DNA from: Rikenella microfusus
GTDB taxonomy: Bacteria > Bacteroidota > Bacteroidia > Bacteroidales > VadinHA17
Direction: 5' to 3'
Length of the DNA stretch: 64,000 nucleotides
Assembly (NCBI GenBank): GCA_022736275.1
Contig: DZBJ01000008.1
Span: forward strand, 33,334 to 97,333
The position numbers and the translations under genes were made by a program. Of this stretch, positions 1 through 64,000 are shown in pieces (position 1 is the stretch's first letter; every line of letters begins with the position of its first letter). The notes under the pieces were generated by a model. That model saw nothing but the letters and a program-made list of their open reading frames with translations, was not told where the DNA came from and ran no database searches.

Positions 1-140
1 ACATAACTGGTGAGCCCGAGCTGCCTGATGTTGCGAAGTCTCTGGAACCATGAATGGCTAACCAGGTCATAGATAAGATCACCCGGGATACTTATAAATC
101 CGTACACCGGGTCGTTGATGATCTTTCTTTTATTAGTCAA
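1..140 (-). CDS. HD-domain phosphohydrolase (dNTP triphosphohydrolase-like), 5' part only; runs off the window start
   Basis: Manual minus-strand translation from TTG at 140: MTNKRKIINDPVYGFISIPGDLIYDLVSHSWFQRLRNIRQLGLTSYV, showing the typical DPVYG...FQRLRxIxQLG start. Not in the ORF track. Confidence 0.85.
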   Translation of the reverse strand, partial: MTNKRKIINDPVYGFISIPGDLIYDLVSHSWFQRLRNIRQLGLTSY

Positions 141-243
141 ATGGCGCTGATTTTATGCCCGCAAATTTATTCAATTGTTTGTAAAATTAGTTCAGAAAAG
201 CTTCAGATACAACGCTATTCTTATTTTTTACCCCTCTTCTTCT

Positions 244-274
244 TTTGATTATTGAAAAAATGATATTATCTTTG
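244..274 (+). promoter_or_regulatory. Bacteroidota primary-sigma promoter for rimP-nusA-infB
   Basis: TTTG (244-247), 19 bp spacer, TATCTTTG (267-274); matches the -33 TTTG / -7 TAnnTTTG consensus. Confidence 0.8.
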
Positions 275-301
275 CACCCGAATAGAAGGGTATGGACGGC
301 C

Positions 302-325
302 TAGGGGACAAAAGTCCCCTATTTT
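302..325 (+). promoter_or_regulatory. rimP-leader-like hairpin (possible attenuator)
   Basis: TAGGGGAC-AAAA-GTCCCCTA followed by TTTT in the 5' UTR of rimP. Confidence 0.6.
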
Positions 326-343
326 ATTATCAAAAAACAGACA

Positions 344-796
344 ATGATTACAAAGGATCATATCAGGAAACTTGCGGAGGGTCACATCACCGGCACCGGA
401 ATATTCCTCGTTGATGTAAGGCTCAGCAGCACCGGACGCATCACCATCCTCATTGACAGGCCTGAAGGGGTGAAAATTGAAGACTGTGCCGCAATGAGCA
501 GGTTCATTAGCGGTGAGCTCGGTGACGAAGGCGGCGATTATGAGCTCAATGTCTCATCCCCCGGCCTTGACATGCCCCTGCTCGTGCCGGAGCAGTTCCT
601 CAAGAACGAGGGAAGGATGGTTGATGTGGTGACCAATGAAGGAGACCGCGAAAAAGGTATCCTGATGAATGTCACCAGCGGAGGTTTTGATCTGAAGGTC
701 GACGTAAAACAGAAGAACAGGGAGATCGTCTCCGTGATCAGATCATATAATTTTGAGGACGTCAAGTCAGTTAAAGTAATTATATCATTCAAATAA
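344..796 (+). CDS. rimP: ribosome maturation factor RimP
   Basis: IEDCAAMSR and YELNVSSPG motifs; first gene of rimP-nusA-infB. Confidence 0.95.
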   Translation: MITKDHIRKLAEGHITGTGIFLVDVRLSSTGRITILIDRPEGVKIEDCAAMSRFISGELGDEGGDYELNVSSPGLDMPLLVPEQFLKNEGRMVDVVTNEGDREKGILMNVTSGGFDLKVDVKQKNREIVSVIRSYNFEDVKSVKVIISFK

Positions 797-813
797 CAGA
801 ACAGATTACCACA

Positions 814-2055
814 ATGGAAAATGTTAATCTAATAGACACTTTTTCAGAGTTCAAGGAGCTGAAGAATATTGACAGGCCCACCATGATGAGCGTGCTCGAG
901 GATGTATTCAGGGGTATGCTTGCCAAAAAATATGGTACGGCTGATAATTTTGACATCATTGTCAATATTGACAAGGGCGACTTTGAGATATGGCGTAACC
1001 GGGAAGTTGTTGAGGACGAAAACTTTACCGATCCCAACACCCAGATACCCCTCTCCGAGGCTCATAAGGTGGATGAAGATTATGAGGTTGGTGAAGAGGT
1101 ATCGGATGAGGTCAAGTTCCTCGATTTCGGGCGCAGGGCGATACTGGCTCTGAGGCAGAACCTCGTGGCACGCATCCTTGACCTCGAGAAAAACAATATC
1201 TATCTGAAATACAAGGACCGTATCGGAGATATCGTCACCGGAGAGGTATACCAGGTGTGGAAGCGCGAGACCCTCGTCCTTGACGATGACGGCAATGAGC
1301 TTATCCTGCCAAAACCGGAACAGATACCATCCGACCACTTCCGCAAGGGAGACACCATTCGCGCGGTGGTCATCAGGGTGGAGATGAAGAACAACACCCC
1401 CAACATTATCCTCAGCCGTACATCGCCGGTCTTCCTCGAGAGGCTCTTCGAGCTTGAGGTGCCTGAGATCTTCGACGGCCTCATCACAATCAGGAAGATC
1501 GTCAGGGTACCCGGAGAGAGAGCCAAGGTGGCGGTAGAGTCATATGATGAACGCATTGACCCCGTAGGCGCATGCGTGGGAATGAAGGGATCAAGGATCC
1601 ACGGCATCGTACGCGAGCTGCGCAATGAAAACATAGACGTCATCAACTACACATCGAACATACAGCTCTTTATCACCAGGGCTCTCAACCCGGCCAAGAT
1701 CACATCAATCAAGCTCATTGAAGCCGATAAAAAAGCTGAGATCTATCTCAAGCCCAGCGAGGTATCGCTTGCAATCGGCAAGGGCGGACTGAACATCAAG
1801 CTGGCGGGTCAGCTCACCGGTTATGACATCGAGGTCTATCGCGAGCCGGATAATGAGGATGAGGAAGATGTATCACTCGATGAATTCGCTGACGAGATCG
1901 AAGGATGGATCATCGATGAGCTTAAGACGATTGGATGTGACACCGCCAGGAGTGTGCTCCGGCTGACGATACATGACCTTGTGAAGAGGACGGATCTGGA
2001 GGAGGAGACGATCAAGGAGGTGGTCAACATACTCAGGTCGGAGTTTGACAAGTAA
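814..2055 (+). CDS. nusA: transcription termination/antitermination factor NusA
   Basis: S1/KH motifs (RVPGERAKVAV, DPVGACVGMKGSRI, AIGKGGLNIKLA). Confidence 0.98.
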   Translation: MENVNLIDTFSEFKELKNIDRPTMMSVLEDVFRGMLAKKYGTADNFDIIVNIDKGDFEIWRNREVVEDENFTDPNTQIPLSEAHKVDEDYEVGEEVSDEVKFLDFGRRAILALRQNLVARILDLEKNNIYLKYKDRIGDIVTGEVYQVWKRETLVLDDDGNELILPKPEQIPSDHFRKGDTIRAVVIRVEMKNNTPNIILSRTSPVFLERLFELEVPEIFDGLITIRKIVRVPGERAKVAVESYDERIDPVGACVGMKGSRIHGIVRELRNENIDVINYTSNIQLFITRALNPAKITSIKLIEADKKAEIYLKPSEVSLAIGKGGLNIKLAGQLTGYDIEVYREPDNEDEEDVSLDEFADEIEGWIIDELKTIGCDTARSVLRLTIHDLVKRTDLEEETIKEVVNILRSEFDK

Positions 2056-2118
2056 CAAACCGGTTTCCTGAAGGGGAGGAACGATATAAAACTGATCAAG
2101 AGGTTATCATAAAGGTAT

Positions 2119-5028
2119 ATGACTGAAGACATTAAAGCCATACGTTTGAGCAAGGCAGCCCGCGAATTCAATGTCGGGATCCAGACTATTGTCGATTTCC
2201 TTCACAGGAAGGGAATAGATATCAGTACTGATCCCAACTGCAAGATCCCGCCTGAGGCTTACGCGCTGATAGTTAAAGAATACAGTGGCGACCTCAGTGT
2301 CAAGAAGGATGCCGAGAAGCTTGCTCTCAAGGATAAGGTTACTCCAAAGAAGTCGCTTTCCATTGATGATATGGAGACAGGCAAGACAGGTGATACTGGC
2401 GAACCTGATGAGGATTTCCTTATTACCGATATCTCAGGTATAAAGAAGCATATCGACTTCCGCACTGAGACAAGAAAGCCAGAGGTGAAGGCCGCTGACA
2501 GGGTTGAGACTGCCGCACCAGCAAAGCCGGTGAAGAAGGAACCCGAATCGCTCGTTGAGAGGCCTGCTGCCCCCGAATCGAAAGCAGATGTCACATCTCC
2601 TGAGCAGTCAACTGAGCTGAAGCAGCCCAAGGTACTCCGCACAATCGATCTCACAACCCTTACCCGCAAGCCGGAAAAATCGACGAAAAAGCAGGAGACG
2701 AAAAAGAAAGAGACTGAAGCTGAGAAAACCAGGCCGGATACGGAAACGGTGACACCGCAACCCGTGGCACAGACACCTGTGACTCCTCCTGAACAGGAAG
2801 CTCCCGAAGCTCCGGTTGCTGCTCCCGAACCGAAGGAGACAGAGATATTCCGTCCAGGCTATGAGAAACTGGCAGGCCCGAAGATCGTGGACAAGATCGT
2901 TCTCGTACCGGAGGTAAAGAAAAGCAGGGATCAGGCTAACGAAGCGCGTCAGAAGCATGATGACAGGAAAAAGCGTGAACGGATAAAACCAAAACAGCGC
3001 GAAAAGGTTGCGGTGGATGCAACAGCCCCGGCGCCTGCAACAGATCAGAAGAAGGATAAGAAGGCTCCCCCGAGGACTGATCACCGCGGCGGAGACAGGA
3101 AGAAATCATTCCGGGCCCTGAGGCCTGAGGTTGACAGGGATGATGTTGACAAGAACATCAGGGATGTCAACCTGCTCATGAGCAAGAGCAAGTCGAAGGT
3201 GGCCAAGCACCGCCGCGACAAGAGAGATGCCGTCAGTCAGAGAATGAGGGATGAGACCGATAAGAAGGAACTCGAAAAGAGCATCCTCAAAGTCACGGAG
3301 TTCGTCTCTGTCAATGAGCTTGCAACAATGATGGACGTGCCGGTGATTGATATCATCTCGACATGTATGAGCCTTGGTCTTATAGTGTCAATCAACCAGA
3401 GGCTTGATGCCGAGACCATGGCCCTTGTTGCCGAAGAGTTCGGCTTCGGTGTTGAGTTTGTCAGCGCAGAGCTGCAGGAGGCCGTGAGGGAAGAGGAGGA
3501 TGATGACTCCAACCTCCAGATGCGTCCGCCCATTGTCACGGTCATGGGACACGTTGACCACGGAAAAACGAAACTCCTCGACCATATCCGCAACACAAAC
3601 GTCATTGCAGGTGAAGCCGGAGGGATAACCCAGCACATCGGTGCATACAGGGTGATGCTTGAAAATGAGAAGGTCATAACCTTTCTTGACACCCCGGGTC
3701 ACGAGGCATTTACAGCCATGCGTGCAAGAGGTGCTCAGATAACTGACATCGTCATCATTGTTGTGGCAGCTGATGACGGCGTCATGCCGCAGACACGCGA
3801 GGCAATCAACCACGCCCATGCCGCCGGAGTGCCAATAATATTTGCCATAAACAAAATTGACAAACCTACCGCCAATCCTGACAGGATACGCGAAGAGCTC
3901 GCCAGCATGAACTTCCTTGTGGAAGAATGGGGAGGGAAATATCAGTCGCAGGAGATATCGGCCAAGAGCGGGACCAACATCGATCTCCTTCTTGAAAAGA
4001 TCCTTCTTCAGGCTGAGATGCTCGAGCTGAAAGCCAATCCTGACAAACTTGCCCTTGGTACCATAATTGAATCGTCACTTGACAAGGGACGGGGCTTTGT
4101 GGCCACAGTGCTTGTCAAGGCAGGAACACTGAAGCTTGGTGATGTTGTTATTGCGGGCAGCTGCTACGGACATATCAAGGCCATGTACAATGAACGTAAC
4201 CAGAAGGTAACTGAGGCAGGCCCGTCAATACCGGTGCTTATCCTCGGCCTCAACGGAGCGCCGCAGGCAGGTGACAAGTTCAACGTCATGGAGTCAGACA
4301 AGGAGGCCAAGGAGATTGCCACCAAGCGGGCACAACTGCAGAGAGAGCAGGGACTGCGCACACAGAAGCATATCACCCTCGATGAGATCGGACGCCGCAT
4401 AGCCATTGGCAACTTCCAGGAACTCAATATCATTGTCAAGGGTGACGTTGACGGATCAGTTGAAGCTCTCAGTGACTCACTGATCAAGCTCTCAACCGAA
4501 GAGATACAGGTCAATATCATTCATAAGGCTGTAGGACAGATATCTGAATCTGACATCCTGCTCGCCGCAGCTTCCAATGCCGTAGTGGTGGGCTTCCAGG
4601 TGAGGCCGTCAGTCAGCGCACGTAAGCTTGCAGAGAAGGAGGGAATTGACATCCGGCTCTATTCAATCATCTACGATGCCATCGAGGAGATCAGGGCCGC
4701 CATGGAGGGGATGCTCTCACCGGAGATCAAGGAAGAGATTGTCGCCACCATCGAGGTGCGCGAGGTATTCAGGATCGGCAAGATCGGAACTGTTGCCGGT
4801 TGCTTCGTACGCGACGGCAAGATCAACCGTAACACAAAGATCAGGGTCATCCGCGATGGTATTGTTATCCACACCGGCGACCTGGGATCTTTGAAACGGT
4901 TCAAGGATGACGTCAGGGAGGTTACATCAGGTTATGAGTGCGGTCTGAACATCGACGGCTTCAATGACATCAATGTCGGAGACGTAATAGAGGGCTACCA
5001 GACCGTGCAGGCCAAGAGAACCCTTTAG
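2119..5028 (+). CDS. infB: translation initiation factor IF-2
   Basis: [24 protein letters not shown] and NKID GTPase motifs; C-terminal SLKRFKDDV. Confidence 0.98.
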
Positions 5029-5029
5029 A

Positions 5030-5183
5030 ATTGTCGATTGATGATGTGCACCTATGTCCGCCCACTGGCGGATTAACGATTTAAAGGATCTCCCAATCGC
5101 AAATTTGAGCCGGCGACGCAGGCGCAGGATCAATCCCGTATCCGCCGGCTGGCGGATCGGGACGCACATCGTCAATCGACAAT
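5030..5183. repeat. REP/MITE-like palindromic element with 20-bp terminal inverted repeats and internal hairpins
   Basis: ATTGTCGATTGATGATGTGC (5030-5049) vs GCACATCGTCAATCGACAAT (5164-5183), 1 mismatch; two internal TCCGCC-N4-GGCGGA hairpins; 5113-5164 recurs at 16104-16155. Confidence 0.75.
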
Positions 5184-5216
5184 AAAAAAAGCTGCTCGCG
5201 GGCAGCTTTTTTTATT
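5181..5216. terminator. bidirectional intrinsic terminator between infB and gcvH
   Basis: AATAAAAAAAGCTGCTCGCGGGCAGCTTTTTTTATT hairpin with A- and T-tracts. Confidence 0.85.
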
Positions 5217-5231
5217 TATTCTGATTGGTGC

Positions 5232-5612
5232 TTATGCTCCGATCAACTTCTTGTAAGCCTCAGCATCAAGAAGTGCATCAATCTCTGAGGGGTCATCAAT
5301 CTCCACCTTTATCATCCAGCCTTTGCCGTAGGGATCACTGTTGACAAGCTCAGCGGCTGTGTCAAGATCTTCATTCTTAGCGGTCACGGTGCCACTCAGG
5401 GGCATGAAAAGATCCGATACAGTCTTGACGGCTTCCACCGTTCCAAAGACCTCTCCATGACTCAGTTTCTCACCCACGGTTTCGATCTCTATGAATACTA
5501 TATCGCCAAGCTCATGCTGTGCGAAATCGGTAATGCCTACTACAGCTTCATTGCCTTTAACAAGAACCCACTCATGATCCTTGGTGTACTTCAGATTTGC
5601 GGGAACATTCAT
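5232..5612 (-). CDS. gcvH: glycine cleavage system H protein
   Basis: [22 protein letters not shown], lipoyl-Lys motif [16 protein letters not shown]. Confidence 0.97.
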
Positions 5613-5728
5613 CGCTTAATATTTTATTAGTTTGACTTTGATCTTCAGAAATCAAGTCTTCAAAAATACATCTTTTTTAGTTTTTAACCCCTGATTGCTG
5701 TTATTTTTAATGGGCGAAGAAAGGCCCG

Positions 5729-8700
5729 TCACTGGGCAAGTGTAAACCTGAGGCTGAAACCGAAGTTGGTGTTGGATGTAAGGAAGGTGTTGGCCACAAA
5801 GGGATCATTCATTGAATGGTCAGCGTAAATCTGCAGGTTGAACCTGTCACTCAGCAGATAATCGGCCGTGCCACGGATGGTAAATACCCGCTGTCCTGCC
5901 ACGGGCTGGTTCACCTCCTCTATCAGCTTGCGGGCCAGTGTTTTGTTATCTCTGATCGATAGGTCAAGCTTCAGGTTGAGATCGCTCTCAAGTGCACGCT
6001 GGCCGGTGCGCGACCTCAGGATGATGGCAACGTTGTCAAACCTGTATCCAGCACCAATGGTTATCTCTTCATTCCTTATGTCAGCCACCTGGTTGCTCGT
6101 CAGGTTCAGGGTCACCGTACGCGACCTCCGGTACTCGAACCTGGTGCTCAGTGAGTTCTTCCATCCGAGGTCAATATTAATAAACGGACTGAACTGCTCA
6201 TTGATCGTCACTGAATTGATCTCGTAAAGAGGAATGAAGTTCGAATTCAGGTCGCGTATGATGCTTATGCCCGACTCATCGGGATCATAGTAGAGGCTCG
6301 TGTTGAATGAACCGATGGTATATGTTGACCTGTACTGGTGAGAGAGACTAACCGAGTTGAATACCTTCCTCACTGCCTCAAATTTCGTCAGTCCTTCAAA
6401 ATTGATACGCCAGTTGGGCATCATTTGAAGCGCCGAAGGGAAGGGATCAAGCGATATCTTATCAGCATCCCTTTTTGTATATGCTGCCAGGAAGGAAGGC
6501 ACAAGAACCTCACTCGAGGTCAAGCCGTAGCCGCTGGTGTATGGACCTGTAATCTGCTCTCCGGTGACCGGATCATAGTCCGGATCATAGGTGTTGTCGA
6601 CCTGGCTGCGCTCGTCGCCCCGGCGCTGCGAAATGATGACCGTATTATCGCGGAACTGCTCGAAAGTCTGCGAGACATAGTCGCCGGACTTTGGTATCTT
6701 CTCAAAGGAGGTACCCCATGAGACGACTGATATTGTGAAAGAACCCGTGATGCGTGGATTCCTGAGGCTGTCAGGGAAGTTGCCGTTATAGTCGGCCCTG
6801 AGGTAAGACGACATCGTCTCCGAGTAACGCCGGTCGGAGGTGAGATCTATCCGCAGGCCCGGGAAGGGCTCTATATTGGCCCTCAGGTTTATCTGCTCGC
6901 GCTGGCTGTAGGAGGCGGCATTATTGAGAAGAGTGTCAGTGGTGATCCATCCGTTAATGACAGCCTCGTCAAAGAAACGCTCATCGGTGAGACCGAGGAG
7001 GAAACGCCATCCGGGCGCTGACATGCCATCGTAACTCTGCTGTCCCAGGAAAGAGGTTCCGGGAAGGTAGCCCGGCATAATGTGACCCTGCTCAAGCTGA
7101 TATGTCCCGGAGATGTTTCGCAGAGCCATCAGAGCACGTATCAGATAGCGTCCTGCAACATTTGCCATACCCGGCTTCTTCTCAACCCTCCCCCTGATGT
7201 CTATGCTGGCATTGGTAACGTCAGCATCAGCCGTGTAGTCTATCCTCATGTCGGATACCACGTCGTATTTCCCGGTAACAACCGTGCCGTCAGGTGCGGT
7301 GACAGTGACAGTGATATCCCTGGTCTTGAGGTTGTGGTTGATGATCCTGGGTTTGCCGGCCCTGAGGGGTATCCCTCTCCTGGAGTGGGTCACCTCCTCG
7401 TATCCCAGGCTCATGCGGCTCCGGGCACCGGGCTGGGTGGTGGCCTCTATCTCCTTCAGAAATTTGACCTTGCTGTAGATGTTGGTAAGGTTGGCCTGGA
7501 CGGTAAACTGCGCGTTGCTCGAATTCTTTATGGTGTTACCCGGGATGATATTCGCGGAATCAGCAAAAACGGTTCCGGCCAGCCAGTCATACCGTGCTGT
7601 GTAACGGGCATTGGAGGTCACCCATGAGAGCAGCGGCAGCTTGTTGACGGGTATATTGTAATTGAGATTCAGAAGGTGGTAGTAGTTCGTCGTTCGCCCG
7701 AAGTTCGAGAGGCTGGTCATTACCGAGTCACGCCACTGATCATAGATGTCGGGGTAACGCTCGCGATCAACCCCGCCCGCCGGTTCATCAATACGTGCTA
7801 TGGTACTGGCAGTGAAGTCCAGCTTCAGCTGCTTCGTGATGTCATACCTGATGTCGTAGAAGCGTGTCCAGATGAAATCTTTTGTGAAGTAAGGATCAAT
7901 GATAAAATTGGGATTGTTTATATTCCGGGTCTTCACCTCATTGTAATACCTGTAGAGGTCTGTTCTCACCGTAATATGCCTCGGGAAGAGATAGATATTG
8001 AAATCCTTGATCAGCCTGAATGCCGAAGAGTTGATGAGACCCGCCTTCTGGAACGGAGTGTAATTTTTCGGCATCGCATCAAAATCGTAAGCTATTCCGC
8101 CCCTGTATGTCTTCTCAACATCGATTTCCTTTTTGGTGTCTGAATTATGTAGCTCGTTGAAGGCATAGCTGACCGACAGGTTTGCCGGATCCCAGGCATG
8201 AGGCTTCTCTCCCCTGTTTGTAGTACCGGCGTTACTGACCGTCAGTGTACGGCGGCGTGTATATTGTTCTGCCAGGTTGAGAATCGAATCCCTCTCCGCT
8301 TTTGTCTCAGTCTGGTCAAGTGACTCATTAAGCTTGATGTCGGGGTTCAGGGGGTCGTACTGCGGCCTTATGCGGTTCTCGGAGTATCCCATGTATACCG
8401 GTATCCGCATTCCGGTCTTCTCGGGAAATAACTTGCCCAGCTCAAGGTTTGACGACAGGTCGTACTGTATGAGCTGAACCATACTGCGTTCATTGACCTT
8501 CTTGTCAATGCTCCCCCATCCCGGAGTGCTTGTCTGCCCTACCATGTTCAATGTACCAAGGTCGGCCAGCCGGGCCTGCATCTGGGCGTTGGCGGCCCAT
8601 CCGCCTTCCTCGCGGAAATCACTCAGGCGAAGCTCGTTGATCCACACTTCAGCTGACTTGGGAGCGCCGTCATCTCTCTGAGGATTACGTGTTCTGATGG

Positions 8701-11700
8701 GGTTCCTGACCCCGGCCATCACCACCCTGACATTGCTCATGTTGGGGTTTCCGCTGACAGAGATGCGGGCGTTACCAATAGTGATGGTAAATATGTCAGC
8801 CTCACTGAGGGTTGATCCGCTCTCCTTCATGGCTGCATCACGGGCCTGCTTTGCATCAAGGAGTTGTGACAGGTCAATATCCAGCTTGTTTTCTTCGGGC
8901 CAGACAATCTCTCTCTGCTCCTCGTTGTCATTGTTATATCTTCCGTAAGGTGTAAGCTTCAGGGGGATCTCATACTCATAGAAGTTGCCCTTGTAGTCTG
9001 ATCCGAGCCTTACAAAGACGGTGACTTCATCATCAAGCAGGGGCTCACCGATGAGGGCCTCGGCATGCACCTCCATCTTCAGCCTGCGGTACTGACGCAT
9101 GTCAAGGGTAACATTCTTGTACGTGGCCCTGGCGTCACCGTCAGCCAGGTTCCTGACGCGAAGCACCATCGACTGCTCATTGAGCTGTCTCAGCTGAGGA
9201 TTGGCGGGGTCAATGACGCGGTCGAAGCCCGGAGGCAGAACATAGTTCACCGGCTCCTTGCCGGCGTTCTCCTCTATACTCACCGAACTTATCTCGAAGG
9301 TGCCGTCATCCTCCTCAGGTATGGTGATGCGTTCACCGCCTTCGAAAAATGCTATGTTGTATTTGCGCCACTCAGACCTGACAAGCTCAAGACGGGCAAA
9401 ACGCATGATGACCTCCTCATCAAAGTCGCGCATGTACATCCTGAAGAATCTTATCGACTTGAAATCGCGTATTGAACCAACCACCTTCTCATAGTCAGTG
9501 ACAGGTATCTTGAACTGGTACCATTTGACCGGCGACTTCTGGCCGTTGGCAAAGGTGGCAGTGTACTCAACCTCGTCAACAATGAAATTCCTGCCCACAA
9601 CCAGGTCCTCCCGCCTCATGCTCACATGATACTGGTAATAGCTTTCTGTCTCACTGAGGGTGTTGTCGCGGTTGATATCCTCCATGTCAGGCAAGGTGGT
9701 TCCGCTGGTGGGATATGATTCGGTAGACATCTCAGAGGTGGGTGAGTTGCCGTCAGTGCCGTTGAACTTCTTGTACCGCTCCAGTATCCCCAGTTGAAGG
9801 AGATCGTAGTCAGATCCCCTGAAATAATGAAAGTCATCGTTCGAGGGATCGTCAAAGATCGAATCAAGAACCTCGGGGCTCACAACTGCGCCGACTGACA
9901 GAAGGTAGCTGTCAAAGAAAGATCTCTCATCATCGTTGCCCAGCCCGTCGAGTCCCACATCCTGATACCGGCGTGATTCTATGTTATTGTCAAATGCCTG
10001 CACAACAGCCTGTACCGTTGGCACACGTCCCCAGACCGTGGTATCAACATTCACCACCAGCGGTGAGACAGGCAGCCCGTTCTCAAACTGCTTGCGTGAG
10101 TCACGCAGGATATCCTCGGAGATATTGCCCAGGTTAAAGTAAAGATCACCTCCGTCATGACCGGTGCTCTCAGCGTAGGGGTCCATGACCCAGAACTTTA
10201 TGTACTGTATGTTTGCAGACTCAAAGTCGTTGGTGAGCAGTTCCCTCATCATTCCTCCCCACCGGGTCCGGGGTGAGTTCAGCAGTCCGTCAGCGCCTAT
10301 GCCTGCAGAGTAACCGTCAGGGATCACGTTGAAGTTGTAAGGACCCCTCTCTGACGGATAAAAGGCAACATTAAGGACGGAGATATTCGTAGGAATGCCG
10401 CTGGCCGACTCCTTGTACGGGAAGATCTCAGTTTCATATATCTCCCTGACATAGTGGCTTGACTGCAGGTCAGGATTAGCCTTGATATAATCAGGAGTGG
10501 TTGAGCCGTTACGAAGGAACAGCGGGTCGATAACATACCATGCCAGTCTGGCCCTGTTGAAGCCTGACCGTAAATCATTGTTCAGTTTTGCCTCCGGGAA
10601 AAGCATATCCTGCCCCAGCGGTACGCTCGAATGCGACCACGCATTGAATGCACGGAGGTCAAGTGATATCTCACTCGCTTCAAAATCGTCAATATAGACC
10701 GCCCCTTCTTTGGTAATGGCCTTGCTGTGGCCCGGTGCCAGATAGGCAAACTCGCCGAAGAAATCAACGGATGAAGGAGCATTGGTCTCAATCAGCGGCA
10801 GCCAGTCGATGGCATTGGTGAGAAACTTCGAGTCAGACCGGTATGATGCATCAAGCCCGTAAATAGTGTTTGAAATAGGATCCTCGCCGTAGGTGACCTT
10901 CTGGGTATAGGGCCTTTCTGTCAGCCGCAGCGCCGTACCTCCGAGGTTGAATTTGTCGGAGAACCTGTAGTTAAGATGTGTGCCTATCAGGCTCTTGGTC
11001 TGCAGCCCGAAGAACTGGTTGCTTTCCAGTGAGACCTGAACGGGTGTCTGTGACTCAATAAGGGCAGTGTTGATGATCTTTACCGAACCCATATTGTAGT
11101 CAACGGTGTAATCAACATTCTCGGTCAGTGTCACGCCCCCGGCCGTCACCTTGACAGAGCCGGCCGGAATATTGGCCACATTGAGCCTTATCTCCGACCC
11201 GGAAGCTGATGTAAACTGACCGCTGAGAACGTACTTGTTCTTCTCGGCCATCTGCCTCGCCGCTGTCTGCGTGGAGTCATACAGCTCCGTGAAAACGAAT
11301 TTCCTGATTTGTTCCGGATCGGTGATGTATTTCAGCAGGTGCCGCCCGAAAGGCTCCAGCACCGGAAATATTATCCGTCCCTTTTCTGCCATGACGGTTA
11401 TGCCGTCGACAAAGTCAAACAGCCCGTCGGGCTCCCTGTCAAGCTGTGAGTTGAGCTGGTCAAGTCCAAGTGCCTGAAGGAGCACCTGGCTTTCAAGTGG
11501 AGTACCCGGAAGGTAATTGAGTGAGTTGCCGGTCTTGTCATCCTGGTACAGGATATTGACTTCGAAATTCTTTGCCTCCAGTCTTCCTGACCCAAGGTTG
11601 TAGATGTTCTTCATCATCAGGCCCCAGGTAGGGAGCTGGGGACTCAGGTTGGTGCCCTTGATGAGCTTGAGGATGAGGGCGTCGGGGGCAGTGATACCGT

Positions 11701-13135
11701 CGGTGGAGAACTCACCTACCTTGAACACCTGGCCATTGAAGGTGTATTCGTAGGCCACCGCCAGCACCTCGTCATTGTTCAGAGCCACATTAAGTGAGAT
11801 ATATCCCAGCTGGCTGTTGAGAGTATACTCGCGTGAAGTAAGCTGCCTCGCATTCTCGATCTTCTCATAATCGCGGCCTACCTGAAAACCGGGATAGAGT
11901 GAGGCGAAGGCGTCGGTAACCTGGTCTATGTTTCTTACAGCGCTGTATGTGGAATTCAGTTCTGCGTAGAGTCCGTTGCTGCTGTTGGCAGGATTGAACG
12001 GTGCTCCCGGGGTGCTCTGGAATTCCGGAACGGAATTGTAGATGTTCTCCTGATTCTCGGCAAGGTCGAGGAACGCAACTATATTGCGGTTGCTCATATC
12101 CTCAAAGCGGCTGGTCTTATTGGTGACCCATACTTCGATCTTCTCAATGTTGAGCCCGGTGCTGACAAGAGGAAGATTGGCCAGTGAAGCATCAAAGCTG
12201 TCCTTGAATTGCTGTGCCAGGAAGAAGTGACGGTTGGCCTCATATTTGTCAGCCGTGATCTCGTAATCAGTCAGCTGCGACCCACCCTTTACCTCCACTA
12301 CAGATGACTCACCCTTCTGCTGAGAGAAGACCGTGGTCATAGTCAGTTTGCCGAACTGCAGCTCTGTCTTGAGGCCAAAGAGGCTGTAGCTCCCTGATAT
12401 GAGGGTGCCGTTGAGCGGCAGGGTCACATCGCCGGCCTCAATCTTTTTGATGATCTCATCCTCCTTGCCTGAGTATTCCAGCTTGGTGCGGTTCTCAAAC
12501 TCGAACATTGCTTCAGTGTTGTAGTTGATCCCCAGCTCCATCTTGTCACCGATTGTGCCGGTGACATTCATCTGGATCTTCTCCTGGAAGTCGAAGGTGG
12601 GGATGGTGCGCAGATTCTCCGACAGTGTCGGGTTCTCGGTGTGGGAGATGTTGATCCCGAAGATGAGCTCCGCAGAACCCTGCGGCACGATATTGATAAC
12701 GTTACTGCCGAAGATCCTGTCAAAGGTCTCTCCTCCCACCTCAATCTGCGGTATAAGTGACGACCTGAAGCCCGACGCGTCTCCCCTGAGGCTTGCATCC
12801 CAGTATTCACGCATGGCCTGTTCAAACTCATACTTCCGGTACTCGTCAGCATTCATGTAGACAGGCCTGCGGTAATCGAGATCACCAACCTTCTGGTAGA
12901 TTATATACTGATTGTTGCGGCCGTCGTACTCGACTTGCGTGGTAAGGTTTGAGGGGTTACTGAGGAAGAGCGGAGATGATCTTTTGGCGTCCCATGGAAA
13001 GACGGGATCAGCATTGAGTTTAAGGAGGGTATCGCCGGCACCGCTCTGTGCACCAAGGGTCACAGAAATCAGGGTCAGGGCTGCAAATAGCCCCATCCTG
13101 ATCCTCAGACCCCTATTTTGTAAAGAAAACTGCAA
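5729..13135 (-). CDS. sprA: type IX secretion system outer-membrane translocon SprA/Sov
   Basis: 2468 aa; PQGSAEL, KIEAGDV, DFKSIRFFRMY and VWINELRL motifs; C-terminal beta-signal-like FSLRFTL; ruvA-sprA-gcvH synteny. Start could be ATG at 13096. Confidence 0.93.
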   Translation of the reverse strand: MQFSLQNRGLRIRMGLFAALTLISVTLGAQSGAGDTLLKLNADPVFPWDAKRSSPLFLSNPSNLTTQVEYDGRNNQYIIYQKVGDLDYRRPVYMNADEYRKYEFEQAMREYWDASLRGDASGFRSSLIPQIEVGGETFDRIFGSNVINIVPQGSAELIFGINISHTENPTLSENLRTIPTFDFQEKIQMNVTGTIGDKMELGINYNTEAMFEFENRTKLEYSGKEDEIIKKIEAGDVTLPLNGTLISGSYSLFGLKTELQFGKLTMTTVFSQQKGESSVVEVKGGSQLTDYEITADKYEANRHFFLAQQFKDSFDASLANLPLVSTGLNIEKIEVWVTNKTSRFEDMSNRNIVAFLDLAENQENIYNSVPEFQSTPGAPFNPANSSNGLYAELNSTYSAVRNIDQVTDAFASLYPGFQVGRDYEKIENARQLTSREYTLNSQLGYISLNVALNNDEVLAVAYEYTFNGQVFKVGEFSTDGITAPDALILKLIKGTNLSPQLPTWGLMMKNIYNLGSGRLEAKNFEVNILYQDDKTGNSLNYLPGTPLESQVLLQALGLDQLNSQLDREPDGLFDFVDGITVMAEKGRIIFPVLEPFGRHLLKYITDPEQIRKFVFTELYDSTQTAARQMAEKNKYVLSGQFTSASGSEIRLNVANIPAGSVKVTAGGVTLTENVDYTVDYNMGSVKIINTALIESQTPVQVSLESNQFFGLQTKSLIGTHLNYRFSDKFNLGGTALRLTERPYTQKVTYGEDPISNTIYGLDASYRSDSKFLTNAIDWLPLIETNAPSSVDFFGEFAYLAPGHSKAITKEGAVYIDDFEASEISLDLRAFNAWSHSSVPLGQDMLFPEAKLNNDLRSGFNRARLAWYVIDPLFLRNGSTTPDYIKANPDLQSSHYVREIYETEIFPYKESASGIPTNISVLNVAFYPSERGPYNFNVIPDGYSAGIGADGLLNSPRTRWGGMMRELLTNDFESANIQYIKFWVMDPYAESTGHDGGDLYFNLGNISEDILRDSRKQFENGLPVSPLVVNVDTTVWGRVPTVQAVVQAFDNNIESRRYQDVGLDGLGNDDERSFFDSYLLSVGAVVSPEVLDSIFDDPSNDDFHYFRGSDYDLLQLGILERYKKFNGTDGNSPTSEMSTESYPTSGTTLPDMEDINRDNTLSETESYYQYHVSMRREDLVVGRNFIVDEVEYTATFANGQKSPVKWYQFKIPVTDYEKVVGSIRDFKSIRFFRMYMRDFDEEVIMRFARLELVRSEWRKYNIAFFEGGERITIPEEDDGTFEISSVSIEENAGKEPVNYVLPPGFDRVIDPANPQLRQLNEQSMVLRVRNLADGDARATYKNVTLDMRQYRRLKMEVHAEALIGEPLLDDEVTVFVRLGSDYKGNFYEYEIPLKLTPYGRYNNDNEEQREIVWPEENKLDIDLSQLLDAKQARDAAMKESGSTLSEADIFTITIGNARISVSGNPNMSNVRVVMAGVRNPIRTRNPQRDDGAPKSAEVWINELRLSDFREEGGWAANAQMQARLADLGTLNMVGQTSTPGWGSIDKKVNERSMVQLIQYDLSSNLELGKLFPEKTGMRIPVYMGYSENRIRPQYDPLNPDIKLNESLDQTETKAERDSILNLAEQYTRRRTLTVSNAGTTNRGEKPHAWDPANLSVSYAFNELHNSDTKKEIDVEKTYRGGIAYDFDAMPKNYTPFQKAGLINSSAFRLIKDFNIYLFPRHITVRTDLYRYYNEVKTRNINNPNFIIDPYFTKDFIWTRFYDIRYDITKQLKLDFTASTIARIDEPAGGVDRERYPDIYDQWRDSVMTSLSNFGRTTNYYHLLNLNYNIPVNKLPLLSWVTSNARYTARYDWLAGTVFADSANIIPGNTIKNSSNAQFTVQANLTNIYSKVKFLKEIEATTQPGARSRMSLGYEEVTHSRRGIPLRAGKPRIINHNLKTRDITVTVTAPDGTVVTGKYDVVSDMRIDYTADADVTNASIDIRGRVEKKPGMANVAGRYLIRALMALRNISGTYQLEQGHIMPGYLPGTSFLGQQSYDGMSAPGWRFLLGLTDERFFDEAVINGWITTDTLLNNAASYSQREQINLRANIEPFPGLRIDLTSDRRYSETMSSYLRADYNGNFPDSLRNPRITGSFTISVVSWGTSFEKIPKSGDYVSQTFEQFRDNTVIISQRRGDERSQVDNTYDPDYDPVTGEQITGPYTSGYGLTSSEVLVPSFLAAYTKRDADKISLDPFPSALQMMPNWRINFEGLTKFEAVRKVFNSVSLSHQYRSTYTIGSFNTSLYYDPDESGISIIRDLNSNFIPLYEINSVTINEQFSPFINIDLGWKNSLSTRFEYRRSRTVTLNLTSNQVADIRNEEITIGAGYRFDNVAIILRSRTGQRALESDLNLKLDLSIRDNKTLARKLIEEVNQPVAGQRVFTIRGTADYLLSDRFNLQIYADHSMNDPFVANTFLTSNTNFGFSLRFTLAQ

Positions 13136-13150
13136 TCCGGCACTTCTGTT

Positions 13151-13732
13151 TTATAACAGTTTCAGCGCCCTCCTCACTATCTCCTCCACCTGGAGTGTTC
13201 TGTCCTCCTTCAGGAGGTTGTCAACAACCTTAATGGCGCTGTTCCTGGCAAATCCAAGCATCACTAAAGCTGATAACGATTCTTCACGTGCAGTATTGTC
13301 GGAAAATGCAATAATTTCACCGGAAACAGAGTGTTTTCCGGTTTTATCTTTCAGGTCAATAATTATCCTTTGTGCGGTCTTTAATCCTATGCCCTTGACT
13401 GCCTTGAGAATGCCGACATTTCCCTCTGAAATTGCCTCCCGGAGGTCACCCGGCCTGACTGATGAAAGCATCATCCGTGCAGTGCCGGCACCGACACCCG
13501 AAACGCTGATCAGCTGCCTGAACAGTTCACGCTCATCTTCGGCGAAAAAACCATAGAGATGCCAGGCATCCTCCCGGATCGACTCATGGATCAGTATCTT
13601 GCAGGTAACTGCCTTTTCAAGAGCAGCATAAGTGTTAAGTGAAATATTGATGTTGTATCCTATGCCGTTGCATTCAACCACCACATAGGCTGGGGTCAGA
13701 ACGGTAACCTTACCGGTAATGTAATCGATCAT
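13151..13732 (-). CDS. ruvA: Holliday junction branch migration protein RuvA
   Basis: MIDYITG start, LISVSGVGA and VKGIGLKTAQRI HhH motifs. Confidence 0.96.
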   Translation of the reverse strand: MIDYITGKVTVLTPAYVVVECNGIGYNINISLNTYAALEKAVTCKILIHESIREDAWHLYGFFAEDERELFRQLISVSGVGAGTARMMLSSVRPGDLREAISEGNVGILKAVKGIGLKTAQRIIIDLKDKTGKHSVSGEIIAFSDNTAREESLSALVMLGFARNSAIKVVDNLLKEDRTLQVEEIVRRALKLL

Positions 13733-14841
13733 AATGGGTGGTCATAATTGTCCGGCTCGGGAGGAAGCTCGTCCACATGATCATGATCAGCATGGATCTC
13801 CATCCTCTGGGGCTGAAGCGGGTTGCGCGACATATCCTCATACATCTGCCTGTTACGGAAAATGTCGCAGGCCGCATAGATGGCGTGCCGCATAGAGTTG
13901 CCTGAGGCTTCATTCTTTCCGGTTATATCGAAAGCGGTACCATGCACCGGCGAGGTTCTTATCACTGAAAGTCCGGCAGTGAAATTGACTCCGGTATCAA
14001 AGGCAAGAGCCTTGAATGCACTCATGCCCTGATCATGGTACATGGCAAGCACCGCATCAAAACGGCTGAAGGCCCCTGAACCGAAAAATCCGTCAGACGA
14101 GTAGGGGCCGAAGGCCAGCATCCCCTCCTCATTGGCTTTGGTTATGGCAGGGATGATGATGTCCCTCTCTTCATTGCCGAGCAGACCGTCGTCACCGGCA
14201 TGCGGATTAAGGCTAAGGATCGCAATGCGCGGACCGCGTATGGCAAAGTCCTGTAACAGCGCCCTGTTAAACAGTCTCAGCTTGCCCAGGATATGCTGGA
14301 CAGTAATGGCTCCGGGAACATCTTTGAGAGGAAGATGTTCGGTGACAAAACCTATCTTCATGCTCTCGCAGATCATGAGCATCAGCACCTCGGAGGCGTT
14401 GACCTTCGACTTCAGGTAGTCAGTATGGCCTGTAAACCTGAACTTGTCAGACTGCATGTTGTGCTTGTCTATGGGAGCGGTCACAAGCACGTCAATCTTG
14501 CCTCCTGTCAGGTCTGCCGTGGCAATCTCCAGAGCTGCAAGCGAAGCCTGTCCCCCTTCCGGAGTCGACCTGCCAAGCTCAACACGCACCTCATCATCAA
14601 GGCAGTTGACAAGGTTGACTTTTTTCGGATGAGCCTCTGAGACGTTCCTGATATTGTTGAAGTTGAAAGTGGTATTATTCAGCACCTTCCGGTGGTATGC
14701 CGCAACTTTGGGCGAGCCGTAGACCACGGGGATGCACAGATCGGTGATGGAGGAATCGGACAGTGCCTTGATAATGATCTCATAGCCGATACCGTTGATA
14801 TCCCCCTGGGTGATGCCCGCAATTATTGGTTTTCTTTCCAT
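13729..14841 (-). CDS. pdxA: 4-hydroxythreonine-4-phosphate dehydrogenase PdxA
   Basis: GDINGIGYE, TAPIDK, LNPHAGD, AMYHDQG, RTSPVHGTAFDI. Confidence 0.93.
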   Translation of the reverse strand: MERKPIIAGITQGDINGIGYEIIIKALSDSSITDLCIPVVYGSPKVAAYHRKVLNNTTFNFNNIRNVSEAHPKKVNLVNCLDDEVRVELGRSTPEGGQASLAALEIATADLTGGKIDVLVTAPIDKHNMQSDKFRFTGHTDYLKSKVNASEVLMLMICESMKIGFVTEHLPLKDVPGAITVQHILGKLRLFNRALLQDFAIRGPRIAILSLNPHAGDDGLLGNEERDIIIPAITKANEEGMLAFGPYSSDGFFGSGAFSRFDAVLAMYHDQGMSAFKALAFDTGVNFTAGLSVIRTSPVHGTAFDITGKNEASGNSMRHAIYAACDIFRNRQMYEDMSRNPLQPQRMEIHADHDHVDELPPEPDNYDHPL

Positions 14842-14926
14842 TGTAATTCCTGTCTTGCAACCAGCCCGGAGGCTGTTCAGCGTCGTAAAGTTAATGAAAT
14901 TATTGAATGATATAGCTTTAATGTAT

Positions 14927-14934
14927 TACCTTTG
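14927..14934 (+). promoter_or_regulatory. -7 promoter element for mqnC
   Basis: TACCTTTG about 30 bp upstream of the start. Confidence 0.55.
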
Positions 14935-14965
14935 AGTTATCCTGTGACAATGCTCAGGATGTGAT

Positions 14966-16072
14966 ATGATGGGTGTTACAGAACATTTGTACAACAAGAC
15001 TGCCGGTGGTGAGCGGATCACTGCCGCGGAGGCACTGAGCCTGTGGGAGGAGGCACCCCTGGCCATGCTTATGTACCTTGCCGATAACGTACGGAAGAGA
15101 CTGCATCCGGGCAACATGGTCGGATGGATGATTGACCGCAACGTGAACATAACCAACATCTGCTTTTCTCATTGCCGTTTCTGCAATTTCTGCCGCACGG
15201 AAGGAAGTGAAGACGCCTATGTTACAACAGATGAGGAGTATGACAGCAAGATCAGTGAGCTTGTTGCCCTGGGAGGCGACCAGCTGCTGCTGCAGGGTGG
15301 CATGAATCCTTCCCTCGGACTTGATTTTTATACCGGTCTTTTCAGAAGACTCAAGAGCCGATGGCCCGGACTGAAGCTCCACGCTATGGGTCCGCCGGAG
15401 GTGGCATGGCTCGCACGTGCCGAGAGGATGAGCTACCATGATGTGCTGACGGCACTCCGTGATGCAGGCCTCGACTCCCTGCCCGGCGCCGGGGCAGAGA
15501 TACTCTCTGACAGGGTCAGGAGAACCGTCTCACCTGCCAAGGCCACCACCGCTGAATGGCTGGGGGTGATGCGGGAGGCACACCGGCTGAACCTGCCCAC
15601 CTCGGCCACAATGATGTTCGGCCATGCCGAGACGGTGGAGGAGAGGATCGAACACCTGGAGCTCCTTCGCAAACTGCAGGATGCCAAACCCCGGGGACAT
15701 GACGGCTTTGTCACCTTCATCGCATGGCCCTTCATGGACCGCGGTACGAAGCTTGCTGAAAAAGACGGCATACGGAGCAGGGTCACTGCCGCTGAATATC
15801 TCAGGCTCGTGGCCATCAGCAGGCTTATGCTCGACAATATCCCCAATCTTCAGGCCTCAATACTCACGGTGGGCAAAGAGACAGCAATGATCTCGCTCCA
15901 CGGCGGCGCCAATGACCTGGGATCGGTGATGATTGAAGAAAATGTGGTCAGCGCCGCAGGAGACCCCTTCAGGGTTGATCCGGAAACCATGAAACAGATA
16001 ATAACCGATGCGGGCTTCATCCCTGTGAGAAGGGACCAACGCTACCTGCCGGTGGAGGAACAGGGCAACTGA
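14966..16072 (+). CDS. mqnC: CofH/MqnC-family radical SAM protein, probably cyclic dehypoxanthine futalosine synthase
   Basis: DRNVNITNICFSHCRFCNF (CxxxCxxC), QLLLQGG, SLPGAGAEIL, ATMMFGH, GANDLGSVMIEENVV. Confidence 0.8.
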   Translation: MMGVTEHLYNKTAGGERITAAEALSLWEEAPLAMLMYLADNVRKRLHPGNMVGWMIDRNVNITNICFSHCRFCNFCRTEGSEDAYVTTDEEYDSKISELVALGGDQLLLQGGMNPSLGLDFYTGLFRRLKSRWPGLKLHAMGPPEVAWLARAERMSYHDVLTALRDAGLDSLPGAGAEILSDRVRRTVSPAKATTAEWLGVMREAHRLNLPTSATMMFGHAETVEERIEHLELLRKLQDAKPRGHDGFVTFIAWPFMDRGTKLAEKDGIRSRVTAAEYLRLVAISRLMLDNIPNLQASILTVGKETAMISLHGGANDLGSVMIEENVVSAAGDPFRVDPETMKQIITDAGFIPVRRDQRYLPVEEQGN

Positions 16073-16075
16073 ATT

Positions 16076-16166
16076 AGCAGTAGCCAGTCGGCAGTTTAAG
16101 TCTGCGACGCAGGAGAAGGCTCAATCCCGCATCCGCCGGCTGGCGGATCGGGACGGCAGTCGGCAG
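16076..16166. repeat. second REP-like copy embedded in GGCAGTC heptamer repeats
   Basis: 16104-16155 is 48/52 identical to 5113-5164, flanked by (c/g)gcagt(c) units; lies between convergent genes. Confidence 0.75.
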
Positions 16167-16198
16167 GCGCCAGCGATACTACGCCGGATCTCTGAGAC

Positions 16199-17185
16199 CT
16201 ATTCTGCCATCTTTTTTACGGTATACATCAGCGCCTCAACCTGGCGGAGCAGCTCCCGCTTCTCTTCCCTGGGAGCATAGACGAAGCCCGTCACCACCAC
16301 TGCACGCGATGTCTCCTCATCAATGAAGGCATATGAAATAAAGGGCCCTCCCATAAAACCTCCTTCCAGGGTCCATAAGCCTCTCATCTCGATATAGTCG
16401 GTGCCATTACGGCTGAATGAACGGCAGCTGACCGGTATCTGCTTCTCAAGGACCATGAATGACCCTCCGTCGGGCCCCTTTACCTCTGCCGAGGTGACCT
16501 TCTCGGTGAGATTGGCAAGCTCAAAGCACCCGATACGTGAGGTCATCCGCTCAGTGACTGAGACAATCACCGACTGTGTGGTTGATGGCGTCTCGGCAGA
16601 AATCATCATGATAGCCTCACGGTTAAAATCAGTCTTGTATCCCGCTGGCATGACCAGCTCCCATTTTTTGTCACCCAAGGTGACAACGCTTCTCTCCTTT
16701 CCTGCGGACTCCGTCAGCCAGGAGGTCAGCCTCCCGCGCTCGGCATCGTTGATGCTTTTTCTTATCTCTTCTCCGTTAACCCTGATACAGTCGGCAACAG
16801 CAGCTGAATCAGAACCGGAAACGGTTATTACAATCTGGGTCTCAGCCCACCTGTTACTGACATAATCCACCTCCGGTTCAGTCTTGTCACGGGCGATTTT
16901 AACTATTATGATGTTTCTGTGAGCGACATAGAGATCACGGAAACCTGCAGGATTAACGGGCAGGATGCTAAAGGCCGGTTCAGGCTGTGGCATCCCGATC
17001 AGAAAGGGTGCCACCTGTTCCCTGATGGCTGCACCGGGACTGCCGTTCCATAGAGGTTTGTCCATTACAACCAGGACCTCACCGGCGGTGCCGGTGACGT
17101 TGGGCAATGTCCGTGTCAGCGACGAGTCGCCGCAGGAAGCCATGCTGATCATGGCCAGGAATAAGAAAAATGCCGAAGTTCTCAT
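16199..17185 (-). CDS. DUF4837-family lipoprotein
   Basis: Start moved to ATG 17185 (MRTSAFF...MASC lipobox); GMPQPEPAF, EMRGLW, FMGGPFISY and GFVYAP motifs. Confidence 0.8.
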   Translation of the reverse strand: MRTSAFFLFLAMISMASCGDSSLTRTLPNVTGTAGEVLVVMDKPLWNGSPGAAIREQVAPFLIGMPQPEPAFSILPVNPAGFRDLYVAHRNIIIVKIARDKTEPEVDYVSNRWAETQIVITVSGSDSAAVADCIRVNGEEIRKSINDAERGRLTSWLTESAGKERSVVTLGDKKWELVMPAGYKTDFNREAIMMISAETPSTTQSVIVSVTERMTSRIGCFELANLTEKVTSAEVKGPDGGSFMVLEKQIPVSCRSFSRNGTDYIEMRGLWTLEGGFMGGPFISYAFIDEETSRAVVVTGFVYAPREEKRELLRQVEALMYTVKKMAE

Positions 17186-17200
17186 AGTGCACCCTTTCTG

Positions 17201-17230
17201 AAATAAAAAGCCTGCACTCACATGCAGGCT
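17201..17230 (-). terminator. intrinsic terminator after tatA
   Basis: minus strand AGCCTGCA-TGTGAG-TGCAGGCT-TTTTATTT. Confidence 0.7.
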
Positions 17231-17251
17231 CAGAATCAAGATATATAAACC

Positions 17252-17428
17252 CTAATTATCTTCTCCTACGCCCTTCTTGGTGTCAGGGCTTTCCGTGTCC
17301 TTGGCTTTCTTAAACTCTTTCAGGCCCTGCCCTATGCCTTTCATCAGCTCCGGTATCTTGCGCCCGCCAAACATCAAAAGCACTACTGCCAGTATCAGGA
17401 TAATTTCAAGAGGTCCGATCTTTCCCAT
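17252..17428 (-). CDS. tatA: twin-arginine translocase TatA/TatE subunit (58 aa)
   Basis: Manual translation: [58 protein letters not shown]; absent from the ORF track; own TACATTTG element at 17450-17457 (minus). Confidence 0.92.
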
Positions 17429-17496
17429 TTCTCAGAGTATTTGTTTATGCAAATGTAACAATTCTTTCATTTACGTCACCGCAAAGCGGTCAATAA

Positions 17497-18822
17497 TCAT
17501 TTTCTGATAAGTTTGAGTATGTCATTCCCGTTTGCGAAGATCAGAAGTGCAAGAAGTATGACCATACCTGCTATCTGGGCGTATTCCAGGAACTTGTCAC
17601 TCGGTTTCCTGCCGGTGACAACCTCGAAAATGAGAAACATCACATGCCCTCCGTCAAGGGCGGGAATGGGAAGAATATTCATTACCGCAAGTATAAGCGA
17701 CAGGAATGCCGTAAGGTTCCAGAACGACTGCCAGTTCCACTTGCCCGGGAAAATGCTCCCAATTGTAATAAATCCGCCCAGTGATTCATAGGCCTTGGTG
17801 TCTTTTGAGAATATCAGCCTGAACTGCTTGAGATAGTCTCCGGTTGTCTTCCAGCCCTTTGAGATACCGGCCGGAATGGCCTGGGCAAAATTATAGTGCA
17901 TGGTACTCATCTCCAGAATGTTGGACACATCCCTCATCACACCCAGTATTCCGGCTTCCGTTGTTCTGACGCTGAAATCAATAAGCTCATTGTCACGCCT
18001 GACGGTGACTGTCAGTGGCTCACCCTTACGGGCAGCCAGGTATACCTGAAACTCATCATACCATTCAAACGGAATGCTGTCAAGTGCAACAATCTCATCG
18101 CCCATAGCCAGGCCTGCATTCCTGGCAGGGGAATCATCCGAAAAACCTGTGACGACGAACGGCCCGAATGGAATACGGGCATCGATAATATCCGGATTTT
18201 TCAGCAGCAGAGGGATGTATTCTCGGTTGATCGGAAGATCTACTATCTCTCCCTGCCTGTCAAGGGTTATCTCCTGGCGATCATTCAGAAGGATATCAGG
18301 GACGATGGCGTAGAAGTTGTCAACCGGTATGCCGTCAACAGCAATGATCTTGTCTCCGTTGCGAAGGCCCATTGCATAACCCGTTGAATCAGTAAGGATA
18401 CCGTATTTGACATTCGAAGCAGCAAGGTAGGTCTCACCCCAGACACTCAGCGCCCCAACATAGATGAGCATGGCAAAAATGAAGTTGAAGAAGACTCCGC
18501 CAAGCATAATCATGAGACGCTGCCATGACTTCTTCGATCTGAACTCATGCGGCTGCGGAGGCTGCTTCATCTGCTCCTTGTCCATCGACTCGTCAATCAT
18601 ACCCGAGATCTTCACATATCCTCCCAGGGGTATCATTCCGATGCCATACTCCGTCTCTCCCCACTTGCGCTTGAAAATTGCCCATGGCCAGTCGAAAAAG
18701 AGATAGAACTTCTCAACCCTGGTCTTGAAGAGGCGGGCAAAGAGAAAGTGCCCGAATTCATGCACTATTACCAGGATTGAAAGCGACAGCAAAAGCTGTA
18801 ATATTTTTATAAGAACGGTCAT
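17497..18822 (-). CDS. rseP: RIP metalloprotease RseP
   Basis: HEFGH, PLGGYVKI, two PDZ-like regions, NILPIPALDGG. Confidence 0.95.
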   Translation of the reverse strand: MTVLIKILQLLLSLSILVIVHEFGHFLFARLFKTRVEKFYLFFDWPWAIFKRKWGETEYGIGMIPLGGYVKISGMIDESMDKEQMKQPPQPHEFRSKKSWQRLMIMLGGVFFNFIFAMLIYVGALSVWGETYLAASNVKYGILTDSTGYAMGLRNGDKIIAVDGIPVDNFYAIVPDILLNDRQEITLDRQGEIVDLPINREYIPLLLKNPDIIDARIPFGPFVVTGFSDDSPARNAGLAMGDEIVALDSIPFEWYDEFQVYLAARKGEPLTVTVRRDNELIDFSVRTTEAGILGVMRDVSNILEMSTMHYNFAQAIPAGISKGWKTTGDYLKQFRLIFSKDTKAYESLGGFITIGSIFPGKWNWQSFWNLTAFLSLILAVMNILPIPALDGGHVMFLIFEVVTGRKPSDKFLEYAQIAGMVILLALLIFANGNDILKLIRK

Positions 18823-19985
18823 TTTCTGCTTATTTTATTTATGTACTCCGTGGCGAGGCTCCTGCTTCTCAGGTCGGTCTCCTCATAAATATCCATGGAT
18901 GCTTCGTTGTTGAATACTGTGTTTCCCATCACATGCTCCACTGTTCCTGCGATGTCATTGAATCCTATTTTTTCCCGCAGGAACGCCGCTACGGCGGCCT
19001 CGTTGGCAGCGTTCATAGCGCATGGTATGTTTCCTCCGCTCTTAAGTGCCGTGCGTGCCAGTTGCAGGCAGCGGAAGCGCTCCGTATCAGGTTCTTCGAA
19101 GGTGAGCGTGCCGATCTCCGCCAGTGACGGCCGTGGCAACTCCGTCATCACCCTCTCGGGGTATGTAAGGGCATAAATGATCGGCAGTCTCATATCAGGA
19201 ACACTGAGTTGTGCTTTTATCGATCCGTCAGTGAACTGCACCAGCGAATGGATTATTGACTGGGGATGGAGGAGCACCTCTATTTTGTCAGGGGCAGTTT
19301 CGAAGAGCCAGTGTGCCTCTATCACCTCGAGACCCTTGTTCATCAGTGTGGCCGAGTCGATGGTGATCTTGCTGCCCATGCTCCAGATGGGGTGGCGCAG
19401 GGCCTCCAGCGGGGTGACCTTTGCCAGTCTGTCGGCGGGAGTGCTGCGGAAGGGCCCTCCGGAGGCGGTGAGGATAATTTTTTCAACAGAGCCCTTCGGC
19501 TCACTGCTGAGGCACTGCATTATTGCCGAATGCTCAGAGTCGACCGGCAGTATACGGCTTCCGGTCGTGGCTGCAGTGCGGGTGATCATCTCCCCTGCCA
19601 CCACGAGGGTCTCCTTGTTGGCAAGAGCCACCTCACGTCCGGCCTTTACCGCGGCAGCCGTCGACCTGAGTCCTGCAAAGCCAACCATGGCTGCAACAAC
19701 CGTATCTATGCCGTCAGATGATGCCACCTCCTCAAAAGCCTGCCTGCCGGCAAGAACCTCAATGCCCAGACCGGCAAGGCCGTCCCTGACCACACTGTAG
19801 AATGCCTCATCGCCAATGACAACCCGCTGCGGTCTGTAAAGCCTCGCCTGCTCCATAAGCAGCGCCGCATTGCTTCCGGCAGTGAGCACCGTGACAGTGA
19901 AGAGGTCAGGATAACCGGCCACGATACCGAGGGTCTGCGTGCCGATCGATCCTGTTGATCCGAGAATTGCGAGTCGCTTATGCAT
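18819..19985 (-). CDS. dxr: 1-deoxy-D-xylulose-5-phosphate reductoisomerase
   Basis: LGSTGSIG, LANKETLV, PVDSEH, LTASGGPF, MNKGLEVIEA. Confidence 0.97.
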   Translation of the reverse strand: MHKRLAILGSTGSIGTQTLGIVAGYPDLFTVTVLTAGSNAALLMEQARLYRPQRVVIGDEAFYSVVRDGLAGLGIEVLAGRQAFEEVASSDGIDTVVAAMVGFAGLRSTAAAVKAGREVALANKETLVVAGEMITRTAATTGSRILPVDSEHSAIMQCLSSEPKGSVEKIILTASGGPFRSTPADRLAKVTPLEALRHPIWSMGSKITIDSATLMNKGLEVIEAHWLFETAPDKIEVLLHPQSIIHSLVQFTDGSIKAQLSVPDMRLPIIYALTYPERVMTELPRPSLAEIGTLTFEEPDTERFRCLQLARTALKSGGNIPCAMNAANEAAVAAFLREKIGFNDIAGTVEHVMGNTVFNNEASMDIYEETDLRSRSLATEYINKISRK

Positions 19986-19999
19986 CTGCCGCTGTGATG

Positions 20000-20863
20000 T
20001 CAGAAGAAAATGTACTGTGCCGGGTCAAGGGGTTCTCCGTTATGCCACAGTTCAAAATGGAGATGCGGACCCGAGGTGTAAAGCTCGCCTGAGTCACCGA
20101 CGATTGAGATGGCCTCACCGGCCCAGACCCTGTCACCCATCTCCTTGAGGAGCCTGGCGTTGTGCTTGTAGACGGAGACAATATTATTGCTGTGCTGGAT
20201 CATCATCACAAATCCTGTCTCCATGGTCCATCCTGTCAGAATAACCGTACCGTCAAGGGTGGATGAGACCACTGCCTTGGGCTGAGTGACAATATCGGTG
20301 GCGTAATGCCGGGTGCGAAGGTCAAAGTTACTTGACACAATTCCTTTTACGGGAGGGAAGAAATGGATGCTGGCCAGGCTGGTGCCCCTCACCGAACCGG
20401 TCGTTCCGGAGTTGAGACTGTACTTCTCCTCCTGCTCTACCCTTGATCTGAAGAGTGAGTCCTCGGGGGACCTCCTTAAGTCTATGCTGCTGTAGTCGCG
20501 GGTGCTGTCACGCATGATCACCTGCCCGATGGGTTGCCTGCCGGAGATGACATCATTCAGATCACTGAAGTACTTATCCCTGATGGCCAGTTCGTGCTCA
20601 AGGGAGTCGAGCATGAGGGCGTTCATGATTATGTTACGCCGCATAGCAACATCAGGGTATCCGGGGATGAATTCGCGCAGGTTGGTGAAGGCTATCAGCG
20701 AGGTGTTCATGCCTATGATAAACAGGAACAGAAGGGTTGCTGCCAGCAACGCGTTTGATTTGGTAAGACGTATGCGCCAAACCTCCTCATAGGTTGTGTC
20801 ATTGAAAATGGCGAACCTGAACTTGTCGCGCCATGTCCCCTTCCTTTTTTCGTTCTTAGCCAT
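20000..20863 (-). CDS. M23-family metallopeptidase
   Basis: HYATD, YKH and SGPHLHFELW motifs; N-terminal TM helix; start set at ATG 20863 because a TATCTTTG element lies at 20885-20892 (minus). Confidence 0.88.
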   Translation of the reverse strand: MAKNEKRKGTWRDKFRFAIFNDTTYEEVWRIRLTKSNALLAATLLFLFIIGMNTSLIAFTNLREFIPGYPDVAMRRNIIMNALMLDSLEHELAIRDKYFSDLNDVISGRQPIGQVIMRDSTRDYSSIDLRRSPEDSLFRSRVEQEEKYSLNSGTTGSVRGTSLASIHFFPPVKGIVSSNFDLRTRHYATDIVTQPKAVVSSTLDGTVILTGWTMETGFVMMIQHSNNIVSVYKHNARLLKEMGDRVWAGEAISIVGDSGELYTSGPHLHFELWHNGEPLDPAQYIFF

Positions 20864-20920
20864 CTGAAAACTGATCCGAAGGCACAAAGATAGTAATCAA
20901 GTTGGGAATTGCTATGTCGA

Positions 20921-20993
20921 AGTCCTCAGTCTTCAGTCACCAGTCTTCAGTCATCTGATTGACTGCCGACTGCCGACTGCCAACTGCCGACTG
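20921..20993. repeat. inverted arrays of 7-bp tandem repeats
   Basis: AGTCCTC AGTCTTC AGTCACC AGTCTTC AGTC ... GACTGCC GACTGCC GACTGCC AACTGCC GACTG; CAGTC/GACTG cores are complementary. Confidence 0.8.
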
Positions 20994-20996
20994 GAA

Positions 20997-22862
20997 TCAC
21001 CATCCTATGCCGTAATCCTCGCCGTAGTTGCTTGAGCCTCCCCAGAAGGTGCCGTGAGCCCAATCAAATCCGATGGCATTCACCGGGCCCGATGTGCGCT
21101 CCTGGAATGAGAGACGGTAGCCCATCGCTGCCAGCTCCTTCCTCACCCATGCCGGCATGCTGCTGTTGAGAACCAGTCCACCGGCAACCTTTTCATGCTC
21201 GCCGAAGCTTGAATACATCTGCAGCGTCTTGAATGAGGGTGCCTCGCAGGCCTCCTGCACTGTCATGCCGAACTCAGCCACGTTCAGGAAGAACTGCAGC
21301 AGGAGCTGATCCTGCTCGTCTCCGCCCTGCTTGGCGAAAGCCAGGAAAGGTTTTCCGTCTTTCATAGCCAGTGAAGGTGTAAGGGTCACACGCGGCCTCT
21401 TGCCGGGCTCAACCACATTGAAGGGATTCTCCTGCTCATCAAGGACAAAGCTCTGCATCCGCTGGCTCATGCCTATGCCGGTGTTGCCGGCGATGCATGC
21501 AGGGATCCATCCGCCGCTGGGTGTGACGGAGACTACCCATCCCTCCTTGTCGGCGGCCTCAATTGATGTGGTTCCCGACTGAAAAGTACCAAGAAAACGT
21601 TCATACTGGTCAGGGTTGTCGGCCGGATAGATATTCCGCGCCGAAGCCTGCCATGAATTAAGCAGGGTGGCAAATGGATTGCTCTTCCCTTCAAAGGGAT
21701 AGGGATCACCCGGACGGACATCAGGGTCATTCCGGTCAGTGTTGATCAGCTTTGCGCGTTCGCGGGCATACTCCTTCGAGAGCAGTCCTGCCATCGGTTC
21801 TTCAGGCGGAAAGGCCGGATCACCATAATAGAAGTCGCGGTCAGCATACGCCAGGTTCATCGCCTGGTAGAGGGTATGTATATACTTTACGGAATTATAT
21901 CCCATCTCCTTCAGGTTGAAGTTTTCAAGGATGTTAAGCGTCTGAAGCATCACCGGCCCCTGTGTCCACGGCTGCAGCTTGTACACCTTGATGCCCCTGT
22001 ATTCGGTCATCACCGGCTCCTCGATCTTTACCTGCCACTTCGCCAGGTCGTCAGCAGTGATCAGACCTCCCTGCTCCAGGCAACCCCTTGAAAACTCAGC
22101 GCCTATGTCGCCTTTGTAGAAGCGGTCATAGGCAGCGTAGATGGCCTCCTTCCTCGATTTCTTCTTTTTCAGCGCCTGCTGCTCGGCTTCCACCAGCTTT
22201 GTCATCGTGGCCAGCAGATCATTCTGTACAAATATCTCTCCGGCAGAGGGAGCCTCACGCTCCTCGCCGGCATGCGGCAGGAACACCTTTGCTGAGTAGG
22301 GCCACTCGCTGATGCGGCGCTTATTGCGTTCTATCGAGTTGGCTGTCTGGGCTTCAATCGGATAGCCTTCTGCCATCTGCATGGCAGGTGCCAGCACCTC
22401 CTTCAGGCTCATGGTGCCGTACTCGGCAAGCATAACCATTAATCCCCCGGGAGTTCCCGGTGTTACCGCGGCCAGCGGCCCGTACTCCGGAGGGTATTTG
22501 TAGCCCTTCGACTTGTAGAACTCGGCTGTGGCGCCGGTGGGTGCCACACCCAGGGCGTTGATGGCTATGACTTCCCCGGTGTTGGGATTATAGATGAGCG
22601 CCTGCGTCTCACCTCCCCAGCTGAGCACGTCCCACATTGTGCATGCGGCCGCCAGCATTGCACAGGCGGCATCGACGGCGTTGCCGCCGCGGTCGAAGAT
22701 CATGGCGCCGGCGGTGGCCGCCAGTGGCTTGCCCGTGACCGCCATCCAGTGCCTGCCGTGAAGCGGCGGCTTCTGCGTGGTGACGGGGAAGGTGTTGAAT
22801 GACTGTGCATCTGTCATGATGAAGAGGCTTAATAAACTGATGGAGAGAATGATTTTTTTCAT
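20997..22862 (-). CDS. ggt: gamma-glutamyltransferase family protein (exported)
   Basis: signal peptide; GGNAVDAA, AVTPG, Thr-nucleophile region GTTSIEAAD, EPGKRPRVTLTP. Confidence 0.85.
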   Translation of the reverse strand: MKKIILSISLLSLFIMTDAQSFNTFPVTTQKPPLHGRHWMAVTGKPLAATAGAMIFDRGGNAVDAACAMLAAACTMWDVLSWGGETQALIYNPNTGEVIAINALGVAPTGATAEFYKSKGYKYPPEYGPLAAVTPGTPGGLMVMLAEYGTMSLKEVLAPAMQMAEGYPIEAQTANSIERNKRRISEWPYSAKVFLPHAGEEREAPSAGEIFVQNDLLATMTKLVEAEQQALKKKKSRKEAIYAAYDRFYKGDIGAEFSRGCLEQGGLITADDLAKWQVKIEEPVMTEYRGIKVYKLQPWTQGPVMLQTLNILENFNLKEMGYNSVKYIHTLYQAMNLAYADRDFYYGDPAFPPEEPMAGLLSKEYARERAKLINTDRNDPDVRPGDPYPFEGKSNPFATLLNSWQASARNIYPADNPDQYERFLGTFQSGTTSIEAADKEGWVVSVTPSGGWIPACIAGNTGIGMSQRMQSFVLDEQENPFNVVEPGKRPRVTLTPSLAMKDGKPFLAFAKQGGDEQDQLLLQFFLNVAEFGMTVQEACEAPSFKTLQMYSSFGEHEKVAGGLVLNSSMPAWVRKELAAMGYRLSFQERTSGPVNAIGFDWAHGTFWGGSSNYGEDYGIGW

Positions 22863-23042
22863 GGTATTTCGTCTTCAGATGTCCCAGGTTTCGTCTGCCG
22901 GCGACAACCGCAATTTCGCAAATTAAATCTATATAAAAAGAGCCGGTATTAAAAAACCGTAATCAACGATTCCTCTCCTCATTCTCTAATACTCCCATAA
23001 AATAAATAACTTGCATATGGAAAACCAATCAATGATACGGAA

Positions 23043-23768
23043 ATGAAAAAAATCACAACTCTCTTATCGGTTCTGTTACTGTGTACAGGAATCTCACTCA
23101 CCGCACAATCACTGGATGACGTTCTCAAAGATCACTTTTCTGCCACGGGTCAGGATAACCTGCTGAAAACGAATTCGCAGAAAGTAACCGGCAAAATGGT
23201 TCAGAGCGGTCTTGAAATACCATTCGTCCAGATGACCAAACGCCCCGGAAAAGTTCGCATCGAAGCTGCACTGCAGAATCTTACCCTGATCCAGACATTC
23301 AACGGCACGGAGGGATGGACAATCAATCCCTTTGCCGGCGTGACCGATCCTCAGCCGATGTCGGAAGATGAGGTCAAGTCGATGAAATACAACTCGGATA
23401 TGGACGGGATGCTATGGAACTGGAAAGAGAAGGGATATACCGTTACACTTGTGGGAGAGGAGGATATGGAGGGGACACCCTGTTATGTCATTAAAATCGT
23501 GACCGGCACAGGCGATACATTTACATACTATATCGACTCCGATACCTCGATCATGCTGCGCTCAAACAGCAAAATGATGATGATGGGCAATGAGAGCGAG
23601 AGTGATACATATTTCAGCAATTACATGATGGTTGACGGCATCGCCGTTCCCGGAAAGATTGAAACAAAGATGCAGGGTCAGGTCGTGATGACTCTCGTGG
23701 TTGACAAAGTTGAATTGAACATCGACTTTGATGATTCCCTCTTTGAAAAACCTGTTGCAAAACAGTAA
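23043..23768 (+). CDS. LolA-like / outer-membrane lipoprotein-sorting family exported protein
   Basis: signal peptide; KRPGKVRIE, FNGTEGW, YYIDSDT, FSNYMMVDGIAVP and ELNIDFDDSLF pattern. Confidence 0.65.
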   Translation: MKKITTLLSVLLLCTGISLTAQSLDDVLKDHFSATGQDNLLKTNSQKVTGKMVQSGLEIPFVQMTKRPGKVRIEAALQNLTLIQTFNGTEGWTINPFAGVTDPQPMSEDEVKSMKYNSDMDGMLWNWKEKGYTVTLVGEEDMEGTPCYVIKIVTGTGDTFTYYIDSDTSIMLRSNSKMMMMGNESESDTYFSNYMMVDGIAVPGKIETKMQGQVVMTLVVDKVELNIDFDDSLFEKPVAKQ

Positions 23769-23801
23769 TAATCAAATCTCACAAACTACTAATCTGTCGT
23801 C

Positions 23802-26800
23802 ATGAACCTCAGGCACCTTTTCATTGGTATAACCTGGCTGGCCTGCATCACAGGACTTCGGGGCCAGGTCACTGAAGCAACTTTCGGAGATTTTGCAGGA
23901 AGACATATCGGACCTGCAAGGATGAGTGGACGAATCTCGTGCATTGACGCCGAAATAAAAAATCCTGATGTCGTCTGGGTCGGAGCTGCCGGCGGAGGAG
24001 TCTGGAAATCAATAAACAGGGGAACAACCTTCAAATCCGTGTTCGATGAATACCCTCAGTCAGCAGGCACCATCGCCATTGACCAGAACCATCCTGATAC
24101 AGTCTGGGTTGGCACCGGGGAGGTCTGGACCCGCAACAGCGTTTCCGTCGGAACGGGTATATACAAAACAACAGACGGAGGTGAGAAATGGGAGTTCATG
24201 GGCCTTCCCAAAAGTGAACGGATCGGCCGTATACTTATCGATCCGGTTAATTCTGATATTGTTTATGCCGCCGTACTTGGGGCGTTGTGGGGAGACAGCG
24301 AAGAGAGAGGTGTTTATAAAACCACCGACGGAGGCAAATCATGGACCAGGCTGCTGTATGTTAATCCCTCAGCCGGTTGTGCTGAAATAGCGATGGAGCC
24401 CGGTGATCCCTCGGTGATATATGCCTCAATGTGGGACTTCAGGCGTGAAGCCCATACATTCAGGTCAGGAGGACCCGGCAGCGGACTCTACAGGTCAACT
24501 GACGGCGGGACAACATGGGATAATATCCATAACGGATTGCCATCAGGAACACTTGGGAGAATAGCCATTGCCGTATCACCTGTAAAACCGCACTACCTTT
24601 ATGCCCTGGTGGAGTCGGAAAAGTCAGCTCTCTACCGCTCGTCAGACAGGGGATCATCATGGGAGAAGATGAGCGACCAGTACATGATGAGTGACAGACC
24701 ATTTTACTATAGTCTGATCGTCCCGGATCCGGTTGAACCTGAGCGCATATACAAACCCGGAACGATGCTGTGGGTAAGCACCAGCGGCGGGAAAGTGTTC
24801 CAGAGTCCGTCAGTGACCGGCGGCAGATACCACAGTGACACACATGCTCTGTGGGTGAACCCGGCCAATAACCGTTTCATGTACATGGGTACGGACGGGG
24901 GTGTTTACATATCGGAAGACAAGGGCAATACCTGGAGATTTGTTGAGAGCCTGCCTGTCTCCCAGTTTTACCATGTAAGTGTTGACAACGAATCTCCCTA
25001 CAATGTTTACGGAGGCCTCCAGGATAACGGTTCATGGATGGGTCCCTCCAGAAAACCCGGAGGTATTACCAACTCCGACTGGAAAAATATCGGTTACGGC
25101 GATGGCTTCTACACCTATGCTGACATGACGGAACCCGATGTGGTCTATTCCCAGTACCAGGGAGGCAGGATCAGCCGCTCCAATTACAGGACAGGCGACA
25201 GCAAGTATATCAAACCCTTCCCCGGGGAGGGTGTCGGTGAACTGAGATTTAACTGGAACACACCGTCGGTCTTCGGCAAAAAGACAGGATGGCTCTACGT
25301 CGGGGCACAGTACCTGTTCCGTTCAAAGGACCGGGGAGATTCTTTCGAAAGAATCTCACCTGATCTGACCACAAATGATCCCTCGCGCCAGCAGCAGGAG
25401 AAATCCGGCGGACTTACAATTGATAACAGCACTGCCGAAAACAATACAACCATTTTTACCGTCTCCGAGTCACCCTTTGATGAAAATATTATCTGGGCGG
25501 GCACTGACGACGGAAAGATTCAGCTTACGACTGACGGAGGAAAAAACTGGACCAGGCTGAACGATGCCGTTCCCGGTCTGCCTGCTTATGCATTCATTTC
25601 ACATATCGACGCCGACAATTTCAACAAGGAGGGGGCCTGGGTGACTGTTGATGCTCACCGCAACGGCGACATGAACCCTTACGTTTATTATACCGGTGAC
25701 CTGGGCAAGACCTGGACCTCACTTGCAACCGCAGATATAAAGGGATTCTGCCACGTCATCAAACAGGATCCCGTCAATCCTGACCTGGTCTTTCTCGGGA
25801 CCGAAATGGGGTTATTTGTGAGCACAGATCATGGCAAGATTTGGGTAAGGATTAAAAACAAGGTGCCCCAGACAGGCATTTATGATATCGCATTCCAGAA
25901 GAGGGAATGTGATCTTGTTCTTGCGACACACGGTCGCGGCATCATCATAATAGACGATATCACACCCCTGCGGCATCTCACCAGGGAGGTCCTCGATCAG
26001 GAGTTTGCCTTCCTGCCTGTCCGCCCCCACTATTTCCCGTCCGGCATGGGATCGCAGGATTTCCCCGGTGATGCTGAATTTACAGGGACCAATGCTTCAT
26101 CGGCGGCCACTGTTGCCTACTACCTCAAAAAGAGACATGTCTTCGGTGACATGTTCCTGGAGATTTATGACAGTGAGGGAACATTCCTTAAAAAACTTCC
26201 TGCCGGGAACCGCAAAGGAATCAATATTGTCCGTGTTGCCACCTCGATTGATCCGCCGAAGGTGCCCAAATCACCAAATATTCTGGGAGAAGCGGCATTC
26301 GGGCCTGATTATCCTGCCGGGAAATACACTGTAAAACTGGTTAAGGGAACAGAGACCTATCCCACAGAACTGATCCTTAGTGACAGTCCTGACTGGAAAC
26401 ATACGGAAGCCGACAGGAAGCTTCAGCGGGAGACACTAATGAGAGCCTATGCTCTGCTTGAAGAGCTTGCCTCCGTTGATCAGAAGATACTTGATGCCAG
26501 GGATACGCTGAAAAAAAGGGAGGCTACAGCCAGGGGTTCTGCCCTGAAAAAAACCAAAAGCCTGATTGCAGTCTGTGAGGAGATGCATGAAAAGATCTCG
26601 GCCACGCAGTCAGGTGAGGGCGGAATAACAGGGCAGGTGAGGCTTCGCGAGAACATCGGCGAGATCTACGGCGCTGTTGCCGGATATCCCGGTAAACCTG
26701 CTGATCTTCAGATAAGGGCACTTGATAATTATACGCGCCAGGTAAAGGATTTTGGAGAGAGGATCGAAAACATGATCGCCAAAGAAATGCCGGGATTAAT

Positions 26801-26807
26801 CAAATAA
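23802..26807 (+). CDS. VPS10/sortilin-like BNR-repeat beta-propeller protein
   Basis: signal peptide; IGPARMSGRI start; many Asp-box S/T-x-D-x-G-x-T/S-W repeats; GGLQDNGSW; C-terminal helical tail. Confidence 0.85.
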   Translation: MNLRHLFIGITWLACITGLRGQVTEATFGDFAGRHIGPARMSGRISCIDAEIKNPDVVWVGAAGGGVWKSINRGTTFKSVFDEYPQSAGTIAIDQNHPDTVWVGTGEVWTRNSVSVGTGIYKTTDGGEKWEFMGLPKSERIGRILIDPVNSDIVYAAVLGALWGDSEERGVYKTTDGGKSWTRLLYVNPSAGCAEIAMEPGDPSVIYASMWDFRREAHTFRSGGPGSGLYRSTDGGTTWDNIHNGLPSGTLGRIAIAVSPVKPHYLYALVESEKSALYRSSDRGSSWEKMSDQYMMSDRPFYYSLIVPDPVEPERIYKPGTMLWVSTSGGKVFQSPSVTGGRYHSDTHALWVNPANNRFMYMGTDGGVYISEDKGNTWRFVESLPVSQFYHVSVDNESPYNVYGGLQDNGSWMGPSRKPGGITNSDWKNIGYGDGFYTYADMTEPDVVYSQYQGGRISRSNYRTGDSKYIKPFPGEGVGELRFNWNTPSVFGKKTGWLYVGAQYLFRSKDRGDSFERISPDLTTNDPSRQQQEKSGGLTIDNSTAENNTTIFTVSESPFDENIIWAGTDDGKIQLTTDGGKNWTRLNDAVPGLPAYAFISHIDADNFNKEGAWVTVDAHRNGDMNPYVYYTGDLGKTWTSLATADIKGFCHVIKQDPVNPDLVFLGTEMGLFVSTDHGKIWVRIKNKVPQTGIYDIAFQKRECDLVLATHGRGIIIIDDITPLRHLTREVLDQEFAFLPVRPHYFPSGMGSQDFPGDAEFTGTNASSAATVAYYLKKRHVFGDMFLEIYDSEGTFLKKLPAGNRKGINIVRVATSIDPPKVPKSPNILGEAAFGPDYPAGKYTVKLVKGTETYPTELILSDSPDWKHTEADRKLQRETLMRAYALLEELASVDQKILDARDTLKKREATARGSALKKTKSLIAVCEEMHEKISATQSGEGGITGQVRLRENIGEIYGAVAGYPGKPADLQIRALDNYTRQVKDFGERIENMIAKEMPGLIK

Positions 26808-26830
26808 CAGAATTGGATTAAGAGTCTCAG

Positions 26831-26863
26831 AACCGCAAAGTTCATATTACTTTGCGGTTTTTT
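26831..26863 (+). terminator. intrinsic terminator
   Basis: AACCGCAAAG...CTTTGCGGTT followed by a T-tract. Confidence 0.7.
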
Positions 26864-26952
26864 TGAGTAGTCCTGTAAAACCGGGGCGTAGTAAACAATA
26901 TGAAATCACTGATGTTATTTCGGTGAGTAAAGTAATCATTTTGGAGTGAACA

Positions 26953-27570
26953 ATGAACGGATTTGACATAAAGGCAAAAGAGTGGGACATGAGCGCCATG
27001 CGCAGGGAACGTGCAGAAACGATTGCAGGCGAGATCGTTAAACAGATACCTCTCTCCCACGACATGACAGCAATGGAATTCGGGGCAGGCACCGGGCTCC
27101 TCAGCTTCATCCTGAAAGATCATCTAAATGAGATCACCCTCATCGACAACTCGGAAGGAATGGTGAAGGTTCTTACGGAAAAGGTGATGACGTCAAAAGC
27201 CGAGAACCTCAGAGTTTGTAAGGCTGACCTTGAACATGAGGATTTTCCGGGAGGCCGTTTTGATTTCATATATACCCTGATGGTGCTTCATCACGTTGGG
27301 GATTTGGAAACCATTGTTAAAAAGTTTTATGACCTCCTCAAACCGGGTGGTTACCTGGCAATTGCCGACCTGTACAGTGAGGACGGGTCATTTCACGGCG
27401 AGGGCTTCAACGGTCACCTGGGATTTGATCCCGTGAAACTACCGGCACTGCTGGCGAATTGCGGATTCACAGGGATACGCCATAGAAAGGTCTATGTCAT
27501 CGACAAAAAAATATCAGAGAACATAAGCAAGAAGTTCGATGTGTTCCTGATGACTGCAACACGTATTTAG
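26953..27570 (+). CDS. class I SAM-dependent methyltransferase
   Basis: MEFGAGTG motif I, LMVLHHV, LKPGGYLAIAD. Confidence 0.88.
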   Translation: MNGFDIKAKEWDMSAMRRERAETIAGEIVKQIPLSHDMTAMEFGAGTGLLSFILKDHLNEITLIDNSEGMVKVLTEKVMTSKAENLRVCKADLEHEDFPGGRFDFIYTLMVLHHVGDLETIVKKFYDLLKPGGYLAIADLYSEDGSFHGEGFNGHLGFDPVKLPALLANCGFTGIRHRKVYVIDKKISENISKKFDVFLMTATRI

Positions 27571-27672
27571 CCGGGGGTCCTGAATAGCTCCGGCATCCCC
27601 CCCCAGACAGCGGCTGCAAGCCCATAACGCACAGTAATTAACCATATAAATAATAAATTAATCCGATCATAA

Positions 27673-28092
27673 ATGGCAAACATGAAGGTAACTCTTGACG
27701 GCGGCAAAGTGGTCACTGCTCATATTAACGGCAAGACAATAAAGACAGATCAGTCAGTCAGGAACGGTGGCGGGGGAACCGCACCCGAGCCTTTTGAACT
27801 GTTTCTTGCATCAATCGGCACCTGCGCAGGAATCTACGTCAAATCATTCTGTGACCAGCGCGGGATACCGGCCGAAGGTATTAGAATAATCCAGTCGGTG
27901 ATTTTTGATATGGAAAAGAGAGTACCCGGGAGAATAAGCCTTGATATTCAGCTGCCTGCAGATTTTCCGGAGAAATACAAGAGTGCGGTGATCAATGCAG
28001 CAGAACTTTGTCTTGTCAAAAAAACCATCGTCAACCCTCCTGAATTTCAGGTGCATACCTCCGTTATTAATACTAATGTCATAAGTCAGTAA
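27673..28092 (+). CDS. OsmC/Ohr-family protein
   Basis: GGGTAPEPFELFLASIGTC plus a second Cys in AAELCLV. Confidence 0.85.
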   Translation: MANMKVTLDGGKVVTAHINGKTIKTDQSVRNGGGGTAPEPFELFLASIGTCAGIYVKSFCDQRGIPAEGIRIIQSVIFDMEKRVPGRISLDIQLPADFPEKYKSAVINAAELCLVKKTIVNPPEFQVHTSVINTNVISQ

Positions 28093-28265
28093 CTGTCTGA
28101 TTCTTTCATGCCAGCCTTAATTTTAACTTTACGGTGATGATTAGCAAAAAATGGAGAATTTGAATTATACGCTGATTGTCACATCGATCAGAATTCTCTG
28201 CAGAGATGAGAATCACCACAGGATTAATATAGATAACAATTTTCAGCGGACTGTGTCCGTACCCC

Positions 28266-29720
28266 CTAATTTCTGCTGAATGACCTGGTGAAGATTGTGA
28301 TGAAGGGGAAGAGCTCAAGGCGGCCCATAATCATAAGAAGTACCATCGTGAGCTTGGAAGTGTCATTGAAATGGGCAAAATTCCCCATGTTACCTGAGGC
28401 CCCAAGACCCGGGCCAATGCCGGCAAGACTGGTCGCACTGGCGCCTGCAGATTCAACAGCCGATATGCCTGATACCTGCATGATCAGACTGCCTGCAATG
28501 AAAACCAGGATATATAGTGAAATGAAAACGGCAACCTGGTTGACAACGCCATCCGGCACAATTCTGTCATTTAGTTTTATGGGAATTACGGCATTCGGGT
28601 GCTGAATTTTTATAAAGGTATTCCTCAGGTTTTTAATTGATATAAGATGCCTGGCCATTTTTATTCCGCCGGTGGTTGAACCGGTGCAGCCCCCGGAGAA
28701 CATCAGCAGGAACATGATAACCACTCCGAACTGAGGGAACGCAGTATAATCAGTCGTTGCAAATCCGGAACATGAAATCTGAGATGCGACCTGGAAAAAG
28801 GCATGTCTGAAGGATAAGGCAAAGTCCCTATCCGTTTTAAAATAAAGGGTGAGTGTGACAATGACAACGCTTGCTGTAAGAAAGAATATATAGAACCATA
28901 ATTCTTCATTTCTGCGCACCTTTCTGAAGTTTCCGACGAGGACATAATAATAGACCACATAGCTCGTGGCCCCGAGAATCATGAAGATAGCTGTGACATA
29001 CTGTATATAGGCCGAATATCCGGCAAGACTAAGGTTTTTTGTTGAAAATCCTCCTGTTGCAACTGTACCGAATGAAGTACATATACTGTCGAACAGATTC
29101 ATATCGCCCACGACAAGAAAGAAAATCTGGGCTACGGTAAGACCGGCATAGATGATCAGAATACGGTATACAATCCCCTTTGTCTTTGGGTGAATCCTCT
29201 CCTTCATTGACGATTCGAGACTGAAAAGCTGATGTCCGGTCACCCTGAGAGATGGTAGTATCAGTATCACCAGCACTATTATCCCGATGCCCCCGATCCA
29301 GTGTGTCAGGCTTCTCCAGAAAAGTATAGAATAAGGGAGACTCTCAACATCAGTTAGTATTGATGCCCCGGTTGTGGAAAAACCTGATGTCGATTCGAAA
29401 AATGCATTAATTGTCGAAGGGATGGCTCCGCTGATAATATAGGGCATGCTGCCGGCAAGCGAGAACAGAACCCAGGCAATGGATACAATCAGAAAAGTAT
29501 CCCTGTTGCTGATTTGCCCCGGATCAGATTTCCTGCCAATAATGCGTAGTAAACCGGAGAAGGCCCCGATTACGGCAGATGACAACAAAAACGGAAACAA
29601 AGGCTCTCGATAAATGAGAGCCACCGGCAGACATAAAAGGAAGGAGCCTGCTTCAATCAGAAAAATTGTGCTAAGAATCCTTGAGATACTCCCTGGATTA
29701 ATCAGCCTCATTTTTGCCAT
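28266..29720 (-). CDS. trkH: TrkH-family potassium uptake membrane protein
   Basis: P-loop motifs FESTSGFSTTG, VATGGFS, ISCSGF; GGCTGSTTGGIK; MGRLE. Confidence 0.93.
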   Translation of the reverse strand: MAKMRLINPGSISRILSTIFLIEAGSFLLCLPVALIYREPLFPFLLSSAVIGAFSGLLRIIGRKSDPGQISNRDTFLIVSIAWVLFSLAGSMPYIISGAIPSTINAFFESTSGFSTTGASILTDVESLPYSILFWRSLTHWIGGIGIIVLVILILPSLRVTGHQLFSLESSMKERIHPKTKGIVYRILIIYAGLTVAQIFFLVVGDMNLFDSICTSFGTVATGGFSTKNLSLAGYSAYIQYVTAIFMILGATSYVVYYYVLVGNFRKVRRNEELWFYIFFLTASVVIVTLTLYFKTDRDFALSFRHAFFQVASQISCSGFATTDYTAFPQFGVVIMFLLMFSGGCTGSTTGGIKMARHLISIKNLRNTFIKIQHPNAVIPIKLNDRIVPDGVVNQVAVFISLYILVFIAGSLIMQVSGISAVESAGASATSLAGIGPGLGASGNMGNFAHFNDTSKLTMVLLMIMGRLELFPFITIFTRSFSRN

Positions 29721-29784
29721 ACTTTTATACGGTACAAAATTGAGGCTTAATCCATAAGCATAAAGTAAAGATTAGACTGGCATA

Positions 29785-29801
29785 TATAAAGATTTTGTAA
29801 A
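29785..29801 (-). promoter_or_regulatory. putative KdpE-binding direct repeat upstream of trkH
   Basis: minus strand TTTACA-AAATC-TTTATA, the same hexamers and 5-bp spacer as the E. coli kdpFABC site (TTTATA-N5-TTTACA) in swapped order. Confidence 0.55.
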
Positions 29802-29878
29802 GACCACGGTGCAGGAAAGATAATCATGCTTGACTTTTTATCAGCACCGGAACCCCTTGCAGACTATTGTCTCAATGA

Positions 29879-30562
29879 TCAGCTGCCAAATCTGTATCCG
29901 ATTCCTGATTCTGTGATCAGGAGAACTGGATTTGCCGGCTTGTCTTCAATCTTTTTCCTGAGCTGGGCAATGAAGACCCTCAGATACTGGGTCTGCTCCA
30001 AATAGCCGTATCCCCATACCTCTTTCAGAATGAACTGATGAGTAAGTACCCGGCCGCTGTTTTTAGCCAGCAGGGCCAGCAATGAAAACTCGGTTATGGT
30101 AAGTCTTACTATTTCCCCTCCTTTACGGACTACATGGCTGATCATATCAATGCTGAGATCACCGAATTCCAGCAGAGGGGTATCCTTTCTCTCTTCACCA
30201 GATCTGATTGCGGCGCGGATCCTGGCAATCAGCTCTCCGCTGCGAAATGGCTTGGTCAGGTAATCATTTGCTCCCCTATCGAGAGCGCTGACAATGTCTT
30301 CCTCCGAATTGCGGACAGATAAAATGATAATTGGTTTGGTGTACCACTCCCTGAGTCTGACCAGCAACTCCAGGCCATCCATATCAGGCAATCCGAGATC
30401 AAGGAGGATCAATTCAGGATGGTGTGTCGCAGCTGCCACCAGACCCTGTTTGCCATTCTCCGCAAAAAAGGTGGTAAACTCATATGCTGACAGTGATATC
30501 TCCAGAAGCCTTCGTATCTGTACCTCATCATCAATGATCAGAATATTTCTGTTCTCTTTCAT
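29879..30562 (-). CDS. kdpE: KdpE-type OmpR-family response regulator
   Basis: IIDDEVQIRRLL, LILLDLGLPD, ANDYLTKPF, TQYLRVFIAQLRKKIE. Confidence 0.9.
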   Translation of the reverse strand: MKENRNILIIDDEVQIRRLLEISLSAYEFTTFFAENGKQGLVAAATHHPELILLDLGLPDMDGLELLVRLREWYTKPIIILSVRNSEEDIVSALDRGANDYLTKPFRSGELIARIRAAIRSGEERKDTPLLEFGDLSIDMISHVVRKGGEIVRLTITEFSLLALLAKNSGRVLTHQFILKEVWGYGYLEQTQYLRVFIAQLRKKIEDKPANPVLLITESGIGYRFGS

Positions 30563-32088
30563 TCCGCCAGTTTTGATTCTTCCATATCAGGCATATCCGA
30601 AGGGATTGAAACTGCAAACAGAGCCCCGCCATTGAGTCCGTTTTCAACTTTGACGCTCCCCTTATGAGCTTCAACCAGGCCTCTGACAATGGACAATCCC
30701 AGCCCCAACCCCCCCGACTTCGTTCCATCCACCCTGAAGAACTTATCAAACACATTTGGCAGAACCTCAGGTGGCAACCCGGGACCGCTGTCAGAGACAA
30801 CAAGAATGAAATTGCCGTTCTCGTATGAGGCTTCCAGCCTGATCTCCCCTGAACCTGAAGAGTACTGGCACGAGTTCAGAAGAAGGTTATAAAGCACGTG
30901 CTCCATCAGGCCAAAATCAATTTTAACAAGAGGCATATCCTCGGGAATCACCGTGGTAAGACTGAACTGCTCAAGTTCCAGTTTCAGGTTTTGTGTTACC
31001 TTGTTGACAAGATCATTGACGTCGCACCAGTCGGGCCTCAGAGAAATTTTTCCACTCTCAAGCCGCGACATGTTCAGGAGATTTTCAATCAGGTGGTTAA
31101 GCCGTGCAGATGCCTTGAAGATTTCGCCGTATAACTCCTCCCTGTTTTTGTCTGTTGTCTGTGAGATCAGCAAGGTATCGGAGGCACCCATGATCGTCGC
31201 GATTGGTATCCTGAATTCATGGGAAATAAGGTTGAAGAGAGTGTTGTACAGTCTGTCCGACTCATCAAGGAGGCGGGCTTTCATTGCCAGTTCACCCAGA
31301 AACTCCCGTTCCAGAGCGTTTGAGATCTGGGTGAACCACGTATCCCGGAATGCAATCCTGTTTTTGTAGGCCGCTTCATCAATTCTGAAAGCCACCACTC
31401 CCGGATTCAGCCTGGTTCCGGTTAACGGATGATATGTGAGGCCGGCCTCACCGGACAAACCTGTATGCCGGCCCGCTCTTTCAGAATTTGCAAATACATG
31501 CTCAACAATATTCCTTTCAATCACCGGCAGATCTTTCTCATCCGTGGGGCGCGGGCTAAAGCCGAGCCTGTTGTTGCCGTCCTGAAGAATGTACCAGGAG
31601 TCTGCATTGAAATGTTTCTTAAAATCATTCCTCGCCACTTCCAGCACTTTCTCAATTCCGCTTGCCTTGGAAAGCTCCTCGGTTAGCTGAAAGAGGGCGT
31701 TGGTCTGTATTTCCCTGTCTCTTACCAGCCTCTCCTGCCTGCGGATCCGGTTTGTAAGGATGCCGTTCAGGAGAGCGATGATGAAAAAGGAAATAAACAT
31801 TAACCTGTCTTCGGTCTTCTCAATGTGAAAAGTATGGAATGGCGGAATGAAAAAATAGTTCCATGATATTGCGCTGATTGTCGATGCCAGCAGAACAGGC
31901 CCTATTCCCATGAAAACCGCAAGTAAGGCAACTACAAAGAGAAGTATGAATGAGACGATGTGATAGCTCTGGGGGTTTGAAAGGGGACTGCAGATCAGGG
32001 TTGTAAGTCCGATGATCAGCACGACCAGCAGGTACTGGTAGAATTTAGTTTTGAACGGAAGGTTCAGTCTCCGGCCGGTCTCTTGCAT
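30559..32088 (-). CDS. kdpD: KdpD-like sensor histidine kinase (DUF4118 TM domain, GAF-like, HisKA, HATPase), lacking N-terminal KdpD/Usp domains
   Basis: WNYFFIPP, ISHEFRIP (H-box), NLLLNSCQYS, DSGPG, GLGLGLSI; 4-bp overlap with kdpE. Confidence 0.8.
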   Translation of the reverse strand: MQETGRRLNLPFKTKFYQYLLVVLIIGLTTLICSPLSNPQSYHIVSFILLFVVALLAVFMGIGPVLLASTISAISWNYFFIPPFHTFHIEKTEDRLMFISFFIIALLNGILTNRIRRQERLVRDREIQTNALFQLTEELSKASGIEKVLEVARNDFKKHFNADSWYILQDGNNRLGFSPRPTDEKDLPVIERNIVEHVFANSERAGRHTGLSGEAGLTYHPLTGTRLNPGVVAFRIDEAAYKNRIAFRDTWFTQISNALEREFLGELAMKARLLDESDRLYNTLFNLISHEFRIPIATIMGASDTLLISQTTDKNREELYGEIFKASARLNHLIENLLNMSRLESGKISLRPDWCDVNDLVNKVTQNLKLELEQFSLTTVIPEDMPLVKIDFGLMEHVLYNLLLNSCQYSSGSGEIRLEASYENGNFILVVSDSGPGLPPEVLPNVFDKFFRVDGTKSGGLGLGLSIVRGLVEAHKGSVKVENGLNGGALFAVSIPSDMPDMEESKLAE

Positions 32089-32317
32089 GACTTACCGCTT
32101 TTCAATATGCAAATTTACATTATTAAAGCAGGACGAGCAGGCTCCTCCGGATACAAAGGTGAACCTGCTTTCATAAAGAGTTTGTTAAAATCACCGCAAT
32201 TGTTGCAAAGATTTAATAAAGAACCCGGAGTAACCGGATGGTTAATGTAGTCTGAATGATGCCGGAAGTGATGCCGGAGTCACGGGTATGCCTCTCCCCG
32301 GTGTTGTTTCCCGGGGC

Positions 32318-32940
32318 CTAACTGTAACCCCACTCCTTCATTATCTCAAGGTTCAGGCGGGCACACTCCATCGGGGTCTTTCCCTGGTATGCCTCCTGCT
32401 CGGTTATTATTACCTGTGCCCCACCTGTTTTTTCTATCATTGCCAGCACCTCTCTGACATCTGCCGCCCCTTCACCAATAATTGTGCTCTCAAACCGGCC
32501 TTCCTCACCTGTCCTGACAACATCCTTCAGGTGAACAAATCCAAATCTGCCGGGATAACGGTCTGCTACCTCCCTTGCAACGGCGCCTCCGCCGAATAAA
32601 TTTCCGGTATCCAGCTGCACCACAACAAGATCCGGATCGATGCTCCGCATCATGATGTCAAACAGGCTCTCACCGTTGAACTTCTCGCTGAATTCGAAAT
32701 CGTGATTATGGTACCCGAACTTCATGCCCCGTTTGTTGCACAGTTCACCACATTTATTGTACACATCCATGAAGGTCATGAAATCGTCATAGTTCCTTCT
32801 TATGCTCTCCTCGAGCCATGGCGTTACCACATACTTCTGTCCGCAGGTGGCAGCATCCTCAACAGTATATTTCCACCTTTCCGAAAAATCGACGGCAACT
32901 GCATCCCAGTCGCTTCTTATGAACTCAACATGCCCGGCGG
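32318..32940 (-). pseudogene. 5'-truncated sugar-phosphate isomerase/epimerase (xylose-isomerase-like TIM barrel)
   Basis: WKYTVEDAA, FGYHNHDFEF, QLDTGN, HLKD and EQE motifs present; the ORF-track N-terminus is antisense of the neighbouring gene. Confidence 0.75.
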
Positions 32941-34329
32941 TATCTGGGGTGAATTCAAAAACGCCCTGACATATTATTACGGAGATGAGTCGCGACTGAA
33001 AACCGGATGGGTAAGCAATGTCATGTTTGAACCATCGGCAGGCAACAGGATTTTTTCTGAAATGGCTGCAGCAGAACCGCGGCTGACAGTTTTGCGTAAT
33101 GCACGGGTTGAACAAGTTAAACGCCGCGGAGAGAGATGGCTGATCTCGGTCAGAACCACAGGCGGTATGATCAGATACTCCTCCCCCATCCTTATTGATG
33201 CCACTGAACTGGGAGATATCTCAAAGATGTGTGGTGTGAAATACGATGTCTGAATGGACTCACGGTATGACACGGGAGAGGAGATCGCCCCGGAGAGGGC
33301 AAACAATATCATCCAGGATCTGACATACGTGGCTGTTCTTAAGGATTATGGAAGGGAGGTGCCCATGGCCGCACCGGAAGGTTATGACCCTTCGCTTTTT
33401 GCATGTTCCTGCATCAACCCTGTCTGCCCCGGCGATGAAACTGAAAAGGCGAGGTGGTCATCCGAAGCAATGCTGAATTACGGCAGGCTCCCGAACAACA
33501 AGTACATGATAAACTGGCCTCTGTCAGGGAACGATTATTATGTCAATCTGACAGAGATGGGCACCAGGGAGAGGGAGAAGGCCCTGAAGGATGCAAAACA
33601 AAGGACCCTCCCTTTTGTGTGGTTTATAAGGAATGAGCTGGGGTATTCAAACCTCGCTCCTGCTGATGATGAATTCCCTACTGCTGACAGCCTCCCGTTC
33701 ATACCTTACTATCGCGAATCGAGAAGGATTCACGGTAAGGTGAGATTCACCCTTAACCACATCACGGAACCGTATGATCAGCCTGACAAACTGTACCGTA
33801 CATGCCCTGCTGTCGGAGATTACCCGGTTGATCATCATCACTCAGCCTATACAGGACCAGCCACCCTGCCCGACCTGAGTTTCTATCCTGTACCCTCATT
33901 CGGACTGCCGCTTGGCACACTCATACCTGAAGAGGTTGATGGGCTCATCGTTGCCGAAAAATCTATCTCGGTAACCAACCTTGTCAACGGAGCAACACGA
34001 CTCCGGCCCGTGGTGCTGCAGATCGGCCAGGCAGCCGGGCGTCAGACCTGGAAGGAATTAAAGATATCTGGCCTCTGACAGAGTATGACTTCAGTGAAAC
34101 AGAGCTGAGCGTTCAGCAGGCAGTTGACCTCATTCGTCTCGTTGCCCGTCAGAACAGCATTGAAATCAGTGAGTCAGGTATGGATGAAGCCCTGCTGATG
34201 ATTTTCAGGAATGCGGCTCATGAGATGGACCGCCCTGTGCTCAGGGGTGAGACTGCTCTTCTCATTGACAAGTCACTTGATCCTTTCAATAACCGGGAGG
34301 TGAACCTGAAAGGCGGGTTTGGGAAGTGA
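32927..34329 (+). pseudogene. degraded FAD-dependent oxidoreductase (FAD_oxidored-like)
   Basis: MPGGIWGEF, IDATELGD, PFIPYYRESRR, EKSISV and QIGQAAG; no N-terminal GxGxxG; in-frame TGA at 33251; frame switch near 34040 into a C-terminal segment ending DPFNNREVNLKGGFGK* at 34329. Confidence 0.8.
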
Positions 34330-34352
34330 ACCTTAAAGGCATGTTTGGGAGG

Positions 34353-35348
34353 TTACCCCTTCCCTCCTAACTCCGGGTGTCTTTCGGCCGCCATCATTAC
34401 AATCCGTTTCGCCATCTGACTGTATGAATAACTGGTCATTTCTGCCGCCAGCGCGAAGGTGGTGTCAAAGCTGATGTCATTATTGGGATTGATATCGAGA
34501 AGGTAGAATTCATCACCGCGCAGGCGGAAATCGAATCGGGCATAGTCGAGACATCCGAATCCTTTCCATGCCTCAAGGACTTTCTTGTGCAGCCTGTCAA
34601 GCAGTTTTTCTTCCAGAGGGGCAGGTATCAGGGTTTCGATTTTTTCGTAATGCTCCGAGCCGGGGAGGAACTTGGAATCATATGTACAGAGTCTCTTCCG
34701 GGCTTCGCAGAAAGCCGAAAAATCCATTTCTACCGGGGGTAAGACTTCAGGTGGTTGATTGTTCCATACTGACACGTGAAATTCACGCCCGTCAATGAAA
34801 TCTTCAACCATAGCCGGCTGATTCAGAACATCGTTCACCAGTCTGATCTGCTCCTGAAGGGAAAAGGTATCGAAAACAACCGAGTTTTCGGTGATGGTAA
34901 GACTGCAGTGGTCATGTGCAGGTTTGACAATGGCAGGAAAAAGGTTCCAACCGGCTGCCTCTTCCGGGGTAAGCACCTCTCCGTAAGGTACTCTTATGCC
35001 AATCGACCTGAGAACCTCCTTCACCTTCTTTTTATCATAACTCATTTCTATCACCCCGGGAACATTCCCTGTATAGGTGAACCCGCTGTTTTCAAGGATC
35101 TCCAGGACTCTTATTTCGCTTTTCGGAATGCCCGGCAAGGTTTCGCAGAGGTTAAAAAGAATGGTGTCAGCCGGATTATACTTTGCCAGGATTCTTTCGA
35201 GGTACGGATCGCTAAGCTCCTCAATATATGCCTCAATTCCTTCCTCCTGCAGTGATTCGCACAGCACCTTGTTGGAATCACGTGTAGAGGTGATTTCGTT
35301 TATATCCCAGGCAGGGTCAAGATCGTAAAGGATAATAACCTTCATCAA
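34353..35348 (-). CDS. D-Ala-D-Ala-ligase-like ATP-grasp protein
   Basis: FNLCE, YTG, DKKKVK, IVKP, VEDFIDGREF, YARFDFR, LDINPN. Confidence 0.8.
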   Translation of the reverse strand: MMKVIILYDLDPAWDINEITSTRDSNKVLCESLQEEGIEAYIEELSDPYLERILAKYNPADTILFNLCETLPGIPKSEIRVLEILENSGFTYTGNVPGVIEMSYDKKKVKEVLRSIGIRVPYGEVLTPEEAAGWNLFPAIVKPAHDHCSLTITENSVVFDTFSLQEQIRLVNDVLNQPAMVEDFIDGREFHVSVWNNQPPEVLPPVEMDFSAFCEARKRLCTYDSKFLPGSEHYEKIETLIPAPLEEKLLDRLHKKVLEAWKGFGCLDYARFDFRLRGDEFYLLDINPNNDISFDTTFALAAEMTSYSYSQMAKRIVMMAAERHPELGGKG

Positions 35349-35759
35349 AGAAATGTTTCGCTACTAAACTAAGTTAAATGTTTGAAAAAATTAAGATTTA
35401 AGGGAAAAAACAGCCTCCTTTTTTCAATGAATGAAATGGTTTATCTGACATGCGCCCGCACCTGGGTAACTTTATCGAAAAAACTACTGAAATATCCGGC
35501 CTTATCCCCTAAAAACCGGCCAAATCCGGTCATAATCTCCACATTTTTGGCAATGCTGACCATAAACCCGCACTGAAGAGTCCATGGATTAGCAGGTGGC
35601 TGATTAATACTTACAAAAACATAACAAAATCTTCCTTTATTATAATAATTGTGATCGAATTTATAATTCCGTCAACAGAACATTCGATAAATTGTACTTG
35701 CTAAATAATTGAATTATAGCATAATAGTAATCCATTTCATTAACTTAAACCGTAGATCT

Positions 35760-36422
35760 ATGAAAGCAATTAATTATTTCCTAAGAGGGAGAGGACTATT
35801 AATTCAAATCCCCTTCCTGCTTCTGGCAGTCACTATTGGATGTACAAAACAGGATGCTGCTCCGGAAGTCATTGACGACATGAATTTCAAAAGCCTTGTA
35901 ACTGCAGATGGCACTGTCACCCTTGAGGGTGTTTCAGGCTTTGGTTTTTTCGCTCAGAAAGAAAAAATAGTGTTGGCTGATCCCTATGTAAACTCTTTGC
36001 CTTGTACGGCAGAATTAATATTTGGTGATAAGCAGAGCTTTGTGCTGCACACAAAGGAATACTTTGGTCCGGATTTTATGTACAGGGAAGTATGGTTTAA
36101 CGGAAAGATAACCCCAGGCGGCCAGCTGAAGTTTTCATACCCGATGACATTTACTGAATTTGATTTTGAAACAGGCGATTATGTTGTAAAAACAGTAGGT
36201 ATACTTCCGGAAATGAGGTTGCATACCGGATGCGTTTTTCACGGGCCTGGTATTAACGCTGGCACCCTGAATTTCGTGGGATATTTCGATGGTAACAGAT
36301 TATATGCCGATATGCATATTATAGGCTTGCAGGAAGTTCCTGGACAGATGCCATTTCTTGCAAATATGGTGGATGGACCAATAATGCTGAATTTCCTGTT
36401 TGACCTGGTAGTATCAGATTAA
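35760..36422 (+). CDS. hypothetical lipoprotein
   Basis: ATG at 35760; hydrophobic stretch ending TIGC (lipobox); followed by a terminator. Confidence 0.7.
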   Translation: MKAINYFLRGRGLLIQIPFLLLAVTIGCTKQDAAPEVIDDMNFKSLVTADGTVTLEGVSGFGFFAQKEKIVLADPYVNSLPCTAELIFGDKQSFVLHTKEYFGPDFMYREVWFNGKITPGGQLKFSYPMTFTEFDFETGDYVVKTVGILPEMRLHTGCVFHGPGINAGTLNFVGYFDGNRLYADMHIIGLQEVPGQMPFLANMVDGPIMLNFLFDLVVSD

Positions 36423-36446
36423 CCCCCTAAATCTGATTTTACAGCC

Positions 36447-36479
36447 AGCTCCCGGAAATCACCTCCGGGAGCTTTTTTT
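36447..36479 (+). terminator. intrinsic terminator
   Basis: AGCTCCCGGA-AATCACC-TCCGGGAGCT followed by a T-tract. Confidence 0.85.
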
Positions 36480-36616
36480 ATGTTCAACCGTGAGTTTCAG
36501 CTTTCGTCACCCGATGAAACAACGTCATCAAAATAATTTGCCGGAATGACAATAGTTTAGGATATTTGATATAATGTGTCAGACACGTCGCCGGAAAACA
36601 ACTGAATCTCTGTTAC

Positions 36617-38653
36617 ATGCCAGAACAGCTAAATAGAAATCAAGTCCTGATTGAAAAACTAACAGGAATAATTCTCGCGAACCTGGAAAATGAAAGCTTC
36701 GGGGTTAAGAAACTTGTCCAGGAGTCAGGCTTAAGCCGTTCCAGATTAAGACGCAGCCTGTTTGCGGCGACACAAAAAACCCCGCACCAGTTTATTAATG
36801 AAACACGCTTGATGAAAGCGAGGGAATTCCTTATAAATGAAGATCTGAACGCTTCTGAGGTTGCATACAGGACAGGATTCAGCAGCCCGGCATATTTCAA
36901 TAAATGTTTCCATGAGTTTTTCGGTTTTCCGCCTGGAAAAGTTAAGAAAGGAGACCCGGGGATTCCTTCTGAAAACAGAGTTCCCCAGCCTGTTTCCGAA
37001 CGGAAACAGAAAAGACTATTTACCCAGACATTTAAGTTCCTCAAGGCATGGCTGCCGTTAATGATGGTCATATTCGTCACGGTTGTAGTCATGATATACC
37101 GTTCAGGGTCAGTGGGAAATACACTTGAGGTTCTGAGATCGCCAGACGGAAGAATATCTGTTGCAGTAATGCCATTCAGGAATCTGACCGGTGATACTTC
37201 CCTGAATATATGGCAGGGTCTGATACAGGATAACCTGATCAACTCCTTTTCAAACAACCCTGAGGAATTGAAAGTAAGGCAAACAGAATCAATAAACAGG
37301 TTGCTGGGTAATGAAGAAATACTAAACTATGCTTCGGTTACGCCATCGGCAGCAAAGGAAATTTCCAGAAAACTTGATGCGGATCTATTCGTATATGGAA
37401 GTATACAGCGCGCAGATTCTTCAATAAGGATAAGTGCCCAATTAATTGATTCAAAGACAGAAGAGATAATAAAGACTTTCGAACTGGACGGACATTACAG
37501 AGCCCGGAACTTCATTGCAGCTATTGATTCCCTAAGAAGCATGCTGGCGAATTACCTGGTCATATCTAAACTGGGAATGAATGCCCCACCTTCCCAAAGA
37601 CTCTACGAATCTCCTCATCCTGATGCCTTCAGGTATTACATCCACGGAGATAACGCAATGATGAGAGGTGATTTCTCAACGGCATTAACGCTGTTTTCGA
37701 AGGCCATAGAGATAGACACTACCTTCAGCAGTGCGATGATGGCACTGGTTCTTCAATACCTGAATTTTGCAAGATATTCCGACGCAAGAAACCTGGCTGA
37801 AAAGGTTTATAGAGGACGGGATCAAATGCCTCTGGTTCAGAAGTACCACGCAGACTGGATACATGCCTTTGTATTTGAATCACCCAGGAAAGCCATTTCC
37901 TGCCTGAGGCAGAGTCTTGAAATTGACGACCAGCGGCCCGGTCCATATTATCTGATAGGGATGCATTATAACTCCCTTCTGGAATATGATAAGGCAATCC
38001 CTGAATTTGAAAAGGCCCTGGATTTGTACAAAAAATGGGGTGCTAAACCCGGATATGGATTTTATACATCACTTGGATTTGCCTATCATAAAACCGGACT
38101 GTTTAAAAAGGAAAAGAAACTTTACGGGAGGGCAGAAAAGGATTATCCGGAGAATGCCATTCTGTGTTTCAGGCAGGCTGTACTGGCCTTAAGTATTGGA
38201 GATACCATGACAGCAAACCGGTCTATCGAAAAATATAAATCAATCCGCAAGGATCAGCTATGGACAGATCTGCAGGTCGCAACCAGCCTGGCCGGAATGT
38301 ACAGCCAGGCAAAAAATTACGCAAAGGCAGAGGAATATTACCTGCTGGCGTTATCGCTGGACTCCTTAAATCCCGTAATAATAAATAATCTTGCTGCATT
38401 TTATATTGAAAATGACACGAACATAGATGAGGCTTTGGCAATTGTAAGCAGGGCGTTGCTTTCACATCCTGACAACTATGATTGTCTGGATACCAAAGGC
38501 CGGGGATTATATAAACAGGAAAGATATCAGGAAGCCCTTGAGATCCTGCAAAAGAGCTGGCACATAAGAATGCAAAATGCGATTTATAATCACAGTGCTT
38601 TTCTGCACCTCGCTGAAGCTGAAAAAGCTGTTGCAGGGCAGAAGAGTAATTAA
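36617..38653 (+). CDS. AraC-HTH / TM / TolB-like / TPR one-component transmembrane regulator
   Basis: SEVAYRTGFSSPAYFNKCFHEFFG (AraC); TM LPLMMVIFVTVVVMIY; ISVAVMPFRNLTGD; TPR repeats. Confidence 0.85.
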   Translation: MPEQLNRNQVLIEKLTGIILANLENESFGVKKLVQESGLSRSRLRRSLFAATQKTPHQFINETRLMKAREFLINEDLNASEVAYRTGFSSPAYFNKCFHEFFGFPPGKVKKGDPGIPSENRVPQPVSERKQKRLFTQTFKFLKAWLPLMMVIFVTVVVMIYRSGSVGNTLEVLRSPDGRISVAVMPFRNLTGDTSLNIWQGLIQDNLINSFSNNPEELKVRQTESINRLLGNEEILNYASVTPSAAKEISRKLDADLFVYGSIQRADSSIRISAQLIDSKTEEIIKTFELDGHYRARNFIAAIDSLRSMLANYLVISKLGMNAPPSQRLYESPHPDAFRYYIHGDNAMMRGDFSTALTLFSKAIEIDTTFSSAMMALVLQYLNFARYSDARNLAEKVYRGRDQMPLVQKYHADWIHAFVFESPRKAISCLRQSLEIDDQRPGPYYLIGMHYNSLLEYDKAIPEFEKALDLYKKWGAKPGYGFYTSLGFAYHKTGLFKKEKKLYGRAEKDYPENAILCFRQAVLALSIGDTMTANRSIEKYKSIRKDQLWTDLQVATSLAGMYSQAKNYAKAEEYYLLALSLDSLNPVIINNLAAFYIENDTNIDEALAIVSRALLSHPDNYDCLDTKGRGLYKQERYQEALEILQKSWHIRMQNAIYNHSAFLHLAEAEKAVAGQKSN

Positions 38654-38786
38654 TCACTATACTGGAAAAGCTGATACCCTGTGAAGAGACGCTGCATACA
38701 ATGTCTCCGCCTTAATCAATCAACTTCCCTGACAAATAACCATGTTGTGAAAAGTAATTCCTATTTTGGCACCTCGGAAATAACAC

Positions 38787-39941
38787 ATGGCAGCTCTGAT
38801 CCTTGTACTCTTTTTTCTTCTCTCCCCGCTGCTGATATTGCGTCTCTGTCACAGATACAGCCTGTTAAGTAAAATCGGTGCCGTTGTTGTAGCATATGTG
38901 ATCGGGTTTGTAATTGGCAACCTGGGCTTGTTGCCTCTGATTGACGGTCATGCAAAAGTGCAGGAACTGCTTACAATGCTGACAATTCCCATTGCAATAC
39001 CTCTGCTGTTGTTCTCCATGGATATTAAGAAGTGGTCACATATTGCAGGCAAAACATTTCTTTCCCTGGCGTTTGCCATAGCAGCTGTAATGATAGTTGT
39101 CGTTGCCGGGTTCTTTATTTTCCGGAACCAGGGCATCCAGAATCTCTGGGATGTATCAGCCATGCTGGTGGGCTTGTATATCGGCAGCACGCCAAACCTC
39201 GCAGCAATACATACTGCAATCGGGTCTGATGAGGCAACATATATGACTGTTGTTACCTACGACCTTGTGATCGGAGCCTTTCATCTTCTGTTTGTAATGA
39301 CGATTGCCCAGCGCCTTGTGCTGATGTTTCTTCCGGCATATTCTTACATTGACCCTGCATCAGGCAATCTGGGCAAGGCTGAAGATGAAGATCCCTATTG
39401 GGGACTGCTAAAAAAAGAGACTGTAGTTCCCCTCCTTCAGTCCTTCGGCATCGCTCTCCTGATTTTTGGCATCGGAGGCGCCGCATCACTGTTGTTGCCA
39501 GCGTCATCACAGATGGCCGTTGTTATCCTGATCATTACAACACTGGGCATTGCCGCTTCACTTATCCCTGCCGTAAAGAAGCTGGATAAATCGTTTGAAC
39601 TGGGAATGTATCTGATCCTTGTATTCTGCATGGTCATTGCCTCGAGGGCGAACCTGGGGAGTATTGACCTTGTTGCAATGAAAATAGCTGGTTATGTGGC
39701 ATTCGTTGTCTTCGGATCAATGATTATCCAGGCCCTGTTATCGTGGATATTCAAAATTGACGCCGACACTTACATTATAACATCCACAGCTTTGATAACA
39801 AATCCTGCTGTTGTACTGGCTGTCGCCGCCTCCCTCAGAAACCGTGAGATTATATTTTCCGGACTCTCAGCAGCTATTATAGGTTTGGCTGCAGGCAACT
39901 ATCTGGGAATCTTAACGGCCTGGTTCCTGGAACGCATCTGA
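38787..39941 (+). CDS. DUF819-family multi-pass membrane protein
   Basis: about 10-11 hydrophobic helices; AIPLLLF, YIGSTPNL, GNYLG. Confidence 0.75.
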   Translation: MAALILVLFFLLSPLLILRLCHRYSLLSKIGAVVVAYVIGFVIGNLGLLPLIDGHAKVQELLTMLTIPIAIPLLLFSMDIKKWSHIAGKTFLSLAFAIAAVMIVVVAGFFIFRNQGIQNLWDVSAMLVGLYIGSTPNLAAIHTAIGSDEATYMTVVTYDLVIGAFHLLFVMTIAQRLVLMFLPAYSYIDPASGNLGKAEDEDPYWGLLKKETVVPLLQSFGIALLIFGIGGAASLLLPASSQMAVVILIITTLGIAASLIPAVKKLDKSFELGMYLILVFCMVIASRANLGSIDLVAMKIAGYVAFVVFGSMIIQALLSWIFKIDADTYIITSTALITNPAVVLAVAASLRNREIIFSGLSAAIIGLAAGNYLGILTAWFLERI

Positions 39942-39962
39942 TTGCCGGACCATCGATGGCTC

Positions 39963-41060
39963 TCATATAGTCATTACAATATCCATGAGAACATCTGCAG
40001 GATTCTCTTTCAGTCTTTCAATAAGTCCGGCATCTTTGGCAAAAACATACATCTCGCTTCTGACCGAGATACCAGTAAATTTATTCATGAATCTGAAAAC
40101 AGGATCATTTTCCGGGGCATACAGCATGATAAGAGTATATTCCGATCCCATGCTGATGTTGTTTGCATGCCTGAAGAGGGTGTCTAGGGCTTCAGGACAA
40201 TCATCATGGGCATACAGTACCAGGGAGAGCTGCCGTAGCGGCTCATTGAGCCTTACAGGATGCGGCATCTTCATGAAGTGCGACAGAAAATTCAACAGGC
40301 CTGTCACTACCCTGATACTGAAATTCAGTCTGAGTACCTGGTAACTCTTGTAAGGATGTTCATCCCACAGTGCCGTGACCGCCCTGATCTTGCCGTTTTC
40401 CCGTGCCACCAGGAAATTATCGAGTGATAGTCCGGTAATGGTGTCAAGATAATTTCTGAACCGATCCTCAGTGAGCACCGGTGCAATGGCATATCGCGAG
40501 ACATATTTACGGTACAGCTCTACTATTTCGGGGATGTCCTTATCGCCGGGCTTGTCAATTTTGTATCGTTTGTCAAGCCGCATGGAGCGGACGGGAATAA
40601 TATTGAAGATCCTGTTGGTGCCCAAATGAAGGGCCGGCGGCAGTCCTCCCCTGCCACTGGTAAAGACAAGAGGACTCTTATTGTCTTTCAGGAAGTTTGC
40701 AATGACCATGTCGGCATCTGATTTTCTGACATGATCAACTGCCGCCCTGACAAGTTTGAAGGCTGTCATCCCGCTCCTGTATGCCTTGTCAACCCTCAGG
40801 TCAAGCATATACCCCACCTTGTATGTATCTCCGAGCACTCTGGCCGGGAAGTGAACCACTCCGACCAGTCCGATGACACTTTCATCTTTAAAGGCAACCA
40901 GGTGCCAGGCATCCTTGTCAAGCAGTCGCTGCAGTGTATTGAACCTGGGGGTACGGTTGGTGAAATAGGTGATCATGCCCTCCTGCGGACATTGCTCTGC
41001 CAGGCCAATGATCCTGTCATTGTCCTCATCATCGGCCAGCTGTAAATTAATGGTACTCAT
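39963..41060 (-). CDS. GNAT-family N-acyltransferase (long form)
   Basis: GYMLDLRVDKAYRSG acyl-CoA-binding motif A. Confidence 0.75.
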   Translation of the reverse strand: MSTINLQLADDEDNDRIIGLAEQCPQEGMITYFTNRTPRFNTLQRLLDKDAWHLVAFKDESVIGLVGVVHFPARVLGDTYKVGYMLDLRVDKAYRSGMTAFKLVRAAVDHVRKSDADMVIANFLKDNKSPLVFTSGRGGLPPALHLGTNRIFNIIPVRSMRLDKRYKIDKPGDKDIPEIVELYRKYVSRYAIAPVLTEDRFRNYLDTITGLSLDNFLVARENGKIRAVTALWDEHPYKSYQVLRLNFSIRVVTGLLNFLSHFMKMPHPVRLNEPLRQLSLVLYAHDDCPEALDTLFRHANNISMGSEYTLIMLYAPENDPVFRFMNKFTGISVRSEMYVFAKDAGLIERLKENPADVLMDIVMTI

Positions 41061-41238
41061 TGTCTCAGTCCGATAGAAAATAGCAGCGTGGGTTGCATTC
41101 AGGCTGCCTTGACAATATTAATGTTTTCTGCGGCTGAAGGTGCAAAATCATTTAAAAATTTAAGATCCTTTCTTCCGGCCGTGTGCAGTTCGTTAAGGCA
41201 TTAGCCTGCATTACCCGAAGAGTGCCAAAGAAGAAATT

Positions 41239-41270
41239 TTTGCATTTAGCTCTGAAAGGGTTTAACTTTG
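41239..41270 (+). promoter_or_regulatory. promoter of the TIR-TPR gene
   Basis: TTTG (41239-41242), 20 bp, TAACTTTG (41263-41270); supports ATG 41294 as the true start. Confidence 0.7.
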
Positions 41271-41293
41271 ATAATAAACCAAATAGTCAACTG

Positions 41294-43603
41294 ATGTCAG
41301 GTATAATTGAAGGATATAACTACGACATCTTTATCAGCTACCGCCAGAAAGACAACAGGCACGATGGCTGGGTGACGGAATTTGTCGAAAACCTGAAAGG
41401 AGAACTGGAATCAACATTTAAGGAGGAGATCAGTGTCTATTTTGACATTAATCCCCATGACGGACTTCTGGAGACCCATGATGTTGATGCATCATTGAAG
41501 GAGAAGCTGAAATGCCTGATCTTTATTCCGATTGTCTCCCGAACCTACTGTGACCCCAAATCATTTGCCTGGGAGCATGAGTTTAAAGAATTTGTCGAAC
41601 AGGCTTCGCATGATCAATATGGATTGAAGGTGAAGCTGCCAAATGGCAATGTGGCAAACAGGGTCCTACCGGTACGCATTTATGACCTGGACAATGCAGA
41701 TATCAATGAATGTGAATCAGTTCTGGGCGGAGTGCTGCGGGGTATTGAATTCATTTACAGGGAACCGGGAGTCAACAGACCCCTGACACCAAATGATGAT
41801 GAAAACAGGAACCTGAATAAAACAAAGTACAGGAATCAGATCAATAAGGTTGCCAACTCGGTTAACGAGATCATACAGGGAATGAAGATCAACTCTTCAG
41901 TCGCTGAACTCCAAAAGTACAAGTCTGAAAGACCTGGTGAAATACATAAAGAGGGATTGATGGATCATGTGCCCACGAGCCCAAGTAAATCAACGTGGCG
42001 AAGAGGGTTAATAATTGGATTTATAACTTGCCTGCTGGTGACTTCAGGGATCATTGCCTATACCAGGGTAATTAATAAGAACAGGTTAGAGAAACTGGAG
42101 TCTTCGGGAGAACACATATCCGTTGCAATAATGCCTTTCCAGAATATGACAAACGATACAACCTGGAATGTCTGGCAGGATGGAATCAAGGATATACTCA
42201 TTACTTTCCTTTCAAGCTCTGAAGAATTAAGGATCAGGGACCCCGAATCAGTCAGGGGAATAATTGAAAATGATGGACTGTCTGATTATGCCTCAATCAC
42301 ACCTGCCGCTGCAAGAGCAGTTTCGCGGAAACTTGAAGCAGACATTTATGTTTATGGCAACATTAAGACGGCAGGTCAGACATTAAGGCTCTATGTCCAG
42401 TTAATCGATTCCAAATCTGCAGAGGTTTTTAAATCATTTCAGACAGAGGGTGTAAATGATGAACAGAAGATTTTCTCCTTGGTGGATTCGCTGTCCGCCG
42501 CCATCAGGGATTTTCTTGTAATTCAGAAATTGCAGAGAGGTCATTCCCCTGAAAGCCAAAATGTCGTAAGAACATTTTCACCTGAAGCTTACCGATATTT
42601 TGCGCAGGGAGAGAATTTGTTCAGCGATCGCGATTATGCTTCCGCGTTAAAACTGTTCTCTCAGGCATATGCCATCGATACCAACATGATCATTTCAGTT
42701 GTATACATGTCATTGTCTTATGGCAACAGGGGTTTGTATGAACAGGCAAAGGAATTGTGCCTGAAGGCATATCAAAAAAAAGAATTTCTGCCCCTGAGAA
42801 CCAGGCTTTACACTGAGTGGCTGTATGCAAATTATTTTGAAACTCCACGTGAGGAAATAATCTGCTTAAAAAAACTTATCGAGGTTGACGACCTCTCTGC
42901 AAGGGCTCATTTTATTCTGGGCAATTGCTACCTTAATCTCCAGCAGTATGAAAACGCAATTCCGGAATATGTTAAAGCGCTGGAGATACATAAGAGGTAT
43001 GGGATGAAGGCGATGTGGGTTTTTAATTATACTTACCTCGGAGAGGCTTACTACAAAACGGGGAAATACAGGAAGGAAAAGAAATTATATTATAAAGCCG
43101 ACCTCGAATACCCTGATGATCCGCCACTTTTGTACAGGGAAGCCGTTCTGGCCCTTTCATCAAGCAAAAGAGACAAAGCCAGCCAGATCATGGAAAAATA
43201 CACCAAGGTTCAGGAAGAAAGATCACTCTCCGAAGCCAGGATACTTACCTTGCTGGCTTATATTTATGAGGAGGCCGGGTTTAAGGACCTGGCGGAGCAG
43301 AATTATCGGCGGGCATTGTCATTGGAACCGGATAATCCGACAGTATTGAATGGTCTTGCCACCCTGCTGTTTGATATTGACAAAATGAATGAAGAAGCTA
43401 TAGAACTCATTAACAAAGCGATTGCTCTGGCTCCTTACAATTATCTTTGTCTTGACACAAAAGGGTGGGCACTTTTCGGGCAGGGCAGATATAAAGATGC
43501 ATTGGATATCCTCGAGGAAGCCTGGAGTCTGAAACCGGTCTATGATCATGATGTTTATCTGCATCTTGAAGCAGTAAGAAGGGCTGTTGCCGGGCTGAAG
43601 TAA
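41294..43603 (+). CDS. TIR-domain / TM / TolB-like / TPR protein
   Basis: YDIFISY, VYFD, IFIPIVSRTY, SFAWEHE (TIR); TM GLIIGFITCLLVTSGIIAY; ISVAIMPFQNMTND; TPR repeats. Confidence 0.82.
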   Translation: MSGIIEGYNYDIFISYRQKDNRHDGWVTEFVENLKGELESTFKEEISVYFDINPHDGLLETHDVDASLKEKLKCLIFIPIVSRTYCDPKSFAWEHEFKEFVEQASHDQYGLKVKLPNGNVANRVLPVRIYDLDNADINECESVLGGVLRGIEFIYREPGVNRPLTPNDDENRNLNKTKYRNQINKVANSVNEIIQGMKINSSVAELQKYKSERPGEIHKEGLMDHVPTSPSKSTWRRGLIIGFITCLLVTSGIIAYTRVINKNRLEKLESSGEHISVAIMPFQNMTNDTTWNVWQDGIKDILITFLSSSEELRIRDPESVRGIIENDGLSDYASITPAAARAVSRKLEADIYVYGNIKTAGQTLRLYVQLIDSKSAEVFKSFQTEGVNDEQKIFSLVDSLSAAIRDFLVIQKLQRGHSPESQNVVRTFSPEAYRYFAQGENLFSDRDYASALKLFSQAYAIDTNMIISVVYMSLSYGNRGLYEQAKELCLKAYQKKEFLPLRTRLYTEWLYANYFETPREEIICLKKLIEVDDLSARAHFILGNCYLNLQQYENAIPEYVKALEIHKRYGMKAMWVFNYTYLGEAYYKTGKYRKEKKLYYKADLEYPDDPPLLYREAVLALSSSKRDKASQIMEKYTKVQEERSLSEARILTLLAYIYEEAGFKDLAEQNYRRALSLEPDNPTVLNGLATLLFDIDKMNEEAIELINKAIALAPYNYLCLDTKGWALFGQGRYKDALDILEEAWSLKPVYDHDVYLHLEAVRRAVAGLK

Positions 43604-43633
43604 CCAGACACCACACCAGAAACAACAATTATC

Positions 43634-44755
43634 ATGCTCCCCATTTCAACAAGTCCCCGCCGTGCCGTATCTGGCACCATCTCTATGCTCGTTCTTAGCA
43701 GTCTTGCATTTGTCGCTGATGCACAACAGGTTGCCATTAAGCCTGTGACTGACATCAGGGAGGTGATGAGAGAACATGCCCTTATTGCAGAAATGCAGCT
43801 ATGGCCGGGTTTCAATGTCAGAGAAATTCCTGTTGCTGTTTTCGACAGTGTTAATACATGGCTCTACTTTTCAGACCAGCCACCTGAAGGTTTCAGACCG
43901 TCAGATGATGATACCGGAGTCTTTGTTTTTGAAGGCCAGTATCCATTGATCAGGGGCAATTCGGTAGTTCGTTTCGGAGAGGAGTGGACTGCCACCAGTG
44001 TTTTGAGCAACATTTCACGCAGAACCCGGGAGAGGTACCCGCCAAAGGACCTTGCCGGGATAATTGTCCATGAACAATTCCATGTTTTTCAAAGAACAAA
44101 ACATCCTGATTGGCGGCAGAACGACGGCGTGCTTCTCTTTTATCCGGAGGAAACAAAAGAAGCGCTGTTCTTCAGAAGAGTTGAAAAGGAGGCATTTAAA
44201 ATGGCTGTCCTCGCCACAGATGGGATGGAGATCACCGGATGGGCAATGACGGCACTGGACTACAGAAAGGAGAGACTGGATATGATTCCGGCACAGTTCG
44301 GGAACTACGAAAAGGAAATGCAGCACACCGAGGGTCTGTCAGATTACATAGAACGAATCGCACGCGGAGTTGATCCGCTGAATGCCTCCAATATGACAAA
44401 TGGCATTGCCCCTGCCGGCGTCAGGGATCTCGGTTACTGGGAAGGAAGATGGATAGCCATGATACTTGACAGGTTGAGTCCTGACTGGAAAAAGTTGCTT
44501 GACAGCAGTGATACTCTTTATCTGGAGCAGATTCTTGAAGCTTCCCTGATAGATTTGCCCTTCAGAAAGCAAGCTTTTAGCGAAAGTGAGATCAGTTTGC
44601 TCAGGCTGGATTCGGATAAAATTTTCGATGAATGGCAGATTAAGAAAGCAGAAGAGATTGAGAGCTACAAAAACCTGACAGGATTCAGTATTGAGATCAG
44701 CTCCACCTCAAACCCTCTTAACATCAGAATCTTCGAGCCTCTCGACCTACTATGA
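43634..44755 (+). CDS. exported HExxH zinc-peptidase-like protein, probably C-terminally truncated
   Basis: signal-like N-terminus; IIVHEQFH with downstream EGLSDY (gluzincin-like); stops where the transposase remnant begins. Confidence 0.6.
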   Translation: MLPISTSPRRAVSGTISMLVLSSLAFVADAQQVAIKPVTDIREVMREHALIAEMQLWPGFNVREIPVAVFDSVNTWLYFSDQPPEGFRPSDDDTGVFVFEGQYPLIRGNSVVRFGEEWTATSVLSNISRRTRERYPPKDLAGIIVHEQFHVFQRTKHPDWRQNDGVLLFYPEETKEALFFRRVEKEAFKMAVLATDGMEITGWAMTALDYRKERLDMIPAQFGNYEKEMQHTEGLSDYIERIARGVDPLNASNMTNGIAPAGVRDLGYWEGRWIAMILDRLSPDWKKLLDSSDTLYLEQILEASLIDLPFRKQAFSESEISLLRLDSDKIFDEWQIKKAEEIESYKNLTGFSIEISSTSNPLNIRIFEPLDLL

Positions 44756-45050
44756 TATTACTGTATGCGATGATGGAAATGGTCTGGCGACAAGTATAAG
44801 TTGTCGTCACAAAAAGGGTGAAGATCCTGGCAAACAAGCCGGGATATATTTTCTCAGGACTTCATTAATGAAGCTTGATGAATGTACATTTTGGGCTATA
44901 TATAACATTATCAGAGAGATAGAGTACACCTTAAGAATAATTAAAACCGACCTGGACCTTCGTCCCATCTATCATAAAACCGATGATGCCTCGATGGCAC
45001 ATCTGAACCTTGGTTTATTGGCCTACGGGTTAGTTGCAACCATAACCCAC
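44746..45050 (+). mobile_element. IS1634-family transposase remnant (internal/C-terminal fragment)
   Basis: GIYFLRTSL...W.IYNIIREIEYTLRIIKTDLDLRPIYHK...AHLNLGLLAY (IS4-superfamily YxxRxxIE-like region); no N-terminus or terminal IRs seen. Confidence 0.8.
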
Positions 45051-45169
45051 ATTGCAGGGGTAAGTTTTCTCTTGTTGATATTTAAACTACACTTGTAATT
45101 AAAGGCAAAACCGGAAAAACCCTTCTGAAAGCTCAATAATCTGAAGTAATCAGGTATTTCATCATCGGA

Positions 45170-46501
45170 TCAGAAATCAAAGCTTGCCATCAGCGAGACC
45201 CTCGTTGACCTGCCTTTCTGATAATCGATGTTAGTCCTTGAGCCGGCAGTCACTTCAAAACCAAGCATTATTGTTTCAATCGGATTAAAAAAGGTGTTTG
45301 CCGCCAGGTAAAAACTCGATTTGAAAGTATCAGACGGCTCAAAATCCTTTGCAATCAGTTGTGACGTTCCGCTGGTAAGGGAAAACCTCCAAAAAGGATT
45401 ATGCACATAACTGTAAGTTACGAAGCCCCCCCTGATGAATTTAAGTGTCATTTCCTGAGCAACAGGATCATAAATGGCATCCAGCTGCCGGCCTGTAAAT
45501 CCTACATAATAGTTTGCAATGCCGCTTCCGAATGAATACTGCCCGAACAGGATGTTCTTCTTGTTTATATTCACATTAAGGCTCATTAAGATACCCCATC
45601 CGTACAAAGTACTCATCTCCGTCTGATCGAGATATTGAATTCTTCTGAATATTCCGGCGACCTGAATATGGCCCGGTTTATTGAAATATTTATACCTTGC
45701 GGCAATGTCGAAATTCCCTTGCTTGCTTTTGTCCGCGGTGAGAGAATCGGCAGGATTGTAATAATCAGTAACAGGCGATTCAAGCGAAATCCCGGCAATG
45801 CTTTTCTGACCGTATTTTCTTTCATACCTAATAATTCCAAGCCGCTTTGAAAGAGCGCTGTTGGGCCCTTCAAAATCTACAGTTACGGGGAGGGAGGCAT
45901 TATCCATAAAAGTGCTCCAGCTGTATCCCAGCTTGAAGAAATTCCATTCGGCATAAGCGTGCCTTAAACGCAGGAGCGATTGATTGGCGCTTGCAAAATC
46001 AACCTCAATGTATGTCTTAATATTACCCACCTTTGTACTTGCGCTTCCTTCAACCCCCAGCCGCGTCTGCCTGGCTCCGGTATAAACACTTGCCAGGCCT
46101 CCGACTTTGTCCTCTCCCACTGGAATATCATAAGGCATAAATCCTTCAGTATTCGTCAATCCTGTAAAATCATAATAGGCATTTGCCCGTACACTTCCCA
46201 TAAACCTCAGACGGTACTTTGATCCGGCAAGATCAAGGGGGTTGATATCCTTTGCAACCTTGCTGGTGTCCGTCTTGACAGGTTGCAATGCTATAGTGTC
46301 AATACGTGTCGAAAACAGGAAAACAGTATCTCTTTTAACCTTTACATCTTCCCTTTTTATTGTAAGTTTCAGTGTATCCCTGACCTGGGCAAATCCTTCG
46401 CTGCAGGTCATGATAAATAGTATCAGCAACGACAGCCTCAAAAAATTTAAGGTCATTATACGGGGACGCAGAAACGAATGTGATGAAAGAAAATGTTTCA
46501 T
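45170..46501 (-). CDS. DcaP-family outer-membrane porin
   Basis: ARQTRLG, YIEVDF, LRLRHAY, GYSWSTFMD, TVDFEGPN; C-terminal FDF; ATG 46501 overlaps the upstream stop (ATGA). Confidence 0.8.
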   Translation of the reverse strand: MKHFLSSHSFLRPRIMTLNFLRLSLLILFIMTCSEGFAQVRDTLKLTIKREDVKVKRDTVFLFSTRIDTIALQPVKTDTSKVAKDINPLDLAGSKYRLRFMGSVRANAYYDFTGLTNTEGFMPYDIPVGEDKVGGLASVYTGARQTRLGVEGSASTKVGNIKTYIEVDFASANQSLLRLRHAYAEWNFFKLGYSWSTFMDNASLPVTVDFEGPNSALSKRLGIIRYERKYGQKSIAGISLESPVTDYYNPADSLTADKSKQGNFDIAARYKYFNKPGHIQVAGIFRRIQYLDQTEMSTLYGWGILMSLNVNINKKNILFGQYSFGSGIANYYVGFTGRQLDAIYDPVAQEMTLKFIRGGFVTYSYVHNPFWRFSLTSGTSQLIAKDFEPSDTFKSSFYLAANTFFNPIETIMLGFEVTAGSRTNIDYQKGRSTRVSLMASFDF

Positions 46502-47040
46502 AAGGTAAAATTCCATTTATAAACAAATCCCCTTTTCAGTATCTCCCTTCCGAAGACAGGGTACATCCCCGGAGCCGAAGAAAAGAAGGTGATTTCTTCA
46601 TCTGTCAGCAGCAGATATTTCTTTTCATGAGGATCGAGGTGATAGATGCTTCTGTTGATCCACACGAACAATGCATGATCAGTCTGGTTAATAAGCTCAA
46701 TATCAATATTATCTATGCTGGCAGAGTCCGATCTTTCAAAGTAGTGCTGTTCCTGAAAATTAAGAGTATCGGTAATTTCAATTAAAGATTCGTAAACGTA
46801 TCCGCATGAGTTGGATTCAATGTCAAAGACCTCAACGAATCCGTTTTTCTGTTCCCGTGGAAGTATAACAAGAAGATTTGACCTGCTGATCGTAAACAAG
46901 ACTTTGGAATCCAGTCCGGGTCCTTCCCTGAAATTAATTTCTGATTGTGTGCTGCCCAACTTTAACTGGCTGAAAAGAGGTATGTTTCCCGCAGTAAGCA
47001 GCGTTAAAAAAATTATTATAATGGGTTTTATGATTTGCAT
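46498..47040 (-). CDS. SH3-domain exported protein
   Basis: signal peptide from ATG 47040; INFREGPG...GYV SH3b pattern. Confidence 0.7.
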   Translation of the reverse strand: MQIIKPIIIIFLTLLTAGNIPLFSQLKLGSTQSEINFREGPGLDSKVLFTISRSNLLVILPREQKNGFVEVFDIESNSCGYVYESLIEITDTLNFQEQHYFERSDSASIDNIDIELINQTDHALFVWINRSIYHLDPHEKKYLLLTDEEITFFSSAPGMYPVFGREILKRGFVYKWNFTL

Positions 47041-47347
47041 AAGTGTCTTCTTCAATAATTGTTGTGGTAAAAATGAATAATTCAATTTCGTTTTTTACTG
47101 CAATTATTTGATAAAGATATTCCTATTTTTCATCATAAATTTACTCTGTTAACCGATTAAGAATTTGAAATTCTTAATTTCCGCTCATAAGTATTTGACT
47201 GTCAATTGTCTTATTTTATTTTTAAAACTTACCCCCTTCATATTAAAGGACAATTTTTAGCCAGGAGGAATTAATGTAAGTTGTGCAACTATTTTTCTGT
47301 AAAATTATGAAGCCACGGTTATTTTTTTCTGTGTCATAGTGTTTGCT

Positions 47348-48895
47348 TCAACAGCAGGAGCGCGCTCCTGCTGTTGAAGCTGTTTTTGCACTTAAAACGT
47401 CACTTAGAGGAATCCGCCTTATCCTGCTTTCAATCCAGGCCGTAAAGTCAAATATTCTTAAAACCTGCCGTTCAAAAACATTCTGTCCAAGCAATTGGAG
47501 TTCTCCTGAAACTTCATCCCATAGTATGTTTCTTTCCCGGTTCCTTACCGGTAAATTTTGCTTATTCAGGAAACTTAGCATTACCTTCTCAATCTGATAA
47601 CCTTTGTCAAATCCCTTCATTTCTCTTTTAATAGATCTTGTTTCATAGCTTATGAGTTTCAGATCGCCTATTTCCATAAGTATCATAAGATTAACCAGCC
47701 TGATAGTACGGTATAACGGCAGATTAAAATACTCCTTTACCTTAAAAAATATCAGGTTGAGGTATTTATGTGCTCTCTTGAAGTCCTTATTTCCGAAAAA
47801 AATCAATGAAGCATAAAGACAAAGTTCTGCTTGCCGTGTCAGACTAAGTAGATGAAGCTTATTATACAATGTTTCCGTGAATTCTTCCATATGTACTGCC
47901 GACCCCGAAAAATCTCCCCTGTCAAATTTCGGGAACAGTTCGTACAGGAAGATAAGGCAATTAACATTTGCATTAAAACTTACTGATGGACTTTCCAGCT
48001 GTCTCAACTGTTCGATGAAATACACCATACCTTCATAATTCTTGATACACCGGAGACTGTCAAGCACTCCTTCCAGGGTTAGCAGATAATATATCGGCGG
48101 ATTGTCCCATAAATGCATGTTTTTTTCAAATAAAGTGTTCAATTCAATATATGATCTGAGTGCAGACTTGTAGTCACCAACACTTATCAGATAATTTGCC
48201 TGAAAGAGCTGATGCAATTTCTTAATCTCGAAATTCTCAAGATTAGAAGAAGCCATCATGCTCATTTCACTAACTACCAGATCATTAAGCTGATGTATTT
48301 GTTGTTGGGACCTTGCGTTACCAAAATATGCCACCCTGTATTTCAATAACTCGTAAAGTGATGATTGTTCATTGATCTTTCTTATTACACTGATTATTTC
48401 ATTTATCCTGTGGTGCTTGTAAAGTATCGTCTTTTCATCAACCATAGGGAAATTAAGAGCTAACAGATATTCAAGTTCAAGCCGTGATGCCAGCAAAAGG
48501 GCATAATAGTTTTCAAGTTTCTTCGAATCCTCAATCACCTTTTTCAGTAGATCAAAACTATCTTCAACTAACGATTTTTCAAAGAGTATCTTAGCCTTCA
48601 TTATCAGGTTAAAGAGAGTATAATAGCTATCCTGTTCTCTTCGTAACTCAAGTAATGTATCAAGTAATATTTTAGAGAGATAATTTACCGCGGTATTGAA
48701 GGATTTTACTCCGCTTTCAGAGAGGAACTGCTTCCGAATCGAATCAGTACCAGAGCTTCTGTTTTTTGAAATGATATCAAAAAGCATAAGATAACCTGGA
48801 ACCGTCTTATGCCTTAGTGATGCAATACGAAAAGCTTTCAACTCCGTCCGGGTCATTGATTTGACTAAAAATATCAGTGCATCGGATTTTAACAT
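47348..48895 (-). CDS. all-helical hypothetical protein, probable RusR-like regulator of the ribose PUL
   Basis: divergent from ribokinase-susC-susD; adjacent to the PUL as BT2802 (rusR) is in B. thetaiotaomicron; N-terminus LIFLVKSMTRTELKAF; homology not verified. Confidence 0.55.
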   Translation of the reverse strand: MLKSDALIFLVKSMTRTELKAFRIASLRHKTVPGYLMLFDIISKNRSSGTDSIRKQFLSESGVKSFNTAVNYLSKILLDTLLELRREQDSYYTLFNLIMKAKILFEKSLVEDSFDLLKKVIEDSKKLENYYALLLASRLELEYLLALNFPMVDEKTILYKHHRINEIISVIRKINEQSSLYELLKYRVAYFGNARSQQQIHQLNDLVVSEMSMMASSNLENFEIKKLHQLFQANYLISVGDYKSALRSYIELNTLFEKNMHLWDNPPIYYLLTLEGVLDSLRCIKNYEGMVYFIEQLRQLESPSVSFNANVNCLIFLYELFPKFDRGDFSGSAVHMEEFTETLYNKLHLLSLTRQAELCLYASLIFFGNKDFKRAHKYLNLIFFKVKEYFNLPLYRTIRLVNLMILMEIGDLKLISYETRSIKREMKGFDKGYQIEKVMLSFLNKQNLPVRNRERNILWDEVSGELQLLGQNVFERQVLRIFDFTAWIESRIRRIPLSDVLSAKTASTAGARSCC

Positions 48896-49092
48896 GGCAA
48901 TAATTTAAGGTTAATATTCAGAAAATTTAACAATAAATGTTATAATTATCATATTTTACGATAATAAGTCCAATATTCATATCTTTATATTACTGAATAT
49001 TAATTTTTTATCTATTTATCTTGCTATCTGAAAAGTATTTTACAATTATCAAATATCATGCTTTTTTGAAATACTTTGGTTGTATTATAACG

Positions 49093-49100
49093 TATATTTG
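49093..49100 (+). promoter_or_regulatory. -7 promoter element of the PUL operon
   Basis: TATATTTG 26 bp before rbsK; no TTTG at canonical -33 spacing. Confidence 0.6.
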
Positions 49101-49126
49101 GATTAAGAACTAATAAATATAAACAG

Positions 49127-50047
49127 ATGTCTGATAAAAAAATTATTGTAATTGGTAGTTCCAATACGGACATGGTAATTAAAGCTGACAGACTTCCACT
49201 GCCCGGCGAAACTGTTATTGGAGGTACTTTTCTCATGAACCCCGGAGGGAAAGGGGCTAATCAGGCAGTGGCTGCTGCCAGACTTGGCGGCAAGGTAACT
49301 TTAATATCGAAAACAGGTAATGATGTCTTCGGCAAACAGTCTGTTGAGCTGTTTAATTCTGAAAATATCAACACCGATTATATTCTATCGGATACTAAGA
49401 ATCCTTCGGGAATAGCCCTGATCACCGTCGACTCTCATGGGGAGAATTGTATTGTTGTTGCCTCCGGTGCCAATGCATCACTCTGCCGGCAGGATATTGA
49501 CTATGCAAAAGAAGAGATTGAATCAGGTAATCTTGTACTTATGCAACTTGAGATTCCTATTGATACGGTTGAATATGCTTCTGAAATGGCTAACAGGAAG
49601 GGGATTAAAGTAATTCTCAACCCGGCACCTGCCAGGGCCTTGTCAGATAAACTGCTGAAGAGTCTTTACATAATAACCCCGAATAAAGGAGAAGCAGAGA
49701 TACTTTCGGGTATTAAAGTCCATGACTGGGAAAGTGCTAAAAAAGCAGCAGAGGTAATACATGCTAAAGGAGTCAATATAGTTGTGATTACTCTCGGTTC
49801 AGTGGGAGCCCTGATACTTGAAAATGGTCAATATCATAAAATCGAAGCATTGAAAGTCAATGCCATTGATACAACGGCTGCAGGAGATACATTTAGCGGA
49901 GCACTTTGTGTTGGAATATCAGAAGGGCTTTCTGTTGTTGAAGCAGTAAAACTGGCCACGAGAGCATCAGCATTTACTGTTGCAAGAATGGGTGCTCAGT
50001 CATCAATACCCCATCGCTCTGAATTAGCAATTATGGTTACACTATAA
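49127..50047 (+). CDS. rbsK: ribokinase
   Basis: GSSNTD, PGGKGANQAVAAARLG, QLEIP, NPAPA, DTTAAGDTF. Confidence 0.95.
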   Translation: MSDKKIIVIGSSNTDMVIKADRLPLPGETVIGGTFLMNPGGKGANQAVAAARLGGKVTLISKTGNDVFGKQSVELFNSENINTDYILSDTKNPSGIALITVDSHGENCIVVASGANASLCRQDIDYAKEEIESGNLVLMQLEIPIDTVEYASEMANRKGIKVILNPAPARALSDKLLKSLYIITPNKGEAEILSGIKVHDWESAKKAAEVIHAKGVNIVVITLGSVGALILENGQYHKIEALKVNAIDTTAAGDTFSGALCVGISEGLSVVEAVKLATRASAFTVARMGAQSSIPHRSELAIMVTL

Positions 50048-50059
50048 TTTGATGAAGTT

Positions 50060-53000
50060 ATGAACCGAGCATGTTTAACTAAAAACTCAAACATGAATGA
50101 TCAAAATCAACATGCGAGCTCCATCCGACCTATTAAAAATAAATTTGTACGGATGAAAAGATTAATCATTCTTTCAGGTAAGAGCAATCTGTTAATTTGC
50201 TTTGTTTTCCTGATAATCAGCTTTTGTTCTTTTAAGAACATTTATGGTCAGCAGGGAAAAACCATTCTCATTTCAGGGGTAGTGACGGATGTTGCCGATA
50301 AAAGTCCCCTCCCTGGTACAACTATCATGGTGAAAGGAACTCAAACCGGGACAGTATCTGATTCACAGGGAAAATACTCTCTGTCAGTACCGGCAGGATC
50401 GACTCTTGCCTGCTCCTTTATAGGATACGGATCAATTGAAATTGCAGTAGGCGAACAAACCATTATCAATTTCCAGCTGAAAGAGTCATTAGTGGATATT
50501 TCCGAGGTAGTTGTTATCGGATATGGATCATCGCAAAAAAAAGATATTACAGGTTCAATTGCCACGGTGAAATCTGCGGAGTTTAATAAGGGTGCTTATA
50601 GTGATGTAATGGGACTGATTCAGGGGAAAGTAGCCGGTTTGGTTGTAAATAAACCAAATGGGGCTGATCCAATGGCAGGTTATAATATTCTTCTCAGGGG
50701 TACAAATACTCTTACTTCCGGCCAGGGTCCGCTTATAATTATTGACGGAGTTGCAGGAGCTGATTTGAAAAATATCAATTTCGAAGATGTTCAGTCATTT
50801 GATATTCTGAAAGACGGGTCTGCCGCAGCCATATATGGTACCAGAGGAACAAACGGGGTAATAATTATTACTACTAAAAGAGCGAAATCCGGCAAGCCTA
50901 CAATTGAGTATTCCGGCAATATCAGCTTTCAGGTAGCCCCGAGAAGTGTTGTAACTTTAAACCCTGAAGAATTCAAGTATGCAATCAATACTTATGCTCC
51001 TGATAAAACTGGCAGCATTTATGATGCCAGTACAATCTGGTTTGATGAGATTACCCGTTCAACCCCTGTTAGCCAGAAACATAGTCTGGCATTGTCTGGC
51101 GGAACTGATCTGTTTTCACACAGAACAACATTCTATATTGAAAAAAACAACGGGCTCCTGAAAGATAATGAATCGAACAGATATATTTTTAAAACGAATC
51201 TGAAGCAATCTGCCTTTGATGAACATTTGGTACTGGATTACAACATGATACTCGGAATAAGACAGTACAAACCGGCTAATTACAGTTTGTTTTATCAGTC
51301 TTTCATTCAGAATCCGACTCAACCTGTGTATGATTCAACAAATGTTGAATATGGCGGATATTCAAATTTACCCGGGATAGAGTATTACAATCCCGTTGCA
51401 ATGCTGAATGAGCGCAACCGGAATGGTCAGACAATAGATTTTACTCCTAATGTGCGTGCAACCATTAAGTTATCAGATCATCTTAACTGGGTGAATTTTG
51501 TTTCATTTGAAGGTTCTACATACGAAGAAACATCGTACAAGACCCAATACTACCCGCCTTCAATCGGCAGAGACGGGGAGGCTGAAATTAGCAATGGCAA
51601 ATCCTATAGCTTCCAGTATGAAAGTACAGTGGATTATTCTTTTTCATTCACCAAACATTCATTCCAGACTGTTGCAGGGTACTCCTATCAGGAATTTGGA
51701 AACAACAGCAGTTATATGGGTAATTCAGAGTTTGATACTGATTATTATGGCGTAAATAATATAGGTGCCGGTTTTGCTCTTCCAACTGGACTTGCCAGTA
51801 TGGGATCATATAAAGAGTCTAATAAACTTATCGCATTTTTCGGTCGGGTAATATATAATTTCAGTGACAAATACCTGGCATCCTTATCATACAGGAGAGA
51901 AGGTTCTTCGAGATTCGGAGCAAATAATAAATGGGGAAGCTTCCCTGCCTTGAGTCTTGGCTGGAGGATCGACAAGGAGTCGTTTATGGAAAATGTCAAC
52001 TGGCTGAACGGACTAAAACTCCGGGTTGGATATGGGGTAACAGGAAACCAGGATTTCGACAATTATAAATCACTGATACTGATGGACAGGGCCGGCAAAT
52101 TTTATTATAACGGTGAATGGATAAACTCTTACCAGCCGATTTCAAATCCGAATCCTGATCTTAGGTGGGAAAGGAAAGAAGAGATAAATGCAGGTATCGA
52201 TTTTTCAGTTCTTAATAACAGGCTGGGTGGGGCTCTGGATTATTATTACAGGACAAGTAAGGATTTGTTATATACTTATTCTGTTTCTGTACCTCCATAT
52301 ATTTATAATGAGCTATTTACAAATGTCGGAACTATTGCCAATCAGGGAATAGAGTTATCAATTAATGCAGTACCAACCAAATTACAGAATTTTGAATGGA
52401 CAACCATCTTAACTTTCAGTAAAAATATAAATAAGCTGATAAAGTTTTCTGACGAGGAATTTACCAATAAATATATGGATGTTGGCTGGATCGGTGGTCC
52501 GATTCCCCAGTATTCACAGAGAATTGAAGAAGGGAAGAGCCTGGGAACATTCTGGGGCCCTTCCTGGATAAAAGTTGATGAAAATGGCTATGACCAATTT
52601 AAAAATCAAAACCCGATAGGTGGCGTTAGTCCTGATAAATATGAAGATATAGGGAATGCATATCCTTTCTGTTCAATCGGGTGGAGTAACTCCCTTATAT
52701 ATAAAGAATGGAATTTAAATATATCATTAAGATCCAATATCGGAGGGCATACGCTGAATCTTTATCGTGCATATTATGAAAACTGGCAGACAATAGGTAC
52801 CAGGAACATAGTTCATACACAACTTGAAAATCCTGAATTTATCGGTAATGCAACATATTCTTCTAAATATGTGGAAGATGCATCTTTTGTGAAACTGGAT
52901 AATATTTCTCTTAGCTACAGATTAAAGATTGAATCAAAATATATCTCTGCAATACAATTTTCATTTACAGCTCAGGATGTATTCTGCTTCACAAAATATA

Positions 53001-53110
53001 AGGGGCTGGATCCTGAAGCAAACCTTTCCGGACTTGAACCCGGAATTGAACGTTTGTCTTATTACCCGAGAACCACTTCTCTCACCTTTGGGATTAATGC
53101 AACTTTCTAA
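50060..53110 (+). CDS. susC: SusC/RagA TonB-dependent transporter
   Basis: EVVVIGYG, LKDGSAAAIYGTRGTNGVIIITTK, NPDLRWE, C-terminal F; true start may be ATG 50153. Confidence 0.95.
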   Translation: MNRACLTKNSNMNDQNQHASSIRPIKNKFVRMKRLIILSGKSNLLICFVFLIISFCSFKNIYGQQGKTILISGVVTDVADKSPLPGTTIMVKGTQTGTVSDSQGKYSLSVPAGSTLACSFIGYGSIEIAVGEQTIINFQLKESLVDISEVVVIGYGSSQKKDITGSIATVKSAEFNKGAYSDVMGLIQGKVAGLVVNKPNGADPMAGYNILLRGTNTLTSGQGPLIIIDGVAGADLKNINFEDVQSFDILKDGSAAAIYGTRGTNGVIIITTKRAKSGKPTIEYSGNISFQVAPRSVVTLNPEEFKYAINTYAPDKTGSIYDASTIWFDEITRSTPVSQKHSLALSGGTDLFSHRTTFYIEKNNGLLKDNESNRYIFKTNLKQSAFDEHLVLDYNMILGIRQYKPANYSLFYQSFIQNPTQPVYDSTNVEYGGYSNLPGIEYYNPVAMLNERNRNGQTIDFTPNVRATIKLSDHLNWVNFVSFEGSTYEETSYKTQYYPPSIGRDGEAEISNGKSYSFQYESTVDYSFSFTKHSFQTVAGYSYQEFGNNSSYMGNSEFDTDYYGVNNIGAGFALPTGLASMGSYKESNKLIAFFGRVIYNFSDKYLASLSYRREGSSRFGANNKWGSFPALSLGWRIDKESFMENVNWLNGLKLRVGYGVTGNQDFDNYKSLILMDRAGKFYYNGEWINSYQPISNPNPDLRWERKEEINAGIDFSVLNNRLGGALDYYYRTSKDLLYTYSVSVPPYIYNELFTNVGTIANQGIELSINAVPTKLQNFEWTTILTFSKNINKLIKFSDEEFTNKYMDVGWIGGPIPQYSQRIEEGKSLGTFWGPSWIKVDENGYDQFKNQNPIGGVSPDKYEDIGNAYPFCSIGWSNSLIYKEWNLNISLRSNIGGHTLNLYRAYYENWQTIGTRNIVHTQLENPEFIGNATYSSKYVEDASFVKLDNISLSYRLKIESKYISAIQFSFTAQDVFCFTKYKGLDPEANLSGLEPGIERLSYYPRTTSLTFGINATF

Positions 53111-53133
53111 TAAAAGATATAAACTGATTAGTC

Positions 53134-54642
53134 ATGAAAATAAAAATAATCATACTGATAAGCGGCATATTAATGATAGGATCATTATCATGTACTGACC
53201 TGACTGAGGAAGTTTATTCTGACATTCCACTTGATAAATTTTTCCAGACAGAAAAAGATGTTCTGATGAATGCAGGACGTGCCTATACCAAACTTCAGGG
53301 ATATCCGGAAGAGTTTAGCTTATGGACACTTACTGAAATGGCATCAGATGAAATGGTTGCTCCCGGACGCGATGATGGATGGGTGTGGGATAATGGTCGC
53401 TGGGATCAGATACATAAACATAATGTCAGTCCAACCAATAAAATTCTTACTCTTGCCTATGGATATGTATATGAGGGCATTAGTGCCTGCAATGAAGTAC
53501 TTTATGAGACAGAAGCCACCTCAATAAGTTTTGCAGGAAAAGATAAGATCATTGCCGAAATAAAGATCCTGCGGGCACTATTCTATTACTGGGCTACCGA
53601 TAACTGGGGAAACGTCCCGTTTTCGATAGATTTTACCGACAGAACCCTCCCGGAACAGAAAGACAGAAATTTCATCTTTAATTTCCTGGTGGATGAAATT
53701 AATAACAATCTAGATAAGCTTCAAAAGGTTCCCGATGCATCATATTATGGACGTGTTACTCAGGGTATGGCCTATACGCTTCTCGCCAAGGTATATATGA
53801 ATGCACTCGAATGGACAGGAACTGCAAAATGGCAGGAAGCGATTGATGCCTGCAATGAAGTAATTGGTATTAATGCATACCACATCGAGAATGATTTCTT
53901 TGCTAATTTCAAGGTTAATAATGAAACATCTGTTGAAAATATTTTTGTAATCCCGATGCATTCAATCTATACAAAGGATAACCTTTACTGGTATACCCTT
54001 ACACTTAATGATGCCAGCCGTGCAACATTTGAATTCAAAGGGGCAATGTGGGATGAATTTGTACTTGAACCCCCTTTCATTAACTTGTTTTCAGCAAATG
54101 ATATCCGCCAGAAATCTTTCCTCTTCGGACAGCAAAAGGATAAAAACGGTGATGATATAATTATTGATTCCGAGCCCTTTATCTATACAACAACTATAGA
54201 TAACTATATGTCTAGAAAAAAGTGGGAGGGAGCGAGATGCTGCAAGTACGAATATCAGCCCAATCTTGAGTACTATGTAAATGACATGGAGAATGACTAT
54301 GTTATTTTCAGATATGCCGACGTTTTACTTACAAAACTGGAGGCTCTTCACAGGCTTGGACGCGCTGGTGAGATGCTTGCAGACCCTGACCTGAGGAAAA
54401 TACGAACAAGGGCTGGTGTTGCACCATATATTATTTCAGACATAACAAATACTGAACTGCTAAATGAGCTTGGCCGTGAGTTTGCCTGGGAAGGACATCG
54501 CAGACAGGACATGATAAGATTCGGAGTATGGAATAATTCATGGTGGAATAAACCGCCATCCGAACCGACCGACAAACTATTCCCTATTCCTCAGCAGGTA
54601 ATGAATGCCAATCCGAATCTGGATCAGAATCCCGGATATTAA
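53134..54642 (+). CDS. susD: SusD/RagB lipoprotein
   Basis: lipobox SLSC; FRYADVLL, ELGREFAWEGHRRQDMIRFG, NPNLDQNPGY. Confidence 0.95.
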   Translation: MKIKIIILISGILMIGSLSCTDLTEEVYSDIPLDKFFQTEKDVLMNAGRAYTKLQGYPEEFSLWTLTEMASDEMVAPGRDDGWVWDNGRWDQIHKHNVSPTNKILTLAYGYVYEGISACNEVLYETEATSISFAGKDKIIAEIKILRALFYYWATDNWGNVPFSIDFTDRTLPEQKDRNFIFNFLVDEINNNLDKLQKVPDASYYGRVTQGMAYTLLAKVYMNALEWTGTAKWQEAIDACNEVIGINAYHIENDFFANFKVNNETSVENIFVIPMHSIYTKDNLYWYTLTLNDASRATFEFKGAMWDEFVLEPPFINLFSANDIRQKSFLFGQQKDKNGDDIIIDSEPFIYTTTIDNYMSRKKWEGARCCKYEYQPNLEYYVNDMENDYVIFRYADVLLTKLEALHRLGRAGEMLADPDLRKIRTRAGVAPYIISDITNTELLNELGREFAWEGHRRQDMIRFGVWNNSWWNKPPSEPTDKLFPIPQQVMNANPNLDQNPGY

Positions 54643-54650
54643 TAAGTATT

Positions 54651-56657
54651 ATGCGTAAAATAACCGCTTTATATGTTTTGTTTCTTCTCTTATCTGTGAA
54701 GGTTATTCCCCAGGGAAATTCATCAGCTATGACTTATAAAATTACTGTAGGTGAACTCAGGGATAAGATAGCCGCGGCATGGATTGGTCAGATGATTGGC
54801 AATATGTACGGGTTGCCACATGAAAACAAATATATTGCAACCCCCGGTTCGGAGAAATGGCCTTATGGCTATAGCAAAAGCCTCGATAAACTGCAGAAAT
54901 ACGGAGGCGCTTTTTCTGATGATGATACCGATGTTGAGTATATGTACCTTCTTCAGATGGAGAAATATGGAGCAGAACCTTCATACGAGCAACTAAAGAA
55001 TGCATGGATGTATTACATCCGCGACAGGGTCTGGCTTGCGAACAGGGGTGCTCTCGGGCTGATGCATTTTGGATTTACACCTCCATATACAGGGAGTAAA
55101 GAGATTAATCCTCACTGGTATCAGATCGATCCCCAGCTGATCAACGAGATATGGGCATTTACCGCTCCCGGAATGATTAAATATGCATCGGCAAAGTCTG
55201 AGTGGGCAGGCCGTATTACAAGCGACGACTGGGGTGTGGAACCCACAATCCATTACGGAGCAATGTATTCTGCAGCTTTTTTTGAAAAAGATATCAGGAA
55301 ACTTATCGAGATCGGACTGAATGAACTTCCCCGGCAGGGTCGTTATGCACAGACCATCCGTGATATGATAGCCCTGCACGATAAATATCCTGATAACTGG
55401 CAGGCTGCAAGGAAAGAAATGGCAGAAAAATATTATGTCAATGAACCGGATATGACTAAAACCATCTGGAATGCCAACCTTAATGGTGCTTGTGCTATCC
55501 TTGCTATGCTCTATGGTAACGGTGATTTCCAGAGAACACTTGATTTATCATGTGCGATGGGCTTTGATGCTGATAATCAGGCTGCTACAGTTGCAGGGCT
55601 GTTGGGAGTAGTATCTGGCATGAAGGGGCTTCCTGAAAAACTTTATCTCCCGGTGGAGGGATGGAAACTGCCCTTCAATGACAGGTATATCAATATAACC
55701 CGTTATGACCTGCCTGATGCAGGGATAAACAATATTATTGACAGAACATTGAAGGAATGTATCAGTCTTGTAGTTACCAAAGGTGGAAAAATAAGCGGGA
55801 AAAAAGGGAGCGAAACTCTTTCCATAAACAGTAGTGCCACTTTTAATACTCCCCTTGAATTCTGCGCAGGACCCATACCGCGGATGGAGGTCGGACAGAT
55901 GGTCAATTATGATTTTCAGAGACAGTCCGGCAAGAACTACAGCCTTAATCTGATTTCCGGGAAAGCCCCTGATGGTACAACAATTGAGAAAGGACATCTT
56001 TCAGGCATCCCTACATCTCCTGGAGACTATCCGGTAAGTTTACAGCTTAATGATGGCAAAAAAGCTATTTCAAAGGATTTTATTTTGACTGTTCGCAACC
56101 ATAACATTGCACCGGATGCCGATTCTGTTCTGGCAAACATAAGAACTCTGAATGAAGCGGTACTGGATTCATGCTGGTACACCTTCGGAAAATCAATATA
56201 TGCGAAGAATGTGGAAGTTATTAGGGATGGGAAAACTTCTGGCCCGGGTTCCGTATTCTACAGTCTGGCTCAAAAATCCAATCTTCCAAAAGTAGATTAC
56301 TATGGCTATTCCTGGAAAACGGAACAGAATATTGATATGATTGCCCTGTTCACGGGGTGTATGGAGGAATTCGGTGGCTGGTTTACATCGCTCAATGTTC
56401 AGTTTATGGACGCAAATGGGAAATGGCAGCCGGTTGAAGAAACATCAATTGTGCCTCCCCTGCCAAAAATCGACATAGTGTTCTATCAGCCTCATTTTGT
56501 CGAATATATAATCCGGTTTTCACCGGTTAAGACAAAAGCTGTCAGGATCATAGGCGATGCAAAAATTCAGTCTCACTGGAATAAATACACTAATAATGTT
56601 TCAGGGTTTACATCTGTTACGGAGTTAAGTGTATATAAATCAAATCAGGAAAAATAA
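54651..56657 (+). CDS. ADP-ribosylglycohydrolase-family protein with Ig-like and C-terminal beta-sandwich domains
   Basis: signal peptide; DKIAAAWIGQMIG, FSDDDTD, GFDADNQAAT metal-binding motifs; LSGIPTSPGDY Ig-like repeat. Confidence 0.85.
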   Translation: MRKITALYVLFLLLSVKVIPQGNSSAMTYKITVGELRDKIAAAWIGQMIGNMYGLPHENKYIATPGSEKWPYGYSKSLDKLQKYGGAFSDDDTDVEYMYLLQMEKYGAEPSYEQLKNAWMYYIRDRVWLANRGALGLMHFGFTPPYTGSKEINPHWYQIDPQLINEIWAFTAPGMIKYASAKSEWAGRITSDDWGVEPTIHYGAMYSAAFFEKDIRKLIEIGLNELPRQGRYAQTIRDMIALHDKYPDNWQAARKEMAEKYYVNEPDMTKTIWNANLNGACAILAMLYGNGDFQRTLDLSCAMGFDADNQAATVAGLLGVVSGMKGLPEKLYLPVEGWKLPFNDRYINITRYDLPDAGINNIIDRTLKECISLVVTKGGKISGKKGSETLSINSSATFNTPLEFCAGPIPRMEVGQMVNYDFQRQSGKNYSLNLISGKAPDGTTIEKGHLSGIPTSPGDYPVSLQLNDGKKAISKDFILTVRNHNIAPDADSVLANIRTLNEAVLDSCWYTFGKSIYAKNVEVIRDGKTSGPGSVFYSLAQKSNLPKVDYYGYSWKTEQNIDMIALFTGCMEEFGGWFTSLNVQFMDANGKWQPVEETSIVPPLPKIDIVFYQPHFVEYIIRFSPVKTKAVRIIGDAKIQSHWNKYTNNVSGFTSVTELSVYKSNQEK

Positions 56658-56663
56658 AATAAT

Positions 56664-58310
56664 ATGAAGAGAACTTCAAATTATATAATCCTTCAAATAT
56701 GTTTCTGCGTTCTCGCAGTCTTTTCCTCATGTTCTGAAAAAACTGTAAATGAACCACTTAAGAAAGGTTTAATTCGTCTCTCAAAAGAAGTATTGCAGGA
56801 TAAAATTAAAGGAGGTTGGGCCGGTCAGACGATTGGAGTGGTATACGGAGCTCCGGTAGAATTCAAATACCAGGGATCCCTTATCGATGAATATCAGAAT
56901 ATTCCGTGGAGAGATGGCTATGTAAAGTACTGGTGGGACAAAAAGCCCGGTTTATTTGATGATATATACACCGACCTAAATTTTGTAAATGTTTTTGAAA
57001 AATTCGGATTAAATGTAACCAGCGATACTATAGCTCAACACTGGGCGAGTACTGAGTATCACCTTGCTCATGCAAACCAGGCCTCAAGGTATAATATCCT
57101 CAATGGAATCATGCCTCCGAATTCCGGATACTGGAAAAATAATCCTCATGCAGATGATCTGGACTTTCAGATTGAGGCTGATTTTATAGGTTTGATGACA
57201 CCGGGAATGGTGAACTCTGCCACGGAAATTGCCGACAGGGTCGGACACATAATGAACAGCGGTGACGGGTGGTATGGAGGTGTCTTCGTTTCAGCACTCT
57301 ATTCTATTGCTTTTATATCTGATAATGTTAATTACATTGTTGAACAGGCAGTTAAGACTATACCGGCAGGCACTAAATTTCATGATTGTATAGCTGATGT
57401 TATAAAATGGCATAAACAGAATCCAAATGACTGGAAAGCAACATGGTTTGAACTCCAGAAAAAATGGAATAATGATGTAGGTTGCCCAAAAGGAGTCTTT
57501 CTATCATTCAATATAGATGCTAAAATTAATTCAGCATATGTGGCTATCGGACTTCTGTATGGCGATGGCGACTTTACAAAATCGATCGATATTGCCGCCC
57601 GATGCGGACAGGATGCAGACTGCAACCCTGCAACTGTCGGAGGAGTTCTAGGAGTTATGGCAGGTTATTCACATATCCCCGATTTCTGGCTAAAGCCTCT
57701 TCAGGAAATTGAACCTCTGAATTTCGAAGGAACAAACATGTCCCTGGATAGGGCATACGAACTAAGCTTTAATCATTCGCTTGGCATGATTAAGCTTGCC
57801 GGTGGATCAGATAGTGAAAATGAGGTGACAATCCCTATGGCAGAACCCGTTCCTGTAGCTTTTGAACAGAATTTTGAAAATTCATTTCCTGTTTTTCGCG
57901 ATAGGTTTGACCGCTCCTTCACAGATGAACTTTCTTATGACCTTGTTGGGAACGGGTATATTTTTTATGGTAACCTGGTCAAGAATTCCAAAATCGACAA
58001 AGACTACATCGACAGGGTTTCAAAAAGAGTAGGATCAGAAGCTTTCGGACTTGCGGAACTTAATGATCCTTATGTTGCTGAACTTGAGGTATATATTGAT
58101 GGTAAACTGGATGAGAAAATTAAAATGCCAATGAAAAACACCTCACGGAGACTTGAACCGGCATGGAAGTATCAGCTCCCTGAGGGAAGCCATAAAGTTA
58201 AGCTTAAGTGGATAAATCCAAATTCTGAATATGAAATCAGAATTAATGATATAGTGATCTATTCTGAGAAACAACCTGAAAGTAATCTTCCCAAACAGCA
58301 AGGATTATGA
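56664..58310 (+). CDS. ADP-ribosylglycohydrolase-family lipoprotein
   Basis: lipobox FSSC; DKIKGGWAGQTIG, DDIYTD, DFQIEAD, CGQDADCN. Confidence 0.85.
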   Translation: MKRTSNYIILQICFCVLAVFSSCSEKTVNEPLKKGLIRLSKEVLQDKIKGGWAGQTIGVVYGAPVEFKYQGSLIDEYQNIPWRDGYVKYWWDKKPGLFDDIYTDLNFVNVFEKFGLNVTSDTIAQHWASTEYHLAHANQASRYNILNGIMPPNSGYWKNNPHADDLDFQIEADFIGLMTPGMVNSATEIADRVGHIMNSGDGWYGGVFVSALYSIAFISDNVNYIVEQAVKTIPAGTKFHDCIADVIKWHKQNPNDWKATWFELQKKWNNDVGCPKGVFLSFNIDAKINSAYVAIGLLYGDGDFTKSIDIAARCGQDADCNPATVGGVLGVMAGYSHIPDFWLKPLQEIEPLNFEGTNMSLDRAYELSFNHSLGMIKLAGGSDSENEVTIPMAEPVPVAFEQNFENSFPVFRDRFDRSFTDELSYDLVGNGYIFYGNLVKNSKIDKDYIDRVSKRVGSEAFGLAELNDPYVAELEVYIDGKLDEKIKMPMKNTSRRLEPAWKYQLPEGSHKVKLKWINPNSEYEIRINDIVIYSEKQPESNLPKQQGL

Positions 58311-59875
58311 AAAAAAGAGTATTCCCTGTAATTCTCCTTTCATCGTTTTTGTTACTTTATTCGTGTAACAAGAATGTTAAGCAGTTAACTGTACTTCCTG
58401 AAAAAAGTACATTATCGGTAGCCGTTCTGAAAGACAAGATTAAAGGAGGTTGGGCCGGGCAAACCATCGGCTGCACATTTGGCGGTCCTACTGAATTCAA
58501 ATTTAAAGGAACTATGATTCAGGATTATCAGCAAATGATCTGGTATGACGATTACATAAAGGAGATATTTGAATCAGATCCGGGTTTGTACGATGATGTT
58601 TATATGGACCTTACTTTCGTTGAGGTACTTGAGAGAGTGGGCCTCGATGCTCCTGCCGACTCATTTGCTGTTTCATTTGCAAAGGATGATTACCGGCTCT
58701 GGCATGCCAATCAGGCTGCCAGGTACAATATTCTGAACGGGATTATGCCACCGGCATCGGGTTACTGGATGAACAACCCTCATGCTGATGATATTGATTT
58801 TCAGATAGAAGCCGACTTTGCCGGGATGATGACACCCGGGATGATCAACACCGCTTCTGAGATCTGCGACAGGACCGGACATATCATGAATTATGGTGAC
58901 GGATGGTATGGCGGTGTTTTTATGGCAGCCATGTATTCAACCGCATTTATTTCTGATGATGTGGAGTTTATTGTAACCCATGGACTTAAACCTATCCCTG
59001 AGAAAAGCAGGTTCCATCAGGCTATCATCGATATAATAAAATGGCATAAGCAGTACCCTGATGACTGGAAACAATGCTGGTTTGAATTTGAAAAGAAACA
59101 TACCAGCGAAAAAGGCTGCCCCGAAGGAGTATTCAATGCATTTAATATTGATGCAAGTGTTAATGCCGCATATGTTGTAATGGGACTTCTGTACGGCAAT
59201 AAAGATTTCTTCAGAACAATGGATATAGCAACAAGATGCGGACAGGATTCAGACTGCAACCCTGCAACTGCGGCGGGTATTCTGGGGGTCATTCTCGGAT
59301 ATAAAAATATCCCGGAGTTCTGGAAACCGGCAGTTGAAAAAGTTGCAGACCTGAAATTTCCATATTCCAACCTTACGTTAAACCAGATCTATGAACTGAG
59401 CTATAAACATGCCGTAATACTGATTGAACAGAATGGTGGCAGTATTAATGATGACATAATAAATATCAAAGTTCAGAAACCTGATACTCTGCGGCTTGAA
59501 CAATCATTTGAAGGGATGTACCCGACAAAGGAGCTTCTTGTAAGAAAGGATATTCTTTCTGAGAGTATCAAAATTGATTTTACCGGGAATGGAATTGTGG
59601 TTTTAGGGAATGTGAAAAGCCAGTGCGGAATCTCAACAAGCAACTACATTGCACTTTTAGACGTCTATTTAGATGGGTCCCTTTCTGAACAGGTAAAGAT
59701 GCCATTCGATTTTACTGTCCGTAAATATGATATATATTACAAATACATGCTGAAGAACGGGGACCATAAACTTGAAATAAAGTGGGTAAACCAGAATCCT
59801 GACTACCGGATATATTTTAAGTCATTTGTTGTTTACAGTGATTCTCCGGAGAAACCTTTTAATCCGGGAAATTAG
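58307..59875 (+). CDS. ADP-ribosylglycohydrolase-family lipoprotein (paralog of 56664..58310)
   Basis: lipobox LYSC; DKIKGGWAGQTIG, DDVYMD, DFQIEAD, CGQDSDCN; 4-bp overlap with the previous gene. Confidence 0.85.
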   Translation: MKKRVFPVILLSSFLLLYSCNKNVKQLTVLPEKSTLSVAVLKDKIKGGWAGQTIGCTFGGPTEFKFKGTMIQDYQQMIWYDDYIKEIFESDPGLYDDVYMDLTFVEVLERVGLDAPADSFAVSFAKDDYRLWHANQAARYNILNGIMPPASGYWMNNPHADDIDFQIEADFAGMMTPGMINTASEICDRTGHIMNYGDGWYGGVFMAAMYSTAFISDDVEFIVTHGLKPIPEKSRFHQAIIDIIKWHKQYPDDWKQCWFEFEKKHTSEKGCPEGVFNAFNIDASVNAAYVVMGLLYGNKDFFRTMDIATRCGQDSDCNPATAAGILGVILGYKNIPEFWKPAVEKVADLKFPYSNLTLNQIYELSYKHAVILIEQNGGSINDDIINIKVQKPDTLRLEQSFEGMYPTKELLVRKDILSESIKIDFTGNGIVVLGNVKSQCGISTSNYIALLDVYLDGSLSEQVKMPFDFTVRKYDIYYKYMLKNGDHKLEIKWVNQNPDYRIYFKSFVVYSDSPEKPFNPGN

Positions 59876-59887
59876 TAAGTTCATTTA

Positions 59888-64000: not shown

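Follow-up and report, generated by a model that had tools for sequence, protein, structure and literature searches.

Two related receptor genes with different heads

The window, a stretch of 64,000 nucleotides from Rikenella microfusus contig DZBJ01000008.1, carries two neighbouring genes, here called A and B, whose products belong to a large family, as yet unnamed, of single-pass inner-membrane receptors from uncultured Bacteroidales. Gene A (36617 to 38653, plus strand) is an ORF for a 678-aa receptor (translation P0001, identical to record P0123) whose AraC-type head is linked by a membrane helix to a TolB-N-like domain and then to TPR repeats. Gene B (41294 to 43603, plus strand) is an ORF for a 769-aa receptor in which a TIR-like head precedes the same series of parts. 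The start codon of B is most likely the ATG at 41294 and not the open upstream GTG at 41183, because the gene-caller protein (P0003, present on four contigs) is also 769 aa long and the homologues all begin at the aligned methionine.

The head of A (residues ~7-112; 36635 to 36952, plus strand) is a cytoplasmic AraC/XylS-type DNA-binding domain with two HTH motifs. Pfam HTH_18 matches residues 34-111 (E 7e-18; 65 bits against a cut-off of 33.6), HTH_AraC matches residues 27-61 (E 9e-7), and NCBIfam AraC-family models cover residues 4-113. This is a bare DNA-binding domain, lacking an AraC-type ligand or dimerisation domain. In B, the corresponding position is occupied by a divergent cytoplasmic TIR domain (residues 1-200; 41294 to 41893, plus strand), whose tail forms a long helix (residues 179-212) running toward the membrane.

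Each protein has one strong hydrophobic stretch, located between the head and the shared module, as the earlier note had proposed. These sole transmembrane helices lie at residues ~142-160 of A (37040 to 37096, plus strand) and at residues ~238-256 of B counted from the ATG (42005 to 42061, plus strand), with peak Kyte-Doolittle 19-residue means of 2.35 and 2.13, respectively. The helix of A has a Lys/Arg-rich stretch on its N-terminal side (five K+R in the 15 residues before it, two after). The same count is ambiguous for B (three before, four after), and therefore its topology rests on homology to A.

Beyond the helix, both proteins carry an alpha/beta domain of TolB-N/LpoB/CadC-like type, and TPR repeats come after it. 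In A, a conserved juxtamembrane box (..ISVAVMPF.N.T.D..) and the alpha/beta domain span residues 170-334 (37124 to 37618, plus strand), and the TPR solenoid, also assigned to the periplasm, spans residues ~335-678 (37619 to 38650, plus strand; Pfam TPR_1/2/8/12/14/19 above cut-off). The homologous box and domain of B, which BLASTP aligns with those of A and which show 42% identity to the A domain in a further alignment, lie at 42080 to 42574 (plus strand), and its periplasmic TPR solenoid at 42575 to 43600 (plus strand; TPR_2 E 1.6e-20, plus other TPR families). TolB-like Pfam matches are sub-threshold only, including that of CsgG to B (E 3e-4, slightly short of the cut-off). The fold of the AF2 model of the A domain (pLDDT 84.3, pTM 0.81) nevertheless bears out the TolB-like assignment. 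Foldseek matches it to LpoB (2.8e-7) and also to TolB, GNA1162, PelC and CsgG, and VIA to TolB (Z 12.1), LpoB (Z 10.4) and the CadC periplasmic domain (3ly7, Z 9.7). In addition, the cyclase-linked NCBIfam model TIGR04510 matches the module (E 6e-15 for A, 7e-16 for B; both far short of its curated cut-off), which suggests that the module serves as an input domain elsewhere.

BLASTP aligns the two proteins in a single colinear match from the membrane helix to the C-terminus (A 146-676 and, in the numbering of the alignment, B 278-806; E 1e-131), with 206 of 533 positions identical (39%), 65% positives and 6 gaps, much more than TPR background would give. The N-termini show no significant similarity by BLASTP, the next-best segment having an E value of 1.8. 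Thus, the earlier note, whose quoted peptide strings are all present in the two translations, was correct in describing a common sensor with unrelated heads. Independent public runs yielded contigs (X9, X10 and X6) that span the head/helix/sensor junction of A and the helix/sensor junction of B, and therefore the fusions are not artefacts of one assembly. The note had also suggested domain shuffling in this lineage. For A and B themselves a recent swap is not supported, since they are 39% identical and share no exact DNA match longer than 12 nt. They are old paralogues that show no trace of a recent exchange, and they probably read different ligands.

The TIR-like head of B

Pfam makes no TIR call on the head of B (TIR_2 E 0.15; 13 bits against a cut-off of 28), and PADLOC models give nothing better than E 0.054. 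The TIR assignment is borne out by the fold of the AF2 model (pLDDT 89, pTM 0.83). Foldseek returned 38 matches at E<=1e-3, which are TIR throughout among the matches listed, and the best 50 matches listed by VIA are all solved TIR structures (Z 12.8-10.4, 122-149 residues aligned). When a profile of the head was compared with PDB sequences, weak matches to the L6 (E 0.013) and L7 (E 0.029) TIRs covered strand A and the strand C segment.

Among 60 aligned heads, 35 columns are invariant and 46 nearly so, with D11, S15, R17, D20, W26, D51, D56, P79, S82, W93 and E96 among the invariant residues of the B head. Residue E96, which is also invariant in a 10-head alignment, lies at the start of a predicted helix (residues 91-106 of the model), after the segment aligned to the L6 TIR, and is a candidate catalytic residue. 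It stands three residues past the invariant Trp; in plant and SARM1 TIRs the Glu stands four residues past the Trp. The head is far better conserved than the sensor (60-75% versus 39-43%), and its identity is 55-83% across 150 clusters defined at 50% identity.

A receptor family with exchangeable heads

From the cytoplasm outward, members of the family begin with an exchangeable N-terminal head, which a charged linker connects to the single membrane helix; the strongly conserved juxtamembrane box, the alpha/beta domain and a TPR region of ~350 residues follow. Close relatives of the sensor carry four heads, and the modularity is thus wider than the earlier note had proposed. The 119 best non-self sensor matches comprise 54 TIR-like heads, 23 three-helix membrane heads, 22 DUF4145-like helical heads, 13 AraC heads and 7 truncated proteins. 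The three-helix head leaves hardly any domain in the cytoplasm, and it fits poorly with a simple picture in which a sensor drives an output. A search with the TIR head matched 7216 of 8000 scored candidates, and this head matches 1098 clusters (50% identity, E<=1e-3), always through residues 1-~200. With the AraC head, 131 of 379 candidates matched, and almost all of these combine HTH_18 with TPR in 650-730 aa. Many members bear the JGI names 'TolB-like protein' or 'adenylate cyclase', and a literature search found no description of these swappable-head receptors.

Two sensor classes are found in the genome to which the window belongs, each with both AraC and TIR heads. Class 1 includes A, B and two further proteins (C10 and C68), with identities of 39-43% regardless of head. 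Class 2 consists of C65 (TIR) and C141 (AraC), which are 30% identical to each other and 21-24% identical to class 1.

Re-pairing of heads with sensors has occurred many times, with the join at or just past the membrane helix. On a FastTree phylogeny of 123 sensors the head types are interleaved, and the starred, well-supported branches force at least 17 label changes for TIR, 12 and 11 for two other heads, and 3 for AraC. This single-method tree samples the top 120 matches to the sensor of A, and its counts therefore apply to that neighbourhood rather than to the family at large. In a tree-free comparison, the nearest neighbour carries a different head for 43 of 116 labelled sensors. Sensor identity between proteins with different heads is as high as 92.5% and 89.5%, and the similarity of such pairs starts at the membrane helix or just past it. 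Most family sequences come from metagenome assemblies, in which individual chimeric contigs are possible; the existence of cross-head pairs at 60-90% identity argues against chimeras as the general cause.

In uncultured Bacteroidales the family genes occur in tandem arrays that include decayed copies, with tens of copies in some genomes. At least two family ORFs lie within 6 kb of each other in 36 of 77 loci (two of the 36 are single broken genes), and five MAGs contain 5-49 TIR-head matches each, many with internal stops. No conserved partner or target was evident in the gene neighbourhoods. Secreted Fib_succ_major proteins adjoin family genes in 13 of the 77 loci.

Possible modes of action

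On balance, we favour the view that this is a receptor family of cassette design, with a periplasmic input and an exchangeable cytoplasmic output. Given that the AraC head can work only in the cytoplasm, we infer that the module common to A and B lies on the periplasmic side and provides the input. The working mode outlined here, including ligand binding and TIR activity, is drawn from architecture. A periplasmic ligand would bind the shared module, and this would most likely be a peptide or protein, as TPR ligands usually are. Binding may then change the oligomeric state or the helix register. In A, the membrane-tethered AraC domain would then engage a promoter and switch on transcription, in the manner of ToxR, CadC and TfoS. 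In B, the ligand would bring TIR domains together, and the assembly might cleave NAD+ or make a nucleotide signal if the invariant Glu96 is catalytic, or otherwise act as a scaffold for a partner.

Alternatively, the TIR-headed members could form an envelope-facing immune repertoire from which the AraC-headed members are a domesticated regulatory offshoot. The TPR in the periplasm would sense a protein of phage or competitor origin, and the TIR would cause abortive infection through NAD+ depletion or a Thoeris-like signal. The best fold matches do include the NADase TIRs of SPARTA, RUN1, AbTir and SARM1, the genes form arrays with 5-49 copies per genome and many decayed members, and the much greater divergence of sensors than of heads is typical of fast-turnover receptor repertoires. 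However, we consider this unlikely, as no PADLOC model matches at E<0.05, the flanks of A and B contain no recognisable defence genes, and the 77 loci share no conserved effector neighbour. Moreover, the same sensors are also joined to a transcription factor and to two heads that do not look enzymatic, and the degree of conservation of the TIR head would be unusual in an immune protein.

The very strong conservation of the entire head surface, which suggests constraint by a conserved partner, would instead suit a non-catalytic assembly or adaptor domain that recruits a cytoplasmic partner upon receptor clustering, as in animal TLR and MyD88. The TIRs of MyD88, TLR and IL-1R are among the fold matches (Z 10.5-12.2), and the Glu spacing departs from that of catalytic TIRs. 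Yet the invariant Glu occupies the expected position at the start of a helix, the bacterial TIRs studied to date are mostly NAD+-processing, and none of the 77 loci reveals a linked partner gene, which makes this proposal quite improbable.

We give still less weight to a structural role in which the periplasmic module is an envelope tether or assembly factor, binding outer-membrane or cell-wall proteins as TolB, LpoB, PelC and CsgG do, while the heads regulate or anchor from inside. The closest folds (these four and FlgT) are indeed envelope assembly proteins rather than ligand sensors, the three-helix head has no obvious output domain, and 13 of the 77 loci have secreted Fib_succ_major proteins as neighbours. 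Against this, a DNA-binding head is sensible only as an output, the CadC periplasmic sensor has the same fold, and the TIGR04510 matches point to input use. Finally, we reject as virtually impossible that the resemblance of A and B is generic TPR background or that the hydrophobic stretch is not a membrane helix, because ~150 residues of the alignment, including the box ISVA(V/I)MPF.N.T.D, are non-TPR, C62, a generic TPR protein from the genome of A and B, gives no better than E 3e-6, all six paralogues in this genome show one hydropathy peak >2.1, and the proteins whose folds resemble the proximal domain are periplasmic.

Comparison with known systems

The cassette-design receptor A resembles CadC/ToxR-type regulators in that one membrane helix separates an N-terminal DNA-binding domain in the cytoplasm from a C-terminal sensor in the periplasm. 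As in A, the periplasmic part of CadC is a proximal domain followed by a helical domain, and the first periplasmic subdomain of Escherichia coli CadC (3LY7, residues 193-317) matches the proximal domain of A over 117 residues with an rmsd of 3.6. However, no relation between A and CadC was seen at the sequence level, the DNA-binding domain of A is AraC-type with two HTH motifs rather than an OmpR-type winged helix, and its helical part is a long canonical TPR array.

The DNA-binding domain of TfoS from Vibrio cholerae is AraC-type but C-terminal, and its large periplasmic domain is of another kind. TfoS has no sequence relation to A and lacks the TolB-N/TPR module. Its published description, the text of which does not contain the word AraC, presents a transcription factor that reads an extracytoplasmic cue and works while membrane-anchored (PMC11856585), as proposed here for A. 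Transmembrane regulators are enriched in Bacteroidota according to a 2023 census, in the main text of which the words AraC and TPR do not appear (PMC10269533).

The head of B shares its fold (rmsd about 3 A) with the TIRs of SPARTA TIR-APAZ, RUN1, L6, AbTir, PdTIR, MyD88 and SARM1, together with the Glu at the start of helix C. It differs from them in its low identity to these structures (12-22%), an inserted hairpin (residues 112-122), the long C-terminal helix, its placement at the N-terminus of a membrane receptor, and a conservation within its family far above that usual for TIRs. The module itself recurs in TIGR04510 ('putative peptide modification system cyclase'), which shares the TolB-N-like domain and early TPR repeats (model positions ~296-606), although A and B score only 55-58 bits against a cut-off of 400, have no cyclase domain and carry different heads. 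There is no evidence that the architecture of B and that of animal Toll-like/IL-1 receptors descend from a common ancestor. By analogy only, both have a cytoplasmic TIR connected by one membrane helix to an ectodomain built as a repeat solenoid, but in B the orientation is inverted so that the TIR is N-terminal, TPR repeats take the place of LRR/Ig, and the periplasm serves as the outer compartment.

Two receptor genes with a common sensor and different heads

Gene A (36617-38653, + strand; an ORF of 678 aa) and gene B (41183/41294-43603, same strand; 806/769 aa) encode predicted receptors in which a cytoplasmic N-terminal part, hereafter the head, precedes a membrane helix and a sensor module. 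An earlier note had proposed that the two proteins are alike after the helix and unrelated before it, and we find that this observation is real and its first reading essentially right. In BLASTP, A 146-676 and B 278-806 form a single colinear alignment with 206 of 533 positions identical (39%, E 1e-131), 65% positives and 6 gaps, and no significant match is found between the two N-termini. All of the peptide strings quoted in support of the claim are present in the translations, and each protein has the expected single membrane helix, visible as a lone, strongly hydrophobic segment that separates the head from the shared part (in A, the only hydropathy peak reaches 2.35).

We take the ATG at 41294 as the start codon of B, since the protein on record (P0003) is 769 aa long and every homologue starts at the aligned methionine. 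Contigs of independent public runs bridge the head/helix/sensor junction of A and the helix/sensor junction of B, and the complete B protein is recorded on four contigs. Among the runs listed for this stretch, none is from RNA. The listed contigs of four runs leave 41626-41731 and 41747-41826, both inside the TIR-like head of B, uncovered, which is evidence of nothing. In a short-read run, contigs break within this head and the depth rises from ~40 to 157, as would be expected of a multi-copy conserved segment.

The shared sensor module

The shared module opens with a conserved juxtamembrane stretch (the box; ..ISVA(V/I)MPF.N.T.D..) and a domain of ~150 residues for which the Pfam families CsgG, FlgO, TolB_N and LpoB all score below threshold (in A, FlgO 17.7 bits against a cut-off of 22.6, CsgG 15.1 against 20.8 and TolB_N 15.5 against 22.4; in B, CsgG 20.5 against 20.8). 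When this proximal domain was folded alone with 40 homologues (pLDDT 84.3), Foldseek returned LpoB as the best match (2.8e-7), along with the TolB N-domain (4.4e-7), GNA1162, PelC and CsgG. VIA, which is independent of Foldseek, matched the domain to TolB (Z 12.1), the FlgT ring (11.2), GNA1162 (10.6), LpoB (10.4), PelC (10.2), the periplasmic domain of CadC (9.7) and CsgG (8.9). The proximal domain shares the fold of TolB (N-terminal domain), LpoB, PelC and CsgG and falls outside these sequence families at Pfam thresholds.

The rest of the module is made up of canonical tetratricopeptide repeats (TPRs), with TPR_1, TPR_2, TPR_8, TPR_12, TPR_14 and TPR_19 over their Pfam cut-offs in both proteins. 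NCBIfam TIGR04510 (cyclase-linked) spans the same region with an E value of ~1e-15, which is far under its own cut-off. The fold matches and the TPR families together bear out the earlier description of a TolB-like plus TPR sensor.

An AraC-type head on A

Residues ~7-112 of A form an AraC-type DNA-binding domain, as had been proposed, with both HTH_18 (65.1 bits, cut-off 33.6; model positions 2-79 of 80) and HTH_AraC (29.3 bits, cut-off 26.6) over the Pfam cut-offs, and the membrane helix and periplasmic module follow. Regulators of the AraC/XylS family share a conserved DNA-binding domain of ~100 residues with two helix-turn-helix motifs, and are usually soluble proteins in which this domain is C-terminal to a ligand-binding/dimerisation domain. 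Although A has their DNA-binding domain, it departs from this layout: Pfam and hydropathy reveal neither a cupin or other AraC N-domain nor a second cytoplasmic domain. Pfam also gives no Trans_reg_C match, which means that an OmpR/PhoB-type winged helix was not found. By its HTH_18 domain, its one helix and a C-terminal module with periplasmic fold relatives, A has the predicted topology of a transmembrane regulator. Given that an AraC domain must be cytoplasmic, the module past the helix in A is placed in the periplasm, and that of B likewise by homology. Direct repeats that might serve as an AraC operator were sought in three intergenic regions, and none was found.

A divergent TIR fold on B

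The earlier note had also assigned a TIR domain to B, and this assignment stands on fold matches, though Pfam does not call the head (TIR_2 reaches E 0.15 and 13 bits, against a cut-off of 28, in the first ~200 residues). The TIR fold is flavodoxin-like, with a five-stranded parallel sheet and helices A-E. Residues 1-233 of B were folded together with 60 aligned, diverse homologues, and the resulting model has a pLDDT of 89 and a pTM of 0.83. Foldseek returned 38 PDB matches for this model at E<=1e-3, all of them TIR domains among the matches listed and the best being RUN1 (1.1e-5). All of the 50 matches listed by VIA are likewise TIR domains (Z 12.8-10.4; 122-149 residues aligned; rmsd ~3 A), including SPARTA TIR-APAZ, RUN1, RPP1, MyD88, AbTir and SARM1. 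A profile built from ten head sequences weakly matches the TIR domains of flax L6 (E 0.013) and L7 (E 0.029) in strand A and in the segment of strand C. On the basis of the predicted fold and its structural matches, we therefore judge the B head to be a genuine but divergent TIR fold. A precomputed TIR family is carried by none of the best 120 of its 7216 homologues.

Glu96 (E96), a candidate catalytic residue, is invariant in both the 60- and the 10-sequence head alignments. It opens a predicted helix (91-106), the location where catalytic TIR domains carry their glutamate. The conserved Trp precedes E96 by a spacing of 3 residues; in plant and SARM1 TIR domains, the spacing from the conserved Trp to the catalytic Glu is 4 residues. 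A search of B against the PADLOC defence models gave no system match (best bSEFIR E 0.054; TPR E 0.0048), and no linked effector gene of the kind expected from Thoeris and other known TIR defence systems was seen for A or B.

Paralogues in the same genome

The 3.15-Mb genome (188 contigs) from which the window derives carries six receptor genes of this family, three with AraC heads (A and the paralogues on contigs C10 and C141) and three with TIR heads (B and those on C68 and C65). Their sensors fall into two classes. Class 1 comprises A, B, C10 and C68, which are 39-43% identical to each other independent of the head, and class 2 comprises C65 (TIR) and C141 (AraC), which share 30% identity with one another and 21-24% with class 1. 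Because both sensor classes bear both heads, at least two independent pairings must have occurred. Identity among the heads is 60-75% for TIR and 46-62% for AraC.

Recent recombination among these paralogues was considered and rejected, since the longest exact DNA match is 12 nt for A and B and 23 nt among all six genes; A and B show no recent exchange. One exact match of 21 nt between an AraC gene and a TIR gene of this genome falls in the box. Separately, contig C69 (G000:C69:2225-2341) holds a 40-residue TIR-head remnant (60% identity with residues 47-86 of B) that has no full gene around it and is probably a decayed copy.

Four heads exchanged over one sensor

The 119 best non-self matches to the sensor of A were sorted according to the region ahead of the last membrane helix. 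A TIR-like head is the most common (54 proteins of ~770 aa), followed by one that consists of a short N-terminus and two additional membrane helices (the three-helix head; 23 proteins of ~638 aa), a helical head of ~165 residues (22 proteins of ~700 aa) and the AraC head (13 proteins of ~677 aa). The remaining seven are truncated at contig ends. P0156 and P0183 carry examples of the helical and three-helix heads. The helical head weakly resembles DUF4145 (Pfam E 0.019), and its Atlas leads are DUF4145- and HEPN-like (0.88). The three-helix head carries a DITPEGIKKT motif and matches no Pfam family, and its Atlas lead (0.94) consists of N-terminal fragments from other phyla that bear the label adenylyl cyclase. 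We use both names as leads only. Neither of these two heads is present in the window's own genome.

The heads are interleaved on a FastTree phylogeny of 123 sensor regions, from which C141, C65 (for want of a long alignment) and P0123 (the same protein as A) were omitted and in which truncated proteins were kept without a label. Well-supported branches force at least 17 changes of the TIR label, at least 12 and at least 11 for the two further heads and at least 3 for AraC, and the total is 39 changes against 60 when labels are shuffled. Independently of any tree, the nearest neighbour of 43 of the 116 labelled sensors bears another head. These results uphold the domain shuffling that the earlier note had suspected. 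The most similar sensors on different heads are 92.5% identical for TIR versus three-helix and 89.5% for three-helix versus DUF4145-like. The best cross-head pair involving AraC reaches 63%, which indicates that AraC exchanges have been fewer or older. In close cross-head pairs, similarity sets in at or just past the membrane helix; the helix and linker go with the head, and the join lies in or beside the box.

Chimeric assembly could also place one sensor behind two heads, and it is possible for single contigs. As the source of the overall pattern it is unlikely, because assembly chimeras would give near-identity and the identities observed are graded from 60 to 90%.

Size, distribution and turnover of the family

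At least 7216 proteins at 90% clustering match the TIR head (7216 of 8000 candidates scored), and the best 120 of these are 71-100% identical to it over the head. An exhaustive search of 50%-identity representatives places the head in 1098 clusters at E<=1e-3 and in 521 at E<=1e-30, always at residues 1 to ~200. The AraC head is matched by 131 of 379 candidates, nearly all of which combine HTH_18 with TPRs in 650-730 aa, and many of which bear the JGI label 'TolB-like protein/AraC-like DNA-binding protein'. The TIR head is present in 4 of 201 genomes sampled across the order, and a relative of the sensor is encoded in 238 stretches from GTDB species representatives. The 77 loci that were kept all come from metagenome-assembled genomes (MAGs) of uncultured Bacteroidales or Bacteroidia. 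The family is very large and restricted to uncultured environmental Bacteroidales.

The 77 loci contain 128 family ORFs, and 36 of the loci have at least two within 6 kb, mostly in tandem on the same strand; two of these 36 are single genes broken into pieces. Some neighbours carry different heads, namely AraC and TIR (L071, L038), three-helix and TIR (L079, L019), and DUF4145-like and three-helix (L058, L080). In five MAGs, 27, 5, 49, 18 and 17 matches to the TIR head were counted, many of them containing internal stops, against 10, 4, 11, 4 and 4 class 1 sensors, respectively; the TIR head therefore also occurs on other tails.

Dense clusters of TIR-head genes are found in the genome of locus L047 (G207; for example C41:152-181 kb, C31 and C22) and in G203 (C9:695-750 kb), with up to 49 matches in one genome and with many genes split or interrupted by internal stop codons. 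These dense, decaying clusters look like the products of birth-and-death turnover. In a sister genus of the window's genome, two TIR-head genes (L009/L017; G125:C118:18796-20177) are arranged head-to-head on opposite strands, ~190 nt apart.

Genes adjacent to the receptors

Immediately upstream of A is a lipoprotein gene (35760-36422, +; lipobox ..TIGC) that belongs to no Pfam family. A terminator-like hairpin at its end (36447-36473) and a promoter-like site before A (36546-36575, scored by a sigma-70 consensus that may not suit this phylum) make A look like its own transcription unit. Loci L064 and L071 have homologues of the lipoprotein gene directly downstream of AraC-type genes, and L055 contains a further homologue. 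This small lipoprotein is the only gene that recurs beside AraC-type genes in the window, L064 and L071 alike; a 150-aa ORF recurs beside such genes in two loci. The lipoprotein could be a target or co-sensor of A. A complex prediction for the A periplasmic module with the lipoprotein (35841-36419) scored 0.00 and 0.00, which points neither way.

The interval between A and B holds genes for a DUF819 membrane protein, at 38787-39941, and a GNAT protein on the other strand. A gene for a 373-aa secreted protein (43634-44755, +; signal-like N-terminus, HEQFH motif) begins 31 nt past the B stop codon, and a porin gene comes next. The 373-aa protein belongs to no Pfam family, and the 77 related loci contain no homologue of it.

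All non-family ORFs of these loci were clustered in a search for partners, and no conserved effector or partner gene emerged. The recurrent neighbours are Fib_succ_major (13 loci), beta-lactamase-fold proteins (6), aldo-keto reductases (5), PfkB kinases (4) and TonB-dependent receptors (4). The Fib_succ_major (PF09603) genes encode secreted proteins and are often directly adjacent to the receptor gene (L035, L033, L056, L050, L031, L019, L058 and six more loci). Five genomes with such neighbours hold 11-29 copies each, and the window's genome has just two (G000:C10:22831-24603), ~13 kb from the C10 receptor gene. Two of the matches to the AraC head, P0419 and P0421 (379 aa), have a Fib_succ_major domain joined to this head instead of TPRs. 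A modest enrichment near family genes is possible, and serves as a lead.

Two further features of the window were noted. An in-frame TGA (33251-33253) divides an apparent long ORF (32702-34078, +) into two same-frame pieces, and could reflect pseudogenisation, an error in sequencing or stop-codon recoding. Beyond 46 kb, the G+C content drops from ~0.44 to 0.37-0.40, just past a short ORF (44691-45098, +) that may resemble the C-terminal part of a transposase.

Proposed functions and relation to known systems

Genes A and B open a view onto a large combinatorial receptor family that appears to be undescribed. Full-text literature searches found neither architecture; supplements to a census of transmembrane regulators may list such proteins. 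In its main text, this 2023 census uses neither the word AraC nor the word TPR, and we found no published description of an N-terminal AraC-type domain in a transmembrane regulator. The consulted portion of a TIR survey (PMC7075850) mentions actinobacterial proteins with an N-terminal TIR domain and TPRs, and no membrane receptor of the B kind.

We regard the architecture, the folds, the family, the arrays and the interchangeable heads as established. From the architecture, we infer that the sensor would provide the input and the head the output in both proteins. A would act as a membrane-tethered activator in the manner of ToxR, CadC or TfoS. In B, ligand-driven clustering would promote TIR-TIR assembly. 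This assembly might, if E96 is catalytic, be enzymatic (NAD+ cleavage or production of a signal nucleotide), or it might serve as a scaffold. The TIR head is highly conserved compared with the fast-diverging sensor, which suggests a fixed downstream partner or reaction that is coupled to variable inputs.

Bacterial TIR domains are known chiefly from cytoplasmic anti-phage systems and secreted effectors. There is strong comparative evidence that the B-type TIR domain is instead the output of an outside-in transmembrane receptor, because it takes the place of the DNA-binding domain of a sister receptor, behind the same sensor, and has been exchanged repeatedly.

A broader proposal is that a fast-diversifying sensor cassette is recombined at the box, in tandem arrays, onto a few heads, such that one cue could elicit transcription (AraC), a TIR-made NAD-derived signal or two further outputs. 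We regard this proposal as possible, with the odds against it. If it is true, then TIR would be an ordinary sensory output module in the transmembrane signalling of bacteria, and AraC-headed paralogues or chimeras would be natural reporters for the ligands of TIR receptors. Regardless, the transcriptional read-out of AraC-headed members could show what the sensors detect, and the swapping at the junction offers a natural blueprint for engineered single-chain transmembrane biosensors.

Among known systems, A has the same layout as the CadC/ToxR-type regulators and shares the fold of the first periplasmic subdomain of CadC, but its DNA-binding domain is AraC-type rather than OmpR/PhoB-type. Should the broader proposal hold, B and its relatives would represent a bacterial version of the logic of Toll-like receptors. 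The topology of B is that of such a receptor in reverse, and the likeness is an analogy only.
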